Part shown: positions 1 through 64,000 of the stretch, piece by piece
Layout: each line of letters opens with the position of its first letter
Numbering within the stretch: position 1 is the first letter of the stretch
Source: Mobula hypostoma
Taxonomy: Eukaryota
Reading direction: 5' to 3'
Length of the DNA stretch: 64,000 nucleotides
Assembly (NCBI RefSeq): GCF_963921235.1
Contig: NC_086108.1
Coordinates: 36,954,001-37,018,000, forward strand
Notes under the pieces: generated by a model
The model's database searches: none
What the model was told of the DNA's origin: nothing
Seen by the model: only the letters and a program-made list of their open reading frames with translations
Program-made: the position numbers and the translations under genes

Positions 1-172
1 AGAGTAATAAGCTGCCATAGGAGGTGGTGGAAGCGAGATCAGTATCTGGACAAGTACTTGAATGAGCAGGGCATAAAGGTATATGGAATCAAGGAGACAA
101 GTGGGATTAATACAGATCAACAGAATGGTGGGCATGGATGCAGTGGGCCTGTTTCGAAGCTATGTGACTCTG
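1..172 (+). mobile_element. CR1-type LINE 3' end fragment (old)
   Basis: Ends in a degenerate CR1 3' UTR motif (gtgggcc...tgtttc...tatgtgactct) shared with other CR1 tails in the window. Confidence 0.65.
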
Positions 173-1254
173 TCAGTCTTGTTACAGTCTAGAGGTATAC
201 ATTAGGTCATTTATTCCAACATTAGTAGAGATCATCACTGACGCATTTTAGAAATAATTGGAGAAGGAGGGGACTGCTATTTACTTGATTAAATAAAAGC
301 CATTAAGAGGGAAGAGGATGTCTTCCTCCATAATGAGATCATTTGTTGTACCTATATGGAATGTTAAGGTATAAGCTTCCTGAAAGAATGGTAGGAGGAA
401 TGGCGGGTGGTCTGGTGTATTACTCCTAGTAGTGATGGCCAGATGTCAGCATGTTTTGTTGGATGTTGACTGGGGGAATTAGATGGTGATCTACTTCATA
501 TAGAATTGGTAAAGAAATGCCACCATTGCTCACTTCAAACAAGCTTTTATGGAATTTAAATTTGGGATTTTGGTAACATCATCAGTGTGGGTATTTTATG
601 GCCTATCGCTGGTTTCTCTGAATGTGTTTGAGTCAATAGCACAATCTGACACTGCCATAACATTACAAGTAGTTAAGAAAAGTGGGAGGCAAGTTCCTTT
701 TACAGGATACTTCAATGAATAATTCTGCAACTATTTTCTGATATTAGATTATAAACATGCAGAAAAAGATTGAGACTGAGATTTGAATTCCCAACCTTTG
801 GGTACAATAGTCACAAAGGTAGTGAAGTTATATAAGCCAGAAACCAATTAGAGTTTAATTTCTGTGAAATTTCCTGCTATACATGATGAAATGAGGGTTT
901 AAAAGATGAGAGGAATACCAAACCAAGTGAGGATGTAAGATGATTTTAGAAATGAGAAGAATTTCAGAAGTTCTTGAAATGGTGTGGAGTCAACTAAAAC
1001 AACACACAGAGGAATGAAATGGATTTAAGCAGTTCTGATAATGAAAATCAAATTTTTTTAAAGTTCTGTTTTGGAATGAGATCAGTGAAAATCAGTTGAA
1101 GTGAAGCCCAATTTAAAGCACTGAATCTAAAATATGAATGTCCATCTCCAGCAGGTCAAGTAGTAATGCGGAATTTTTGAAAAAATCAATAAAACTCCCA
1201 CAGTTTTATTTGAATTGTATTCTCTAGAAAGTTTCGATTCACAGGAGCTGGTCT

Positions 1255-1376
1255 TGTCGGGATAGAGGCCAAATGCAGGAAATTGAGACTAAGTGGGTGG
1301 GTACTGTGGGCAGTATGGACTTGTTGAGTCGAAGGGCCTGTACAGAGCCATATTGTTGTTTGACTCTATGACTCTG
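1255..1376 (+). mobile_element. CR1-type 3' tail fragment
   Basis: gtcgaagggcctgta...tgactctatgactct tail. Confidence 0.65.
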
Positions 1377-1520
1377 AGAGGATTGACTTCAGAGAATGCC
1401 CATGAATCATAACACATGGGAACAAAAATAATGATTCTTTTCCTTATTCAACTGCCAAGTTCCATGATTTGGAATGTGTCTTGGAATTTCCCCAAATTCC
1501 CAATGGAAGGACACACAGTA

Positions 1521-1715
1521 AGGTACCATAGTGGTCAGCATTAATGCTGTTACAGTGCCAGCGGTTATGTTAGAGTCGTGGGCATGCTACATTAGCACCA
1601 GAAGCATAGCGACGCTTGTGGGCTGCTCAGAACAATCCCCATTGCTTTGATTTACTGCAAATGGCATATTTCACTGTATGTTTGGATGTCCATGTGACGA
1701 ATCTAATCATCTTTT
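1521..1715 (+). mobile_element. Internally deleted tRNA-derived SINE
   Basis: Body gggcatgctac...gcgacgcttgtgggctgc and tail atttcactgtatgtttggatgtc match the SINE at 48365-49245. Confidence 0.6.
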
Positions 1716-2261
1716 ATTTCTTGTATTCAAGTGCAGAGATGCTGAGAGCTGAGTGGCAGGAACTCTGTTGCAAACTACTGGCCGTCACACCTAGAGCTTC
1801 AAGCAATTTCGGAAACTGGAAATATCTGCAACAATTCAAACCAGTGGGCAGCTTCCGGCCAGTTAACAAAAGAGGTGCAATATCAGAATAGGAGTTTTGT
1901 GTCTTTGCCTACCACCTCCATTGGGGATAATTCAGGATCTGTTTGCTCCTTGGTTAGTTTCAATGGTGATTTTATAGCTGAGATGAAGAAAGTTGTGAAT
2001 GAGATACTGTTTACTTTGTTTTCAGAAGAGCTTTAGGGTGATTTTATTATTTTTTCAATTTTTACTATCTGTTTTATTTTAAATATGTTTTGAATATTAA
2101 ATTATTTTTAATAGCTGTTGAATGGTTTTGGATGTCAGGGACCCATTCCAAGTGCTTCATAAATTTGACAGGCAGCAAATCTAAGGTTTGGCAGTACTAT
2201 CTGTCAAAAGTTCATTGAGGGACTTGTTGTGTCTGCTCTTTTGACCTGATTACATAATATC

Positions 2262-5200
2262 ATAGAGTCATAGAACACTACAGCACAGAAACAAGCCTCT
2301 TGGCCCTTCTAGTTTATGCCGAACCATTAATCTTCCTCGTCCCATCAACCTGCATCTGGACCATAGCCCTCCATACCCCTCCCATCCATGAACCTATCCA
2401 ACTGGCATCCAGCACTTGTGGTGGAGTTTATTCCATACACTCACCATCCTCTAAGTGAAGAAGTTCTCCTTCATGTTCCCCTTGAACTTTTCAACCTTCT
2501 CTCTTAACTAATGATCTCTGGTTTAGTCCCATCCAACCTCAGTGGAAAAAGGCTGTTTGCATTTATTCCATCTATACCCCTCATAATTTTGTACACCTCT
2601 ATCAAATTTGCTCTCAATCTTCTTCATGCTCAGAATTGAAGTCATAATCTTTCCCTTACTTTTCTTTTTAAATCTTTTTATTAATTTTCCAAAATTATAA
2701 ACAGAATAACAATATTGATACAGAGAGATTGGAATAATCTTATTGTTGATAAACATGTACAAAAAAGACTTCAAATAATACAGGTGTAATAGTCTTCCAA
2801 ATGCTTAATATAGTTAATCATAGAGAAAAAGGAAATAAAAAGAAAAAAATATAATGCAAAGAAACCCCCCCCAAAAAACAAAAAAAAATCTAAATACTAG
2901 ACCCAAAAATAAAGCAAATGGAACAAAACAAGGCTAGACCAATATCTTAAATCAATACATTCAATAATGTCATCAACTCCACTCCTCTATTCATATATTT
3001 TAAATTAATAAAAAAGATTTGGAAAAGGTCAAATTACATCATATGAAAATGTTGAATAAATGGTTTCCAAGTCTCTTCTAATTTAACTGAAGGATCAAAA
3101 ATGTCACTTCTAATTTTTTCTAAACTTAAACATGATTTAGTTTGGAAAAACCATTGAAATGTGGTAAGAGGGTTGGTCTCCTTCCAGTTCAATAAAATGG
3201 ATCTTCTGGCCATTAAAGTAACAAATGTGATCATCGGACAGGCTGAAGAGGATAAAAATCTATATTCGGTCATTGGCAAACCAAAAATTGCCGTAATAGA
3301 ATGGGGTTGTAAGTCAAAATGCAAAACTGTTGAAATAATATCAAAAATATCTTTCCAGAATTTTTCCAAGAGAGGGCAGGACCAAAACATATGAGTCAAG
3401 GAAGCCACCTCAGAGTGACATCTGTCACAGATAAAGTATATATGGGAATAAAAATGAGCTAGTTTAGCTTTAGACATATGGGCCCTATGCACTACTTTAA
3501 ATTGTATTAGTGTATGTTTGGCACATATAGACGAAGAACTAACTAATCAAAAAATTTTATCTCATTTCTCCATAGGTAGACAAAGTTGAAGTTCCCTTTC
3601 CCATTCATTTTTAATTTTATCAGATATGCCTGGCTGTAATTTCATAATTATATCATAAATAGTTGCTATTAATCCCTTCTGAAAGGGATTTAAACCTAAA
3701 ATTTTATCGATAATATCAGTAAGGTGTGAAATCGGGAAGGTAGACAGCGTGGTATTTAAAAAGTTTCTTATTTGTAGATATCTAAAAAAGTGGGATCTGG
3801 GCAAATTAAATTTATTAGATAACTATTCAAAAGACATGAAACAGTTATTTAGAAATAAGTCATGAAAACATGTTATACCTTTCATTTTCCATATCAAAAA
3901 GGCTTGATTCATAACCGATGGTTGAAAAAAAAATTAGATATAATAGGGCTTGATAATAAAAATTTGTTCAAACCAAAAAATTTATGAAATTGAAACTAGA
4001 TTCGTAATGTATGTTTAATTATTGGGTTAACCATTGTTTATTCAATTTAGATAATACAAAAGGAAGTGAAGTTCCTAAAATGGAAGTCAAAGAGAACCCT
4101 TGTACAAAGTAACCTTCAAGGTTTACCCATTGTGGACTTGGAATTATATTCCAATCTTGTGTCTAAAATATTAAGTATCGAATATTAATTGCCCAATAAT
4201 AGAATCTTAGATTTGGCAATGCTAAACCACCATCTTTCTGGGACTTATGAAAATATTTTTTACTTAACCTGGGATTTTTATTCTGCCATATAAAGGATGA
4301 AATTTTAGAATCAATAGTTTCTAAAAAAGATTTAGGAATAAAAATTGGTATTACTTGGAGTAGATATAAAAATTTAGATAGAATTATCATTTTAATAGCA
4401 TTAATTTGGCCAATCAATGATAGAGACAATGGGGACCACTTAGTAATCAGTTGTTTAACCTGACTAATTAATGGTAAAAGATTGAGCTTGAGTAAGTCCT
4501 TATGTCTCTTGGCAATTTTAACTCCCAAATAAGTAAAATAGTCAGTAATCACTCTGAATGGTGAACATCTATAAATGGGAACCTGCATATTTAATGGAAA
4601 AAGTTCACTCTTACCAAGATTCAGTTTGTAACCAGAAAAACTACTGAACTGAGCAGGCAGAGTTAATACCGCCGGAATGGATTTCCCCGGGTTAGAAATA
4701 TATAATAGTAGATCGTCTGCATATACTGATAATTTATGTATCTCATTTCCACGGGTAATACCAAATATATTAGGAGAGTCAATGAATAGCAATAGCTAAC
4801 AGTTCCAGGGCAATGTCGAATAATAGTGGACTAAGAGGGCAACCCTACCTAGTACCACGGAATAATTGAAAAAAAGGGAGATCTTTGATTATTAGTAAAT
4901 ACCAAAGCCAAAGTAGTAAGATATATCAATTTAATCCAAGATATGAATATCAGACTAAAATTAAATTTCTCAAGTGTATTAAACAAGTATGTCCATTCGA
5001 ATCTATCAAAGGCTTTCTCAGCGTCCAGTGAAATGACGCATCCTGGAGTTCTAGGTGGAGGAGTATAAACAATATTCATTAATCTCCTAATATTAAAGAA
5101 AGGGTAACGATTTTTAATAAATCCAGTCTGATCAACAGAAATAATTTGAGGCAATGCATTCTCCAATCTCGTTGCCAATATTTTAGAAAAAATCTTAGAA

Positions 5201-7060
5201 TCTACATTCAGCAAAGATATAGGCCTATAAGATGCACATTCAGTAGTATCCTTATCTTTTTTGGGAATTAGGGAAATAGAAGCTCGATAAAAAGATTGTG
5301 GTAAATTACCTATGGATACTGCATCCCTAAGAATTCTACATATCCCAGGAGACAGTATAGTAGAGAAAAAATTAAAAAATTCTACTGTATATCTGTCTGG
5401 GCCAGGTGCTTTACAATCTTTCCCTATAACTCAGGTTCTCTGGTCCTGGCCACATCTTTGTAAATTTTCTCTGCATTCTTTCAATCTCACTTACAAGCTT
5501 CCTGTAGGTAGGTAACCAAAACTACACACAATACTCCAAGTTAGGCTCACCAGCATCTTATACAATTTCCACATAACATCTTTGATTTATGATTTACTCC
5601 CTCCAGAACTTCATCTGTGGATAAGGATGTTTTAATTATCTCTGCTAGAGCCCCTGTACTTTCTGCCCTAGCCTCCCACATGGTCTGTGGGAACACCTTT
5701 TCAGGGCCTGGGAACTTATCCATCCTGATTTGCCTCAAGACAGCAAATGTCTCCTCCTTCGAAATCTCTATATACTCCAACTTTGATAGACTCTTTGTCT
5801 GTCTTCCAAGTAAATACAGAAGCAAAAAATCCACTTAAGATCTCCCTCATCTCTTTTGGCTCCATGCATAGATTACCACTCTGATTTTCCAGTGGACCAG
5901 CTTTGTCTCTTGCTATCCTTTTGCACTTATATCTATAGAACCTATCCTTTTGCATTTATAACTATAGAACCCCTTAGGATCCTCCTACAACTTGTCTGCT
6001 AGAGCAACCTCGTGCCTTTTAGCCCTCCTGATTTACTTGTTAAGTGTTTTCCTGCATTTCTAATACTCCAAGTATCTCATTTGCTCCTACCTGCCTATAC
6101 CTGCTATGCACCTTCTTCTTTTTCTTAATTAAGGCCTCAATTTCTCTTGAAAATCAAGGCTCCCTAAGCCTGTTATCCTTGCCTTTTATTCTGACAAGAA
6201 TGTACAAACTCTGTACTCTCAAAACTTCACTTTTGAAGGCATCCCACTTACCAAGTACATCTCTGCCACAAATTGGCCTGTCCCAATCCAAACTTGCCAG
6301 ATCCTTTCTGATCCCATCAAAATTGGCCTTTCTCCAATTTAGAATCTCAACCCAAGGATCAGATGTATCCTTTTCCATAATTACCTTGAAAGTAGTGACA
6401 TCATAGTCATTAGATGCAAAATTTTCCCCTACACAAACTTCTGTCACCTGCCCTGCCTTATTCCCTAACAGGAGATCCTGTATCGCAATCTCTCTATTTG
6501 GGACTTCTATGTACTGATTAAGGAAATTTTCCTGATCACATTTGACAAAGCATTTTCATCCAACTCTTTTACAGTATGCAAGTCCCTGCCAATATGTGGA
6601 AAGTTAAAATTACCTACGATCACAACCTTATGTTTCTTGCAACAGTCTGTGATCTCTCCACAGATTTGCTTCTCTAAATCTATGGACTGTTTGGTGGCCT
6701 AAAATATCATCCCATTAATTTGGCCATATCTTTCTTATCCTCAGTTCTGCCCATAAAGCATCACTAGACGACTCTCCAGTCTGTCTAGTCTGAGCACTGC
6801 CCATGGAATTTTCACTGCTTGGCAGTGCCACTCTCCCCTCTTAATCCTTTCTGCTCTATTACATCTAAAACAATGGAACACTGAAACATTGAGCTGCCAG
6901 TTCTGCCCTTCCTGCAATTAAGTCTCACCAATGGCTACAATGTCATAATCCACAAGCTGATCTATACCCTAAACTCATCCGCCTTTCCTACAATACTCCT
7001 TGCATTGAATTATATGCAACTCAGAACGTTAGTCCTACCACGTGCAACCTTTTGATTCCT
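2262..7060 (-). mobile_element. CR1 LINE, decayed, interrupted by an L1 and lacking most of the RT
   Basis: 3' tail at 2262-2656 resumes at 5415; minus ORFs 5547-5834 (KFPGPEKVFPQTMWEARAE), 5716-5955 and 6154-6447 (LNWRKANFDGIRKDL, post-endonuclease region). Confidence 0.85.
2657..5414 (-). mobile_element. L1-clade LINE, 5'-truncated, ORF2 pseudogene
   Basis: RT motifs LNVDSKIFSKILATRL, SLDAEKAFDR, VYADD; C-terminal CDRC..LTHMFWSC knuckle; minus-strand AATAAA at 2677-2682 and A-rich tail; 11-bp TSD aatctttccct at 2646-2656 and 5415-5425. Confidence 0.92.
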
Positions 7061-8649
7061 AACCCCGTTGGCTCTAACTGATGTAGTGCTGGTATACATT
7101 TCAGGCATTAAGCTCTGTACTGCTACACAGTTCTCCAGTATCTACCAGGGATTGTAATGCCAGTTTTTCTAGTGGAGGGGCTGCTGCAGTGGTCATCATC
7201 CCTAGCAATACAGTGGGCATGCTTTCAATTGAAACTCCTGCTTCTCTATGAAGTTAGTTAAAAAGTGAAAAGAAGGGGAAAAATTTAGCAATTTGGGGGA
7301 TTACCATTAAAAAATCCTTTACTGTTGCTAACAAGGCTTCATGCATGTCAATAGAAAGCTTTTGAGTTAAAGACCCTTCCTAACAGTGATCAGATAACTA
7401 GGGGTGATCAAGTTGTTATTGAAGATTTTAAACATGCTGTTTAGAAGCAAGAAGAAAGGTATCAAATCATTTCATAAGGAGGTTTTTCAAGCTTTCACTA
7501 GTATCATATATCCAAGCTACCAATGTATACAGGCTATTCTTGGGTAATCAGTGGGTTCCATTTTTATAGATACCTTCAACTGAGGTTGTCCATCAATATC
7601 TTTCAATAAGGTAACCATACCTGTACAATATTGTAATGAATGGCACCAAAACACATGCGACTGATAAGGAAGAACAATTTCTAAAAGCGGAGAGAGAGAG
7701 AGAAGGAACTGGTAGGAATAGCATAGGTAGATGTTGGACTTTTGAATTTAACAATATTAGTTGAGCTTGTTTGTGTGTAGGAACGTCCCTTAGTTGGGTA
7801 TTTGTAACCTGGGGATAGCATGTATGGAGGAAATTATCTGAAGTCTTGTCCTAAGTAGAACAAGTATGAAATGCTCTTTATTGAATATTTCATAGGAGTT
7901 GCTCAGAGAAATAAATAACTGAGGGCTACATGGAGAGTGTGAGGAGATCTTGAGGTCTGCTGGAGCAGGAGAGAGGGTCGGAAGGGTACAGGAGGAAAGA
8001 TCATGTCCTTCTGCATCAGAGGACTACAAGGCATCTCTTGTTGTGCTTCAGATCTTCCAGTATACTAGCCAAGAACCTGTGAGACTCCTCTCAAAGGCAC
8101 TAACTCTGCTGGTACTTCAGTCACCATGCACATAAGGTAAAGTGGGTACAGGAAGTTCAATAATTGGGGCAGACATTCTGCCTAACAGTGGTTTCACTGA
8201 ATCTGGCTGTCCCTGTGTAGTCAGGTTGGGAACTTTTCCCCTGAATTGTACCAGAAGCACACTTGTCTTCACTCAAGTGAATGGCACACAGCTGCTGTGG
8301 AAAAGCAAGCTGCTATGTTTATAATATCTGTTTAATTTTAATTATTTTAATTGATATTTGGTGTGTCGAAATTCTCTTTATTTTTATAGTGATAAGTTTA
8401 ATTTTTAATAATATTATTTTATTTTACACATCCCAAGCATTGCAGAATATTTGTGACAAAAGCCATTCAGTAGCTCCAATGATGCCTGAGACAGACAATG
8501 CATCTGGGTTCAGGGTTTCGCTGGACATTATGCTGGAAGAAACAAAGTGGCCTTGGGCGAGCAAGCAATACTTTGGGGTGGTGGAGAACTTCCAGAGTAT
8601 TATGTTGAACGTCCAGAGATATTCAGATAATGGGAATCAGCAATTAGGA

Positions 8650-8748
8650 TCCTCTTCCTATAGATGCTGCTTGGCCTGCTGCGTTCACCAGCAACTTTGA
8701 TGTATGTTGCTTGAATTTCCAGCATCTGCAGAATTCCTGTTGTTTGTG
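8650..8748 (+). repeat. Penelope-like terminal repeat tail fragment
   Basis: gatgctgcttggcctgctgcgttcaccagcaactttga nearly identical to 48282-48320. Confidence 0.85.
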
Positions 8749-9606
8749 CTAAAAAATCAGGTATTTTAGATGGCATATCCTGTTAACACAGCACGCAGTT
8801 TATATTTTTTTTTCTCATTCTTTAAGGTGAAATAGTAAGATCTTAACTGGAAGCCATTGGTAAAGGAATGGTTAAATATCAATGGCTGCAGAAAGTTTTC
8901 TGCTCAAGGCTTATCGACATTTGTAGAAGGAAATGGGCTTAGAAGTGGATACAAAGGTGTCCATAGAAATGGTACATTTCATTCTACTGTATGTATAGTT
9001 ACTTGCCATTTGCATGAAGGAGAGGCACGTTGTTTAAACTCAAAAGTTGGAATTGAATTGACAGATCTAGCCAAAACTTCAAACCCCTCCCCCTCCCCCA
9101 TAGTCCCCTTGTTTGAAGAAACCAACTTTCATTCCTGAGCAGGTAAGCTTCTACCTGACTTGAAAGCCCTCTCTGTATATTGATGATACTGCTTTACTCA
9201 AGAACATTAAAATGTGAGGCATATACTCCATCTGTACTAGTCTCAATATGCAATTGTGTAGCAGGGAAAGCAACTTCCAATGGTTCAGTGGATGTTCTTA
9301 ATATTTTATATTTTGTAATAGGCCCTAACTATGGTGGTGGAGAAGCGTGAGAATTGTGCTTCTTAAATATAATTTGATTTGGAATTCCTTCTTTAGTCAA
9401 ATAGCCCTCTGGTCATGAACTGGCAGAATTATTTGGTATCTGTGGGATGAATGTCAGAAAAATAGTGGCCTAGGCATTAAGAAATACATACCACTGCTGT
9501 AATTTAACCTTTGGGTGTTCAATTATTATTTCAGTAAAGCTATTCTGAATACCCTTGTGTTTGCAGAGCTGTTCGCTGTACTTCAAGACTAGGTCGAACA
9601 AGGAGA

Positions 9607-9817
9607 GCAAACTGATGGAGAAAGTTAGCAGGTCAAGCAACAACTGTGGGAGGGGAATTGTTAATCTTTTGGGTTGAAATTCTATGTCAGTTCTAATGCA
9701 GGGTTTTGACCTGAAATGTTAACAATTCATTTCCCCTCACAGATGCTGCTGGACTTGAGTTCCTCCGGCAGGTTGCTTGTAGCCCAAGATTCCAGTGTCT
9801 GTAGTCTCTTGAGTCTC
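9607..9817. mobile_element. Palindromic mini-element built from two inverted Penelope-type terminal repeats
   Basis: Arms ...gcaacaactgtgggaggggaattgttaa / ttaacaattcatttcccctcacagatgctgc...; centre holds degenerate hammerhead cores on both strands. Confidence 0.7.
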
Positions 9818-9902
9818 TGGTCTAAAAAGGGCTTTATGTAGCTAAAGCATAACTACTCTTGATTAACACCCTGGTTAAGACTTTTACTGCCATGCTGTAA
9901 GT

Positions 9903-11115
9903 CAGGGGTCCCCAACCTTTTTTACACCGCGACCGGTTTATTATTGACAATATTCTTGTGGACTGGCTGACCGGGGGGGGGGGGGGGTGGTGTAGGGTTG
10001 CCAACGGACAAGAGTAGCAGTCAAATACGTTGTTTACCCCGAGAAAGACTACAATGACAATGATGCCTTGTGCGGGCAGCGTGTACGTGCCGATTTTTTT
10101 TCTACAAATCGTTTTTGGCGATTCTGTTCGGGGGGGGGGTGTTAATCACGACCAGAATATAGGTGATAAGTGGCTAATGCACTCAATTTCGTTTCTAAAA
10201 GGGTTTATCTAATAAATTTAATATTAAACACACAGTGCATATTTTCCTCGCATGAATATAGTGATAAGTCAATTATCGGGGAGGACAGGGGAGCTTGAAG
10301 TAAGCGTTGAACGAACTTCCAGTAGAACTGGTAGAGGCAGGTTCGATATTATTATTTAAAGAAAATTTGGATAGGTATATGGACAGGAAAGGAACGGAGG
10401 GTTATGGGCTGAATGCAGGTCGGTGGGACTAGGTGAGAGTAGCGTTCGGCACGGACTAGAAGGGCTGAGATGGCCTGTTTCTATGCTGTAATTGTTATAT
10501 GGTTATATAAGTCACTTATAAGTCAATAGCATCATAACATTTTAAGTAATGTTTGAATATTAAACACACAGCACATATTTTCCCAGTATGAGCATATAAA
10601 ATCATTGCAACACACCAATATCGCTGAATCAGTGGGAGCCCTGGACTTGTTTCCCTGCAACAAGACGGTCTTATCGAGGGGTGATGGGAGACAGCGATAC
10701 TCGAAGGGGGTTCCTTATGTCCAGTCTATTCCGCAATTTGGTTTTCGTTGCGTTCATTGCAGAGATATGTTGGAAATGGAAGCAACGTTTTCAGTGCTTT
10801 CGTGGCTATCTCAGGATATTTAGCCTTGACTTTGATCCAGAATGCCGGCAGAGACGTCAAATATACTTTTCAGCCCGCCGTCATTTGCAACCTCGAGGAG
10901 TTGATCTCCTTACCGTGCTGACATGGATGATGTGCGGGTAATGACCTCGCATGCGTAATAACCTCGCATGCGTTCAAACTCAACAGTGGGCATGACAGGG
11001 AATGAGGAAAGGTGCAGCTGACTCATATCGCCAAATCATATCATTTCCTCACAGCCCGATAGCACATGCTTTGCGGCCCGGTACCGGTCCACAGCCTGGT
11101 AGTTGGGGATCGCGG
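9903..11115. mobile_element. Non-autonomous hAT DNA transposon, Charlie3/MER1-like
   Basis: TIRs caggggtccccaac / gttggggatcgcgg; 8-bp TSD ctgtaagt (9895-9902) vs ctgtaggt (11116-11123); internal aatcagtgggagccctg...gtgatgggagacag resembles MER1A as I recall it. Confidence 0.85.
10310..10510 (+). mobile_element. CR1 3' fragment inside the hAT element
   Basis: ttggataggtatatggacagg...gaagggctgagatggcctgtttctatgctgta CR1 tail. Confidence 0.8.
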
Positions 11116-11124
11116 CTGTAGGTA

Positions 11125-11713
11125 GGAGGGGTGATTGATAAGTTCATGGCCTAAGGTAGAACTAGTCAATCCACATTTATTTTTCAACATAGTCCCCTCT
11201 TACATTTACACACTTAGTCCAGTGGTCATGGGGCATAGAGATCTTGGAGCTCCAGAAAGTGCCCACAGCATGCGTGATTGATAAGTTCGTGGCCTAAGGT
11301 CGAAGAAGATGAGTTATACAGCTCTCGTTACATGCACATGCAGTTCAACTCTTTGAGTTGTTCTGCAGGAAGTTTGAAGTTAATAACTCATCAGTGGTGA
11401 TTGATAAATTCATGGCCTAAGGTAGAAGGAGATATTATCAACTTCAAACTTTCTGCATAATCACTCAAAGAGTTGGACTGCACGTTCATGTAACGAGAGC
11501 TGTATAACTCATCTCCTTCTACCTTAGGCCACAAACTTATCAATCATCCCTGCTGTAGACACTTTCTGGAGGTCCAAGATCCGTATGCTCCATAACCACT
11601 GGACTAAGTGTGTAAATGTAGGAGGGAGGGGACTACATTTAAAAATAGATGTGCTAGGTTTTCTAAAATTGACTCCTTCTACCTTAGGCCATGAACCTAT
11701 CAACCACCCCTCG
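11125..11713. mobile_element. Tc1/mariner-type MITE, almost fully palindromic
   Basis: TIR gaggggtgattgataagttcatggcctaaggtagaa; TA at 11123-11124 and 11714-11715. Confidence 0.85.
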
Positions 11714-11732
11714 TATTTCATTTTAGCAGCTC

Positions 11733-12378
11733 TGTAAGAGCAGTCCGTTCTGCTTTCAGCTTGAGCTAAGATAAGAGGGTTGTTACTCAACTTAGGAATG
11801 TGCTGTCAGCCAATCAGGATAGTGGAACTGGGAGAAGGTTCTGGGGAGCATTGGGTTGAGGCTCTTTATTGGCGGGAGCTGGAAGAAGACAGGGGGAAAG
11901 ATGGTTGAGAATGCTGTCCCTGTTGCACAAGGAGCTTTGTGCAGGTGAATGGCTTCAAGAAGGAAGAACCAATACCCCCGTGGGAGACCCGTTTGTTTCC
12001 AGATGGATTTCGAGTGATGTACGGAAGGTGGTGTGAGTTTCACACTGACCGAAGGTCCAGCACATGAGTATCAGACAAGTTCAAGATAAGCTCCAATTTA
12101 AGTGCCTGTTTGACTGTTTAAGGGTAATGGGCCCTTTTTGTTTCTTTTTCTTTTTTCATTTAATAACTGTTTGCTTAAATTAATATTCTTAAAAATATTT
12201 CTTTATAAACTGTATGGAGTGTTTGATCGGTTATTTCTTGCCAGGGGCAGTAAATCATATAGCGTTCACACAAACCAGGCTTTGGTTGGGTGAGGCAGCC
12301 CAACCTCACGGATTTGGCAGGACCAAAGTTATATACATTCTAGACATACGAAGCCAGAGAAATATGGGTTTATCACCA
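11733..12378. mobile_element. Possible solo LTR
   Basis: Starts TGTAAG, CCAAT box (agccaatcagg), composition distinct from flanks, could end ...ttatca(cca); no TSD found. Confidence 0.35.
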
Positions 12379-12909
12379 TGGAATCCAGTGGCTGTTAGTG
12401 AGGGTCTAATGAGCCGGTTTTCCAGAGATGCCTAGAAAAGGGGCATTTCATTGTATTCCTGTTACAAAGACCAGCATTCTCATTATAAAGCCCAGTATGT
12501 TTGTTTCTTTCCTGAAGCTGCCCATAATATTCAGCAGATATCTGAAATTTCATCCACTTTCTCTGAATTTTCATAGTTTAGAGAGCTGCTTGTTTTACTT
12601 TTGCCAAAGTTAATAATGCTATATTTATTAACTTTCATCTGTATTTGTTTCCCCAGTGCCATTTTCCCAATTTATTAATATCTCTTTTTAATTTAAAGCT
12701 TTCACCTTAGCTTAACAAAGTCAATAGTATACTGTACCTTCAATCCCATGAACTTTAACTTTAGCCAAGAGGTAATTCCTCTAATACCTTCCTGAAGTTC
12801 TTTAAAAATAACATATTTGTGGCTAGTATCAACTTCTTATTACAGGTAATATTACCTCACTGTTCTTCTCACAAATAAGGATATGTATGTGATGTCATAC
12901 CTCTGAACA

Positions 12910-13393
12910 CACACTAGTCTTTTGCTGCTGTAACGCGTCCTCTTCAAGGCTCACTAAGTTTTGCATTCAGGGATGCTCTTGTGCACAACACCTTTGTAAT
13001 GTGTGGTTATTTGAGTTACTGTCACCATCCTGTCAACATGATCCAGTCTGGCTATTTTCCTCTCATTAGCAAGACATTTTTATTCATAGAACTGCTGCTC
13101 ACTGGATGTTTGTTTTTTGCATCATTCTCTGTAAACTCTAGAGACTGTTGTGTGTGAAAATCCCAGGAGAACAGCAATGTGTGAGATAATCAAACCACCC
13201 CATCTGGCACCAACAATCATTCCATGGTCAAAGTCATTCCTTCCTCATTCTGATATTTGTTCTGAACAACAGTTGAACATCCTGACCATGACTGTATGCT
13301 TTTATGTATTGAGTTACTGCCACATGATAGGCATGATTATATATTTGCTTTAGTAATCAGGTGGACAGAGTAATAAAGTGACTACTGAATGTA
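12910..13393. mobile_element. Tc1-like DNA transposon end fragment
   Basis: Ends taataaagtgactactgaatgta (TIR + TA); body resembles a widespread fish Tc1-like repeat (recalled). Confidence 0.7.
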
Positions 13394-14258
13394 TATTGGT
13401 CCAGTCTTATACTGTTAAGTGACAATAAGTGCTATTCACATTGGTAATGTTTCATGTGCACAAGATTAAACAGGGAAAGGACATTGGTGATAGGATGCAT
13501 CGAAACAGGAAGTGACCAGCCCAATTTCCAGCCTCAATTAGGAGCTATGTATAGATATTGCACAACATACTCAAAACGTTGTGTTTTGCAATATGTGCTC
13601 ACAAATGATGGACACAAATTAATTCTTACAATGATTCAATCAATTATATCAACAGCAATAGAAGTAGCCAATAGCATGATTTGAAAAAGATATTGGACAA
13701 TTTTCCAAAGAGCAGGTTCTAGCAATTCTACTCATCAAAATAGGTTGCCCATTCTGTGCTAGAGGAGAAAGATTTAGTATGTAAGTAATCTGAATTTTTC
13801 ACTGTAACGTTCAATGTAACAAACAGCATTGAAAATCTTCATAATACTAGACAGTTAAACAATCTTACAGTCATTACAAATCTCTGTGCTATTTATTTTA
13901 AAATGATGCACCCTTTTCAAGTGCTTTAATATACTTCATAGTTACCTTCTAATAACTTGTTCATCCCTGTTCACTTAGGAAGGGACATTAGCCTGAGAGT
14001 TTTCTATTAACATGCACGTAGCCTTGTAAGCAACCTTAGAGGATAATTATTTTAAATTGGAAAATGGCATATGTACGTCAACCATTTAAGAAATGTGAGG
14101 ATTGGAGATCTGGGTGTTACTCAGGGATTCAACACTTATTGTCACAAGAAAATACTACACTGTACAGCTTAGGAAAAAATTGGCACGGCACCCAGAAACT
14201 ATTTAGCAAATCAGAGACAGCCGGCAGTGATCTGAAAGAGTAGATCATTCTTAATATA

Positions 14259-14315
14259 GACTCAGTGGCTACTTTGTTAGGCTCAGGAGGTACCTAATAA
14301 AGTGGTCATCGAGTG
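14259..14315. mobile_element. ~57-bp Tc1-like micro-MITE (two TIRs only)
   Basis: actcagtggctactttgttagg ... cctaataaagtggtcatcgagt inverted pair; same TIR as 13371-13391. Confidence 0.75.
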
Positions 14316-14610
14316 TCGGCGGCCACAGGAAGAAACGAGTATGTGCCATGCTTGGGGGAGGCTCCATATCAGAAAACCTCCTTTAGCCCTCTGTATCACC
14401 ATCCTACCAGATTTCAAATTTTCCCTTTGCTTCTGACACCCCCCCCCCCACAATCCCTCAGGTTTGCAAGGAGAAATCACCTTTAAAGCATTGGTCCATT
14501 TCCAAATGGCCAATGGTCTGATTCTATAGCTACTATCTGTCCATCCAGTGCCAGTGTATGATTTTAATGATTCATAAAGGGGCTACATGAGATAACGCTC
14601 TCGTAAAAAA

Positions 14611-15295
14611 TTAGATTAGATTAGATTAGATTATGAGGACACTCAGTCCTCGTTTATTGACATTTAGAAATGCATGCATTAAAAATGATGCAATGTTCCT
14701 GCAGTATGATATCACAGAAACACAAGTCAGGCCAAGACCAAAACTGATAAAAACCACATAATTATAACATATAGTTACAACAGTGCAAAGCAATACTGTA
14801 ATTTGATAAGAGCAGAGCATGGGCACAGTAAAAAAAAGTCTCAAAATCCTGATAGCTCCAACATCTCACGCAGACGGCAGAAGGGAAAAACTCTCCTTGC
14901 TATGGGCTTCCAGTGCCGCAAACTTGCTGATGCAGCATCCTGGAAGCACCCGACCATAGTCCGACTCTGAGTCTGTCCGAAAACTTCGAGCCTCCGACCA
15001 GCCCTCCGACACCAAGCACCGAGCACCATCTCCGCCGAGTGCTTCGACCCTGGCCCTGGCCGCCAAGCAAAAGGCAAAGCCAAGGATTTGGGGCTTCCAC
15101 TCTGGAGATTTTGGATTCCATAGTAGCGGCGGCAGTAAAACAGGCATTTCAGAAGTTTCACCAGATGTTCCTCCGTGCTCTCACGTCTGCTTCTATCAAA
15201 TCAGAATTGTGCATGGCCTCCTACTTGACAGATAACAGATATTCATCACCGGAGAGGCCGTGTGTGCTGCGTCGCGCCGCCATCTTCTCCTCCCA
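14611..15295 (-). mobile_element. Non-coding, non-autonomous retroelement with AAGATGGCGGCG head and (TCTAA)n tail
   Basis: CpG-rich body; 3' stem-loop gaggac-actca-gtcctc (14635-14651); minus-strand AATAAA; tail similar to Rex1-type 3' ends at 38160-38250. Confidence 0.7.
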
Positions 15296-15729
15296 CATTT
15301 GTATATCTCCTCAGTTTTCTCTTTTCTTTAATATATGAGGAAAGAAATGAAGAATATTATGGGGCTGGCAGGGAGAGGGCAATCAAAGAATGAAAGTGTA
15401 AGGATTGGTTGGGTTAGCTCTGTTTGAAGCACTCCCCTAAGCCAAAGCAGATAATTGATTGTCAGCGAGATGAAGGATTATATATGTTGTAAGTAATATA
15501 AAAATACATAGTTTCTCAATATGGATTGTGTTGATTTAGATGCCGGCTGAGTAGATTGTGTGAGGGAACATACTTTGAAAGGCGTAAGGCATGACCTAGA
15601 TTCCAAACTCATAATTAAAATTCACAAAAAATGGAATGCCTCTGTGAAATATGAGTACCAACTATATTAAGATCCACTTGATGATTTAATTTGTGTAACT
15701 TCACCAACTTGCAGAAAAGACGACTCTAT

Positions 15730-18700
15730 GAAAACATGGAAAACAAACCAATATGTTGGAACAAAGCAGTGAGTAAGCCCTTTGGCCCATTATGTTATGC
15801 TGACTTTTTAACATACTCCAAGCTCAGCCTAATGTTTCCTTCCCACATGGCCTTCCATTTTTCTTTCATCCATGTGCCTAACTAAGAGTCTCTTAAATGT
15901 CTTCAAACACCATCCCTGGCAGTGCGTACCACTCTGTGTAAAATTAAATGAAAATGAACTCTGACATTCCCCCTATATTTCTCTCTAAACATCTTACAGC
16001 TATACTCTCTTGTATTAATTATTTCCACCCTAGGAGAGAATCTTTCTCTGACCACTTTATCGATGCCTCTTATTATCTGCACACCTCTCTCAAGTCACTT
16101 TTCATCCTCCTTTTCTCCAAAAAGAAAAGCCATAGTTCATTCAACCTAACCTCATTAGACATTCTCTCTAATCCAGGCAGCATCCTGGTAAATTTCTTCT
16201 GCACCCTCTCTAAAGCATCTACAGCCTTTCTATAATGAGGCAACCAGAACTGAACACAATACTTCAAATGTGCTCTATTATTTATAGAATTTATTTATAG
16301 GATTTATAGAATTGCAACATTACCTGGTGGCTCTTGAACTCTATCTCCTGCCTAATGAAGGCCAAGATGCTATATGGCTTCTTTACCACACTATCAATTG
16401 GCGCTGCAACTTTGAGGGATCTATGGACGTGGACCCCAAAGTCCCCTGTTCCTCTATACTGCTAAAAATCCTGTTATTGTCCTTGTATTCTGCCTTCAAA
16501 TTCAGCCTTACAGAATGAATCACTTCACATTTTTCCAGATTGAACTCCATCTGCCATTTAGCGCAATCTCCATCCTATCAATGTTCCATTGTAACCCATG
16601 ACAACCTTCTACACTATCTACAATATCACCAACCTTCATGTATTCTGCAATCTTACTAACCCATCTCTTCACTTTGTCATCCAAGCCAATTATAAAAATC
16701 ATAAACAGCAGGGAGTCCCAGACAGATCTCCACAGGACGCCGCTGGTCACCAACCTCCAAGCAGAATACACTCCATCTAAAACCACCCCCATCCTCCTGT
16801 GGGCAAAGCAATTCTGAATCCACATAGATATGTTTCCTTGGGTCCCATTCCTCCTGACTTTCTGAATAAGCCTATCAAGTGCCTTCCTAAAATACACAAC
16901 ATCCACTGCTTTGCCTTCATCACTGTTTGTCACTTCCTCAAAGAACTGAATCAGGCTTGTGAGGCACTATCCTTAATCAGACTATACTTCTCCAAAAGAT
17001 CGTACAGCCTTTCTCTAAGAATCCTCTCCAATACTTTGCCCACCACTGACATAAGACTTACTGATCTATATTTTCTATATTGCCCAGGGTTAGCCCTATC
17101 ATCTTTCTTGAACAAAGGAATAACATTTGTAACACTTCAATCCTCTGGCATTACTCTTGTGGCCATTCAGGATGCAAAGATCTTCACCAAAGGCATAGCA
17201 ATCTCTTCTCTCACTTTCTGTAGTAACCTGAGGTATATTCTTCCGGTCCCAGGCACTTATCTATTCTTATGTTTTTCGAACGTTCAAAGGCTGCCCCATT
17301 CTTAAACTTGACATGTTCCAGCATATTAATCTGTTCTATGCTGACCTCACATTCGTCAAGGTCCCTCTAAATGGTGAATACTGAGGCAAAATATTCATTA
17401 AAGATCTCCCCACTCTAGGCATGTTTTCTCTTCTATTCATGATTGGTCCTACCCTTAATCTAATCATCCACCTGTTCTTCACATACTTGTAGAAAGCCTT
17501 GGGGTTCCTTAATCCTACTCGCTCTCCTCATGCTGCCTAGTGATCTTATCTCCATTCTTCAGCTCCTTACTTGTAGCTCTCAAGTGTCCTGTCTGATCCT
17601 TGCTTCCGAAACCTTATGTATGCTTCTTTCTTTCTCTTGACTAGATGGTTCACATCTCTTGTCAACCACGTCAACCATATAGATTCCTTCATCCTATATC
17701 CTTCTCTTGCCTCAATGGGATAAACCTTTCCAGAACCTCATGCAGGTGGTCCTTAAACAACTCCTATATTTCTGTTGTGCACGTACCAGAATACATCTGT
17801 TCCCAATTTATGCTCCCAAGTTACTGCCTGTTAGCATCATAGTTCTGCACCACAAATGAAATACTTACTCACATCATCTGGTCCTATTCATATTTCCAAG
17901 GCTATAGTAAAGATCAAGGAGTTTTGGTCACTGCTGCCAAAATACTCACCTTTCAAGAGATTCGTCACCTGACCTAGTTCATTGCCTAGCAACTGATACA
18001 GTATGGCCTCTCCTCCAGTTGGCCTGTTTACATATTTTATCTCCGATCCTCCTGGACACACCAAACAAATTCTGCCTCACCTAAACCTTTTGCACTGAGG
18101 AGGTGTCAATCAATATGAGGGAAGTTGAAATCACCTATAACAACAGTATTTTTGTATTTTTCCAAACTTTTGTCTCCTGATCTGCACCTCAGTGTCTCTG
18201 TTACTATTGAGGGTATGGGATCTAAGGAGTGATTGCTCCCTTCCTGTTTCTTACTTTCACCTACGCTGATTGAGTAGACGATCCCTTTAGGACGTCCTCC
18301 CTCTCTGCTGCTCTGATACTATCCCTGATTAGCATTCCTACTCCCACACCTCTTTTAGCTCCCTCCCTGTCCATTCCTAACTCCCACACCTCTTTTACCT
18401 CCCTCTCTGTCCATTCCTACTCCCACACCTCTTTTACCTCCCTCCCTGTCCATTTTGAAATATCTAAACACTGGGACATCAGCCGTTGTGAGAGCCAAGT
18501 CTCCATAGTGGCCACGATGTAGTAGTTCTGTGTGCTCATCCATGCTCTAAGTTCACCCCCTTGTTTTGGATACTTCTTGTGTTAAAATAGACACATTTCA
18601 ACCATCTATTTCATTGTAATTATGCCATTTCCACTGCCTATCTTTCCTCAGTCACCCTATGGGCTGCATCTACCTTCACACCAACTGCCCCATCTTCTGA

Positions 18701-18765
18701 CCTATCATTCTGGTTCCCTTCCTCCTGCCAAACTAATTTGAACCTTCCCTCACAGATCTAGCAAG
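15730..18765 (-). mobile_element. CR1 LINE, decayed ORF2
   Basis: ORFs 16073-16267 (YCVQFWLPHYRKAVDALERVQKKFTRM) and 16520-16933 (DEGKAVDVVY..WRLVTSGV); endonuclease remnants upstream. Confidence 0.88.
18333..18454. repeat. Tandem repeat, three copies of a ~39-40 bp unit inside the CR1
   Basis: cattcctactcccacacctcttttacctccctccctgtc x3. Confidence 0.9.
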
Positions 18766-19204
18766 ATTGATTATTAGTCAACTGTAAAATATTCTAAATT
18801 AATCTCATTTAAAAAAACACAGTTTCAACTGACCACTTAATACATTGAAGTGTGAGTTTTAATCAGATTGTATAATAGGAAGTGAGGAAGTGGGAAATGC
18901 TGATCGAAGAATTTTCTGAGGTTTGAACTGTTTTCTTGGTCAAGTGACATTTTTTTCCGACGGGACTAGAAATAATTGCAGCTGCTTTTTTCTTATGGCT
19001 CCAAGCCAAGGGGAGAGAATATCCCTGATTGTTTGTTTGCAGGCCTGGAGATTTTTTTTGGGTTGTAGACTCACAAAATTCAATCTAAATTAAATAACAT
19101 ATTTTGACAATATTTTCCCAATGGCTTAAACCAATTTAACAACTATGTTTTTAATAAATGATCTTGTTTTGCACTTCCTCGCTCTACTAGATCAGCGTAA
19201 TATA

Positions 19205-19340
19205 CTGTCCATCAGGCTGCTGCTATTGATCGAGTTGAGTATGATATTCTCTTAAGGAGTTGTCTATTGGTGGGTCTTCGGGTGGCTGTAAAAGGCCATC
19301 TGGATCACCCCGGAACTTAATCTGGGATGTTAGGGCAGAT
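19205..19340 (-). mobile_element. Possible RTE-clade LINE 3' end relic
   Basis: Minus strand gives GL-YSHPKTH with a frameshift, like the RTE C-terminal RIGLxSHxRxH motif. Confidence 0.4.
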
Positions 19341-19434
19341 TCCCTTAATGGAGATCTCAGGTGCATGAATTTGTTTAATGTGAGGAGGCTAATGCAAGAA
19401 CATCCAACACACAGTACTTAACAGGTGGAGGTAG

Positions 19435-19903
19435 TGTCAGTACCTCCAGTTGAACTCTGCCTTTTCGTGTGTTTCCTGCTAGCTGTCAGTCTGTGGTTTT
19501 GTATTGCCATGGGCTCCTGTCCCTGCTCCTGCTCTACTCCAGCCCCTGTATTACTGAGTACTCCGTCTCTCACCTGTTTCTTATTATCACCTGTATCACT
19601 GCCACCTGTGTATCACTGTGCTCCACCTATCATCTGCCTCTCTGTTTATTGCTCAGTGTATTTCAGTCCTGTGTTTTCAGCTGTTTGTTGCCAGTGAATT
19701 TTCTTGTATTTGTACCTGAACTCTGTCTGTCTGAATATTGACTCTGCTTGCTTCCCGATTCTGGTTTTTGGATTTCTCTGGAATTTTTGATCTCTGCCTG
19801 AACTTTGGCGCTGACCTTGTTGCCCCTCTGGATTTGCTACTCAGTAAATATAGTGCGCACAGTATGTGGTCTGCGATTGGGTCCCTGTTTCAGCGTCCTG
19901 ACA
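19435..19903 (+). mobile_element. Solo LTR (probably Gypsy)
   Basis: Termini TGTCAG...CTGACA; flanks ggtag/gatag (4/5 TSD); CT-rich body; AGTAAA at 19843-19848. Confidence 0.7.
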
Positions 19904-21875
19904 GATAGAAAGACACTTTACTGATCCCAAAGGAAATCTCACAATGTCACAGCAGCATTACAGGTGCAAAGATATACAATTATTAGAAGAGAAGTAAGAA
20001 AGAATTTAACAAAAGTGACTTAAAACAGTCTAGTAAGAGGGTGTCATCGCTTCTCCGGCTATGGGTTGACTCATTATTGAGCCTAATGAGAGAGTACGAA
20101 TGACCTCATACAGCGCTCTTTAGAACAGCACAGTTGTCTTAGTCTATTACTAAAAGTGCTCCTCTGTTCAGCCAAGATGGCATGCAGAGGGTGAGAGACA
20201 TTGTTCAGAATTGCCAGGATTTTCCATAGGATCTTTTGTTCTATCAAAGCCTCCAGCATGTCCAGTTTGACTTCTATAACAGAGCCAGTCTTTCTAATCA
20301 GTTTATCGAGCCTGTTGGCATCACCCATGTTGGTGCCATTTCTCCAGCGCACCATCACATAGGAGATTGTACTGGTGACAACAGACTGGTAGAACATGCG
20401 AAGGAGAGGCCTGCATACTCCAAAGGACCTCAGTCTCCTCAGGAAGTAGATGTGACTCTGGTCCTTCTTGTACACCACCACACTCAGGTCTGTCATCCAG
20501 GTGCACCCCCAGGTCCTCAACACATCCACATCCTCACCATCAGTAGTAACTGGGAGCAGTGCAGGCTTAGTTTTCCCAAAGTCCATCACCATCTCCTTTG
20601 TCTTACTGCTATTGAGCTGCAAATGATTCAGCTTGCACCATTTGACAAAGTCCTCCACCAGGGCCCTGTATTCATTCTCCCGTCCCTTTATACGCACAAC
20701 TATTATTGAGTCATCAGAGAATTTCTGCAGATGACATGACTCAGTCCGAGGTATACAGGGTAAACAAGAAGTCAGCCAATACAGTCCGCCTTGGGGCCCC
20801 AGTGCTGCTTATAGCCACGTCTGACACAGAGCTCTGAAGCCACACAAACTGAGGTCTGCCAGTCAGGTCGTCCATTATTTAAGATACAAATGGAAGTGCC
20901 AATCTGTATTGAATGGAGCTTTTCCCCAGCGACGTGGCCTGTGTGGTACTGAAGGCACTTGAGAAATCAAGAAACATGATCCTCACAGTGCTGCCCTGCT
21001 TATCCAAATGGGAGTAGGCTTTGTTCAGCAGGTAGATGACAGCATCGTCGACTCCATGTACTCCTGGTGGGCAAACTGCAGGGGATCAAGGGCTGATCAG
21101 ACCAGGCATTGGAGGTGAGCAAGGATCAACTTCTCTAGGGTCTTCATAATGTGTGATAGTAGGGCCACTAAATGGTAGTCATTCAAGACTTCTGGTTGGC
21201 CCTTCTTGGGTACTGGGACCACAAGTGATGTTCTCCACACATTCAGGACCCTTTCCAGATTGAAGATGCTCTGGAGAACTCCACACGGCTGCTCAGCACA
21301 CTCCTTCTGGTCCCAATGCTTTACCATGTTTGACTTTCCCCAGAGCCCTTCTCACCTGCTCAATAGTGAAGGTGAGTCCATGATGACTTGAGGTTGGTGG
21401 AAGTTGAGGGCTAGGGGAGGTGACGATCAGGACGACATCAGTTGGTATGTGGAGATATGGATGGTAGGTGCCGGACAAGGAGGGGATGTAGACAGTGGTA
21501 GCCTGTGTTGTTCAACCACGTGTTGAACTGGAGGGTGGAGGAGGGAGGAGGTTGAGGGTTTGGTGCTGAGGGAGCATTGGGTGCCTCAGCACTTGGACTG
21601 GTGTGCTGAGGGGGATGTGAACAGGAGAGCAATTGTCAAACGTATTGAAGAATTGGTTTAACTCATTAGCTCATTCACGGCTATGCTCTGAGGCTCTACA
21701 GTTAGGCTGATTGAAACCATTGATGTTCTTCATGCCTCTCCATACCTCCTCTGTGTTACTCTGTCCAAGCTTGTTCTCCAGCTGTCTCCTGTATTTCTCT
21801 TTAGCCACCTTGATCTTCTCCTTTAGCTCCCTCTGCATGTTTCAGTTCCTCCCTATCTCCTGATCTGCAGGCTCT
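19904..21875 (-). mobile_element. Rex1/Babar-clade LINE, decayed
   Basis: ORFs 20083-20697 (LQLNSSKTKEMVMDF, YFLRRLRSFGV) and 21097-21327 (VVPVPKKG..LNDYHLVAL). Confidence 0.88.
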
Positions 21876-21879
21876 CTTT

Positions 21880-22165
21880 TTGTGGTCAGATTCAGGGCCC
21901 AGTGGCATGGAATGGAAGACATCTGGGGACCCTTCACTACTTCACCCTTCCTCAGCCTTCACAGTTGTTGTGGTGTGTCATCATTTTCTGCCAGCTCCTC
22001 CACTGAGCTCTTGGTGGATTGTTCTTTGTCTGCAACCGCCTCCTGGACCTTCCCACCATTGGTGACCCTGCCAGGAGCTAAACTCCAGGTGAAATCACTT
22101 TCAGGATCTCAGGAACTCGCAAGACTCTCCATCATTACATGGTGATGATCCTTGGAGAAGGTTTA
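21880..22165 (-). mobile_element. RTE (Expander/Rex3/BovB-like) 5' UTR-type fragment
   Basis: Minus strand ccttctccaaggatcatcaccatgtaatgatggagag...cctggcagggtcaccaatggtgggaaggtcc resembles recalled RTE 5' UTRs. Confidence 0.5.
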
Positions 22166-22224
22166 TCCAATTCAGCTTGGTGTTCAATACCTGGTCTTCT
22201 GTATCTCTCTCTGCAAATGGATCC

Positions 22225-23138
22225 ACAGCTTCATCAGGAATCCACAGTCAGATTGGTAATAACCTTGCCTCTTCACTGACAGCCAAGAGAGGCACACATC
22301 AAAGGTGTTTGCTTAGCGCTCTGCCCTACTCTCTCTGTACTCTCTACTGCACAGTTAATGTATACATTTTCAGATGACACCACTGTTAGGAGAATCTCAG
22401 ATGGCAAAGAGAAAGCATATAGGTCTGCTAGTTGACTGGTGTCAACACAGCACTCAACATCAGCAAGAGCAACAAACTGATAGTGGACTTCAGGAAGGAG
22501 AAGCCAGAAGCAACCTCACCAGTTCTCCTTGCGGGATCAGTGGTGGAAAGGGTAAGCAGCTTTATGCCCTTTGGTGCCAGCATCTCAGAAGGCTTTTCCT
22601 GGGCCCAACATTTTGATGTAATGGCAATGGACGCATGCCAGCAGCTCTAATTCATTAGGAACTAGAAGAGATTTGGTACATCACCAAAGAGTCTAGCAAA
22701 TTTCTACGGGTGTATTGTGAAGTGCATTCTGACTGATTGATCACAGCCTGGCATGGAGGCTCCAATGAACAGGATCACAGAGGCTGAAGCGGGTTGTTCA
22801 CTCAGCCAGTTCTCATTGGTTCAACCTCCCTGCCATCAAAAGGACATACTCAAGAGGTGAGCATCCGTCATAAAGGACCCTCACCATCTGGGACAAGTTA
22901 TTTTCTCATTGCTACCATTAAGGATAAGATACAGGAGCCCGAGGACCCAGTCTCTGTGATTCATCTACCATAACCTTTTTGACAGTCAATGAATCCATGC
23001 ACACTACCTTATAATTCCTTTTTTTGCACTATATATTTATTTTGTAATTTATAGTTATTTTATGTCTTGGCACTGTACTGCTGCAACAAAACAACACATT
23101 TCACATCATTTAAGACAGTGATAATAAACATGATTCTG
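22225..23138 (+). mobile_element. Rex1/Babar-like LINE 3' part, old
   Basis: GTHQRCLLSALPYSL and LNISKSNKLIVDFRK motifs; 3' tail ataataaacatgattctg. Confidence 0.8.
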
Positions 23139-23254
23139 CATTACTGAAGATAAATTCACAAAACTGGAATGCCTTCTGAGAGTAAAATTTTAATGCAAAA
23201 TGTTGTTCAATGATATATGTGTCTGACTCATAATCTTCAGAAACATCTAGCTAC

Positions 23255-23503
23255 TAGATAGATATATAGATAGATACTTTATTGATCCCAAAGGAAATTA
23301 CAGTGTCACAGTAGCTTCATAAATGCACAGATATATAAATATTAGCAGAGAAGTTAGAATAAAAAGTAAGTTATCTCAAACAGTCTAACAGGAGGGGGTC
23401 ATCACTTCCCCGGCTATAGGTTGATTTATTATAAAGCCTAACGGCTGAGGGTAAGAATGACCTCATATAGCACTCTTTGGAGCAGTGCAGTTGCCTTAGC
23501 CTA
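23255..23503 (-). mobile_element. Rex1/Babar 3' end fragment
   Basis: (GATA)n tail + tactttattgatcccaaaggaaat, as at 19904; RSFLPSAVRLYN. Confidence 0.85.
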
Positions 23504-23987
23504 CAGCCCATGAAAGAAAATGCTAGGTTTCTGCTAGGTATTAGAATGATATAAAGGCTTTGATCATCCCGCTGATCCAAATTAAATTACAGTTCAATTT
23601 TTATTAAAAACCCTCCTGGGTTTTCTGTACATATTCCTGGGATTTCTCTGTACTGTAGCTGAGAATGATCTGAGTACATTTTGTTTTTCAATGAAGCATT
23701 CCCAGACTGAAGTAGCCTGCAGTCTTACATTAACCTCTTGGAAACCAGCCAGATCTGGACTGTTATTATGAATAGTCCTGTCTATCATTGTTGACCTTCC
23801 AGTTTACTTGGGCACAGTTCTGTAATACAACAATCAATTCTCAGTATTTGCCACTTCCGGCAGGCTTTTCAACTGTTTTTCAGACAGTCATCAAGTTGGA
23901 GAGGTGGCTCGGTTTCAAAGGGAGGGTGAATGGAGAATGTTCCTGCAGATCCTTGCCTATTATACTTTCTACTTTAGCAAATAACGC

Positions 23988-24452
23988 ATGCGGCAGAGTG
24001 GGTTCCTGGGCCCCGCTCTGCTGGGGGAGAAGCTGACAGCGATGCAGGTGGATGCTTTCCTGGTGTCATGGATTCTTGATTACCTGACTGGCAGACCACA
24101 GTACGTGTACTTGCAACACTGTGTGTCCAACAGAGTGATCAGCAGCACTGGGGCTCCACAGGGGACTGTCTTGACTCCCTTTCTCTTCACCATTTACACC
24201 TCGGACTTCAACTACTGCACAGAGTCTTGTCATCTTCAGAAGTTTTCGGATGACTCTGCCATAGTTGGATGCATCAGCAGGGGAGATGAGGCTGAGTACA
24301 GGGCTACGGTAGGAAACTTTGTCACATGGTATGAGCAGAATTATCTGCAGCTTAATGTGAAAAAGACCAAGGAGCTGGTGGTAAACCTGAGGTGAGCTAA
24401 GGTACTGGTGACCCCTGTTTCCATCCAGGGGGTCAGTGTGGACATGGTGGAA
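23988..24452 (+). mobile_element. Rex1/Babar RT fragment
   Basis: WILDYLTGRPQYV, GAPQGTVLTPFLF, KFSDD, LQLNVKKTKE. Confidence 0.9.
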
Positions 24453-27400
24453 TTAAACCATTTAAACTGCCTACTCCCTATGACCTGTGCCGGGACAATA
24501 GCCCTCCCTACCCCTACTATCTATGTACCTATCCAAACTTCTCTTAAATGTTGAAATCAAGCTTGCATGCACCATGCATTCCACACACTGAAGACCCTCT
24601 GAGTGAAGAAATTTTCCCTCATGTTCCCCTTAAACTTCTCACCTTTCGCCCTTAGCCCATAACCTCCAGTGTAGTCCCATCCAACCTCAGTGGATGGGAC
24701 TGCTTACCTGCATTTACCCTACCTCCAACAAATCACCTCTCAATCTTCTACATTTTAAAGAATACAGTCCTAACTTATTCAATCTTTCCTTATAACGTAG
24801 GCCCCCCAGACCCGGCAACATCTTTGTAAATTTTCTGTGTACTCTTTCAGCCTTGTTTACACCTTTCCTATAGGTAGGTTACTAAAATTGCACACAATAC
24901 TCCAAATTAGGCTTCACCAACATCTTATGAAACTTTAACATAACACCCCATTTCCTGTAATCAATACATTGATTTGTGAAGGCCAAATTTCCATACGCTT
25001 TCTTTATGACCCAAACTACTTGGACATTACTTTCAATGATTAGCGGACCTGTATTCTACCACACTCCTCAGTGCCCGACTCTTCACTGTGTAAGACCTAC
25101 CCTGGATGGTCCTACCCACGTGCAGAACCTCGCACTTGTCTGCATTAACTTCCACCTGATATTTTCAGCCCATTTTTCCAGATGATGCAGATACATCTTC
25201 AAGCCCTGATAGCTTTCCTCACTATCCTCTACACCTCAATCTTAGTGTCATCCACAAATTTTATGATCCAGTTAACCACATTATCACTTAGATCATTGAT
25301 ATAGATGACAAATAAGAAAAGACCCAGCACCAATCCCTGTGGCACACCACTAGTCACAGGTCTCCAGTCAGAGAGGCAACCATCTACTACCACCCCCTGG
25401 CTTCTCCCACAAAGCCGATATCGAATCCAATTTACTACCTCATCCTGAATGCCAAGCGACTGAAACTTCTTGGCCAGCTTCCCATTTGGGTCCTTGTCAA
25501 ATGCCTTGCTGAAGTTCATGTAGACAACATCCACTGCCTTGCCTTCATCCATTTGAATTGAATTGACTTAATTACTTACATTCTTCATATACATGAGAAG
25601 TAAAAATCTTTATGTTATGTCTCCGTTCAACTGTGAAATGTGCAAATATAGTAATTTATAATAAATATTATGTACAATGGGATAGTCAATATAACATAGA
25701 AATACAGTAGCATCAGCATAAATTAAGCAGTCTGATGGCCTGGGGGAAGAAGCTGTCCCAGAGCTTGTTGGTCCTGGCTTTTATACTGCGATACTGTTTC
25801 CTGGATGATAGCAGCTGGAACAGATCGTAGTTGGGGTGACTCGGGTCCCCAATGATCCTTCGGGCCCTTTTTACACACCAATCTTTGTAAATATCCTGAA
25901 TAGTTGGAAGTTCACATCCACAGATGTGCTGGGCTGTCCATACCACTCTCTGCAGAGTCCTACAATTGAGGGAAGTACAGTTCCACTACCAGGCAGAGAT
26001 GCAGCCAGTCAGGACGCTCTCAATTGTGCCCCTATAGAAAGTTCTTAGAATTTAGGGGGGCCATACCAAACTCATTCAACTGTCTGAGGTGAAAGAGGCG
26101 CCGTTGACCACGTGAGATGCTCGGTGATGTTTATGCCGAGGAACTTAAAGCTGTTCACCCTCTCAAACCCAGATCCATTGACGTCAATAGGGGTTAGCCT
26201 GTCTCCATTCCTCCTGCAGTCCACAACCAGCTGCATTTTTTTTTGCAACGTTGAAGGAGATGTTGTTTTCTTGACACCACTGTGTCAGAGTAATGACTTC
26301 CTCTCTGTAGGTTCCCTTATTATTAATTGAGTTTAGACCAATCAGTGTAGTGTTGGCAGCAAATTTGATTAGCAGATTGAAGCTATGGGTGGCAACACAG
26401 TCATGGCTATACAGAGAGTAAAGGAGGGGGCTTAATACACAGCCCTGAGAATCTCCTGTGTTGAGGGTCAGAGGGACAGAGGTGATGGAGCCCACTCTTA
26501 CTACCTGCCGGCTTCTGACAGAAAGTCCAGGATCCAGCTACACCAGGCAGGGTGAAGGCCGAGGTCTCTGAGCTCCTTGTTGAGCCTGGAGGGAATTATG
26601 ATGTTGAATGCTGGACTGCAGTCCAAGAACAGCAACAGCATCCCTCTTCCCCATATGTGTTAGCACGGTCTGTAAAGCTGTGGCTATTGCGGTGTCTGTT
26701 GATCAGTTGTGTCGGTAGGCAAATTGTAGGGGGTCCAGTGTGTGTGGCAGCAAGCTGCAGATGTAGTCCTTGACCAACCTCTCAAAGCATTTTGCTTATT
26801 ATTGAGGTAAGAATGACAGGACGCCAGTCGTTCAGTCATGTTACCTTGGTCTTTTTAGGTACAAGAACAATGGTGGATGTTTTGAAGCAGGAGGGCACTC
26901 TACACTGGGAGAGGGAGAGATTAAAAATGTTTGTAAACACACCTGCCAGTTGTGCTGCGCACATCCTGAGTACTCACCCTGGGGTGCTGTCCAGTCCAGC
27001 AGTCTTGCAACTGTCCTCCCTTGGAAACACCTGCATACTTCGGCCTCAGAGATGACAAAGCTGCTGGTCGCATCATCTGTAGGTCTCCTCAGGGGCTCAG
27101 TATTAGCCACATCGAATCAAGCATAAAAGAGATTTAGCTTGTCTGGGAGAGAGGCAGCGATGTTGGAAACTCCACTGCGTTTAGCTTTGAAATCTGTGAT
27201 GGTGTGCAGACCTTGCCATAAACTGCGTGTGTTGTTGGTGGAAAGTTGGGTCTGAATCTTGTCCCTGTATTATTGTTTTGCTGCCTCAATGACTTTGCGC
27301 AGATTGTAGCTGCATTTCTTGAGCTCTGGTTGATTACTGTTGGCTACAAGATTGGTTAGACATGATCTACTACAAATGAACCATGCTGACTATCCCTAAT

Positions 27401-28900
27401 CAGTCCATGTCTATTCAAATACTGTTCAAATATCTGATCTCTTAGAGTACCTTCCAATAACTTCCCCACAATTGATGTCAGACTCACCGGCCTATAATTT
27501 CCTGGTTTATGTTTAGAGTCTTTATCAAATAGCAGAACAACATTGGCTAGCCTCCAATCCTTTGGTCCTTCCCCTGTTGCTAAGGATGATTTTAAATATC
27601 TCTGCTAGGGCCCTGGCAATTTCTGCACTTGTTTCCCATAGGGTCTGAGGGAACATCTTGTCAGCCCCTGGGGATTTAACATTTGTGATTTGCCTCAGGG
27701 TAGCAAACTCCTCCTTGTCCATAATCTGTACAGGGTTGATGAAGTTGATGTCATTTTACTTCACTTCCATAGACTCTGCGTCCATCTCCTGAGTAAATGC
27801 AGATGCAAAATAAACCCCATCTGTTTTGGCTACACACATGGATTACCATTATGGACTTCCAGAGGACCAATTTTGTCCCTTGCAATTCTTTTGCTCTTAA
27901 CATATCTGTAGAATCCCCTTAGGATTCTTCTTCACCTTGTCTGCTCGTGCAACTTCATGCCTTCTTTCAACCTTCCTAATTTCTTTCTTAAGTGTTCTCT
28001 TGCATTTCTTATATTCCATAAGCACCTGATTTGTTCCTGTTTGCTGACACCTACTAGGCACCTCATTTTCTCTCTTAAGCAAAGCCTCAATATCCCTTGG
28101 AAACCAGGATTCCCTACAATTGTAATCTTTACCTTTTATTCTTACAGGCACATACAAGCTTTGTCCTCTCAAAATTTTATAGAAAGCTTCCGAATTTCCA
28201 AGTATACTTTCGCCAGAAATCAGTCTGTCCCAATCCACACTTGCCTTTCTCCAATTTAAAAACTCAACCTATGGACCAGACCTATATTTTTGCATATTTA
28301 CTTTGAAACTAATAGCATTGTGTTCACTGGATGCAAAATGTTCCCCTACACAAACCTCTGACACCTGCCCCGGCTCATTCCCTAATAGCAAATCCAGTTT
28401 CGTGCACTTTCTCATTGGGACTTCTATGAACTGATGAAGGAAACTTTGCTGAACACCTTTGACAAACTCTATCCCATCTAGTACTTTAACAGCATGTGCT
28501 TCCAAATTAAAGTGTGGAAATTAAAAATCATCTACTATAACAACCTTACCTTTCTTACAACAGTCTGCAGTTTCTTTACAAATTTGTTCCTCTAAGTCAC
28601 TAGGACTGTTGGGCAGCCTGTAATATAGCCCCATTAACATGGTCATACCTTTCTTATTTCTCAGTTCCACCCATAATGCTTCAGGAGTCAAGCTCTCCCA
28701 TCTGTCCTGACAGAGCTCTGCTGTGACATTTTCCCTGATTAGTAACAGCACGCCCTCCTCCCACTCTGTTATGTCTAAAACCATGCAGCCCCATAATACT
28801 GAGCTGTTAGTCCTGCCCCTCCTGCACCTAAGTCTCACTAATGGCTATAATGTCATAATTCCAGGCGTTGATCCTTGCCCTGAGCTCATCTGCCTCCCCT
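24453..28900 (-). mobile_element. CR1 LINE split by a Rex1-type insertion
   Basis: RT ORF 25229-25552 (FSKAFDK, TSGVPQG, KFVDD); resumes ~27345 with ORFs 27525-27722, 27897-28238, 28269-28505, 28521-28838 (EALWVELRNKKG, endonuclease). Confidence 0.88.
25553..27345 (-). mobile_element. Rex1/Babar LINE nested in the CR1
   Basis: (AATTG)n tail; GDSQGCVLSPLLYSLY; DSFFPQAIRLLN. Confidence 0.88.
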
Positions 28901-28919
28901 ACATCGAAGTTATTGTAGC

Positions 28920-29575
28920 CTTTATCAGGAAAACATCTGCACTAATCGTATTTAGCAGCTCTTGGTCCTTGGCTTCCTAAGCCTTGGCAATTTAAATGCT
29001 TGTCTGGATAATTAAATGTTATAAGGGTGCCTATATCGACCACCTCTAAGCAGTATCTTCCAGATTCCAAAAAACATCTGAGTTATTTTTCTTTACATCT
29101 CTTCCTAAATCTCTTTCCCTCCTCTCTATCCTAAACCCTAGGCCCTGCAGTTTTTGATGCCCCGGTTATGGGGAAATGTTCCCTACTATCCATCCTGTCT
29201 GCGTACCACACAACTTTGCATACCTCAGATTGTCACTTAGCTTCCTTCACTCCAACAGTAACAACCCAAGCCTGTCAAATCTCTCCTAATAAGTGAAATA
29301 CTCCATCATCAACAATGCACTGGTAAATCTCATTTGCAATCACTCCAATACAATCACATTCTTCCTGCACTGTGGTGACCAGAACTGCACACATTACTCC
29401 ATCTTTGGCCTAACCGATGACACAAAGAGCTCTACAATAACCTCCCTACACTTATACTTCATGCCCTGGCTAATGAAGGTGAATATGCTGTACACTAATT
29501 TGCCACCTTATCTGCCTATGTTGCCACCTTCTGGGATCTTTCGACTTATACACCAAGGTCTCTCTTTCAACAATT
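28920..29575 (-). mobile_element. Old CR1-type 3' fragment
   Basis: ggtgaccagaactgcacac (minus: VQFWSP) and degenerate 3' UTR. Confidence 0.65.
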
Positions 29576-30099
29576 TATTTTCCCTATCATGATAACACAT
29601 TACTTTCTGTGGCTTGTAATCTGAGTCCATGCTACCACGTCTGATGCTTCCTAGATTCGTTAAAAAATGCTTGAACACATGGCTTCCAGGTGACAGCACG
29701 TTATAGAACTTCCAGCTGGAGTATTCATTGACTTGATAAAATAATGCACCTCTGAAGGATATCACTTGTTCCAATATTGCTGGTTGCTACCTAATTAATT
29801 CTTTCCCCATCATTAGTTCGTCATATTTATTTACCTTCAAGTGTAATGGAAAATATATTTTGGATGTTCATATTAAGTCTGTTTCTACCAATCCCTTAGG
29901 CAGTGAATTTCCTTAGAAATTAGTATTGAGTTTAAGTATTTCAGATAAATCTTTCTTCTTTCTTTTATTTTTACCACAGATGTGGCTGTACCTATTGTTT
30001 CAGCTCACTGTGTTTCAATTTGCCTCTGTATCATTTTGTTCCAGTTGCTGCTTTCTAAAGTAATTATTTTCTTGACAACTTTGGTCTGCACCATATCAC

Positions 30100-30290
30100 A
30101 GGCACTCCCTCTGTTCTCTCCAACCCTCCCCTTTCTAAAACTTAAAATACACAATTTTTCATTTTCCCAGGTTTGATGAAGGGTCCCTGACCTGAAATTA
30201 CAATTCTGGTTAATTCCTATGATGCTGCCTGACCTACTGACTGCATTTTTCTGTTTTGTTTCAAATTTCCAACACAGTAGTTTGCATTCT
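30100..30290 (+). repeat. Degenerate Penelope-type terminal repeat
   Basis: ttgatgaagggtccctgacctgaaa...gatgctgcctgacctactg. Confidence 0.7.
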
Positions 30291-30399
30291 TTAAAAATGT
30301 TTTCTCGCACTGACATTTGTTTTGCCAGCAACTTAAAGACATGATTGAACCAGCAGGGCTCTGAAGACAATCTAGTGGCTTTTGCAGTAAAGAAAAACC

Positions 30400-30612
30400 C
30401 TTGTGATGCTGAAGGTTTTGTATAAGAACAGAGTTCTCTGCATGCTCAAAATGTCAGGGACCTTGTGCAGAGAAAGAAAACAGAACGACTGTTTCAGATT
30501 GATGACATTTCACAGAGCTGCTGAAAGATTGCCCACTTGAAGCACTAACTCCTCTCTCTTCACAGATGCTGCCTGACCTACTGAACGTTTCCAGCAGTTT
30601 TCTATTGTTTTC
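30400..30612. repeat. Very degenerate palindromic Penelope-tail mini-element
   Basis: Right arm cacagatgctgcctgacctactgaacgtttccagca; weak inverted left arm. Confidence 0.45.
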
Positions 30613-31007
30613 CCATGGCAAGATTCAAATGGTTATTGTTTGCTATGGGGAAATTCAAAATCAGAATATCTGGGTTTCCAGCAGTCTGGCAGTGCAGGTG
30701 CAAGAGAAAAGTTCCAGCTTGATGTCAAGATATTTCTTCTTTCATTCAGATGAAACGGAGAAGATGAATGATGAGAGGGGTTTGGGAGATGAGCTGGTGT
30801 GTGGGAGTTGCTGTACACTGTTTGAGAAACAGATTTTAGTGAATGCACTCTTTGAAAGAAGGTGCATAGTTGTTTGATCTATTTACTTTAAATAGGTCTT
30901 AGCATAAAATGTGTGGAGGTGGTGCTATTGTGAGCAATACATTATCAAACATTGTCTCTAATCATTCCCAGTTTCCAACACTGAACAACAGTAACACGAA
31001 CTTTTGA

Positions 31008-32383
31008 AACTTGGGAAAGTGTTGGCGTTTATTATTATGGATGATGCTTCGAGCTACTTGGAGACTAAAGATAAGTCAGCATGGTTTCTGTAAAGGGAAA
31101 TCTTGCCTGACAAATCTGTTCGAGTTCTTCGAGGAAGTAACTAGCAGGGTGGACAAAGGGGAGGCAGTGGATGTTATTTGCTTGGATTTTCAGAAGGCAT
31201 TTGATAAGGTGGCACATATGAGGCTGCTTGACAAGATAAAATCCTGTGGCATTGCAGGAAAGATACTGGCGTAGATAGCGGAATGGCTGACAAGCAGGAG
31301 GCAGCGAGTGGGAATAAAAGGGGCCTTTTCTGGTTGGCTGCCAGTAACTAGTGGTGTTCCTCAGGGGTCAGTATTGGGACTGCGACTTTTCATATTGTTT
31401 GTCAATGGTTTGGATAATGGAATTGATGGCTTTGTGACAAAGTTTGCGGATGATACAAAGAAAGCAGGAAGGGTCGGTTGTGCTGAAAAAGCAATGCAAT
31501 TGCAGCAAGACTTAGACAAATTGGAAGAATGGACAAGATAGTGGCAGATGGAATACATTGTTGGGAAATGTATGATAATGCATTTTGGTAAAGGAAAAAT
31601 AGTGCAGACTATTATCTATATGCAGAGAAGGTTCAAACATCAGAGGTGCAGAGGGATTTAGGTGTCCTTGTGCAAGACTCCCAGATGGTAAAATTACAGG
31701 TTGAGAATGTGGTAAAGAAGGCAAATGCAATTTTTGGCATTTATTTCAAGGGGAATAGAATATAAAAGCACGGAGATAATGCTGAGGCTTTATAAGACAC
31801 TAGTCAGGCTACACTTGGAGTATTGTCAACAGTTTTGGGCCCCATATCTCAGAAAGGATGTGTTGTCATTGGAGAGAGTCCAGAGGAGGTTCACAAGGTT
31901 TGTTCCAGGAATGAAGCAGTTAACATATGAGGAACATTTGGCAGCTTTGGGTCTGTACTCATTGGAATTTAGAAGAATGCTGGGAGCAGGGGTGCACGGG
32001 GTAATCTCATGGAAACTTATCAATTGTTGAAAGGACTGGATAGGTGGATGTGGAGAGGATATTTCCTATGGTGGGAGTTTCCAGAACTGAAAATATCCAG
32101 AACTCCAGGACATAGCCTAAAAATTGACAGGCGAATCTTTAGAACAGAGGTAAGGAGGAGTTTTTTTTTTAGCCAGAGGATAGTAAATTTGTGGAATGCA
32201 CTGCCACTGACTGCAGTGAAGGCCAAGTCCATGGGTATACTTAAGGTGGAAGTTGATCATTTCCTGATCAGTCTGGGCATCAAAGGATATGGCGAGAGCG
32301 CTGGTGTATGAGGTTGAGTAGGATCCGGGATCAGCCATAATGGAATGGCCTAATTCTGCTCCCATGTCTTATGATCTTATGGC
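31008..32383 (+). mobile_element. CR1 LINE, 5'-truncated
   Basis: QHGFCKGKSCLTNL, DFQKAFDKV, TSGVPQGSVLG, KFADD, LEYCQQFWAPY; 3' UTR cctaattctgctcccatgtcttatg. Confidence 0.92.
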
Positions 32384-32899
32384 ATCACAACAGATCAGAG
32401 ATTTTTTTAAGTCTCTAAATGAAGAAAACCAGACTTTTCTTGACAATACCAGGCTTTAATTATAATTACACCAACTTGGAGGTGAGATTCTAAAGTGTTA
32501 ATGGCTTTTTTTTAAGAGCGATGTGTTTCTTCAGATGACTCATGGCAAAGGAAGCGATCTGTCTTGATCTGGAATGCTTCTAAAAGTTAAAAGACTGTTT
32601 TACGTGATTGACTACTATATAGCTTTGTTTTGGGCTGTAGGCATTTCTGCACTCATTAACTGATTACTTTATTTTGGGACATTGTTTGTTAATTTATACT
32701 TTACTGCACTCAGGTTACAAAACTACAGAAACAACAGTGACAGTTAAGTGGCTGTCTGATATGTAAGTGAGTGATATGGATCACGTACAGGCAGAAGAGA
32801 TTGACATTAATACAGCATTATGTTCGGTGCAGGTATTGTGGCCTGAAGGGGCTGTGCTGGGCTGCACTGTTCTATGTTGTAATCACTCTAGGACTGCCA

Positions 32900-34795
32900 A
32901 CACTGTATTTTCAATCTAAAGCGTTGCTCACCATGAACACTCACTATCATAGGCTTATTTTTGGAGTAACGCCTGCACCTACAATCTGGCGGAAAGTTAT
33001 GGACCAGTTGCTGCAGGGCTGCCCAGCACTCAGTGTTACCTGGATGACATCATTGTTACTGGTGAGGATGACAAGGAACATCTTCAAAACCTCAACACAG
33101 TGTTAAAAAGATTAGAAGATTATGGATTCAGAGCACAATACAACAAGTGTGAATTCTTTAAAACAAGCATCACTTACTGTGGTTACACCATTGATGCATA
33201 AGCTTTACATAAATGTATGGAGAAAATTCAAGAAGCAGGGGATATGACACAGTTGTGGTCCTTTTTAGGTTTTGTCAATTACTATAAGAAATTCCAGCCA
33301 AACCTAGCTACTGCGCTCCACCCCTTGAACTCATTACTACAGATCGGGAAGAAATAGCAATGGACAAAGCAGTGTGACGTGGCTTTAAAAAGACAAAAGA
33401 AATGGTGAGGTTAGACACTGTAATTACACATTGCAATCCACATCATCCAGTGAAGCTTGCCTGTGACACCTTGTGTTATGGTATAGGTGCAGTCATGTCA
33501 CATGATATGAGGGATGGAAGTGACTTTGCATCATGTTCCCTTGCCGCTGCATGGAAAATTGACAGGGAGACCTTGAGTCTGGTTTGGGGTTTAAAATGTT
33601 TCTACCACTACCTGTATGGGAGAGAGTTTACACTCAGTACTGATCATCAACAGCTAGTGTTTCATTTTCAATCCACAGCGGGTGTTCCACTCTCATCAGT
33701 GGCACAAAGGCAGACATGGGTTCTGTTCTTGGAGGGCACAATTACAAGATTGAATTCAAGGGGACAACTAATCACAGAAATGCAATGGATTGTCCCATTT
33801 GCTCTGGAAAAGGAAATACCTGAAAAATTTACAAAAGAAGACACTCCTCTTGACATATTCTGCCTAATGCAAATTGAAAGTCTCCTTATTATGGCAGAGA
33901 TGATCCATAGGGAAACCAAAGTCCCCACACTGTCACAGGTCTATATGGTCACCCAAAATACCTGGAATGTGCAGCAGAAATTCCAGTTCCCCCTGTTATA
34001 CCTGCACCAGGATGAACTTGCCCTTGACAGGGTTACGTTATGTGGGTATTGAGAGTATCTTCCAAGCTGACAGCTAAAGTGTTGGAGGAGCTACATGAGG
34101 GTCACCTAGGCGTGGTCTAAATTAAAGCATTGGCTCGAAGCTTTGTCTGATGGCCTGGGATGGATCAGCAGGTCAAGCAGCTTGCCATGCACTGTTCGGG
34201 AAGCACAAACGTCCAGCAACGCCTCGCCATCCCTGGGAATGGCCTGCATTGACCTGTCAGAGGATTCATATGGATTTTGCCAGACCATTCATGAACACAA
34301 ATTTCTTCATAGTAGTGGATGCAGCTACAAAGTGGCCAGAATGTTCCCAATAGCCTCCCACACGGTTGAGAAGTCTCTTCTCAAGGACTGGTGATCCATA
34401 ACACCTAGTCAGTGACAATGGACCACAGTCTATTGCAGAACAGTTTCAGTCATTCCTGAAAATGAATGCAATGAGACATAATACATCTGCACCATACCGG
34501 CCAGCTACAAATGGCTTGATGGAAAGGTTTGTCCGGGGTCTAAAGAATGAACTGTAATCAATACCAGAAAAATACATTACACTGACACTGAAACAGAAGC
34601 TCACCAATTTCATACTTGCATAGCAGCACATTCCACAATCAATAACTCACCAGCTATACTGTTCTTGGATCATCCCTTGCACTCACACTGAGATCTCCTC
34701 AAATCCAACCTCAGAAGGAATATGCAAGACAAAAGGCTGAGACAAATTGAGGGCATCTCAGACAAGGAGATTTAATATTTCACTCCTGGACAGAA
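32900..34795 (+). pseudogene. Gypsy LTR-retrotransposon pol relic, copy 1 (RT-RNaseH-integrase)
   Basis: YLDDIIVTG at 33037; LACDTLCYGIGAV; RIHMDFA; SDNGPQ at 34411; APYRPATNGLMERFV; many stops and frameshifts. Confidence 0.9.
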
Positions 34796-36860
34796 GATCA
34801 GATTATGGACTCACAGCATGGCACAATATGTGAATTCTTCAAACTAAGCATCACTCACTGTGGTCACACCATTGACACACAAGGTTTTACACAAGTGTGC
34901 TAAGAGAATTCAAGCAGGGGTGGATACCCCTAGGGCAAATGACATGTCACGCGGTGGTCCTTTTTAGGATTTGTCAACAGCTACTGTATAACAGATTCCA
35001 GCCAAACCTGGCTAGTGTGCTCCACCTCTTGAAAACATTACTACAGATCGGGAAGAAATGGTGATGGACAAAGCAGTATGAGGTGGCTTTCCAAAACACA
35101 ATGGAAATGGTGATGTCAGACACTGTATTCACACATTGTGATTGACATCATTCAGTGAAGCTGCCTGTGATGCCTTGCCTTATGGAATAGATGCAGTCAT
35201 ATCACACGTTATGAATGACAGAACTGAATGCCCCATAGCCTTTGCATCACATTCACTTACTGCTGCAGATTGACAGAGGACTTGAGTCTGGTTTGCCATG
35301 TAAAATGTTTCAACCAGTACTTGTATGGGAGAGAGTTTACTGATCATCAACCACTAGTGTCCATTTTCAATCCACAGAAGGCTGTTCCATTAAAATCCTG
35401 CTGCACAAATGCAGAGATGGGCACAATAACAAGATCGAATTGAAGAAGATGACTATTTACTGAAATGTTGATGGACTGTCCCCTTTATCCTTGAAAAATA
35501 AAGTACCTCAAAGTATTTCAAAAGTGCACACAACTCTTAAGGTATTGTCTCTAAAGCAAATTGAACATCTCCCTATAATGACAGAGAAGATCAAAAGCAA
35601 AACCAGAAGAGAACCCATTCTGTCTGAGGTGTAAGCGGCATCCCAAAGTGGTTGGAATGTGCAGCAGAAATTCCAGTTCCCCCATTTGTATCAGCACAAG
35701 GATGAACTTGCCCTTGACGGAGGTCCCCTTATGTGGGGATTGAGGATCGTTGCACCATCCGAGCTGAGAGCTAAGTTGTTTGTCATCTAGGCATGGTCAG
35801 AATGAAAGTGGTGGCTTGAAGCCTTGTCTGGTGGCCTGGGAGAGATCAGTAGATCAAGCAGCTTGCCATGCACTGTTTGGGATGCTGATAGGTCCTGCAG
35901 ATGTCAATAGCAGTGTCTTTCCATCCCTGGGAATGTCCTGCATTGCCCTGATGGAGGATTCATGTGGTTTTGCCGGACCATTCATGGGCAAAAATTTGTT
36001 GGTAGAAGTAGATGCATCTACAAAGAGGCTAGAGGTGTTCCCAATGGCCTCACACACTGCTGATGTGTTGAGAAGCCTCTTCTCAAGGACTGGTATTCTA
36101 TAGCAGTTAGTCAGTGACAATGGATCACAGTTCGTTGCAGAGCATTTTCAGAAGATGTATCATTTCATTTATTTTATTTCCTGAGAATAAATGAAATGAT
36201 ACATATTACATCTGCAACATACCACCCAGCTACAAAAAACTTGGCAGAACAGTTTATGCAGAGTCTAAAAAAAACGCTGTGAACAATGTCAGCAGGGCAC
36301 ACAGTGCATTAATATTGAATCAGAACTTCACCTTCCTCCTTGCATATCACAATGCAGCACACTCCACAACCAACAACTCACCAGCTATGCTGTTTCTGGG
36401 ATGTCCCTTGAACTCACGCTATGATCTTCTCAAACCCAATCTTAGGAGTATGCAGGAAAGGCATCTCAGACAAATTGAAGGCTCCTCAAACAAGGAGATT
36501 CAATGTTTCAGTCCTGGACAAGCAGTCCTGGTGTGGGACCAAAGAGGTGATCAAAAGTGAGTATTTAGAAAGGTAAAGGGAAGTACTGGACCACTCTCCC
36601 ACACGGTGTAGCTAACGTCTGATGTCATCTGGATGCCACACATCGATCAGTTGAGGAAAGCAGAGTCAATTATTAAAGAAGAATAATGTCCAGAGCGGTC
36701 AGAACCGCTTCCTGCAGCCCCAGAGAACAACCAACTCCTACAACTATCATGGAGGAGGCCCCAGAGCCTGAGATTGTTCCACAGCCATGTCTCATCTGCC
36801 AAGCACAGTGACCACCCCCCACCCATCACAAAAGATGTTTCTAGAGTAAGAAATATATAT
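34796..36860 (+). pseudogene. Gypsy pol relic, copy 2 (late RT-RNaseH-integrase and 3' region)
   Basis: Repeats the sequence from ~33115 onward; GFAGPFMGKNLLVEVDASTK; FLLAYHNAAHSTTNNSPAMLFLG. Confidence 0.88.
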
Positions 36861-37564
36861 AACTGCTTTGAGGCGCTGAGACAATCACCGGATGTACATC
36901 AAGCCACTTTATTATGCCAACTTGAAGACATTGTGTAGAACATTAGATGTGGAAGCAGGAGTGAGCCATTCAGTCCCAGGTATCTGCTGTACCGTTAATC
37001 GCTATGGCTGATTATTTCTCTGAAAATTACTTTCCCTCAGTAACCTCATATTCCATGATTATTTAATAGCCACTAATCTATCATTCACTGTCTTCATAGT
37101 AGCCAACATGTAAGCCTGCTTTTGACTGTATTACTGACCAAATAAGATCGTTGACAGATTTTACTTTGCTTGCAATACCTCCCTATGTGTCACAAAACCA
37201 TAAGGCATAGTAGCAGATTTAGGCCATTTGGTCCATCGAGTCTGCTCTATCATTTTGTTATGGCTGATTTATTATCCCTCTCAACCCTACCTTCTCCCCG
37301 TAACCATTGACACCCTCACAAATCAAGAACCCATCAACTTCCACTTTAAATATACCCAATGACAAGGCCTTCACAGGTGTCTGTGGCACTGAATTCTACA
37401 AATTCACCTCTCATTGGCTGAAGAAATTCCTCTCTATCTCTGTTCTAAAGGGACATCTTTCTATTCTGAGGCTGTGCCCCCTGGTCTTAGTCTCCACCAC
37501 TATAGGAAACATTCTCTACAGGTCCACTCTGTCTAGACCTTTCAATATTCAACAGGTTTCAATA

Positions 37565-38920
37565 AGATTCAAAGAACATTTATTATCAAAGTATGTATAA
37601 ATTATCCAGCCTTGAGATTCAACTGCTTACAGGCAGCCACAAAGCAAGAAACCCAAAAGAAGCCAATTAAAAAAGACCAATACCCAGTGCACAAAGAAAG
37701 AGAAAAAAAACACAAATCATGCAAACATGATTTCTCTTCCCACCATTGCAGACATTTACACCACACGCTGCACCCATAAAGCCAACAGCATTGTGAAGGA
37801 TACCACGCACCCCTCATACAAACTCTTCTCCCTCCTGCTATCTGGTAAAAAGTACCGAAGTATTCGGGCTCTCACGACCAGGCTGTGCAACAGTTTCTTC
37901 CCCCAAGCCATCAGACTCCTTAATACTTAGAGTCTAGACTGACATCTACATCATTTATTATTATATTGAAATTTGTCCTCTATTGTGCCTAATGTCTTGG
38001 TTATTATTTATTGTACTGCCCTGCACTGTTTTGTGCACTTTATGTAGTCCTGTGCAGGTATGTAGTCTAGTGTAGTTTTTGTGTTGTCTTACATAGTCTA
38101 GTGAGGCCTTGTGTTGTCTCACTTAGTCTAGTGTAACTTTGTGTTGTTTCATGTAGTACCATGGTCCTGGAGGAACGTTGTTTCATTTTTACTGTGTACT
38201 GTACCTGCAGTTTATGGTCGAAATGACAATAAAAAGCGACTTGACTTGAATAAAAGCATGCAATAGCATTCTGAACCAAATTGAGTCCTTGGACCAACAT
38301 ACTGGTGCAGTTGTAGTAGGCCTTGGTCTGAGTTCATCACCTGGTGGGGCAAATCATTGCAAAGCTCACAAACACGAGTCTCATAGCCTCAGCTCCGTGG
38401 AGAGAGGAGGGAACATCGTGGAAGTGTGAATGGAATCAGCTCGACCTTTGCCTTTGGTCCCGACTCTGCCTTTTCAATCTATCTGGGTTGTTGTTTAAAT
38501 CAACCACCCATGCACCAGGATCCGGGCCCCGCTGCAGCAATACGCTCTGGGCCTAGAACTTAATGCCCAGCCTGAGGTTATTCTCAACCTTTCCATATTG
38601 ACTCGGTGCTTGGATCCATCCAACCTCACTTTCGGTTTTGGTGGACAGGCACCAAAACTCCGCTGCCTTGACTCCTCTCCAATCTACTTGCTCCAACTAA
38701 TCTCCCACTCTGACACTGTCTTGAACATGTTATATTCCAACATTGCATCACACCTGAATGGCTCGACCCTTGAGTCAACTTCACTTTCACCCACATCTTC
38801 ATTGTTTGCAGTGATAATTTACCACAATTTTCCTCAAAAAAGGTGTTATTAATAATTTTGTTTGCCTTTTGAACTACTAGTAAGCTGTTACCTGACTTCA
38901 GTAGTGCCATCTTAAACCAG
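37565..38920 (-). mobile_element. Non-coding retroelement with AAGATGGC head, split by a Rex1 piece
   Basis: Minus head cctggtttaagatggcac; tail ataataaatgttctttgaatctt. Confidence 0.6.
37727..38250 (+). mobile_element. Rex1/Babar 3' fragment
   Basis: HPSYKLFSLL..NSFFPQAIRLLN; tail aataaaaagcgacttgacttga. Confidence 0.88.
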
Positions 38921-39419
38921 GTGGCCCCTCATTCTTCTAAACTCCAGCAAATACAAGTTCAGATCTATCAAATGCTCCTCATACATTAATCTTTCCATTC
39001 CCAAGATCATTCTTGTGAACCTTCTCTAGACCCTCTCCAATCCCAGTACATCATTTCTTAGGGAAGGGGCCCAAAATTGCTCTCAATATTCCAAATGTGG
39101 TCTGACTACTGCATTATAAAGCCTTTGAATTACATCTTTTCTTTTATATTATAGTCCTCGTGAAATGAATGTTAACATTGCACTTGCCTTCCTTGCCATC
39201 GACTCAACCTGCAAATTAATGTTGTAAGACTCAACCTTTAGGGAATCCTGCATAAGGACTCTAAAGAGCAGTAAGGGTTAGTAGGGGAATCAACTAGAGC
39301 AGTAAGGGAATTTGTAACATTGTTGAGACCTTCTTAGAGCTATTTCCTCCTTCCTGCAATTCCCTCCAGTTAATTGTGCCATTATTTATTTCGTTTTCAA
39401 ACAACTTCCATTACCTCTA

Positions 39420-39535
39420 CAAAAGCTGCAGTTGCTGGAAATCTGAAACAAAATAGTAAATGCTGGAAGTTCTCAGAAGGTCAGATAGCAAATATGGAAA
39501 GAGATACAGAGTTTGTGTTTCTGTTGGATGACCTT
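39420..39535 (-). repeat. Old Penelope-type tail fragment
   Basis: ctgcagttgctggaaatctgaaac...tgctggaagttctcagaaggtcag. Confidence 0.6.
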
Positions 39536-40071
39536 TACCTGTGTGGATAACTCAGTGTGAAATAGTAGCAAGTGAACAAGGAAAGTTGCAATCTCTCAGT
39601 CTGTTTAGCAAGTCGACCTTGAGAGAAACTCAAAGTTGACCTCACAGTATTAATTGGAAATGTGTGTCAATGCATATCACGTGAGGATAGGATTGTGTTT
39701 CTGTATGACACACAAAGATTTGCAAACTAAGCACTGTCAATGTATGTGGAATGTCACTCTAACTAAGAATTTGATGCTCTCAGGGATGCAGAAAAAAACA
39801 GAGAGAAAGAAACAAGGACCTTGATTAACCTCTCTGTTTAGCAGTTTGTCCTCAGCTTCTAATAATTGCACATTGTGCTCTCATAATTCTCAAATAATTT
39901 GTCAAATTTCTATCCTTTATGCAGAATGTCATCAAATATTAAATGAGCAAAAAAGTCCTGCCCACAGTGTCTGTCACAACATCTGCTATGGTTTGAAAGT
40001 GAACGGGGTAGAAAAAAATAAGTAAAAATTATACCATACACTCCTTTACATGAGAATTCATGTATTTAAGT

Positions 40072-40074
<3 letters not shown>

Positions 40075-40126
<52 letters not shown>
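40075..40126. repeat. (AC)26 microsatellite
   Basis: Perfect dinucleotide run. Confidence 0.98.
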
Positions 40127-40128
<2 letters not shown>

Positions 40129-41379
40129 ATTTATTTATTTATAATATATGACTGAGTATCCACTAATTAATTTAAAACCAAGAGGAAGCTTTTGCAACTT
40201 TGCTTTACTCTCTATTTCAGTCAATTAGACCTGTAGTTTGTTCATATCAGTTTATCAGTAAGTAGATTAAATAGTAAGTTATTTTATACAATTGCATTTT
40301 TAAACACAAAGCAAATTGCTGCTTGCCCAATGGATATTCTGAAAACACTAATGATCTGTATAGAAGGACAGGAACACTCTGAGTTCTCAAAAGGCATTGA
40401 CTGATATATGGCAAAACAGGCTGTCAGGCTGATGTATTGGCAAGAACCCACCCATAAAAATGCGAAATATTGCAGCTCACATTAGTACTGCCAGTAAAAT
40501 CTTGAAGTGCTGTGATGCAGTTTTTACACCAAAGCCGACTACTTTGCTGTAGAAGGTGACACATTTTCAATCCACTCTCAGCAATATATGCTGTGATGGT
40601 GATGAATTTCATTAATTCATGAAAAAGAAATCATCTCGGAAAAGCAAATTGCAAATCAATATTCTTTCCAAGCTAAAAACAAATAATTTCTAGGCTTTCT
40701 GAAAGATTTTTTCTGTACCTTACAAATGCTCTTTTTGCTCCATTTGCTTTTAAGTTACTGTATTTATTTTAGTCTAATTAATATATGCTTCAAACAACAA
40801 TACTATTGTATTATTAGTCTGTAAGCTAGGATAGCTATGATCTGATCTACAGGTCTAGCTGACTGATAGTGAAACTCGTGAATCGTAAATGGAATGAATC
40901 TTGAAAGATCTCAATTGGGCAGCTGAGCAGAACAGGCAGATGCACAAATCTCACGCATTAGCTTAATGTGATTCCTATTAACTTCGTAGAGGTTACTATT
41001 AATGACAAAGCTTTCGCATGATTAGTCTTCTCTTTGAAATGAAATACATTAGTGGATACCTCAAGTTAAAAAAAATAGTCTGTCCTTCAACAATCTGGTG
41101 ATGATTCTCCTTTCCTTCAGTAACAACTGGTGGAAACTCAGATTTGCTATTTGTTGGCAAATAGCCAGCTATGTTCAGAAAATGACCTTATATTCGTTCT
41201 GAAGTTCAAAAATGCGTAACTTAATAACGCGGTTGTAGGGGATGCAGTGTATCCAATGTATCTTATGGTAATAAAGCAATTGTTGGCTAAGAGCATTCCC
41301 ATGTCGAGAAGGTGTTACCAAGATGGAGGATAACTATTACAGGCTTGCAAGTAGCTCAGAAATAATCTAATAATTAATC

Positions 41380-41855
41380 AAGGAAGAATATGAATCAGGT
41401 TTATTGTCACTGACATAAGTCCTGAAATTTGTTGGTTTGCTGCATCACAAGTGGTTAAAATGACATATAGCCTCTTGTGTGCCTTCATCACAATTGCATC
41501 AATATGTTGTGCCTTGAATTCATCCTCTGAGATGTTGAGAGCCAGGAACTTGAAACCGCTCACCCTTCCCAATGCTGATCCCTCAAAGGGGATTGGTGTA
41601 TGTTCTCTGACTTTCCCTTCCTGAAGTCTGCAATCAATTCTTTGGTCTTACTGCCATTGAGTGCACGGTTATTATTGCAACATCACTTAAGCAGCTGATC
41701 TATTTCACTCCTGTACGCCTCCTCGTTGCCATTTGAGATTCTAGCGACAACACTAGAGTCATTGGCAAATTGATAGATCACGTTTGAATTGTGCTGACCT
41801 ACAGTCATGAGTGCAGACGGAGGAGAGCAGTGAGCTAAGAAAGCATCCTTGAAAC
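41380..41855 (-). mobile_element. Rex1/Babar-like fragment with internal deletion
   Basis: YQFANDSSVVARISNGNEEAYRSEI; RVSGFKFLALNISED. Confidence 0.75.
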
Positions 41856-42480
41856 AGCTACCAGCAAACATAATACAACATGGCACCGGAAAGCTTTCAT
41901 AATATGTTACATTGACTTAAAGTGTGGTTTCTCATGGAACATTTATTTGCTGTTGAGAAATGCCATATGGAGGAAAAGATTCCAAGAGGTGCAATGAAAG
42001 ACAGATTTTGATTCATTACTGGAAAGTGTTTCTGACAGCTACATTTTTGGATACTAAATAGCTATGGCTTCACTGAAATAGCATGTGAGACATGCCGCCA
42101 AGTGACTGGAAATGTCAGACCTGCGTTGCCCACGTTAAGCAGCAAACCAATGATCTGCGTTATGATAGAGCAGATAAATTGGCTCAGCAGCTGTACTTTG
42201 AAACAAGTAACTTCCATTGCAAACAATGATAACTTTCTCTCTGAATTGAATTGATAATGACTAAGCGAGAGATGAAAACAAAAGTAGGGCTGTTGTTATA
42301 TCCGGTTGGTCACCCAAGCAAAGAGCTTCAACTAAATCAGGATATAATAAAAGAATTTCTCAAGGACTTTGAGAATTAGAATAATCTTCCACATAATGAG
42401 ATAGTGAACAGATCAAATTTTAAATAAGGTGTCGAAAAAGAATGTCTTGAGGAGACAAAATGAATACCAACAATGAAGTC

Positions 42481-42666
42481 ACAAAAGATTACAGATACTG
42501 GAATCTGAAGCAATAAGAAGCCTGCTGCAGGAACTTAGCAGGTCGAGCAGCATCTTTGGAAAGAAAAGAATCGATGCAGGGTTTCAGCACAAAACACCAA
42601 CAATTCTTTTCTTCCCACAGATGCTACTTGACCTATTGAGTTCCTCCAGCAGAATATTTGTTGCTG
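42481..42666. mobile_element. Palindromic Penelope-tail mini-element
   Basis: ctgctgcaggaacttagcaggtcgagcagcatctttggaaagaaaagaat / attcttttcttcccacagatgctacttgacctattgagttcctccagcag. Confidence 0.75.
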
Positions 42667-43532
42667 AATGCCAATAACCTTCAACTGTACATCGCTAGTG
42701 CCACAGTGCAAATGCCAGTTGGAATTGAAAAAGCTAAAGAATTGGGGGGAAATAAAAGCTACAATGTAAATTTGCTTGAAACAGGAGAGAAATACGCCAC
42801 CCTTTGTTGACCAGACAGACCAGCCACTGAAAATAATAACAGAAAGCTATTAAGAAGCAACCTCTACTTCAAGAAGCAGCAGCTAAAGAATGAATTAGAA
42901 CCAGTGTTTATAGGAACTGAATAGTTATCTCAAGCTACTTATGAATAAGAAGCAGTTCATGCATCCTGCAAAGCAAGTTCCAGTAAATGCCAGGTGTAAC
43001 TGACAGCTGAGCATGGAAGTCTGGCTGAAACAAAGATCATCGTGTCAACAGAGCTTGGTATCACGCGTCACATATAGATAAAGCAGACAAGCAGAAAGAC
43101 ACTTTCTGTTCATGTGATTTGAATAAATCAACAATGACAAATATCGACACCATCTAGATCTAAATAGTGTAAAACTTTTTATTGTGTGGGATGTCAAGAA
43201 TGGGTTTTGGGTTGCAGAACTCAGTCGTGAGAATTAATTTTCAGTTCTCTTTGACAAAAATTTGAGAAGATGTTGGTGGCTGAGGAGCATTATGAATTGA
43301 GAATGGACTCAAAGGGTTTCAGATACTTGAAGGATTTCAGAATCAGAATCAGGTTTAATATCACCGGCATATATCGTGAAGCTTGTTGTGTTTGTGGCAG
43401 CAGTACAATGCAAAACCTAATATTAGAGACCTTTTATTGGAGGATTTACTCATGTTCGGACCAGAATAGATAGATTTTTACCTTTGGAGAAAAGAATCAG
43501 CTACTGTAGAGACAAACAGATTAGTCTCATAA

Positions 43533-44030
43533 CATAAACACAAGCGATTCTGCAGATGCTGGAAATCCAGAGTAACACATGGAAGATGCCGGAGGAAATC
43601 AGCAGGTCAGTCAACATAATTGGAAATGAATGCATAACCGACTGGAAAGGAAGGGGGAAGAAGCTAGAGTAGGATGAGGGAAGGGAAGGAGTACCAAGGT
43701 AGAAGGTGATAGGTGAAGCCAATTGGGTGGGGGAGGGGGAATTTAGTAAGAAGCTGGGAGGCGATAGGTGGAAAAGGTGAAGGGCTGAAGATGAAGGAAT
43801 CTGACAGGAGAGGAGAGATTGGGAGAAAGGGAAGGTGAAGGAAGACCAAGGGGAGGTGATTGGTAGGTGAGGTGAAGAGAAAAGGTAAGAGAGGAGACAG
43901 TGTGTGGAATGGAAGAAGAGGATGGGGGAAAATTACCGTTAATCACAAATATCAATGTTCATGTGATCAGGTTGGAGGCTGCCCAGATGGAATATGAAGT
44001 GTTGCTAGTCCAACCTGAGAGTGGTCTCAT
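43533..44030 (-). mobile_element. Penelope-like element 3' end
   Basis: Reverse complement resembles 47850-48330 (QHFIFHLGSLQPDHMNID, CT-rich UTR, tail). Confidence 0.8.
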
Positions 44031-44034
44031 ACAC

Positions 44035-44325
44035 CACCTTCCCTCGGTGCCTTGGCTCCCTCCCTCTCTGCTCCTGCCTGTCAACATTTTCCCCTCAACT
44101 CTTCCATTGCCCCTTCCCCTATTCTTATCTCAATCCTCCCTCCCTGTCCACCAACTCCTCTTTTCCACCTCCCCTCTTCCCCCTCCCAATTCTTCCTCCC
44201 CATCTTTTTCTCATCTTCTGATCCCCACCTCCCCTTCCTCTTTCCCCTTTCCCTCCTTCCCTCCCACGTCTTCCCCTTCCTATGCTTCATCTTCCCCCTC
44301 TACATTTCTCCTATCCTTCTCCTCA
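44035..44325. repeat. Polypyrimidine low-complexity tract
   Basis: Almost exclusively C/T on + strand. Confidence 0.85.
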
Positions 44326-45394
44326 AGCTTTGTAGAGATGTCTGTAGGCCTTCAATAAGTTCTCTACACTCCACGTACCCCACTACTGAAATTTGTCTAA
44401 CCTATTGTCCTCCCAAAACCCATATGAAGATTGCAACCTACTCTCCTTCCCACTTTGAATACTGCCACTCTAAAGCACACCAAAAGGAGGATTATTTGGT
44501 AAGTGCTGCTTCATTCTGCATGTACAACAATGATCTGGTCTGTTTCCTGAGTCTGGCAAAGACAGACTGATTGTAAAGCAAAGATACTAACTATAGTAAG
44601 CTGCAACTTCAAGTGATTAATGTCTTTCTGTGGTACTTCTGGATAAAAATGAATTCCAAAAATTGCATGAACAATGTTGCTTTGATCTGAAATTTGATCA
44701 TTTGTTTGTACTTTTTGCCTGTATTTATTAAATGTTACTGGAAGTAAAAGTAATTACAGCCAAATGGACTAAATTTAATATCTGTACTCTGATTCAATTG
44801 AGATTTAAAAAGTGCATTGGAATTGTAATTAACTTAAATATTATATTGGCTTTTAGTTATATCTGTTTCAAACTATGTTAGCTTAATATTCTTAGAAGTT
44901 AGTTTCAGAGGTGAGAACAGAAGATAATCAGGATCATTGCAATATTCAGGAACAATGGCAAGCTATCGATGATAATTTTCTTTCTAAGAACTGTTTACTT
45001 CAATAACACCTCTCAACCAACTTCCAATTTTGATATTGTTCAAGATAAAGAGCAAAAAATAAAAAAAATAATAGAAACAGCGCATAAGAAGGCTTTGAAG
45101 AATCAGTTTTATTTTGAATAATTTAATTTTGAAAGGATAACACAAATATTTAATTCTGCATACTCACTTCTGGTGGACATTGCATTTGCAAAACTGTACA
45201 TGCTGTTGAATTAACCGTGGATCAGAGTGAATAAGGGTGTGTGCTTGATTGGTAATGATGCCCTGTGATTGGAATTCTTTATTCCATTGTATGAAATTGT
45301 TAAGTTTCAAAAATCTTATGCTTAGAAATGAGCATTAATTTAGTTTTCTGTAAAAATCACGCATGAAGTCTACTCTGCACATGATTTATGCCAT

Positions 45395-46165
45395 AGATTT
45401 AGAAGTCCAGCCCACCATGCAACCAGATAAGCCCATCCCGCTCTGAAAAACTTAAGCATCTGTCTTGTGCTATCCTTAAATCATAAATTCTAATCCTTTC
45501 TGCAGTTTGCATTGAAGTGCTCACCCAGGTTCTTTTTAAATTGCCCAGCATGTAAACATTATCTACCTTTTTCATTCGTACATTCACTAAGATCCAGACC
45601 TTGATCATGTTTCAGCTTCAACCAATCTTCCTCAATTCACTTCTAATCCTTCTAATAATTGCTTTACATCTGTACACCCATGCTGCTAAGAGATATTGAT
45701 CCCTTGTGTTCAACTTGTCTAGCCTTCACATACTTTTATACATCACAATTAAATGATCTGTTGGCATCCTCTGTAGCAAAGAGAACATCTCCAGCCTAGA
45801 CAAGCTTTCTTCACACCCAAAGATCTCCAGCATCGATGTCACTCTTTTAAAACTTCTTCATAAACTTCTGCCATTGTGACATCTTTCATATTTGATGTGT
45901 TGACAAGAACCATCTATAATTCTTTAGTGCTGATCTAATTCCTGCTCTTTTATTCCATTTTGGACAAATCCTTTTAATTTTGTACTATACATCTAGCTTG
46001 CTACATTCAGTAATATATATATAAATGCATTTGCTATGACCTTCTATATTTCCCAGCATTCTACCATTTATTAAGCATTCCTTTGCTTTGTTTTCCCTTC
46101 CCAAAGGAATTACAACAGTACATATATCCTTTTTTGCCTAACTGATAAACCCAATGATGTGAAGA
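45395..46165 (-). mobile_element. Very old CR1-type 3' fragment
   Basis: Degenerate cagcccacc tail and tgacaagaac (FWSP-region) remnants. Confidence 0.5.
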
Positions 46166-46249
46166 GTTCAGAGCAATTTGCAAACCAAGTCAATGTTCCT
46201 ACATTTATGTGCAAGGCATTAATATGAAACACATAAAGCAAGGAAAATC

Positions 46250-46378
46250 GGAAGGATGGCAGATGCTAGATATCTGAAATGAAAACAGCAAATTCTGGAA
46301 ATGCAGTACATCAGGCAGCAGCTATGAAGAGAGAAACAGTTAATGTTTCAAAGCCAAGATCTATCATTTGAACTGGGT
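46250..46378 (-). repeat. Old Penelope-type tail fragment
   Basis: gcagatgctagatatctgaaatgaaaacag...caggcagcagc...gttaatgtttca. Confidence 0.6.
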
Positions 46379-46439
46379 GGGAGAGGAACTTTAACAATTC
46401 ATTTGAACTGTCCTTGAGTAATTTGTGCTTGTGTAAGTA

Positions 46440-47936
46440 ATGAATTATACTGTCCCTCACAATGTAGACATGCTTCAAGGGGAATATTTTCTAATATGTT
46501 CATATCAGGTAGTAGTAATATTTTTGAACAGAAGCCTTAAAGCCTGGCCTGGCCCCCACCGCTTTATTTTCACCATGGATGTCCAGTCCTTAAATACTTC
46601 CATCCCCCATCAGGAAGGTCTCAAAGCTCTACGCTTCTTTTTGGATTCCAGACCTAATCAGTTCCCCTCTACCACCACTCTGCTCCGTCTAGCGGAATTA
46701 GTCCTTACTCTTAATAATTTCTCCTTTGGCTCCTCCCACTTCCTCCAAACTAAAGGTGTAGCTATGGGCACCCGTATGGGTCCTAGCTATGCCTGCCTTT
46801 TTGTTGGGTTTGTGGAACAATCTATGTTCCGTGCCTATTCTGGTATCTGTCCCCCGCTTTTCCTTCGCTACATCGACGACTGCATTGGCGCTGCTTCCTG
46901 CAGGCATGCAGAACTCGTTGACTTTATTAACTTTGCCTCCAACTTTCACCCTGCCCTCAAGTTTACCTGGTCCATTTCCGACACCTCCCTCCCCTTTCTA
47001 GATCTTTCTGTCTCTGTCTCTGGAGACAGCTTATCCACTGATGTCTACTATAAGCCTACTGACTCTCACAGCTATCTGGACTATTCCTCTTCTCACCCTG
47101 TCTCTTGCAAAAACGACATCGCCTTCTCGCAATTCCTCCGTCTCCGCCACATCTGCTCTCAGGATGAGGCTTTTCATTCTAGGACGAGGGAGATGTCTTC
47201 CTTTTTTAAAGAAAGGGGCTTCCCTTCCTCCACTATCAACTCTGCTCTTAAACGCATCTCCCCCATTTCACGTACATCTGCTCTCACTCCATCCTCCCGC
47301 CACCCCACTAGGAATAGGGTTCCCCTGGTCCTCACCTACCACCCCACCAGCCTCCGGGTCCAACATATTATTCTCCGTAACTTCCGCCACCTCCAACAGG
47401 ATCCCACCACTAAGCACATCTTTCCCTCCCCGCCTCTCTCTGCATTCCGCAGGGATTGCTCCCTACACAACTCCCTTGTCCATTCTTCCCCCCCATCCCT
47501 CCCTACTGATCTCCCCCCTGGCACTTATCCATGTACGCGGAACAAGTGCTACACATGCCCTTACACTTCCTCCCTTACCACCATTCAGGGCCCCAAACAG
47601 TCCTTCCGGGTGAGGCAACACTTCACCTGTGAGTCGACTGGAGTGATATACTGCGTCCGGTGCTCCCGATGTGGCCTTTTATATATCGGCGAGACCCGAC
47701 GCAGACTGGGAGACCACTTTGCTGAACATCTACGCTCTGTCCGCCAGAGAAAGCAGGATCTCCCAGTGGCCACAGATTTTAATTCCACATCCCATTCCCA
47801 TTCTGACATGTCTATCCACGGCCTCCTCTACTGTAAAGATGAAGCCACACTCATGTTGGAGGAACAACACCTTATATTCCGTCTGGGTAGCCTCCAACCT
47901 GATGGCATGAACATCGACTTCTCTAACTTCCACTAG
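46440..47936 (+). CDS. Penelope-type reverse transcriptase / GIY-YIG endonuclease, N-terminally truncated (first ~35 codons are flanking DNA)
   Basis: FTMDVQSLNTSIPH, GVAMGTRMGPSYACLFVG, LRYIDD, LPFLDL, YYKPTD; Cys linker CTRNKCYTC; GVIYCVRCSRCGLLYIGETRRRL..HFAEH. Confidence 0.9.
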   Translation: MNYTVPHNVDMLQGEYFLICSYQVVVIFLNRSLKAWPGPHRFIFTMDVQSLNTSIPHQEGLKALRFFLDSRPNQFPSTTTLLRLAELVLTLNNFSFGSSHFLQTKGVAMGTRMGPSYACLFVGFVEQSMFRAYSGICPPLFLRYIDDCIGAASCRHAELVDFINFASNFHPALKFTWSISDTSLPFLDLSVSVSGDSLSTDVYYKPTDSHSYLDYSSSHPVSCKNDIAFSQFLRLRHICSQDEAFHSRTREMSSFFKERGFPSSTINSALKRISPISRTSALTPSSRHPTRNRVPLVLTYHPTSLRVQHIILRNFRHLQQDPTTKHIFPSPPLSAFRRDCSLHNSLVHSSPPSLPTDLPPGTYPCTRNKCYTCPYTSSLTTIQGPKQSFRVRQHFTCESTGVIYCVRCSRCGLLYIGETRRRLGDHFAEHLRSVRQRKQDLPVATDFNSTSHSHSDMSIHGLLYCKDEATLMLEEQHLIFRLGSLQPDGMNIDFSNFH

Positions 47937-48335
47937 GCCCCACCTCCCCCTCGTACCCCATCTGTTACTTATTTTTATGCACACATTCTTTCTCTCACTC
48001 TCCTTTTTCTCCCTCTGTCCCTCTGAATATACCTCTTGCCCATCCTCTGGGTCCCCCCCCCCCCCGGTCTTTCTTCCTGGACCTGCTGTCCCATGATCCT
48101 CTCGTATCCCCTTTTGCCTATCACCTGTCCAGCTCTTGGCTCTACTCCTCCCCCTCCTGTCTTCTCCTATCATTTTGGATCTCCCCCTCCCCCTCCAACT
48201 TTCAAATCCCTTACTCACTCTTCCTTCAGTTAGTCCTGACGAAGGGTCTCGGCCTGAAACGTCGACTGCACCTCTTCCTAGAGATGCTGCCTGGCCTGCT
48301 GCGTTCACCAGCAACTTTGATATGTGTTGCTTGAT
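46545..48335 (+). mobile_element. Penelope-like retroelement (Neptune-type), 5'-truncated, young
   Basis: Uninterrupted RT + GIY-YIG frame, CT-rich 3' UTR, terminal repeat with hammerhead core; CpG retained. Confidence 0.95.
48231..48268 (+). ncRNA. Minimal type-I hammerhead ribozyme
   Basis: tAGTC-CTGACGA-agggtctcggcct-GAAAC-GTC-GACTg: intact core boxes, stem I AGTC/GACT, stem II, GUC triplet. Confidence 0.8.
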
Positions 48336-48364
48336 ATAACAACGATATTGTGTTTCTCCTATGT

Positions 48365-49245
48365 AACGCTTTATGGCTCCAGTGATCACTGATTGGTGTT
48401 CAAATCCATCGCTATCTGTAAGGAGTTTGTATGTTCTGCCCATGATCACATAGATTTCTTCAGATTTCTTCCCACATTCCAAAGACATACAGGTAAGCGT
48501 TTGTAACTTGAGGGCGTGCTATGTTGGTGCCTGAAGCATGGTAACACTTGCGGGCTACCCCCAACACATCCTAGGACACAAAGTCAGAATCAGGTTTATT
48601 ATCGCTGGCATGTGACATGACATTTGTTAACTTAGTAGCAGCAATTCAATGCAATACATAATATAGAAGAAAATAATAATAATAAAAATAAATAAGTAAA
48701 TCTTATTCAGTATACTTTATACAGTATACGTATATTGAATAGATTATAAATCGTACAAAAAAAAAGAAATACTATATATTAAAAAAAAGTGAAGTAGTGT
48801 CCAAGGGTCAATGTCCATTTAGGATTCGGATGGCAGTGGGAAAGAATCTGTTCCTGAATCGCTGATGGTAACAGTGAGAAAAGGGCATGCCCTAGGTGCT
48901 GGAGGTCCTTAATAATGGACGCTGCCTTTCTGAGACACCGCTCCTTGAAGATGTCCTCGGTACTTTGTACGTTAGTACCCAAGATGGAAGTGACTAAATT
49001 TACAACCCTCTGCAGCTTCTTTCATCCTGTGCAGTAGCCTCCTTGCCCCCATACCAGACAGTGATGCAGCCTGTCAGAATTCTCTCCACAGTACATCTAT
49101 AGAAGTTTTTGAGTGTATTTGTTGACATACCAAATCTCTTCAAACTCCTAATAAAGTATTAGGTGTATAAACTCCTAATAAACTCTGTTGGTTGTTGAAA
49201 CAAAAGATGCATTTCACTGTATGTTTCGATGTTTTGATGTTTTTA
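48365..49245 (+). mobile_element. V-domain tRNA-SINE split by a LINE fragment
   Basis: B-box-like gttcaaatcc; V domain ggagtttgtatgttct...cccacattccaaagac; tail resumes ~49185 (gatgcatttcactgtatgtttcgatg). Confidence 0.75.
48582..49165 (-). mobile_element. Rex1/Babar 3' fragment inside the SINE
   Basis: EDIFKERCLRKAASIIKDLQHLGHALFSLLPS; tail cagaatcaggtttatt. Confidence 0.85.
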
Positions 49246-49839
49246 TGTTATATTGACTGTCCTGTTGTACGCACTATTTATTATAAATTACTATAAATTG
49301 CACATTGGGCATTTAGATAGAGACATAGCGTAAAGATTTTTACTGCTCATGTGTATGAAGGATGTAAGTAATAATCAATTCAATTCAATACATATGATTA
49401 AAGAAGTTACTCTTTAATCTTCAAAAAATTATCAAAATTCATTTTCAAGCATTTTGGGAAGAACCAATTGGACTTTGAAAACAAATGAAAGGAATGGAGG
49501 AGGTGTTATTCACATAGAGTCATGGCCACAATCAATTGATTTTATGAGGTTATTACAAAGAAACTGCCTTAAGTATTCGGCTGCACAACATGAACTTGTT
49601 CATTTCAAACTCTCTTGTCCATTGAAGATCTGTGGTCAAGCTGCATAAACGATGCTCATATCAACATGACAGTTAACAACCATGGATTTGCTAAGTCTGG
49701 ATACATCTCCACCCACTATGAAAGTATTAACATTAGAGTTATTAAGAGAGCTCATTTAGAAATCTTTCATATTGCAGACTAAGATCCAGAGAATTTTTTT
49801 CTAGTGAAGGGGTGTTGATGGGCAAACTTGAGCAGAATG

Positions 49840-50100
49840 TAAGAACCATAGAACCATAGAATCATAGAACCATAGAAACTACAGCACAGAAACAGGCCCT
49901 TTGGCCCTTCTTGGCTGTGCCGAACCATTTTCTGCCTAGTCCCACTGACCTGCACACGGATCATATTCCTCCATACACCTCCCATCCATGTATCTGTCCA
50001 ATTTATTCTTAAATGTTAAAAAAGAACCCGCATTTACCACCTCGTCTGGTAGCTCATTCCATACTCCCACCACTCTCTGTGTGAAGAAGCCCAACCTTGT
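49840..50100 (-). mobile_element. Young CR1 3' end with 8-mer tail
   Basis: (aaccatag)n then aaactacagcacagaaacaggccc. Confidence 0.9.
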
Positions 50101-50489
50101 GTGAAGAAGGGCCAACCATCCTTACATATGGGAGCAGATTTCTCTGATAACCTTGTTAGGGGGAGGTGTAAGCAGGAGAGGGGAATGGTCTGAGTTCTGC
50201 TTAACATGAAGGTGTGTTTAATAGTTAAGGGTATAGTAAAGCGTTTTTGATAGTATTTATTAGTACAATTTAACTACCCAAAGAAAATTGAATTGCATTA
50301 CTTTGTGAGCCTTATCGAGTGTTACCTCACCTGGAAGGGTGAAAGTGGAATCAGGAATTGTAGTATGAAAGTTTAAGGGTTATCAACCTACAAGATTGCT
50401 ACTCCAAATGATTTACCCTAATGTAACTGTTTCCAGTCCACTGTTGCTAAATAACTTCTGTCCAGTAAAATTGGCATTAGCCCAATTTA

Positions 50490-51215
50490 AAACCAGTATT
50501 CCTAGGTACATATGATCATAGCGGGAGCAGGTGTAGGACAAAGACATTTGACCCTGCAGCTTGGTCCAACAGATTATGCCTGATTTAATTGTAACTTTAA
50601 CTTTCATCCCCGTCTACGCACATTGCCCTTCTTTTAAAATCAAAAATCAATCTATTTCTACCTTAAAAATATTGAACAACTCTGCTTCCATCATTCTGTG
50701 TGGAAAATAATACCAAAGATCCAAAGCCCTCTGAGATCAGATCTCACCTGAACTCTCTATTAAATCAATGACCCTTTGTTTTTAAACTGTGATCCCTAGA
50801 TCTACATTCTCCTTATCCTTATGGAGAGGAAATACCCTCTCTATTATCCATCCTGTCACGACTTCTTAGGATCTTCTGTATTTCATTTTAGTCTCCTCTT
50901 GCTCTTCTAACTCCAGTGGATACAACTTTAGCCTGTCCAATTTTTTCTCGTAAGACAACTTGTTCAGTCAAGATATTAATTTAGTAAATTTCACAGTGCC
51001 ACTTTCAATACATTAACATCTGTCCTTTAATACGGAGACCAATACTGAACACAATACTCCATATGTTTCCGCATGCATGCCCTATATAACCAAAGCATAA
51101 CCCTTTCCATTTCTATTAAACTCTCCTAGGAATAAATAATCAATATTTCATTAGCTTTCCTAATACTTACAGTACCTGCATGCTTGTCTTTTTTGAATCA
51201 TGGACTTGGACGCTT
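50490..51215 (-). mobile_element. Old CR1 3' fragment
   Basis: ggagaccaatactgaacacaatactcca (minus: LEYCVQYWSP). Confidence 0.7.
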
Positions 51216-51561
51216 GGATTGTTCCAAATGCTTGAACAAGATTGAGCAAGGTAGAGATTCCTGTGCAATCTGAATGGTGTATTAGAAGCAATTTGCCAGG
51301 GAAAAAATCCAATGGTGATCTAAATATAAAACTTAAAATCAAGTGTGCATTTGATGGTGCAAGTGCATTGCACCCAGTCAAAGCAACTGTGAAGACATGA
51401 AAGGCTGATACCATTGTAGAATTAAAAAGAATTTCCGGCATGGTACAGTGCTGTGCCTGATCTTGTGTGTTATTGATGCCATAATATGAGTTATCAAAGA
51501 TAGATTAAAAATGGGATTAGGAGCAAAGAACTTGGTAATGTAAATGACTTATGCAAGAAGT

Positions 51562-52036
51562 GGAGACACAAAGCAATGTACACAAAATGCTGGAGAAACT
51601 CAGCAGGTCAGGCAGCATCCATGGAAATGAACAAACTGTCAACGTTTCGGGCTGGGATCCTTCTTCAGGACTGGAAAGGAAGTGGGAAGACGCCGGCATT
51701 AAAAAGGTGGGGGGTGGGGGAGGAGCAAAAAGGATAGCTAGCAGGTGATAGGTGAAGCCAGGGAGGAGAGGGAGAGGGAGATTTTTTTTACTGGAAGGAG
51801 AAATCGATATTCATGCCATCAGGTTGGAAGTTACCCAGCCAGAATGTAAGGTGTTGCTCCTCTATGCTGAGGGTGGCCTCATCATTACACAAGAGGAGGC
51901 TGGGGACCTATATGTCAGAATGGAACTGGGAATCAGAATTAAAATCTTACGCCACTGGGAAGTTCTGTATTTAGCTGACAGAGGAGAGGTGCTCAACATA
52001 GCTGTCCCTCAATTTACGAAGGTCTCACCAATGTAG
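51562..52036 (-). mobile_element. Penelope-like element 3' end with hammerhead-like motif
   Basis: Reverse complement of the GIY-YIG C-terminus (cf. 47680-47930) and terminal repeat; core at 51638-51672. Confidence 0.85.
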
Positions 52037-52037
52037 T

Positions 52038-52235
52038 GGAGACACAAAGACTGCAAATGTTGGAAATACTGGAAGAATGCAGCAAGTTAGGCAGCATTGA
52101 TATAGGGAAATGGATAGTCACCATTTCAGATTAAGGGTCTCGTCCTGAAACATCAACTGATCATTTCCCTCCTTAAATGCTTTCTGACCTTCTCTATTCC
52201 TCTGGCATTTTGTATGTCAATCCAGAATCTGGAAA
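52038..52235. mobile_element. Palindromic Penelope-tail mini-element
   Basis: ggcagcattgatatagggaaatggatagtcaccatttcag / aagggtctcgtcctgaaacatcaactgatcatttccctccttaaatgc. Confidence 0.65.
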
Positions 52236-52779
52236 GTATTTCTTTGGTACATCACTATGACACAAAATGTACATTGAACTTACATGTGATTTGGAATAGG
52301 AACTGTAATCAACAACAGCTAAAAATAAACAGTTACTTTTACATCACATGCCCAGAAGCTATGTTCAAATTAAGAAAAAGGCAGTTCACATTGTCTTTGA
52401 GTGACAAAGTTAATCAATTCTTGATCACAGATTATAAGTAATATCCAGCAAATCTTGGGCTGAATTTAGTTGCATTAAAATACCTAACTGGACCATTCTA
52501 CTATCTCAATATTATTACTTGACAAAATATAAAACTTCAAAACAAACAGCAATTGAAGATATATTGACAAAGTTACCATGTGATAAGTCAAACACTGGGC
52601 AGGAAGCCCAGACTAAGAAAAGGAGAACATCTTTTTTCAGTTAGGACAATGGTAGTCATCAAAAATATGCAAAAAATATAATTTATAAAATAAGTTTGAG
52701 TGAAAAATTTGAGGAAGACCTGAATCAGTTATTTGTCCAGATGAATTAAGTAATTGTCCTGTTAATTGTCCTGATAAAG

Positions 52780-53125
52780 TGACCTGCTAATGAAACAAGA
52801 TTCTGTTAAAGGGAAACACAGAGTTGCATTAGATAGTTTATTGAAAAGACAGAATTCGGAAGATCTTTGCACTCAACATTTCTGCTAATGAACAGGAAGA
52901 TAGCTGTCAGAAGCTTTCGTTATTGGTTGGATTAGATAAGGAATTTGACAAGCTGGTAGACATGTGTCAAGGTTGCAGGCCAAACCTGCAGAGAGACTTG
53001 GCAAAGGATACTTACTGATTGTTGTGAGAAGGAGATTGATAACTTTTCAGAAGTCTGGACTGTCATTTGAGATAGATTGAGGTGAATCATGTTCAGTCCA
53101 ATGCTACAACAGAATGCACAACCAA
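52780..53125 (+). pseudogene. Ancient Gypsy-type integrase remnant
   Basis: With one frameshift reads RSF.YW-GLDKEFDKLVDMCQGC (integrase HHCC second half), later HVQSNA (cf. HPQSNG). Confidence 0.5.
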
Positions 53126-53254
53126 AGAATCAAAGCCTACTGTCTCACCTTCAAGCTAACAAGACTGCTAGTCTTGGTTTCATTTATTTCAATGTGAGGT
53201 CTTCAAAGAGCAAAATGATATCATATGTACATTTATCTCGTCATATCATCCAGA

Positions 53255-53777
53255 ATCAGGGTGTATGGAGTGTCCAGGGAGGGGTAGCACCTCTGATGAA
53301 AGGGCTCGTTGTATCCGCTCCAGGACAGCTCACTCATCTTTGGTCCCCACTGGACACTCAACTCTCACTTGTGGCTGTTCACATGCAATAGTGGCCACGG
53401 CCCGGTATACCTCCTTGGCAGGCGGGTTAAACCAGGTGAGGGTAGCCGGTAGCCTTGTACCTTGGTGAGATAGGGATATGCCTATCCTAGCATGCAAAGT
53501 CATCTCTGGTGGACTGGGTGAATGAGATACAACAGCTAGGAAGGTGGTACTGAAACGCTCTGTGGAGATCAAAGGGCATGACAAAGCATGGAAAACATCA
53601 TGGTCATCCAGTGCAACCAAAGAAGACCCCAGTTTGTAATGCCTGTTCGTACCACTGAACCTGGACTTCTGAGGTTGAGAGAGAGGAATGCTCTAGTGCA
53701 AAGGCCTTTTCACTTTAAAAACTCACCCACACAGGTTTCCTGTCATCGTCGGTCACAATGGACAGGCACCATCATCT
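53255..53777 (+). mobile_element. Non-coding RTE-like non-autonomous element
   Basis: GC-richer island with no credible ORF; ends in a stem-loop-like gtcatcgtcggtcacaatggac then caccatcatc, like RTE 3' ends. Confidence 0.45.
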
Positions 53778-54587
53778 AGAATCAAGTTGGTAGAGAATTG
53801 TGAGAATCATCAAAGGAGCACAGAAGAAACAATTATATGTAGGGTCCTCAAGTTTAACAATGAGACATTAATTAGTTCAACTAAAGAATAACACATTGAC
53901 AGGTTATACTCTTGTCGTGAATAGAAGACTCAGTCACAATTGGGTTTAGTTCAACTTGAATGAGACAAGAGTTAATGATTCAAGCCATGGAAAGAAGTAT
54001 TTTAAACAACATCATAAGATTCATGTGCTAACAGTACCTAACAAATCTGATATTCAAAAATTGGAAGTTGGAGTGATAGTGAAGTATGCAGTACAAAATT
54101 ATCTTGTGTAAGGAAGAGACAGAGTTAGCATTTGTATGTAAATCACAAAATTCCTGAGAGAGATACACGGGAAATCAAAGGTTTATGTGATAGTCAGTGT
54201 TTTCCAGAAGCTGAACCCATGGAGACTGTGGAAGTAATGATACAAGTTTCCACTGAATTCTATCAGGAAATGATACTAGCAGCAAGGCAAGAAGTGAATA
54301 CAATGGCAATAGCTTAAATTTCTTTGAGAAGATCAAAGTGACTTAGAAACCCAACAAATACTTTAAATATGAAAACTATGCATTTATTTTCAAAAATGGA
54401 ATATGTTTAAATATGTGACATGGAGATGACAAATCTTGACTTACACAGTGTAATTGTAGAGCTGTAGTATAAAGATAAAGGTATTTTCACAGTCTTTCAA
54501 ATTTCATTACATTCTTGGCACTATATTTATTGGAATATAGACATACTGTACATATCCATTACAGGAAGGGAAGAATTTGTGAAATAA

Positions 54588-55096
54588 ATAAGACCATAAG
54601 ACATAGGAGCAGAATTAAGCCAGTTGGTACATCAAGTCTTCTCCACCATTCCATCGTGGCTGACTTATTAGCCTTCTTAACCCCTTTCTCTTGCCTTCTA
54701 CCCATAACCTTTGACATCCTTACTAAATGAGAACATATCTACCTTTGCTTTAAATATACCCAGTGACTTGCCCTCCACAGATGTCTGTGGCAATCAATTC
54801 CATAGATTCACCACCGTCTGGCTAAAGAAACTCCTCCTCATCTCTGTTCTAAAGGGACATCCATCTACTCTGAGACTGTAGCCCATGGTCCTGGATTCCC
54901 CAGTTATAGGAAACACTGCTATCCTCATCCTCTCTATTCAGGCCTTCCAATATTCAATAGACTTCATTGTTATCGCCTCATTCTTGTAAAGTCCAGTGAG
55001 TACAGGCCCAGAGCCATCAAATGCTCCTTATATGTTAACCCTCTCATTCCTGGGATCATTCTTCTGAACCTCCTCTTGACTCTCTCCAATGCCAGG
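54588..55096 (-). mobile_element. CR1 3' fragment
   Basis: taagaccataagacataggagcagaattaagcc tail; same family as 37195 and 31008-32383. Confidence 0.85.
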
Positions 55097-55390
55097 ATGG
55101 GGTGGCACAGTAGTGTTGTGATTAACACAATGCTTTACAGTACCAGTGACCCTGGTTCAATTCCCACCGATGTCTGTAAGGAGATTGCATGTTCTCCCTG
55201 TGACTGCGTGGGTTTCTTCCAGGTGCTCCAGTTTGCTCCCACAGTCCAAAGATGTACCAGTTGGCACGTCAGTCATTGTATATTGTCCTGTGATTAGGCT
55301 AGGGCTATATCGGGGATTGCTGGGTGGGGCAGTTCAAAGGGCTGGAAGGGCTTATTCAGCACTGTATCTCAATAAATAGATAAATAAATC
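55097..55390 (+). mobile_element. Full-length V-SINE (HE1-like)
   Basis: tRNA-like head (tggcacagtag; ggttcaattccc); V domain tgcatgttctccctgtgactgcgtgggtttcttccaggtgctccagtttgctcccacagtccaaaga; CR1-like tail and (TAAA)n. Confidence 0.88.
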
Positions 55391-55417
55391 TTGTAGTTCA
55401 TTTAGAAATTTTCAAGG

Positions 55418-55545
55418 TATGATATTGTGGGCGTCACTGAGTCATGGCTGAAAGATCATAGTTGGGAGCTTAGCATCCAAGGGAATTGAACTGAGTTGCT
55501 GGTACCCTAAAGCATTGTGTTAACCACTATGCTCCCCTACCGCCC
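55418..55545. mobile_element. CR1 endonuclease scrap (+) abutting a SINE head (-)
   Basis: YDIVGVTESWLKDHSWELSIQG; then gggaattgaac...taaccactatgct. Confidence 0.55.
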
Positions 55546-55774
55546 TAAAGGTCGTCTACCTTATTCCGTATATTGTGTGCATTCAAATATAACACCTTCA
55601 GTCCTGTATTCATTTCTCTTTTCAATGTTTTGTTACACTTCAGCACAGTGTAACATGGGAGCAAAACCCACCTCCATCCGAACAAGGAAGAGATTTTCCT
55701 GGTTCTAATTAAAAGGATTATCCAGTTAGTCTCGACTCGTTCTCCGGAACTGAAACCAGAGCTTTAGATCAAAT

Positions 55775-56147
55775 GTGGTGGTGGCACCCGTTAGTTTCTC
55801 AAGACCATGGATCTGCGCTTGTTAGGGCGCAGGCCTGGGCAAGGTTGTATGGAAGACCGGCAGTTGCCCAAGCAGCAAGTCTCCTCTCTCCATGCCACTG
55901 ATGTTGTCCAAGGGTAGGGCAAGGGCCAATATAGCTTGACACCAGTGTCATAGCAGGAGTTGTCAGAACGAGGTTGAAGGCAACGTCAGACTGCCTTAGG
56001 GACTCCAACTCTAGATTTGTCCTCAGGGTTTACTCCCGAAGCCTTTCCCATGAGTGGGTATGTCTACAAGGCAGTGGAGGTTTGAAATCAGAGTTTTCCC
56101 TCTCTTAGATGGACTGCTTTCCCAGGCTGATGAGCTCCATCTACCCA
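55775..56147 (-). mobile_element. Bipartite non-autonomous RTE-type element (5' UTR + 3' end)
   Basis: Minus strand gggaaaactctgatttcaaacctcc (recalled RTE 5' UTR motif); 3' end ...ctaacgggtgc(cac)n. Confidence 0.65.
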
Positions 56148-56272
56148 AATGATCAAATGTAGAATATCATCATTGGTACTAAACAGAAATATTGGGGTCT
56201 GCGTGCCCCAGCTTTGAAATTTGGCCTGACTGAATTCAAATCCAATTTCAAGCAGATTAACTTCAATTCTAA

Positions 56273-56580
56273 GGTATCCGTTAATCTTGCGAGACCATGG
56301 ATCTGCGCCTGGAAAGCCTTCACTCTCCAGGGTGCAGGCCTGGGCAAGGTTGTATAGAAGACCAGCAGTTGCCCATGCTGCAAGTTTCCCCTCTCCACGA
56401 CACCAATGTTGTCCAAGGGAAGGGCATTAGGACCCATACAGCTTGGCACCAGTGTGGTTGCAGAGCAATGTGTGATTAAGTGCCTTGCTCAAGGACACAA
56501 TACGTTGCCTCGGCTGGGGCTTGAACTCATGACCTTCAAGTCCTTCAACCAATGCCTTAACCACTTGGCCACGTGCCCAC
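56273..56580 (-). mobile_element. tRNA-derived SINE with CORE/Meta-like middle and RTE-type tail
   Basis: A box tggccaagtgg, B box gagttcaagccc, gtgtccttgagcaaggcacttaa; last ~180 bp match 55785-55955. Confidence 0.8.
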
Positions 56581-56649
56581 AACTTCAATAAAATATGCGT
56601 ATTTGATAATATGTGTAACAAGTTAAAATAATTTTTAAAAACTGAATTT

Positions 56650-56778
56650 ATGGTGGGTCTTTCATTGATTCTGCTATGGTTATTATTTTATAGTTTTATT
56701 AAGTATGCTCACAAGAAACTGAATCTCTGGATTGAACATGGTAACATATACGGTAGGTGCTTTGATAATAAATTTACT
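56650..56778 (+). mobile_element. LINE/SINE 3' tail fragment
   Basis: ttgataataaatttactttgaactttaaactttgaa. Confidence 0.55.
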
Positions 56779-56819
56779 TTGAACTTTAAACTTTGAAAAT
56801 TATCTTTTTCCTCCAGTGC

Positions 56820-57515
56820 CTGCATTTATATTGCTCTTTTCACAACGCAGAATGTCCCTAGGAGAATTTATAACCAATGAATTACTTTGTTGTTAACTCA
56901 TTATTGCAGAGTTGGAAATGGATAAAGAAACCATGCTATTACAATTTAGGAAACACAGCAGATAACTGATGCAGAGTTAGCTGTCACAAGGGGATAATAA
57001 CTGGATTTTGTTTTTAGTGATGCTGATTAAGGGCTCAGTATCGGCTAAGAGATCCTACGAGTTTCCCTGTTCTCCCTTAATGTAGTGTCAAGGGATCTAT
57101 TACACTCACCTGAACGAGCAAACATGGCCATGCTTCATTATTTCTCCTGAAGGATAGCATCCTCTGACTACGCAGCAATTTCTCAGAACAACACCAAAGC
57201 ACCCTGATGTGGGCCGTACCTTCCAAATATCCGGACCTGCCTTTTGTTTTTTTTTTGCACTACCTTACTTTCGCTTTTCTATTTTCTATTTATGATTTAT
57301 AATTTAAATTTTTAATATTTGCTATTGATTTGTAATCCAGGGAGCGCAAAGCACAGAATCAAATATCACTGTGATGATTGTACGCTCTAGTATCAAATGT
57401 CTGGCGACAATAAAGTAAAGTATCAGCAAGATTTTTGTGCTCAGATTTCTGGACTGGAACCTTTACCTAATTCCTCCTGCCTATGAGAGGAATATGCTCC
57501 AATTGACTCATGATG
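56820..57515 (-). mobile_element. Deu-domain SINE (AmnSINE1/SacSINE1-like), old, split by an insertion at ~57200-57422
   Basis: tgcatttatattgc..., ttttagtgatgctgattaaggg, gggatctattacactcacctga, gatttttgtgctcagatttctgga in the recalled DeuSINE order. Confidence 0.65.
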
Positions 57516-57544
57516 ATCATTAAAAAGCCAATTTTAAGGCCTGA

Positions 57545-60500
57545 ACTCCTTTCAGGTGGACAGAAATGCTGCAACCTCCATCTAGACCCGTGGAGGAGGT
57601 CGGTATGTCTACATTAATAAGAACTGGTGTGTGAACACCTTGCTAGCAATGGAGCACTATTCACCACAGGTTGAGCTTTTAACGGTGAAGTGTAGTCCTT
57701 TCTACTTACCAAGGAACTACACTGCCATTGTGATTACTGCTCTTTATACATCCCCCCCCCCCACCCCCTGTGGGGAAGGATTGCAGGAGCTCAAAGCCAC
57801 TCACCCCAATGGTGCCCTTATCTTTGCCGGTGACTTCAATCATGCTAACTTAAAAACAGTCTTGCCAAAGTTCTACGCAGCTGAGGTGAGGAGCAGCCAG
57901 TGTAAACCCATGCAAAGGTGTAACGTACCTGGCTAGATGCTGAGGGACTCTTAACGGACATTTTTAACATCTCTCTGAAACAGTCCACTGTCCCTGTAGG
58001 TTTCAAGGCAGCCACCATCATTCTGGTGCCCAAGAGAAAATGGTAAATGGCCTAAATGATTATCATCCAGTGGCACTGACCCAACAAGGCTTTAATGGCT
58101 ACCGTCCAGTGGCCATGACCTCACCCATCATGAATACCCTAGAGAGGATGGTCCAGGATCACCTCTGACCCCTCGATCCACTGCAGTTTGCCTACCAGGA
58201 GCAAATTGGAGCCGATGATGCTATCATGCTATCATCTAACTGCTGAACAGAGCCTACTCTTGTTTGGAAAAGCAGGGCAGCACAGTGAGGATTTTTTTTT
58301 TGATTTCTCATGTGCCTTCAATACCACATAGCACACATTGCTGGGGGAAGCTCCATTCAATTCAGGTTGGCACTTCCATTGTATCCAGGATAATGGACTA
58401 CCTGGCTGGCAGACCACAGTTTTGAAGCTTCAGAGCTGTGTGTCAGATATGGCTATAAGCAGCACTGGGGCCCCACAGGAGACTGCATTGGCTTCCTTCC
58501 TGTTTATCCTGTATACCTCAGACTGTAGATACAATGCTGAGTCATGTCATCTACAGAAATTCTCTGATGACTGAGCAATAGTTAGGTATATAAAAGGAGG
58601 ACGTGATGATGAGTACAGGACCCTGGTGGAGGACTTTGTCAAATGGTGCAAGCTGAATCATCTGCAGCTCAATATCAGTAGAGAAAAGATATGATGATGA
58701 ACTTTAGGAAGAACAAGCCTGCACTGCTCCCTGTTACTATTGACAGGTGAGGATGTGGATGTGGTGAGGACCTACAAGTACCTGGGGGATTTATCTGGAT
58801 GACAGACCTGAGTGGAGCACCAACACAGAGGATGTGAACAAGAAGAGCTGGCATCGCCAGCATTTCCTAAGCAGAATGAGGTCCTTTGTAGTATACAAGC
58901 CTCTCCTTCACATGTCCTATCAGACTGTTGCCGCCAGTACAATCTTCTACGTGGTGGTGTGCTATGGCAATGGCATCAACACAGGTGATGTCAACAGGCT
59001 CAATAACCTTATTGGAAAGGATGGCTCTGTTACAGGAGTCAAACTGGACACACAGGAGGCTGTGGTAGAACAAAGGACCCGACCGAAAATCCTAGCAATT
59101 CTGGACAATGTTTCTCACCCTCTGTCTGACCCCTTGGCTGAACAGTGGAAGACTTTTAGATATAGACAAAGATGACTGCGCTGCTTCAAAGAGAGCTTTA
59201 TGAGGTCATTCTTACCCTCGGCCATTAGGTGCTATAGTGAGTCAATCTATAGCTGGAGAAGTGATATCCCCCTCCTGTTAGACTGTTTGAGGTAACTTGT
59301 TTTTTTATTCTTTCTTACTTCTCTTCTAATATTTATATACCTGTGCTCTTGTAATGCTATTGTGATACTGTAATCTTCTTTGTGATCAATAAAGTATCTA
59401 AAAAACAAGCAATCGCGAAGTGATTTGAGCAGCTGGTAATGGATTGTTTAAAATCCCAACATTCAGCTACATTGATCCCTTTCCACTTTGCCTACCACTC
59501 AAACTGGTCTACTGATGATGCAATAACCTTGGCCCTCCACTCCGTCCTGCCCCACCTAGAAATCAATGCCTCTTACACCAGGATGTCATTCATCGACTTT
59601 AGCTCAACATTTATCAAGATCATCCCTCAGAGGCTAGTGTGTAAACAGTCCTCATTGGGACTCACTACCACTCTCTGTAACTGCATCTTGGACTTAATGA
59701 TGGCAGAGTTGGTACCAACATCTCAAGCTCCATTACTGGTGTCTCCCAGGTTTGTGTGCTCAATTGCACTGCCAGTTTCAGCTCAAGCCACATCATCAAG
59801 TACAGTAGTTGGCTTCATCAACAACACTGATGAGGCGCCACATGGATTGGAGACTCATGAAGCACAAGACAAAAGTGATGATTGTGGACTTCAGGAAGGC
59901 ACAGGTTGGCCACTCTCCATTGAACATCAATGGCTCTGCCATGGAGAGAGTGAAGAGCACAAAGTTCCTTGGTGTGTACATAACAGACGATCTAACATGG
60001 AGCCACAACACTTCCTCACTGAACCAGGCACTGCAGAGTCTACACTTTCTGACGGGATTGAGGCGTGCAAGGCTGTCCACCCCCATTCTAACAACTTTCT
60101 AGAGGAGCAGCTGTCTGGCTGCATCATTGTGTGGTACAGAAGCTGCAAGGCATCGTGCTGCAAAGCCCTCCAGAGATAAATAAAAACTGCTGAGGATCAT
60201 CCGGGTCTCCCTCCACCCCTCCCCCCCCCAAGTTTGTGACATTTACTGGAGGCATTGCAGACGAAGGGCCCAATGCATTGTTGAGGATTCCTACAACGCA
60301 TCCCAAAATCTCTGACCTAGTACTGTCAGGAAGGAGAAATAGAAGCATCAGGACTCAGACTGCCGGACTGGGTAACAGCTTCTTCCCTCGGGCTGTGAGA
60401 CTAATGAATACCCTGCTACCATGAAGTCTCGTCACTAGGACAACGAGCTCTTTACTGTTTACCTGTGCTGTGCTTCACTGCATGCATTCTGAATTATATT

Positions 60501-60642
60501 TTATTGACTTATTTATAGTATAATATTTTGGTTTATGTGCTGTGTGTGATATATGTTATGTGGGTGCACCATGGTCCGGAGTAACGTTATTTCATTTGGT
60601 TGTATATACATAGAGTCAGATGACAATAAACTTAAACTTAGA
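57545..60642 (+). mobile_element. Rex1/Babar LINE (family A), internally deleted, split at 58088/59404
   Basis: Endonuclease VELLTVKCSPFYLPR, FAGDFNHANL; RT FAYHSNWSTDDAI, FIDFSSTF; NSFFPRAVRLMN; tail aataaacttaaactt. Confidence 0.85.
58089..59403 (+). mobile_element. Rex1/Babar LINE (family B, same as 19904-21875), 5'-truncated, nested
   Basis: SSTGAPQETALASFLF, KFSDD, tail gatcaataaagtatct; aacaag at 58083-58088 and 59404-59409 as candidate TSD. Confidence 0.85.
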
Positions 60643-61079
60643 CAGCACATTAACAAATTATAATTAGTAATCAGTATAGCAGAGAAAGTCATTTCTACCA
60701 ACTATTTTTCTGCTGTTTATTTTCTGCATCCATATCACTGCAAATAGATGGTTTGAAATGAAAAAATGGGAATATGTTTTCATAAATGTATAATTCGATG
60801 TGAAAGAATTGGTTGTGCTGAGGTTGATATTAAAATGCGAGCTGGCAAATGCAAAATGTATAAATGTCACCGAGAAAATTGTGGTTACTGTGGGTCATTC
60901 AAGTAGACGAATGCTGTCTGTATACACCAGATCTTTAGCTTTAGTGTGAAGAGTTAATAAGGAAATGAGTCAAGCTCAGAGCCTTAAGGAACCCTTACTG
61001 ATTCAGAAAGGTCATATAGGTCATATTCAGTATTATTCTCATATCATGTTAATTTAAAGAAAAGAGACTGATTTTTTCA

Positions 61080-61168
61080 TTAACACAAGAAAATCTGCAG
61101 ATGCTCAAAATCCAAGTCAAATATACACAAAATGCTAGAGGAACTCAGCAGGTCAGGCAGCACCTACG
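61080..61168 (-). repeat. Penelope-type tail fragment
   Basis: aatctgcagatgct...aaatgctagaggaactcagcaggtcaggcagca. Confidence 0.75.
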
Positions 61169-62240
61169 CAATTTTTCATCAGTGGCGTTCTGGTTCTAAT
61201 GTTTATGACTTAGACTAGAGAGGTTTCTTTGAAAGAAAGCCTTTTCAGTCCATATTCACTAACATTCTTAAAAAGTCCTCCTACACAGTCGAATAATACG
61301 TCCAGCGAATTTCGGGAGAGTATACAAAATGGATTCTAATTTCTTGGAATTTAATTTTAATTTTTGTTAATTTGATTTCCTAACATAACTACTTAATGAA
61401 TAACGGTCATCTGATGTTCTCAGTATGAAGTGAGATTATAATTACTCATGAAGAATAATGTACAATGCCAGTAGGGTTGGTTGGTACCATCTGAGGGGAA
61501 TAATGCTCGTAGTGATTTTTGGCAAGGTATACATCTCTAGAGTTTGAAAATATGTGATATCATTGCACCAGTGGTAGCTATCATGCATTTTATAACACTA
61601 CCCTAAAATAAGCATTTCTGAAAAGTGGCCAATATAAAGTACAACATATATATTCAACCTAGTGGTATTTTGTCGCCAGTGATCCCTCAACCTTGAAATT
61701 TTTCACAATGATAGCTGAGTTCAAGCACTTTTCATCAAATGTTGTTATAAAATTCTACATTGAAAACTATGTCATTGGTGGGACTCGCAGTACAGTGCCC
61801 AATTTCAGCAGAGTGAATCATTTCATTTTTAGAAAAATATTTGTCTGTTGTTTATCTTGGAAAAGTCAATAAAAATCCTAGGACACATATAATCACATGG
61901 ATTTGTAGAGAATTTATGCAGGAATTCAAATAAGTAATCACTTTTTGTATATATTCCATATTAACATCAGTACAGCAGAAAATGTTACCCCACGCCCCCA
62001 AAAAGTAAAAAATCTCATTTGGAGAGATTTCTGGAGTTTTATCAATCTCATGATGTTTTCCATATTGTTGTATCAAATCAAAACAATCTTAAGCTTTTGT
62101 GATAGCATATAGAATTACAGTACAATAATTCAAATATGGGGTTCCACACGGCCATAACCCAGGCCCCATTTGGTTGTAAAATGAATATATTTAATCAAAG
62201 ACTGCTTTCCATACTTTGTTTTCCATACTTTCATAGCCTA

Positions 62241-63500
62241 TTAATAATCGTAATAATTTTCCAGGTCTTCCACATCTTCCACATCTTCATCTGAACTTTC
62301 CACACTCTCTGAGGTGGATGCCTGGTTCTCACAGTCTGCCAGTCTACACATGTCAGTACACCTGAGGCCATTTGCAACACACATACATCTTGGGAGTGAA
62401 CATTTTTTTGGACAATTACAGGCCAGTAGATTCAGGACAGCATCGGGTGCTGACTGGTCTTCCATCCAGTGCACCACCAACTGTTCAGCTTCCTCTTCTC
62501 TCTCCATCTTCCATCCTCTGCCAACAGGGCTTGGCACTTGTGGGTCCTTCTCCAAACACCTTCTCCATATACCAGCCTGGTAGTTGGCTCACTGTGCATG
62601 TTTTGTTAAGCAGTCCTTGCATGGTGGGAGTTGATGACTTTCGATTTCACCATTTTTTGGCACAGAAAAGGTGATACTCGAGCTCATTGGCCTTGGTGGT
62701 TGATGCTTTTGGGGCATACAGGAGACATGTAAATGCCTCCAGTTTGTCCATCAGTTCTGGGGAGAGGTCCCATTCCTGACCCAACTCTAAGAATGTGTCC
62801 TGAGTTTCCCTGTAGCTGGTCAGAAGTTTTAGGGCACTTGTCTTCCCTTTGCCTGCAAAAGCGCTTACAGTGTCACATGCTGTATATGTGTGCAACTCGA
62901 TGAGAGCCCTACAAACCTCTATGCCAACAGTGACAGCAACCTTCCTGATGTCTACAAGCCTTGTACGGGTTCTAGTGCCACACTTCTGGAACAATGGGGC
63001 CTCAATCTTGTCACAAAATGCTAAAGACATGATAAAGACATCTGTGTCTTCTGAACAGATCACTACAGATTGGTATCCCTCTCTTGTGGCATGGGCAGCG
63101 TGGAGAAGTAGGCGGCCATCTGCTTCTTCTTGTTGACACTGAAGAGCTGACACCTCCTCACTGTCTTGAGATGTGATTCTGTAACATTTGTCATTCACAG
63201 TTGCATACAGAATCTTCTCCTGTAGCTTTGCTCTGTACTCAGCCTTCCTCCATTCATGGACTATGAAGCTAGTGAGACTATTTTTGTTACTGACTTTGGT
63301 CAGGGAGCTCCTCCACTGCCTCACCATCTGTGTGCCTGTGATACCTTGCAACTCATGACCAGTCTCTTCACCCCACAGAGATCTTTCACTATTCTTGATA
63401 GAGTTCTCCTTGTATGTGTCGAACACAACATCTATTCTGCTCCTCTGACTGCTTTCCCTCAGAGCCATATCCAGAAAGCTACCACCACTGCAATGCTATC
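62241..63500 (-). pseudogene. AcademX-type DNA transposon, C-terminal XPG/FEN1-like nuclease + Cys8 zinc finger
   Basis: DVVFD, QEEADGRLLLH, SEDTDV, ACDTVSAFAGKGKTSALKLL, LPPC; CNC-x3-C-x4-CMC-x6-CTDMC-x4-C; one frameshift near 62650 and one stop near 62590. Confidence 0.75.
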
Positions 63501-63609
63501 ACATATTTTTATATCTTGCCAAAAATCACTATAAGAATTATTCCCACCAGAAGGTACCGGTGGCCCAAATCCGGGGTCCTGGCTCACGGACTACATGGGT
63601 CTTCACAAG

Positions 63610-63890
63610 AAACACTTCAGTGGAATAAGGAATATTGAGTCAAATGGTAAAGAGGTTGGAAATAAGGAGGCACACATTTAATTAAGGGGCAGAATACTCA
63701 GAATAAGATGATAATATACATAGATTAAATAATAACACCCAAAAGGAAATTACAGAATTTCTTGAAGGGAATAAAATCATAGGAGTGAGGGGAAAAAGCA
63801 GGAGATTAGACCTAAATAAATTAAATTGGCACAGACATAAGGTGGTGGAAGGCATATTTCAATGTGACATCATTCAATGAGTCTGCAGAG
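63610..63890 (+). mobile_element. Very old CR1-type 3' fragment
   Basis: Degenerate aaaagcaggag...gaaggcatatttc tail. Confidence 0.4.
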
Positions 63891-64000
63891 TTATAACTAA
63901 GCTTAATTATGTTCATGTTAGATTCTGTTGTGTAAAGTCTGTTAAAACAATGGCCTCAATGTGCAATGAGCTTCTGTTATCCCACATTTCTGATGATATA

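What the first reader, a model, noticed from the sequence alone, without database searches (positions are those of the whole stretch)
48231..48268. Minimal hammerhead ribozyme in the Penelope terminal repeat
Seen: CTGACGA (48236-48242), hairpin agggtctcggcct, GAAAC (48256-48260), GTC triplet (48261-48263), and AGTC/GACT closing stem I. Helix III is reduced to the palindrome ACGT. Established: Penelope-like elements carry minimal type-I hammerheads in their terminal repeats, thought to cleave as dimers through the palindromic helix III. Inference: this copy has an intact core and could self-cleave after C48263, cutting any + strand transcript, including a host intron, that runs through it.
Basis: partly seen in the sequence, partly recalled or inferred. 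Interest (0 to 1): 0.7.

Follow-up and report, generated by a model that had tools for sequence, protein, structure and literature searches.

The report
Penelope hammerhead relic in a ray
The flagged 37 bases match the already described minimal hammerhead ribozyme motif and sit at the end of a truncated, mutated Penelope-like jumping gene in what is likely a ray genome; this lone copy is predicted to misfold and probably does not cut RNA by itself.

Summary
The motif is real. It is the only match in the 64 kb to the published minimal-hammerhead descriptor (Cervera & De la Peña 2014); 1 of 500 shuffles gave a match. It lies in the single 3' terminal repeat of a 5'-truncated Neptune-type Penelope-like element (46548-48334). 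The closest protein is 93% identical and comes from a devil ray. The core is intact, but helix II closes with G·U instead of the usual G-C. The activity claim is weak. The copy has no tandem partner. With its own 5' flank the motif is predicted to refold, and stem I pairing drops from 0.97 to 0.05 or less. In print, single minimal hammerheads did not cleave, and the anole one cleaved only with the element's protein. I found no host gene in the window, so the intron-cutting idea has no support here. Eight of the other nine motif-spanning copies have 2-5 core changes. The scan noted this motif family before in this genome. Verdict: an ordinary member of a known class, likely inert.

The parts
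46548..47936 (+). 5'-truncated ORF of a Penelope-like element: RT core from the middle onward (YIDD kept), thumb, C-X4-C-X2-C linker, GIY-YIG endonuclease. Three positions fixed in relatives differ here (one in RT, two in the endonuclease).
   Evidence: RVT_1 E 0.003 and GIY-YIG E 0.011, both under the Pfam cut-offs; 93% to a Mobula hypostoma protein; relatives run up to about 340 residues further N-terminal.
47937..48334 (+). 3' terminal repeat (pLTR / 3' UTR). It ends without the optional tail that other copies carry.
   Evidence: one copy only for this element; loose ends behind 48334 in all 4 runs; contig 7 of run X1 spans 48309-48434 with 0 differences; the copy at 8651 runs on into the tail.
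48231..48235 (+). Stem I, 5' strand
48236..48243 (+). First core box C3-A9 plus the extra unpaired A typical of PLE minimal hammerheads
   Evidence: consensus in the PMC4209133 supplement
48244..48255 (+). Helix II, 4 pairs with a 4-nt loop. The core-proximal pair is G·U rather than G-C, likely from CpG decay.
   Evidence: at 11.1, C in 3, T in 6 and A in 1 of 10 copies.
48256..48263 (+). Second core box GAAA, loop-less palindromic helix III (48259-48262) and the GUC triplet; predicted cut after 48263
48264..48268 (+). Stem I, 3' strand
48217..48229 (+). Pyrimidine-rich 5' flank predicted to pair with the core box and the start of helix II, blocking the hammerhead fold
48283..48313 (+). Conserved downstream box with a short hairpin (48297-48313). 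It is as conserved as the core among window copies; possibly the protein-binding or RT-start signal (inference).
   Evidence: (0.81 against 0.79)

Best explanation
The 37 bases are a minimal type-I hammerhead motif in the 3' terminal repeat of a 5'-truncated Penelope-like retroelement, likely of the Neptune clade, and this copy is probably a passive relic that would cleave little or not at all. In the active parent element the motif would sit in both terminal repeats of a tandem precursor RNA. Two motifs would pair through the ACGU palindrome, or the element's own protein would refold one motif, and the RNA would be cut after C17 at a low rate (taken from published PLEs, not shown here). This copy was most likely made by reverse transcription that stopped inside the RT gene. 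It kept one repeat and lost its cis partner. It has since gathered changes in the RT and endonuclease and, likely, one C-to-T change in helix II. The core is probably intact because the copy is fairly young, not because the host selects it.
For: Descriptor match above chance. Position in the 3' repeat of an RT + GIY-YIG ORF, the arrangement that Table S1 of PMC4209133 lists for 5'-truncated PLEs. Single repeat, and no second + strand copy with an intact core in the window. Predicted misfolding in context: stem I probability 0.97-0.99 in the 40-mer, 0.05 with 15 nt of flank, 0.00 in the 4 longer contexts; hammerhead shape 8-9 kcal/mol above the ensemble. A double hammerhead in trans lies 10-17 kcal/mol above two folded monomers. 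Of 10 motif-spanning window copies, 2 have an intact core and 8 have 2-5 core changes, with CpG-type decay. Three residues fixed in 14 of 14 aligned relatives differ in this ORF. Literature: single min-HHR inactive and dimers weak (PMC4209133); anole PLE HHR cleaves only with protein, is not needed for insertion in vitro, and shows no RNA-seq ends at the site (PMC11167929).
Against: No cleavage assay or raw RNA reads were available, so inactivity is predicted, not shown. ViennaRNA leaves out the non-canonical core pairs, Mg2+ and protein help, so it undervalues hammerhead folds, and I ran no control on a known active min-HHR. All 11 core positions and the GUC triplet are intact. G·U at 10.1-11.1 occurs in several published min-HHR representatives, so it need not block cleavage. 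The family is very abundant and is held in runs guessed to be RNA, so partners in trans may exist.
Confidence: 0.85

Rival explanations
1. The copy is a working, conditional ribozyme. The family's RT-endonuclease protein, or another family RNA pairing through ACGU, refolds it and cuts any + strand transcript that passes through.
For: Intact core. Protein-assisted cleavage shown for the anole PLE (PMC11167929). Summed contig depth over 48232-48326 is about 0.9-1.6e7 against 61 at the unique flank in run X1, so the family is very abundant (not a copy number).
Against: No host gene found. Trans dimer disfavoured, and the palindrome across the cut site pairs more strongly (-7.5 kcal/mol) than helix III (-1.7). 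No RNA ends at the site in anole data (PMC11167929).
Confidence: 0.08
2. In this family the motif is kept mainly as a structural or protein-binding signal for reverse transcription and fold-back priming, and cleavage plays no part even in active elements.
For: HHR mutants did not change insertion in vitro (PMC11167929). Three palindromic relics in the window have their centres in or beside the motif. The downstream box is as conserved as the core. Contig ends pile at both edges of stem I.
Against: The catalytic boxes and cleavage triplet are kept across animal phyla (PMC4209133), and C3/G8 compensation rescues cleavage in the anole element. This rival does not change the verdict on this copy.
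Confidence: 0.2
3. The match is chance.
For: The sequence-only pattern is at chance level. Rfam finds no hammerhead. The fold z-score is only -1.15.
Against: Descriptor with helices: 1 of 500 and 0 of 5000 shuffles. It lies where PLEs are known to carry it. A second, diverged copy keeps all core positions.
Confidence: 0.01

Closest known systems
Minimal hammerheads (min-HHR) in the pLTRs of metazoan Penelope-like elements (Cervera & De la Peña 2014, PMC4209133; main text parts 1-2 of 4 and the whole supplementary PDF read)
   Same: Fits the published descriptor. Extra nucleotide after A9, loop-less palindromic helix III, short stem I, pyrimidine-rich flanks, and a single 3' motif in a 5'-truncated copy.
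   Different: Helix II is 4 bp and closes with G·U, not the G-C consensus. No cartilaginous fish is listed in that paper's Table S1 or Fig. S3.
PAc (Poseidon) hammerhead of Anolis carolinensis (Frangieh et al. 2024, PMC11167929; parts 1-2 of 4 read)
   Same: pLTR hammerhead of a vertebrate endonuclease-bearing PLE; optional 3' tail.
   Different: PAc is Poseidon clade, full length and tandem. This copy has the Neptune-type linker, is truncated and lacks the tail.
Neptune clade of EN+ PLEs (Craig et al. 2021, PMC8557442; passages read)
   Same: [quoted passage not shown]
   Different: This copy has lost the N-terminal part and the last His of CCHH. The clade was not tested by a tree.
Non-LTR retrozymes of animals (PMC7229834, passages; bioRxiv 10.64898/2026.07.22.740005, part 1 of 5 and passages)
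   Same: Type-I hammerhead, PLE-related; reported in one chondrichthyan.
   Different: Retrozymes are non-coding tandem repeats. This motif is single and attached to a PLE ORF.

Membership tests
PLE minimal hammerhead (min-HHR) | Fits the descriptor: stem I 3-7 bp, CUGANGA(+N), stem II 3-7 bp, loop 3-10, GAAANNUH | tested here: met
PLE minimal hammerhead (min-HHR) | Palindromic 15.2-16.2 and an extra nucleotide between 9 and 10.1 | tested here: met
PLE minimal hammerhead (min-HHR) | G10.1-C11.1 pair (consensus, not absolute) | tested here: not met
   G·U here. C in 3 of 10 window copies. G·U also occurs among published representatives.
PLE minimal hammerhead (min-HHR) | Located in the pLTR of a PLE | tested here: met
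PLE minimal hammerhead (min-HHR) | Core conserved and stems covarying across copies | tested here: inconclusive
   Core 87/110 majority agreement against 58/109 and 105/156 in the flanks, but 193/237 in the downstream box. Pairing 66.7% against 17-46% for slid registers; covariation score reached by 24 of 500 shuffles, other measures not above shuffle. Only 10 decayed copies.
Active hammerhead ribozyme | Site-specific self-cleavage after H17 | not testable with these tools
   No assay; the runs held are contigs only. Folding predicts against.
Canonical type-I hammerhead (Rfam models) | Rfam hit; 6-bp helix I with loop 1-loop 2 contact; stable helix III | tested here: not met
   both flanks are pyrimidine-rich, so no distal helix I
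Neptune-clade PLE | [quoted passage not shown] | tested here: met
   C-X4-C-X2-C; definition in PMC8557442
Neptune-clade PLE | CCHH motif in the endonuclease | tested here: inconclusive
   Three of four residues present; the last His is present in 14 of 14 aligned relatives but changed in this copy
Neptune-clade PLE | RT tree placement with named Neptune references (against Nematis) | not tested
   No named reference sequences were available from the tools
Non-LTR retrozyme | Non-coding tandem repeats with one hammerhead per unit | tested here: not met
   Single motif behind an ORF

The most novel reading that the evidence does not exclude
Rays carry so many transcribed copies of this motif that solitary copies are switched on in trans, by the element's protein or by another copy's RNA, and cut host nascent transcripts. 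The upstream anti-core hairpin would be the off-switch, and intact motifs would be depleted on the sense strand of introns.
Probability: 0.04. Interest if true: 0.6.

Novelty: new member of a known kind. Interest (0 to 1): 0.12.

Why it matters
As it stands it matters little: it adds a ray to the animals whose Penelope-like elements carry minimal hammerheads. What these motifs do in living cells is still open (PMC8557442, PMC11167929). A genome with this many copies would be a good place to test it by population statistics (strand bias in introns, RNA end mapping). This single truncated copy is a poor test object.

Tried and rejected
Own genome: none held, so no genome-wide count or strand-bias test. 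Rfam: no hammerhead hit; the PrrB_RsmZ and PsrR1 hits are far below their cut-offs and were treated as chance. Collection scans with a 19-nt motif from downstream of the hammerhead gave 114 metagenome loci and 1 viral locus; 0 of 115 had a hammerhead upstream, so all were dropped as chance. Host gene: a splice-site scan gave 26 candidates, none convincing. Pfam on all 282 frames of 62 aa or more gave retroelement domains (RT, RNase H, zf-RVT), three ALKBH8_N matches in frames of LINE-like repeats (two above cut-off; read as LINE C-termini, from recall) and four sub-threshold matches. Three exon-like frames (8419-8640, 1746-2033, 44896-45003) found no homologue. These blanks are weak: short exons or a very long intron would be missed. 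Sequencing runs: no RNA holder listed; all 4 runs laid are contigs, so no RNA ends or strand. The two runs guessed to be RNA had no depth at 48346-48364, which is no evidence either way. The variant table showed 40 of 120 rows, none inside 48232-48268, so the family's letter at 11.1 stayed unresolved. Target-site duplication: none convincing. The anti-core hairpin as a conserved switch: the second intact-core copy (51641-51668, minus) misfolds in a different way, so this is not shown. A measured effect of G·U at 10.1-11.1 was not found in the passages read. No paper on this motif in sharks or rays was listed by searches; supplements of the 2026 bioRxiv preprint were not seen and may list one.

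Full report
Observation. The sequence-only hammerhead pattern is uninformative here (6 hits, 5.3 expected). The published min-HHR descriptor (PMC4209133 Fig. S7, read) matches once in the window, at C3 = 48236. One of 500 window shuffles and 0 of 5000 shuffles of the terminal repeat gave any match; my own stricter descriptor agreed. Folding of the 40-mer puts A48243 unpaired and helix II at G44·U55, G45-C54, G46-C53, U47·G52, so the core-proximal pair is a G·U wobble. Rfam models do not pick the motif up, as expected for a motif with no real helix III or distal helix I.

Context. The motif lies about 300 bases behind the stop of a 462-codon stretch (46548-47933) with RT and GIY-YIG matches. 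The best of 892 relatives is a Mobula hypostoma protein at 93%, followed by Hypanus (77-88% among the top hits), sharks (62-71%) and mostly unnamed, partly marine-invertebrate proteins near 50%. The window is therefore likely from a ray. Alignment with 15 of these relatives shows that the copy starts in mid-RT, up to about 340 residues short of the longest relatives. One RT tyrosine, the conserved endonuclease arginine and the last CCHH histidine, each present in 14 of 14 aligned relatives, differ here. The C-X4-C-X2-C linker points to the Neptune clade as defined in PMC8557442 (passages); no tree was made. The element has only a 3' repeat, ends at 48334 without the optional tail, and shows no clear target-site duplication. 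The 3' junction is held without differences by a contig of one public DNA run, which may be the source sample.

The family. nhmmer finds 16 further matches in the window at E up to 10, of which 7 pass the inclusion threshold. I aligned 14 of them with the focal copy; 9 span the motif. Two of these 10 have an intact core, and 8 have 2-5 core changes, with CpG-type decay at 15.2-16.2 and 11.1. The core agrees with the majority letter in 87 of 110 cells, the 5' flank in 58 of 109, the 3' linker in 105 of 156, and the downstream box in 193 of 237. So the core is more conserved than the adjacent flanks but not more than the downstream box. Pairing in the named helices is 66.7% against 17-46% for slid registers, but covariation is marginal (24 of 500 shuffles for the score; 54 to 313 of 500 for the other four measures). 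In public DNA runs the summed contig depth over 48232-48326 is about five orders of magnitude above the unique flank, and contig ends pile at 48232 (3 of 4 runs) and 48268 (4 of 4 runs), the two edges of the motif (24 of 1866 loose-end rows shown). This fits a very large family whose subfamilies share the motif and differ beside it, though truncation and a small indel in the linker also feed these piles.

Would this copy cleave? This is not testable here, and three lines point against it. First, there is no cis partner: the only other intact core is on the opposite strand at 51641-51668 and has a broken helix II. Second, with 15 or more bases of its own 5' flank the core pairs with the upstream pyrimidine tract. 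Stem I probability falls from 0.97-0.99 to 0.05 and then 0.00, and the hammerhead shape lies 8-9 kcal/mol above the ensemble. A trans double hammerhead lies 10-17 kcal/mol above two monomers. These energies omit core tertiary pairs, Mg2+ and proteins, and no active min-HHR was folded as a control, so they are suggestive only. Third, the literature: a single Schistosoma min-HHR gave no detectable cleavage and dimers little (PMC4209133). The anole PLE motif cleaved only when the element's protein was added, its mutants did not change insertion, and RNA-seq showed no ends at the site (PMC11167929). Against this, all core positions are intact, and G·U at 10.1-11.1 appears among published representatives.

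Host transcript. No host exon was found by a splice-site scan, by Pfam on 282 of 282 frames of 62 aa or more, or by homology searches with three exon-like frames. This does not exclude a long intron. It leaves the intron-cutting idea without an identified target or strand.

Mechanism. Shown: the motif, its place in a truncated PLE, the single repeat, and decay of sister copies. Taken from published PLEs: tandem precursor RNA, dimer or protein-assisted folding, and weak cleavage after C17. Inferred: the copy arose by incomplete reverse transcription, its core is intact through youth, and it is inert or nearly so.

Novelty. The class was described in 2014, including in fish Neptune, Poseidon and Xena elements and in 5'-truncated copies with one 3' motif. 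That paper lists no cartilaginous fish, and searches listed no paper on the motif in sharks or rays. A 2026 preprint reports hammerhead retrozymes in one chondrichthyan (supplements not seen). Earlier notes of this scan report the same family in this genome (81 notes fit the words, 8 shown); these are leads, not support. The result is a new member of a known kind, of low interest.

Noticed in passing
window 9606-9777, 42509-42665, 52064-52210: Three decayed palindromes (61-73% self-complementary) made of two back-to-back terminal-repeat ends, with centres in or beside the hammerhead. They fit the known head-to-head inverted pLTR structures of PLEs (PMC3846280, passages).
   Followed up: partly
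window 51583-52035, minus strand: A second, diverged PLE 3' end (74% identical over the endonuclease end) with an intact core, a GUU triplet and a broken third pair in helix II.
   Followed up: partly
window 43575-43660, minus strand: A pLTR copy that lacks the whole hammerhead core; the 5' strand of stem I runs straight into the 3' strand, likely a deletion between the two GTC repeats.
   Followed up: no
window 46542-46551: The 5' junction carries a 5-base repeat and a 10-base match to 48289-48298 in the element's own terminal repeat (E 0.48); possible microhomology or template jump, or chance.
   Followed up: no
window 47454: A strong splice-acceptor-like site inside the PLE ORF on the + strand. 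It may explain why some ray gene models carry this ORF under host gene names (P0003, P0005).
   Followed up: no
window 44896-45003, 8419-8640, 1746-2033, + strand: Exon-like open frames in non-repeat DNA; no homologue found.
   Followed up: yes
window 11123-11715: Nested long inverted repeats (192 nt at 89%), MITE-like.
   Followed up: no
window 32771-36557: Decayed LTR-retrotransposon-type RT and RNase H frames with an internal duplication of about 1.7 kb.
   Followed up: no
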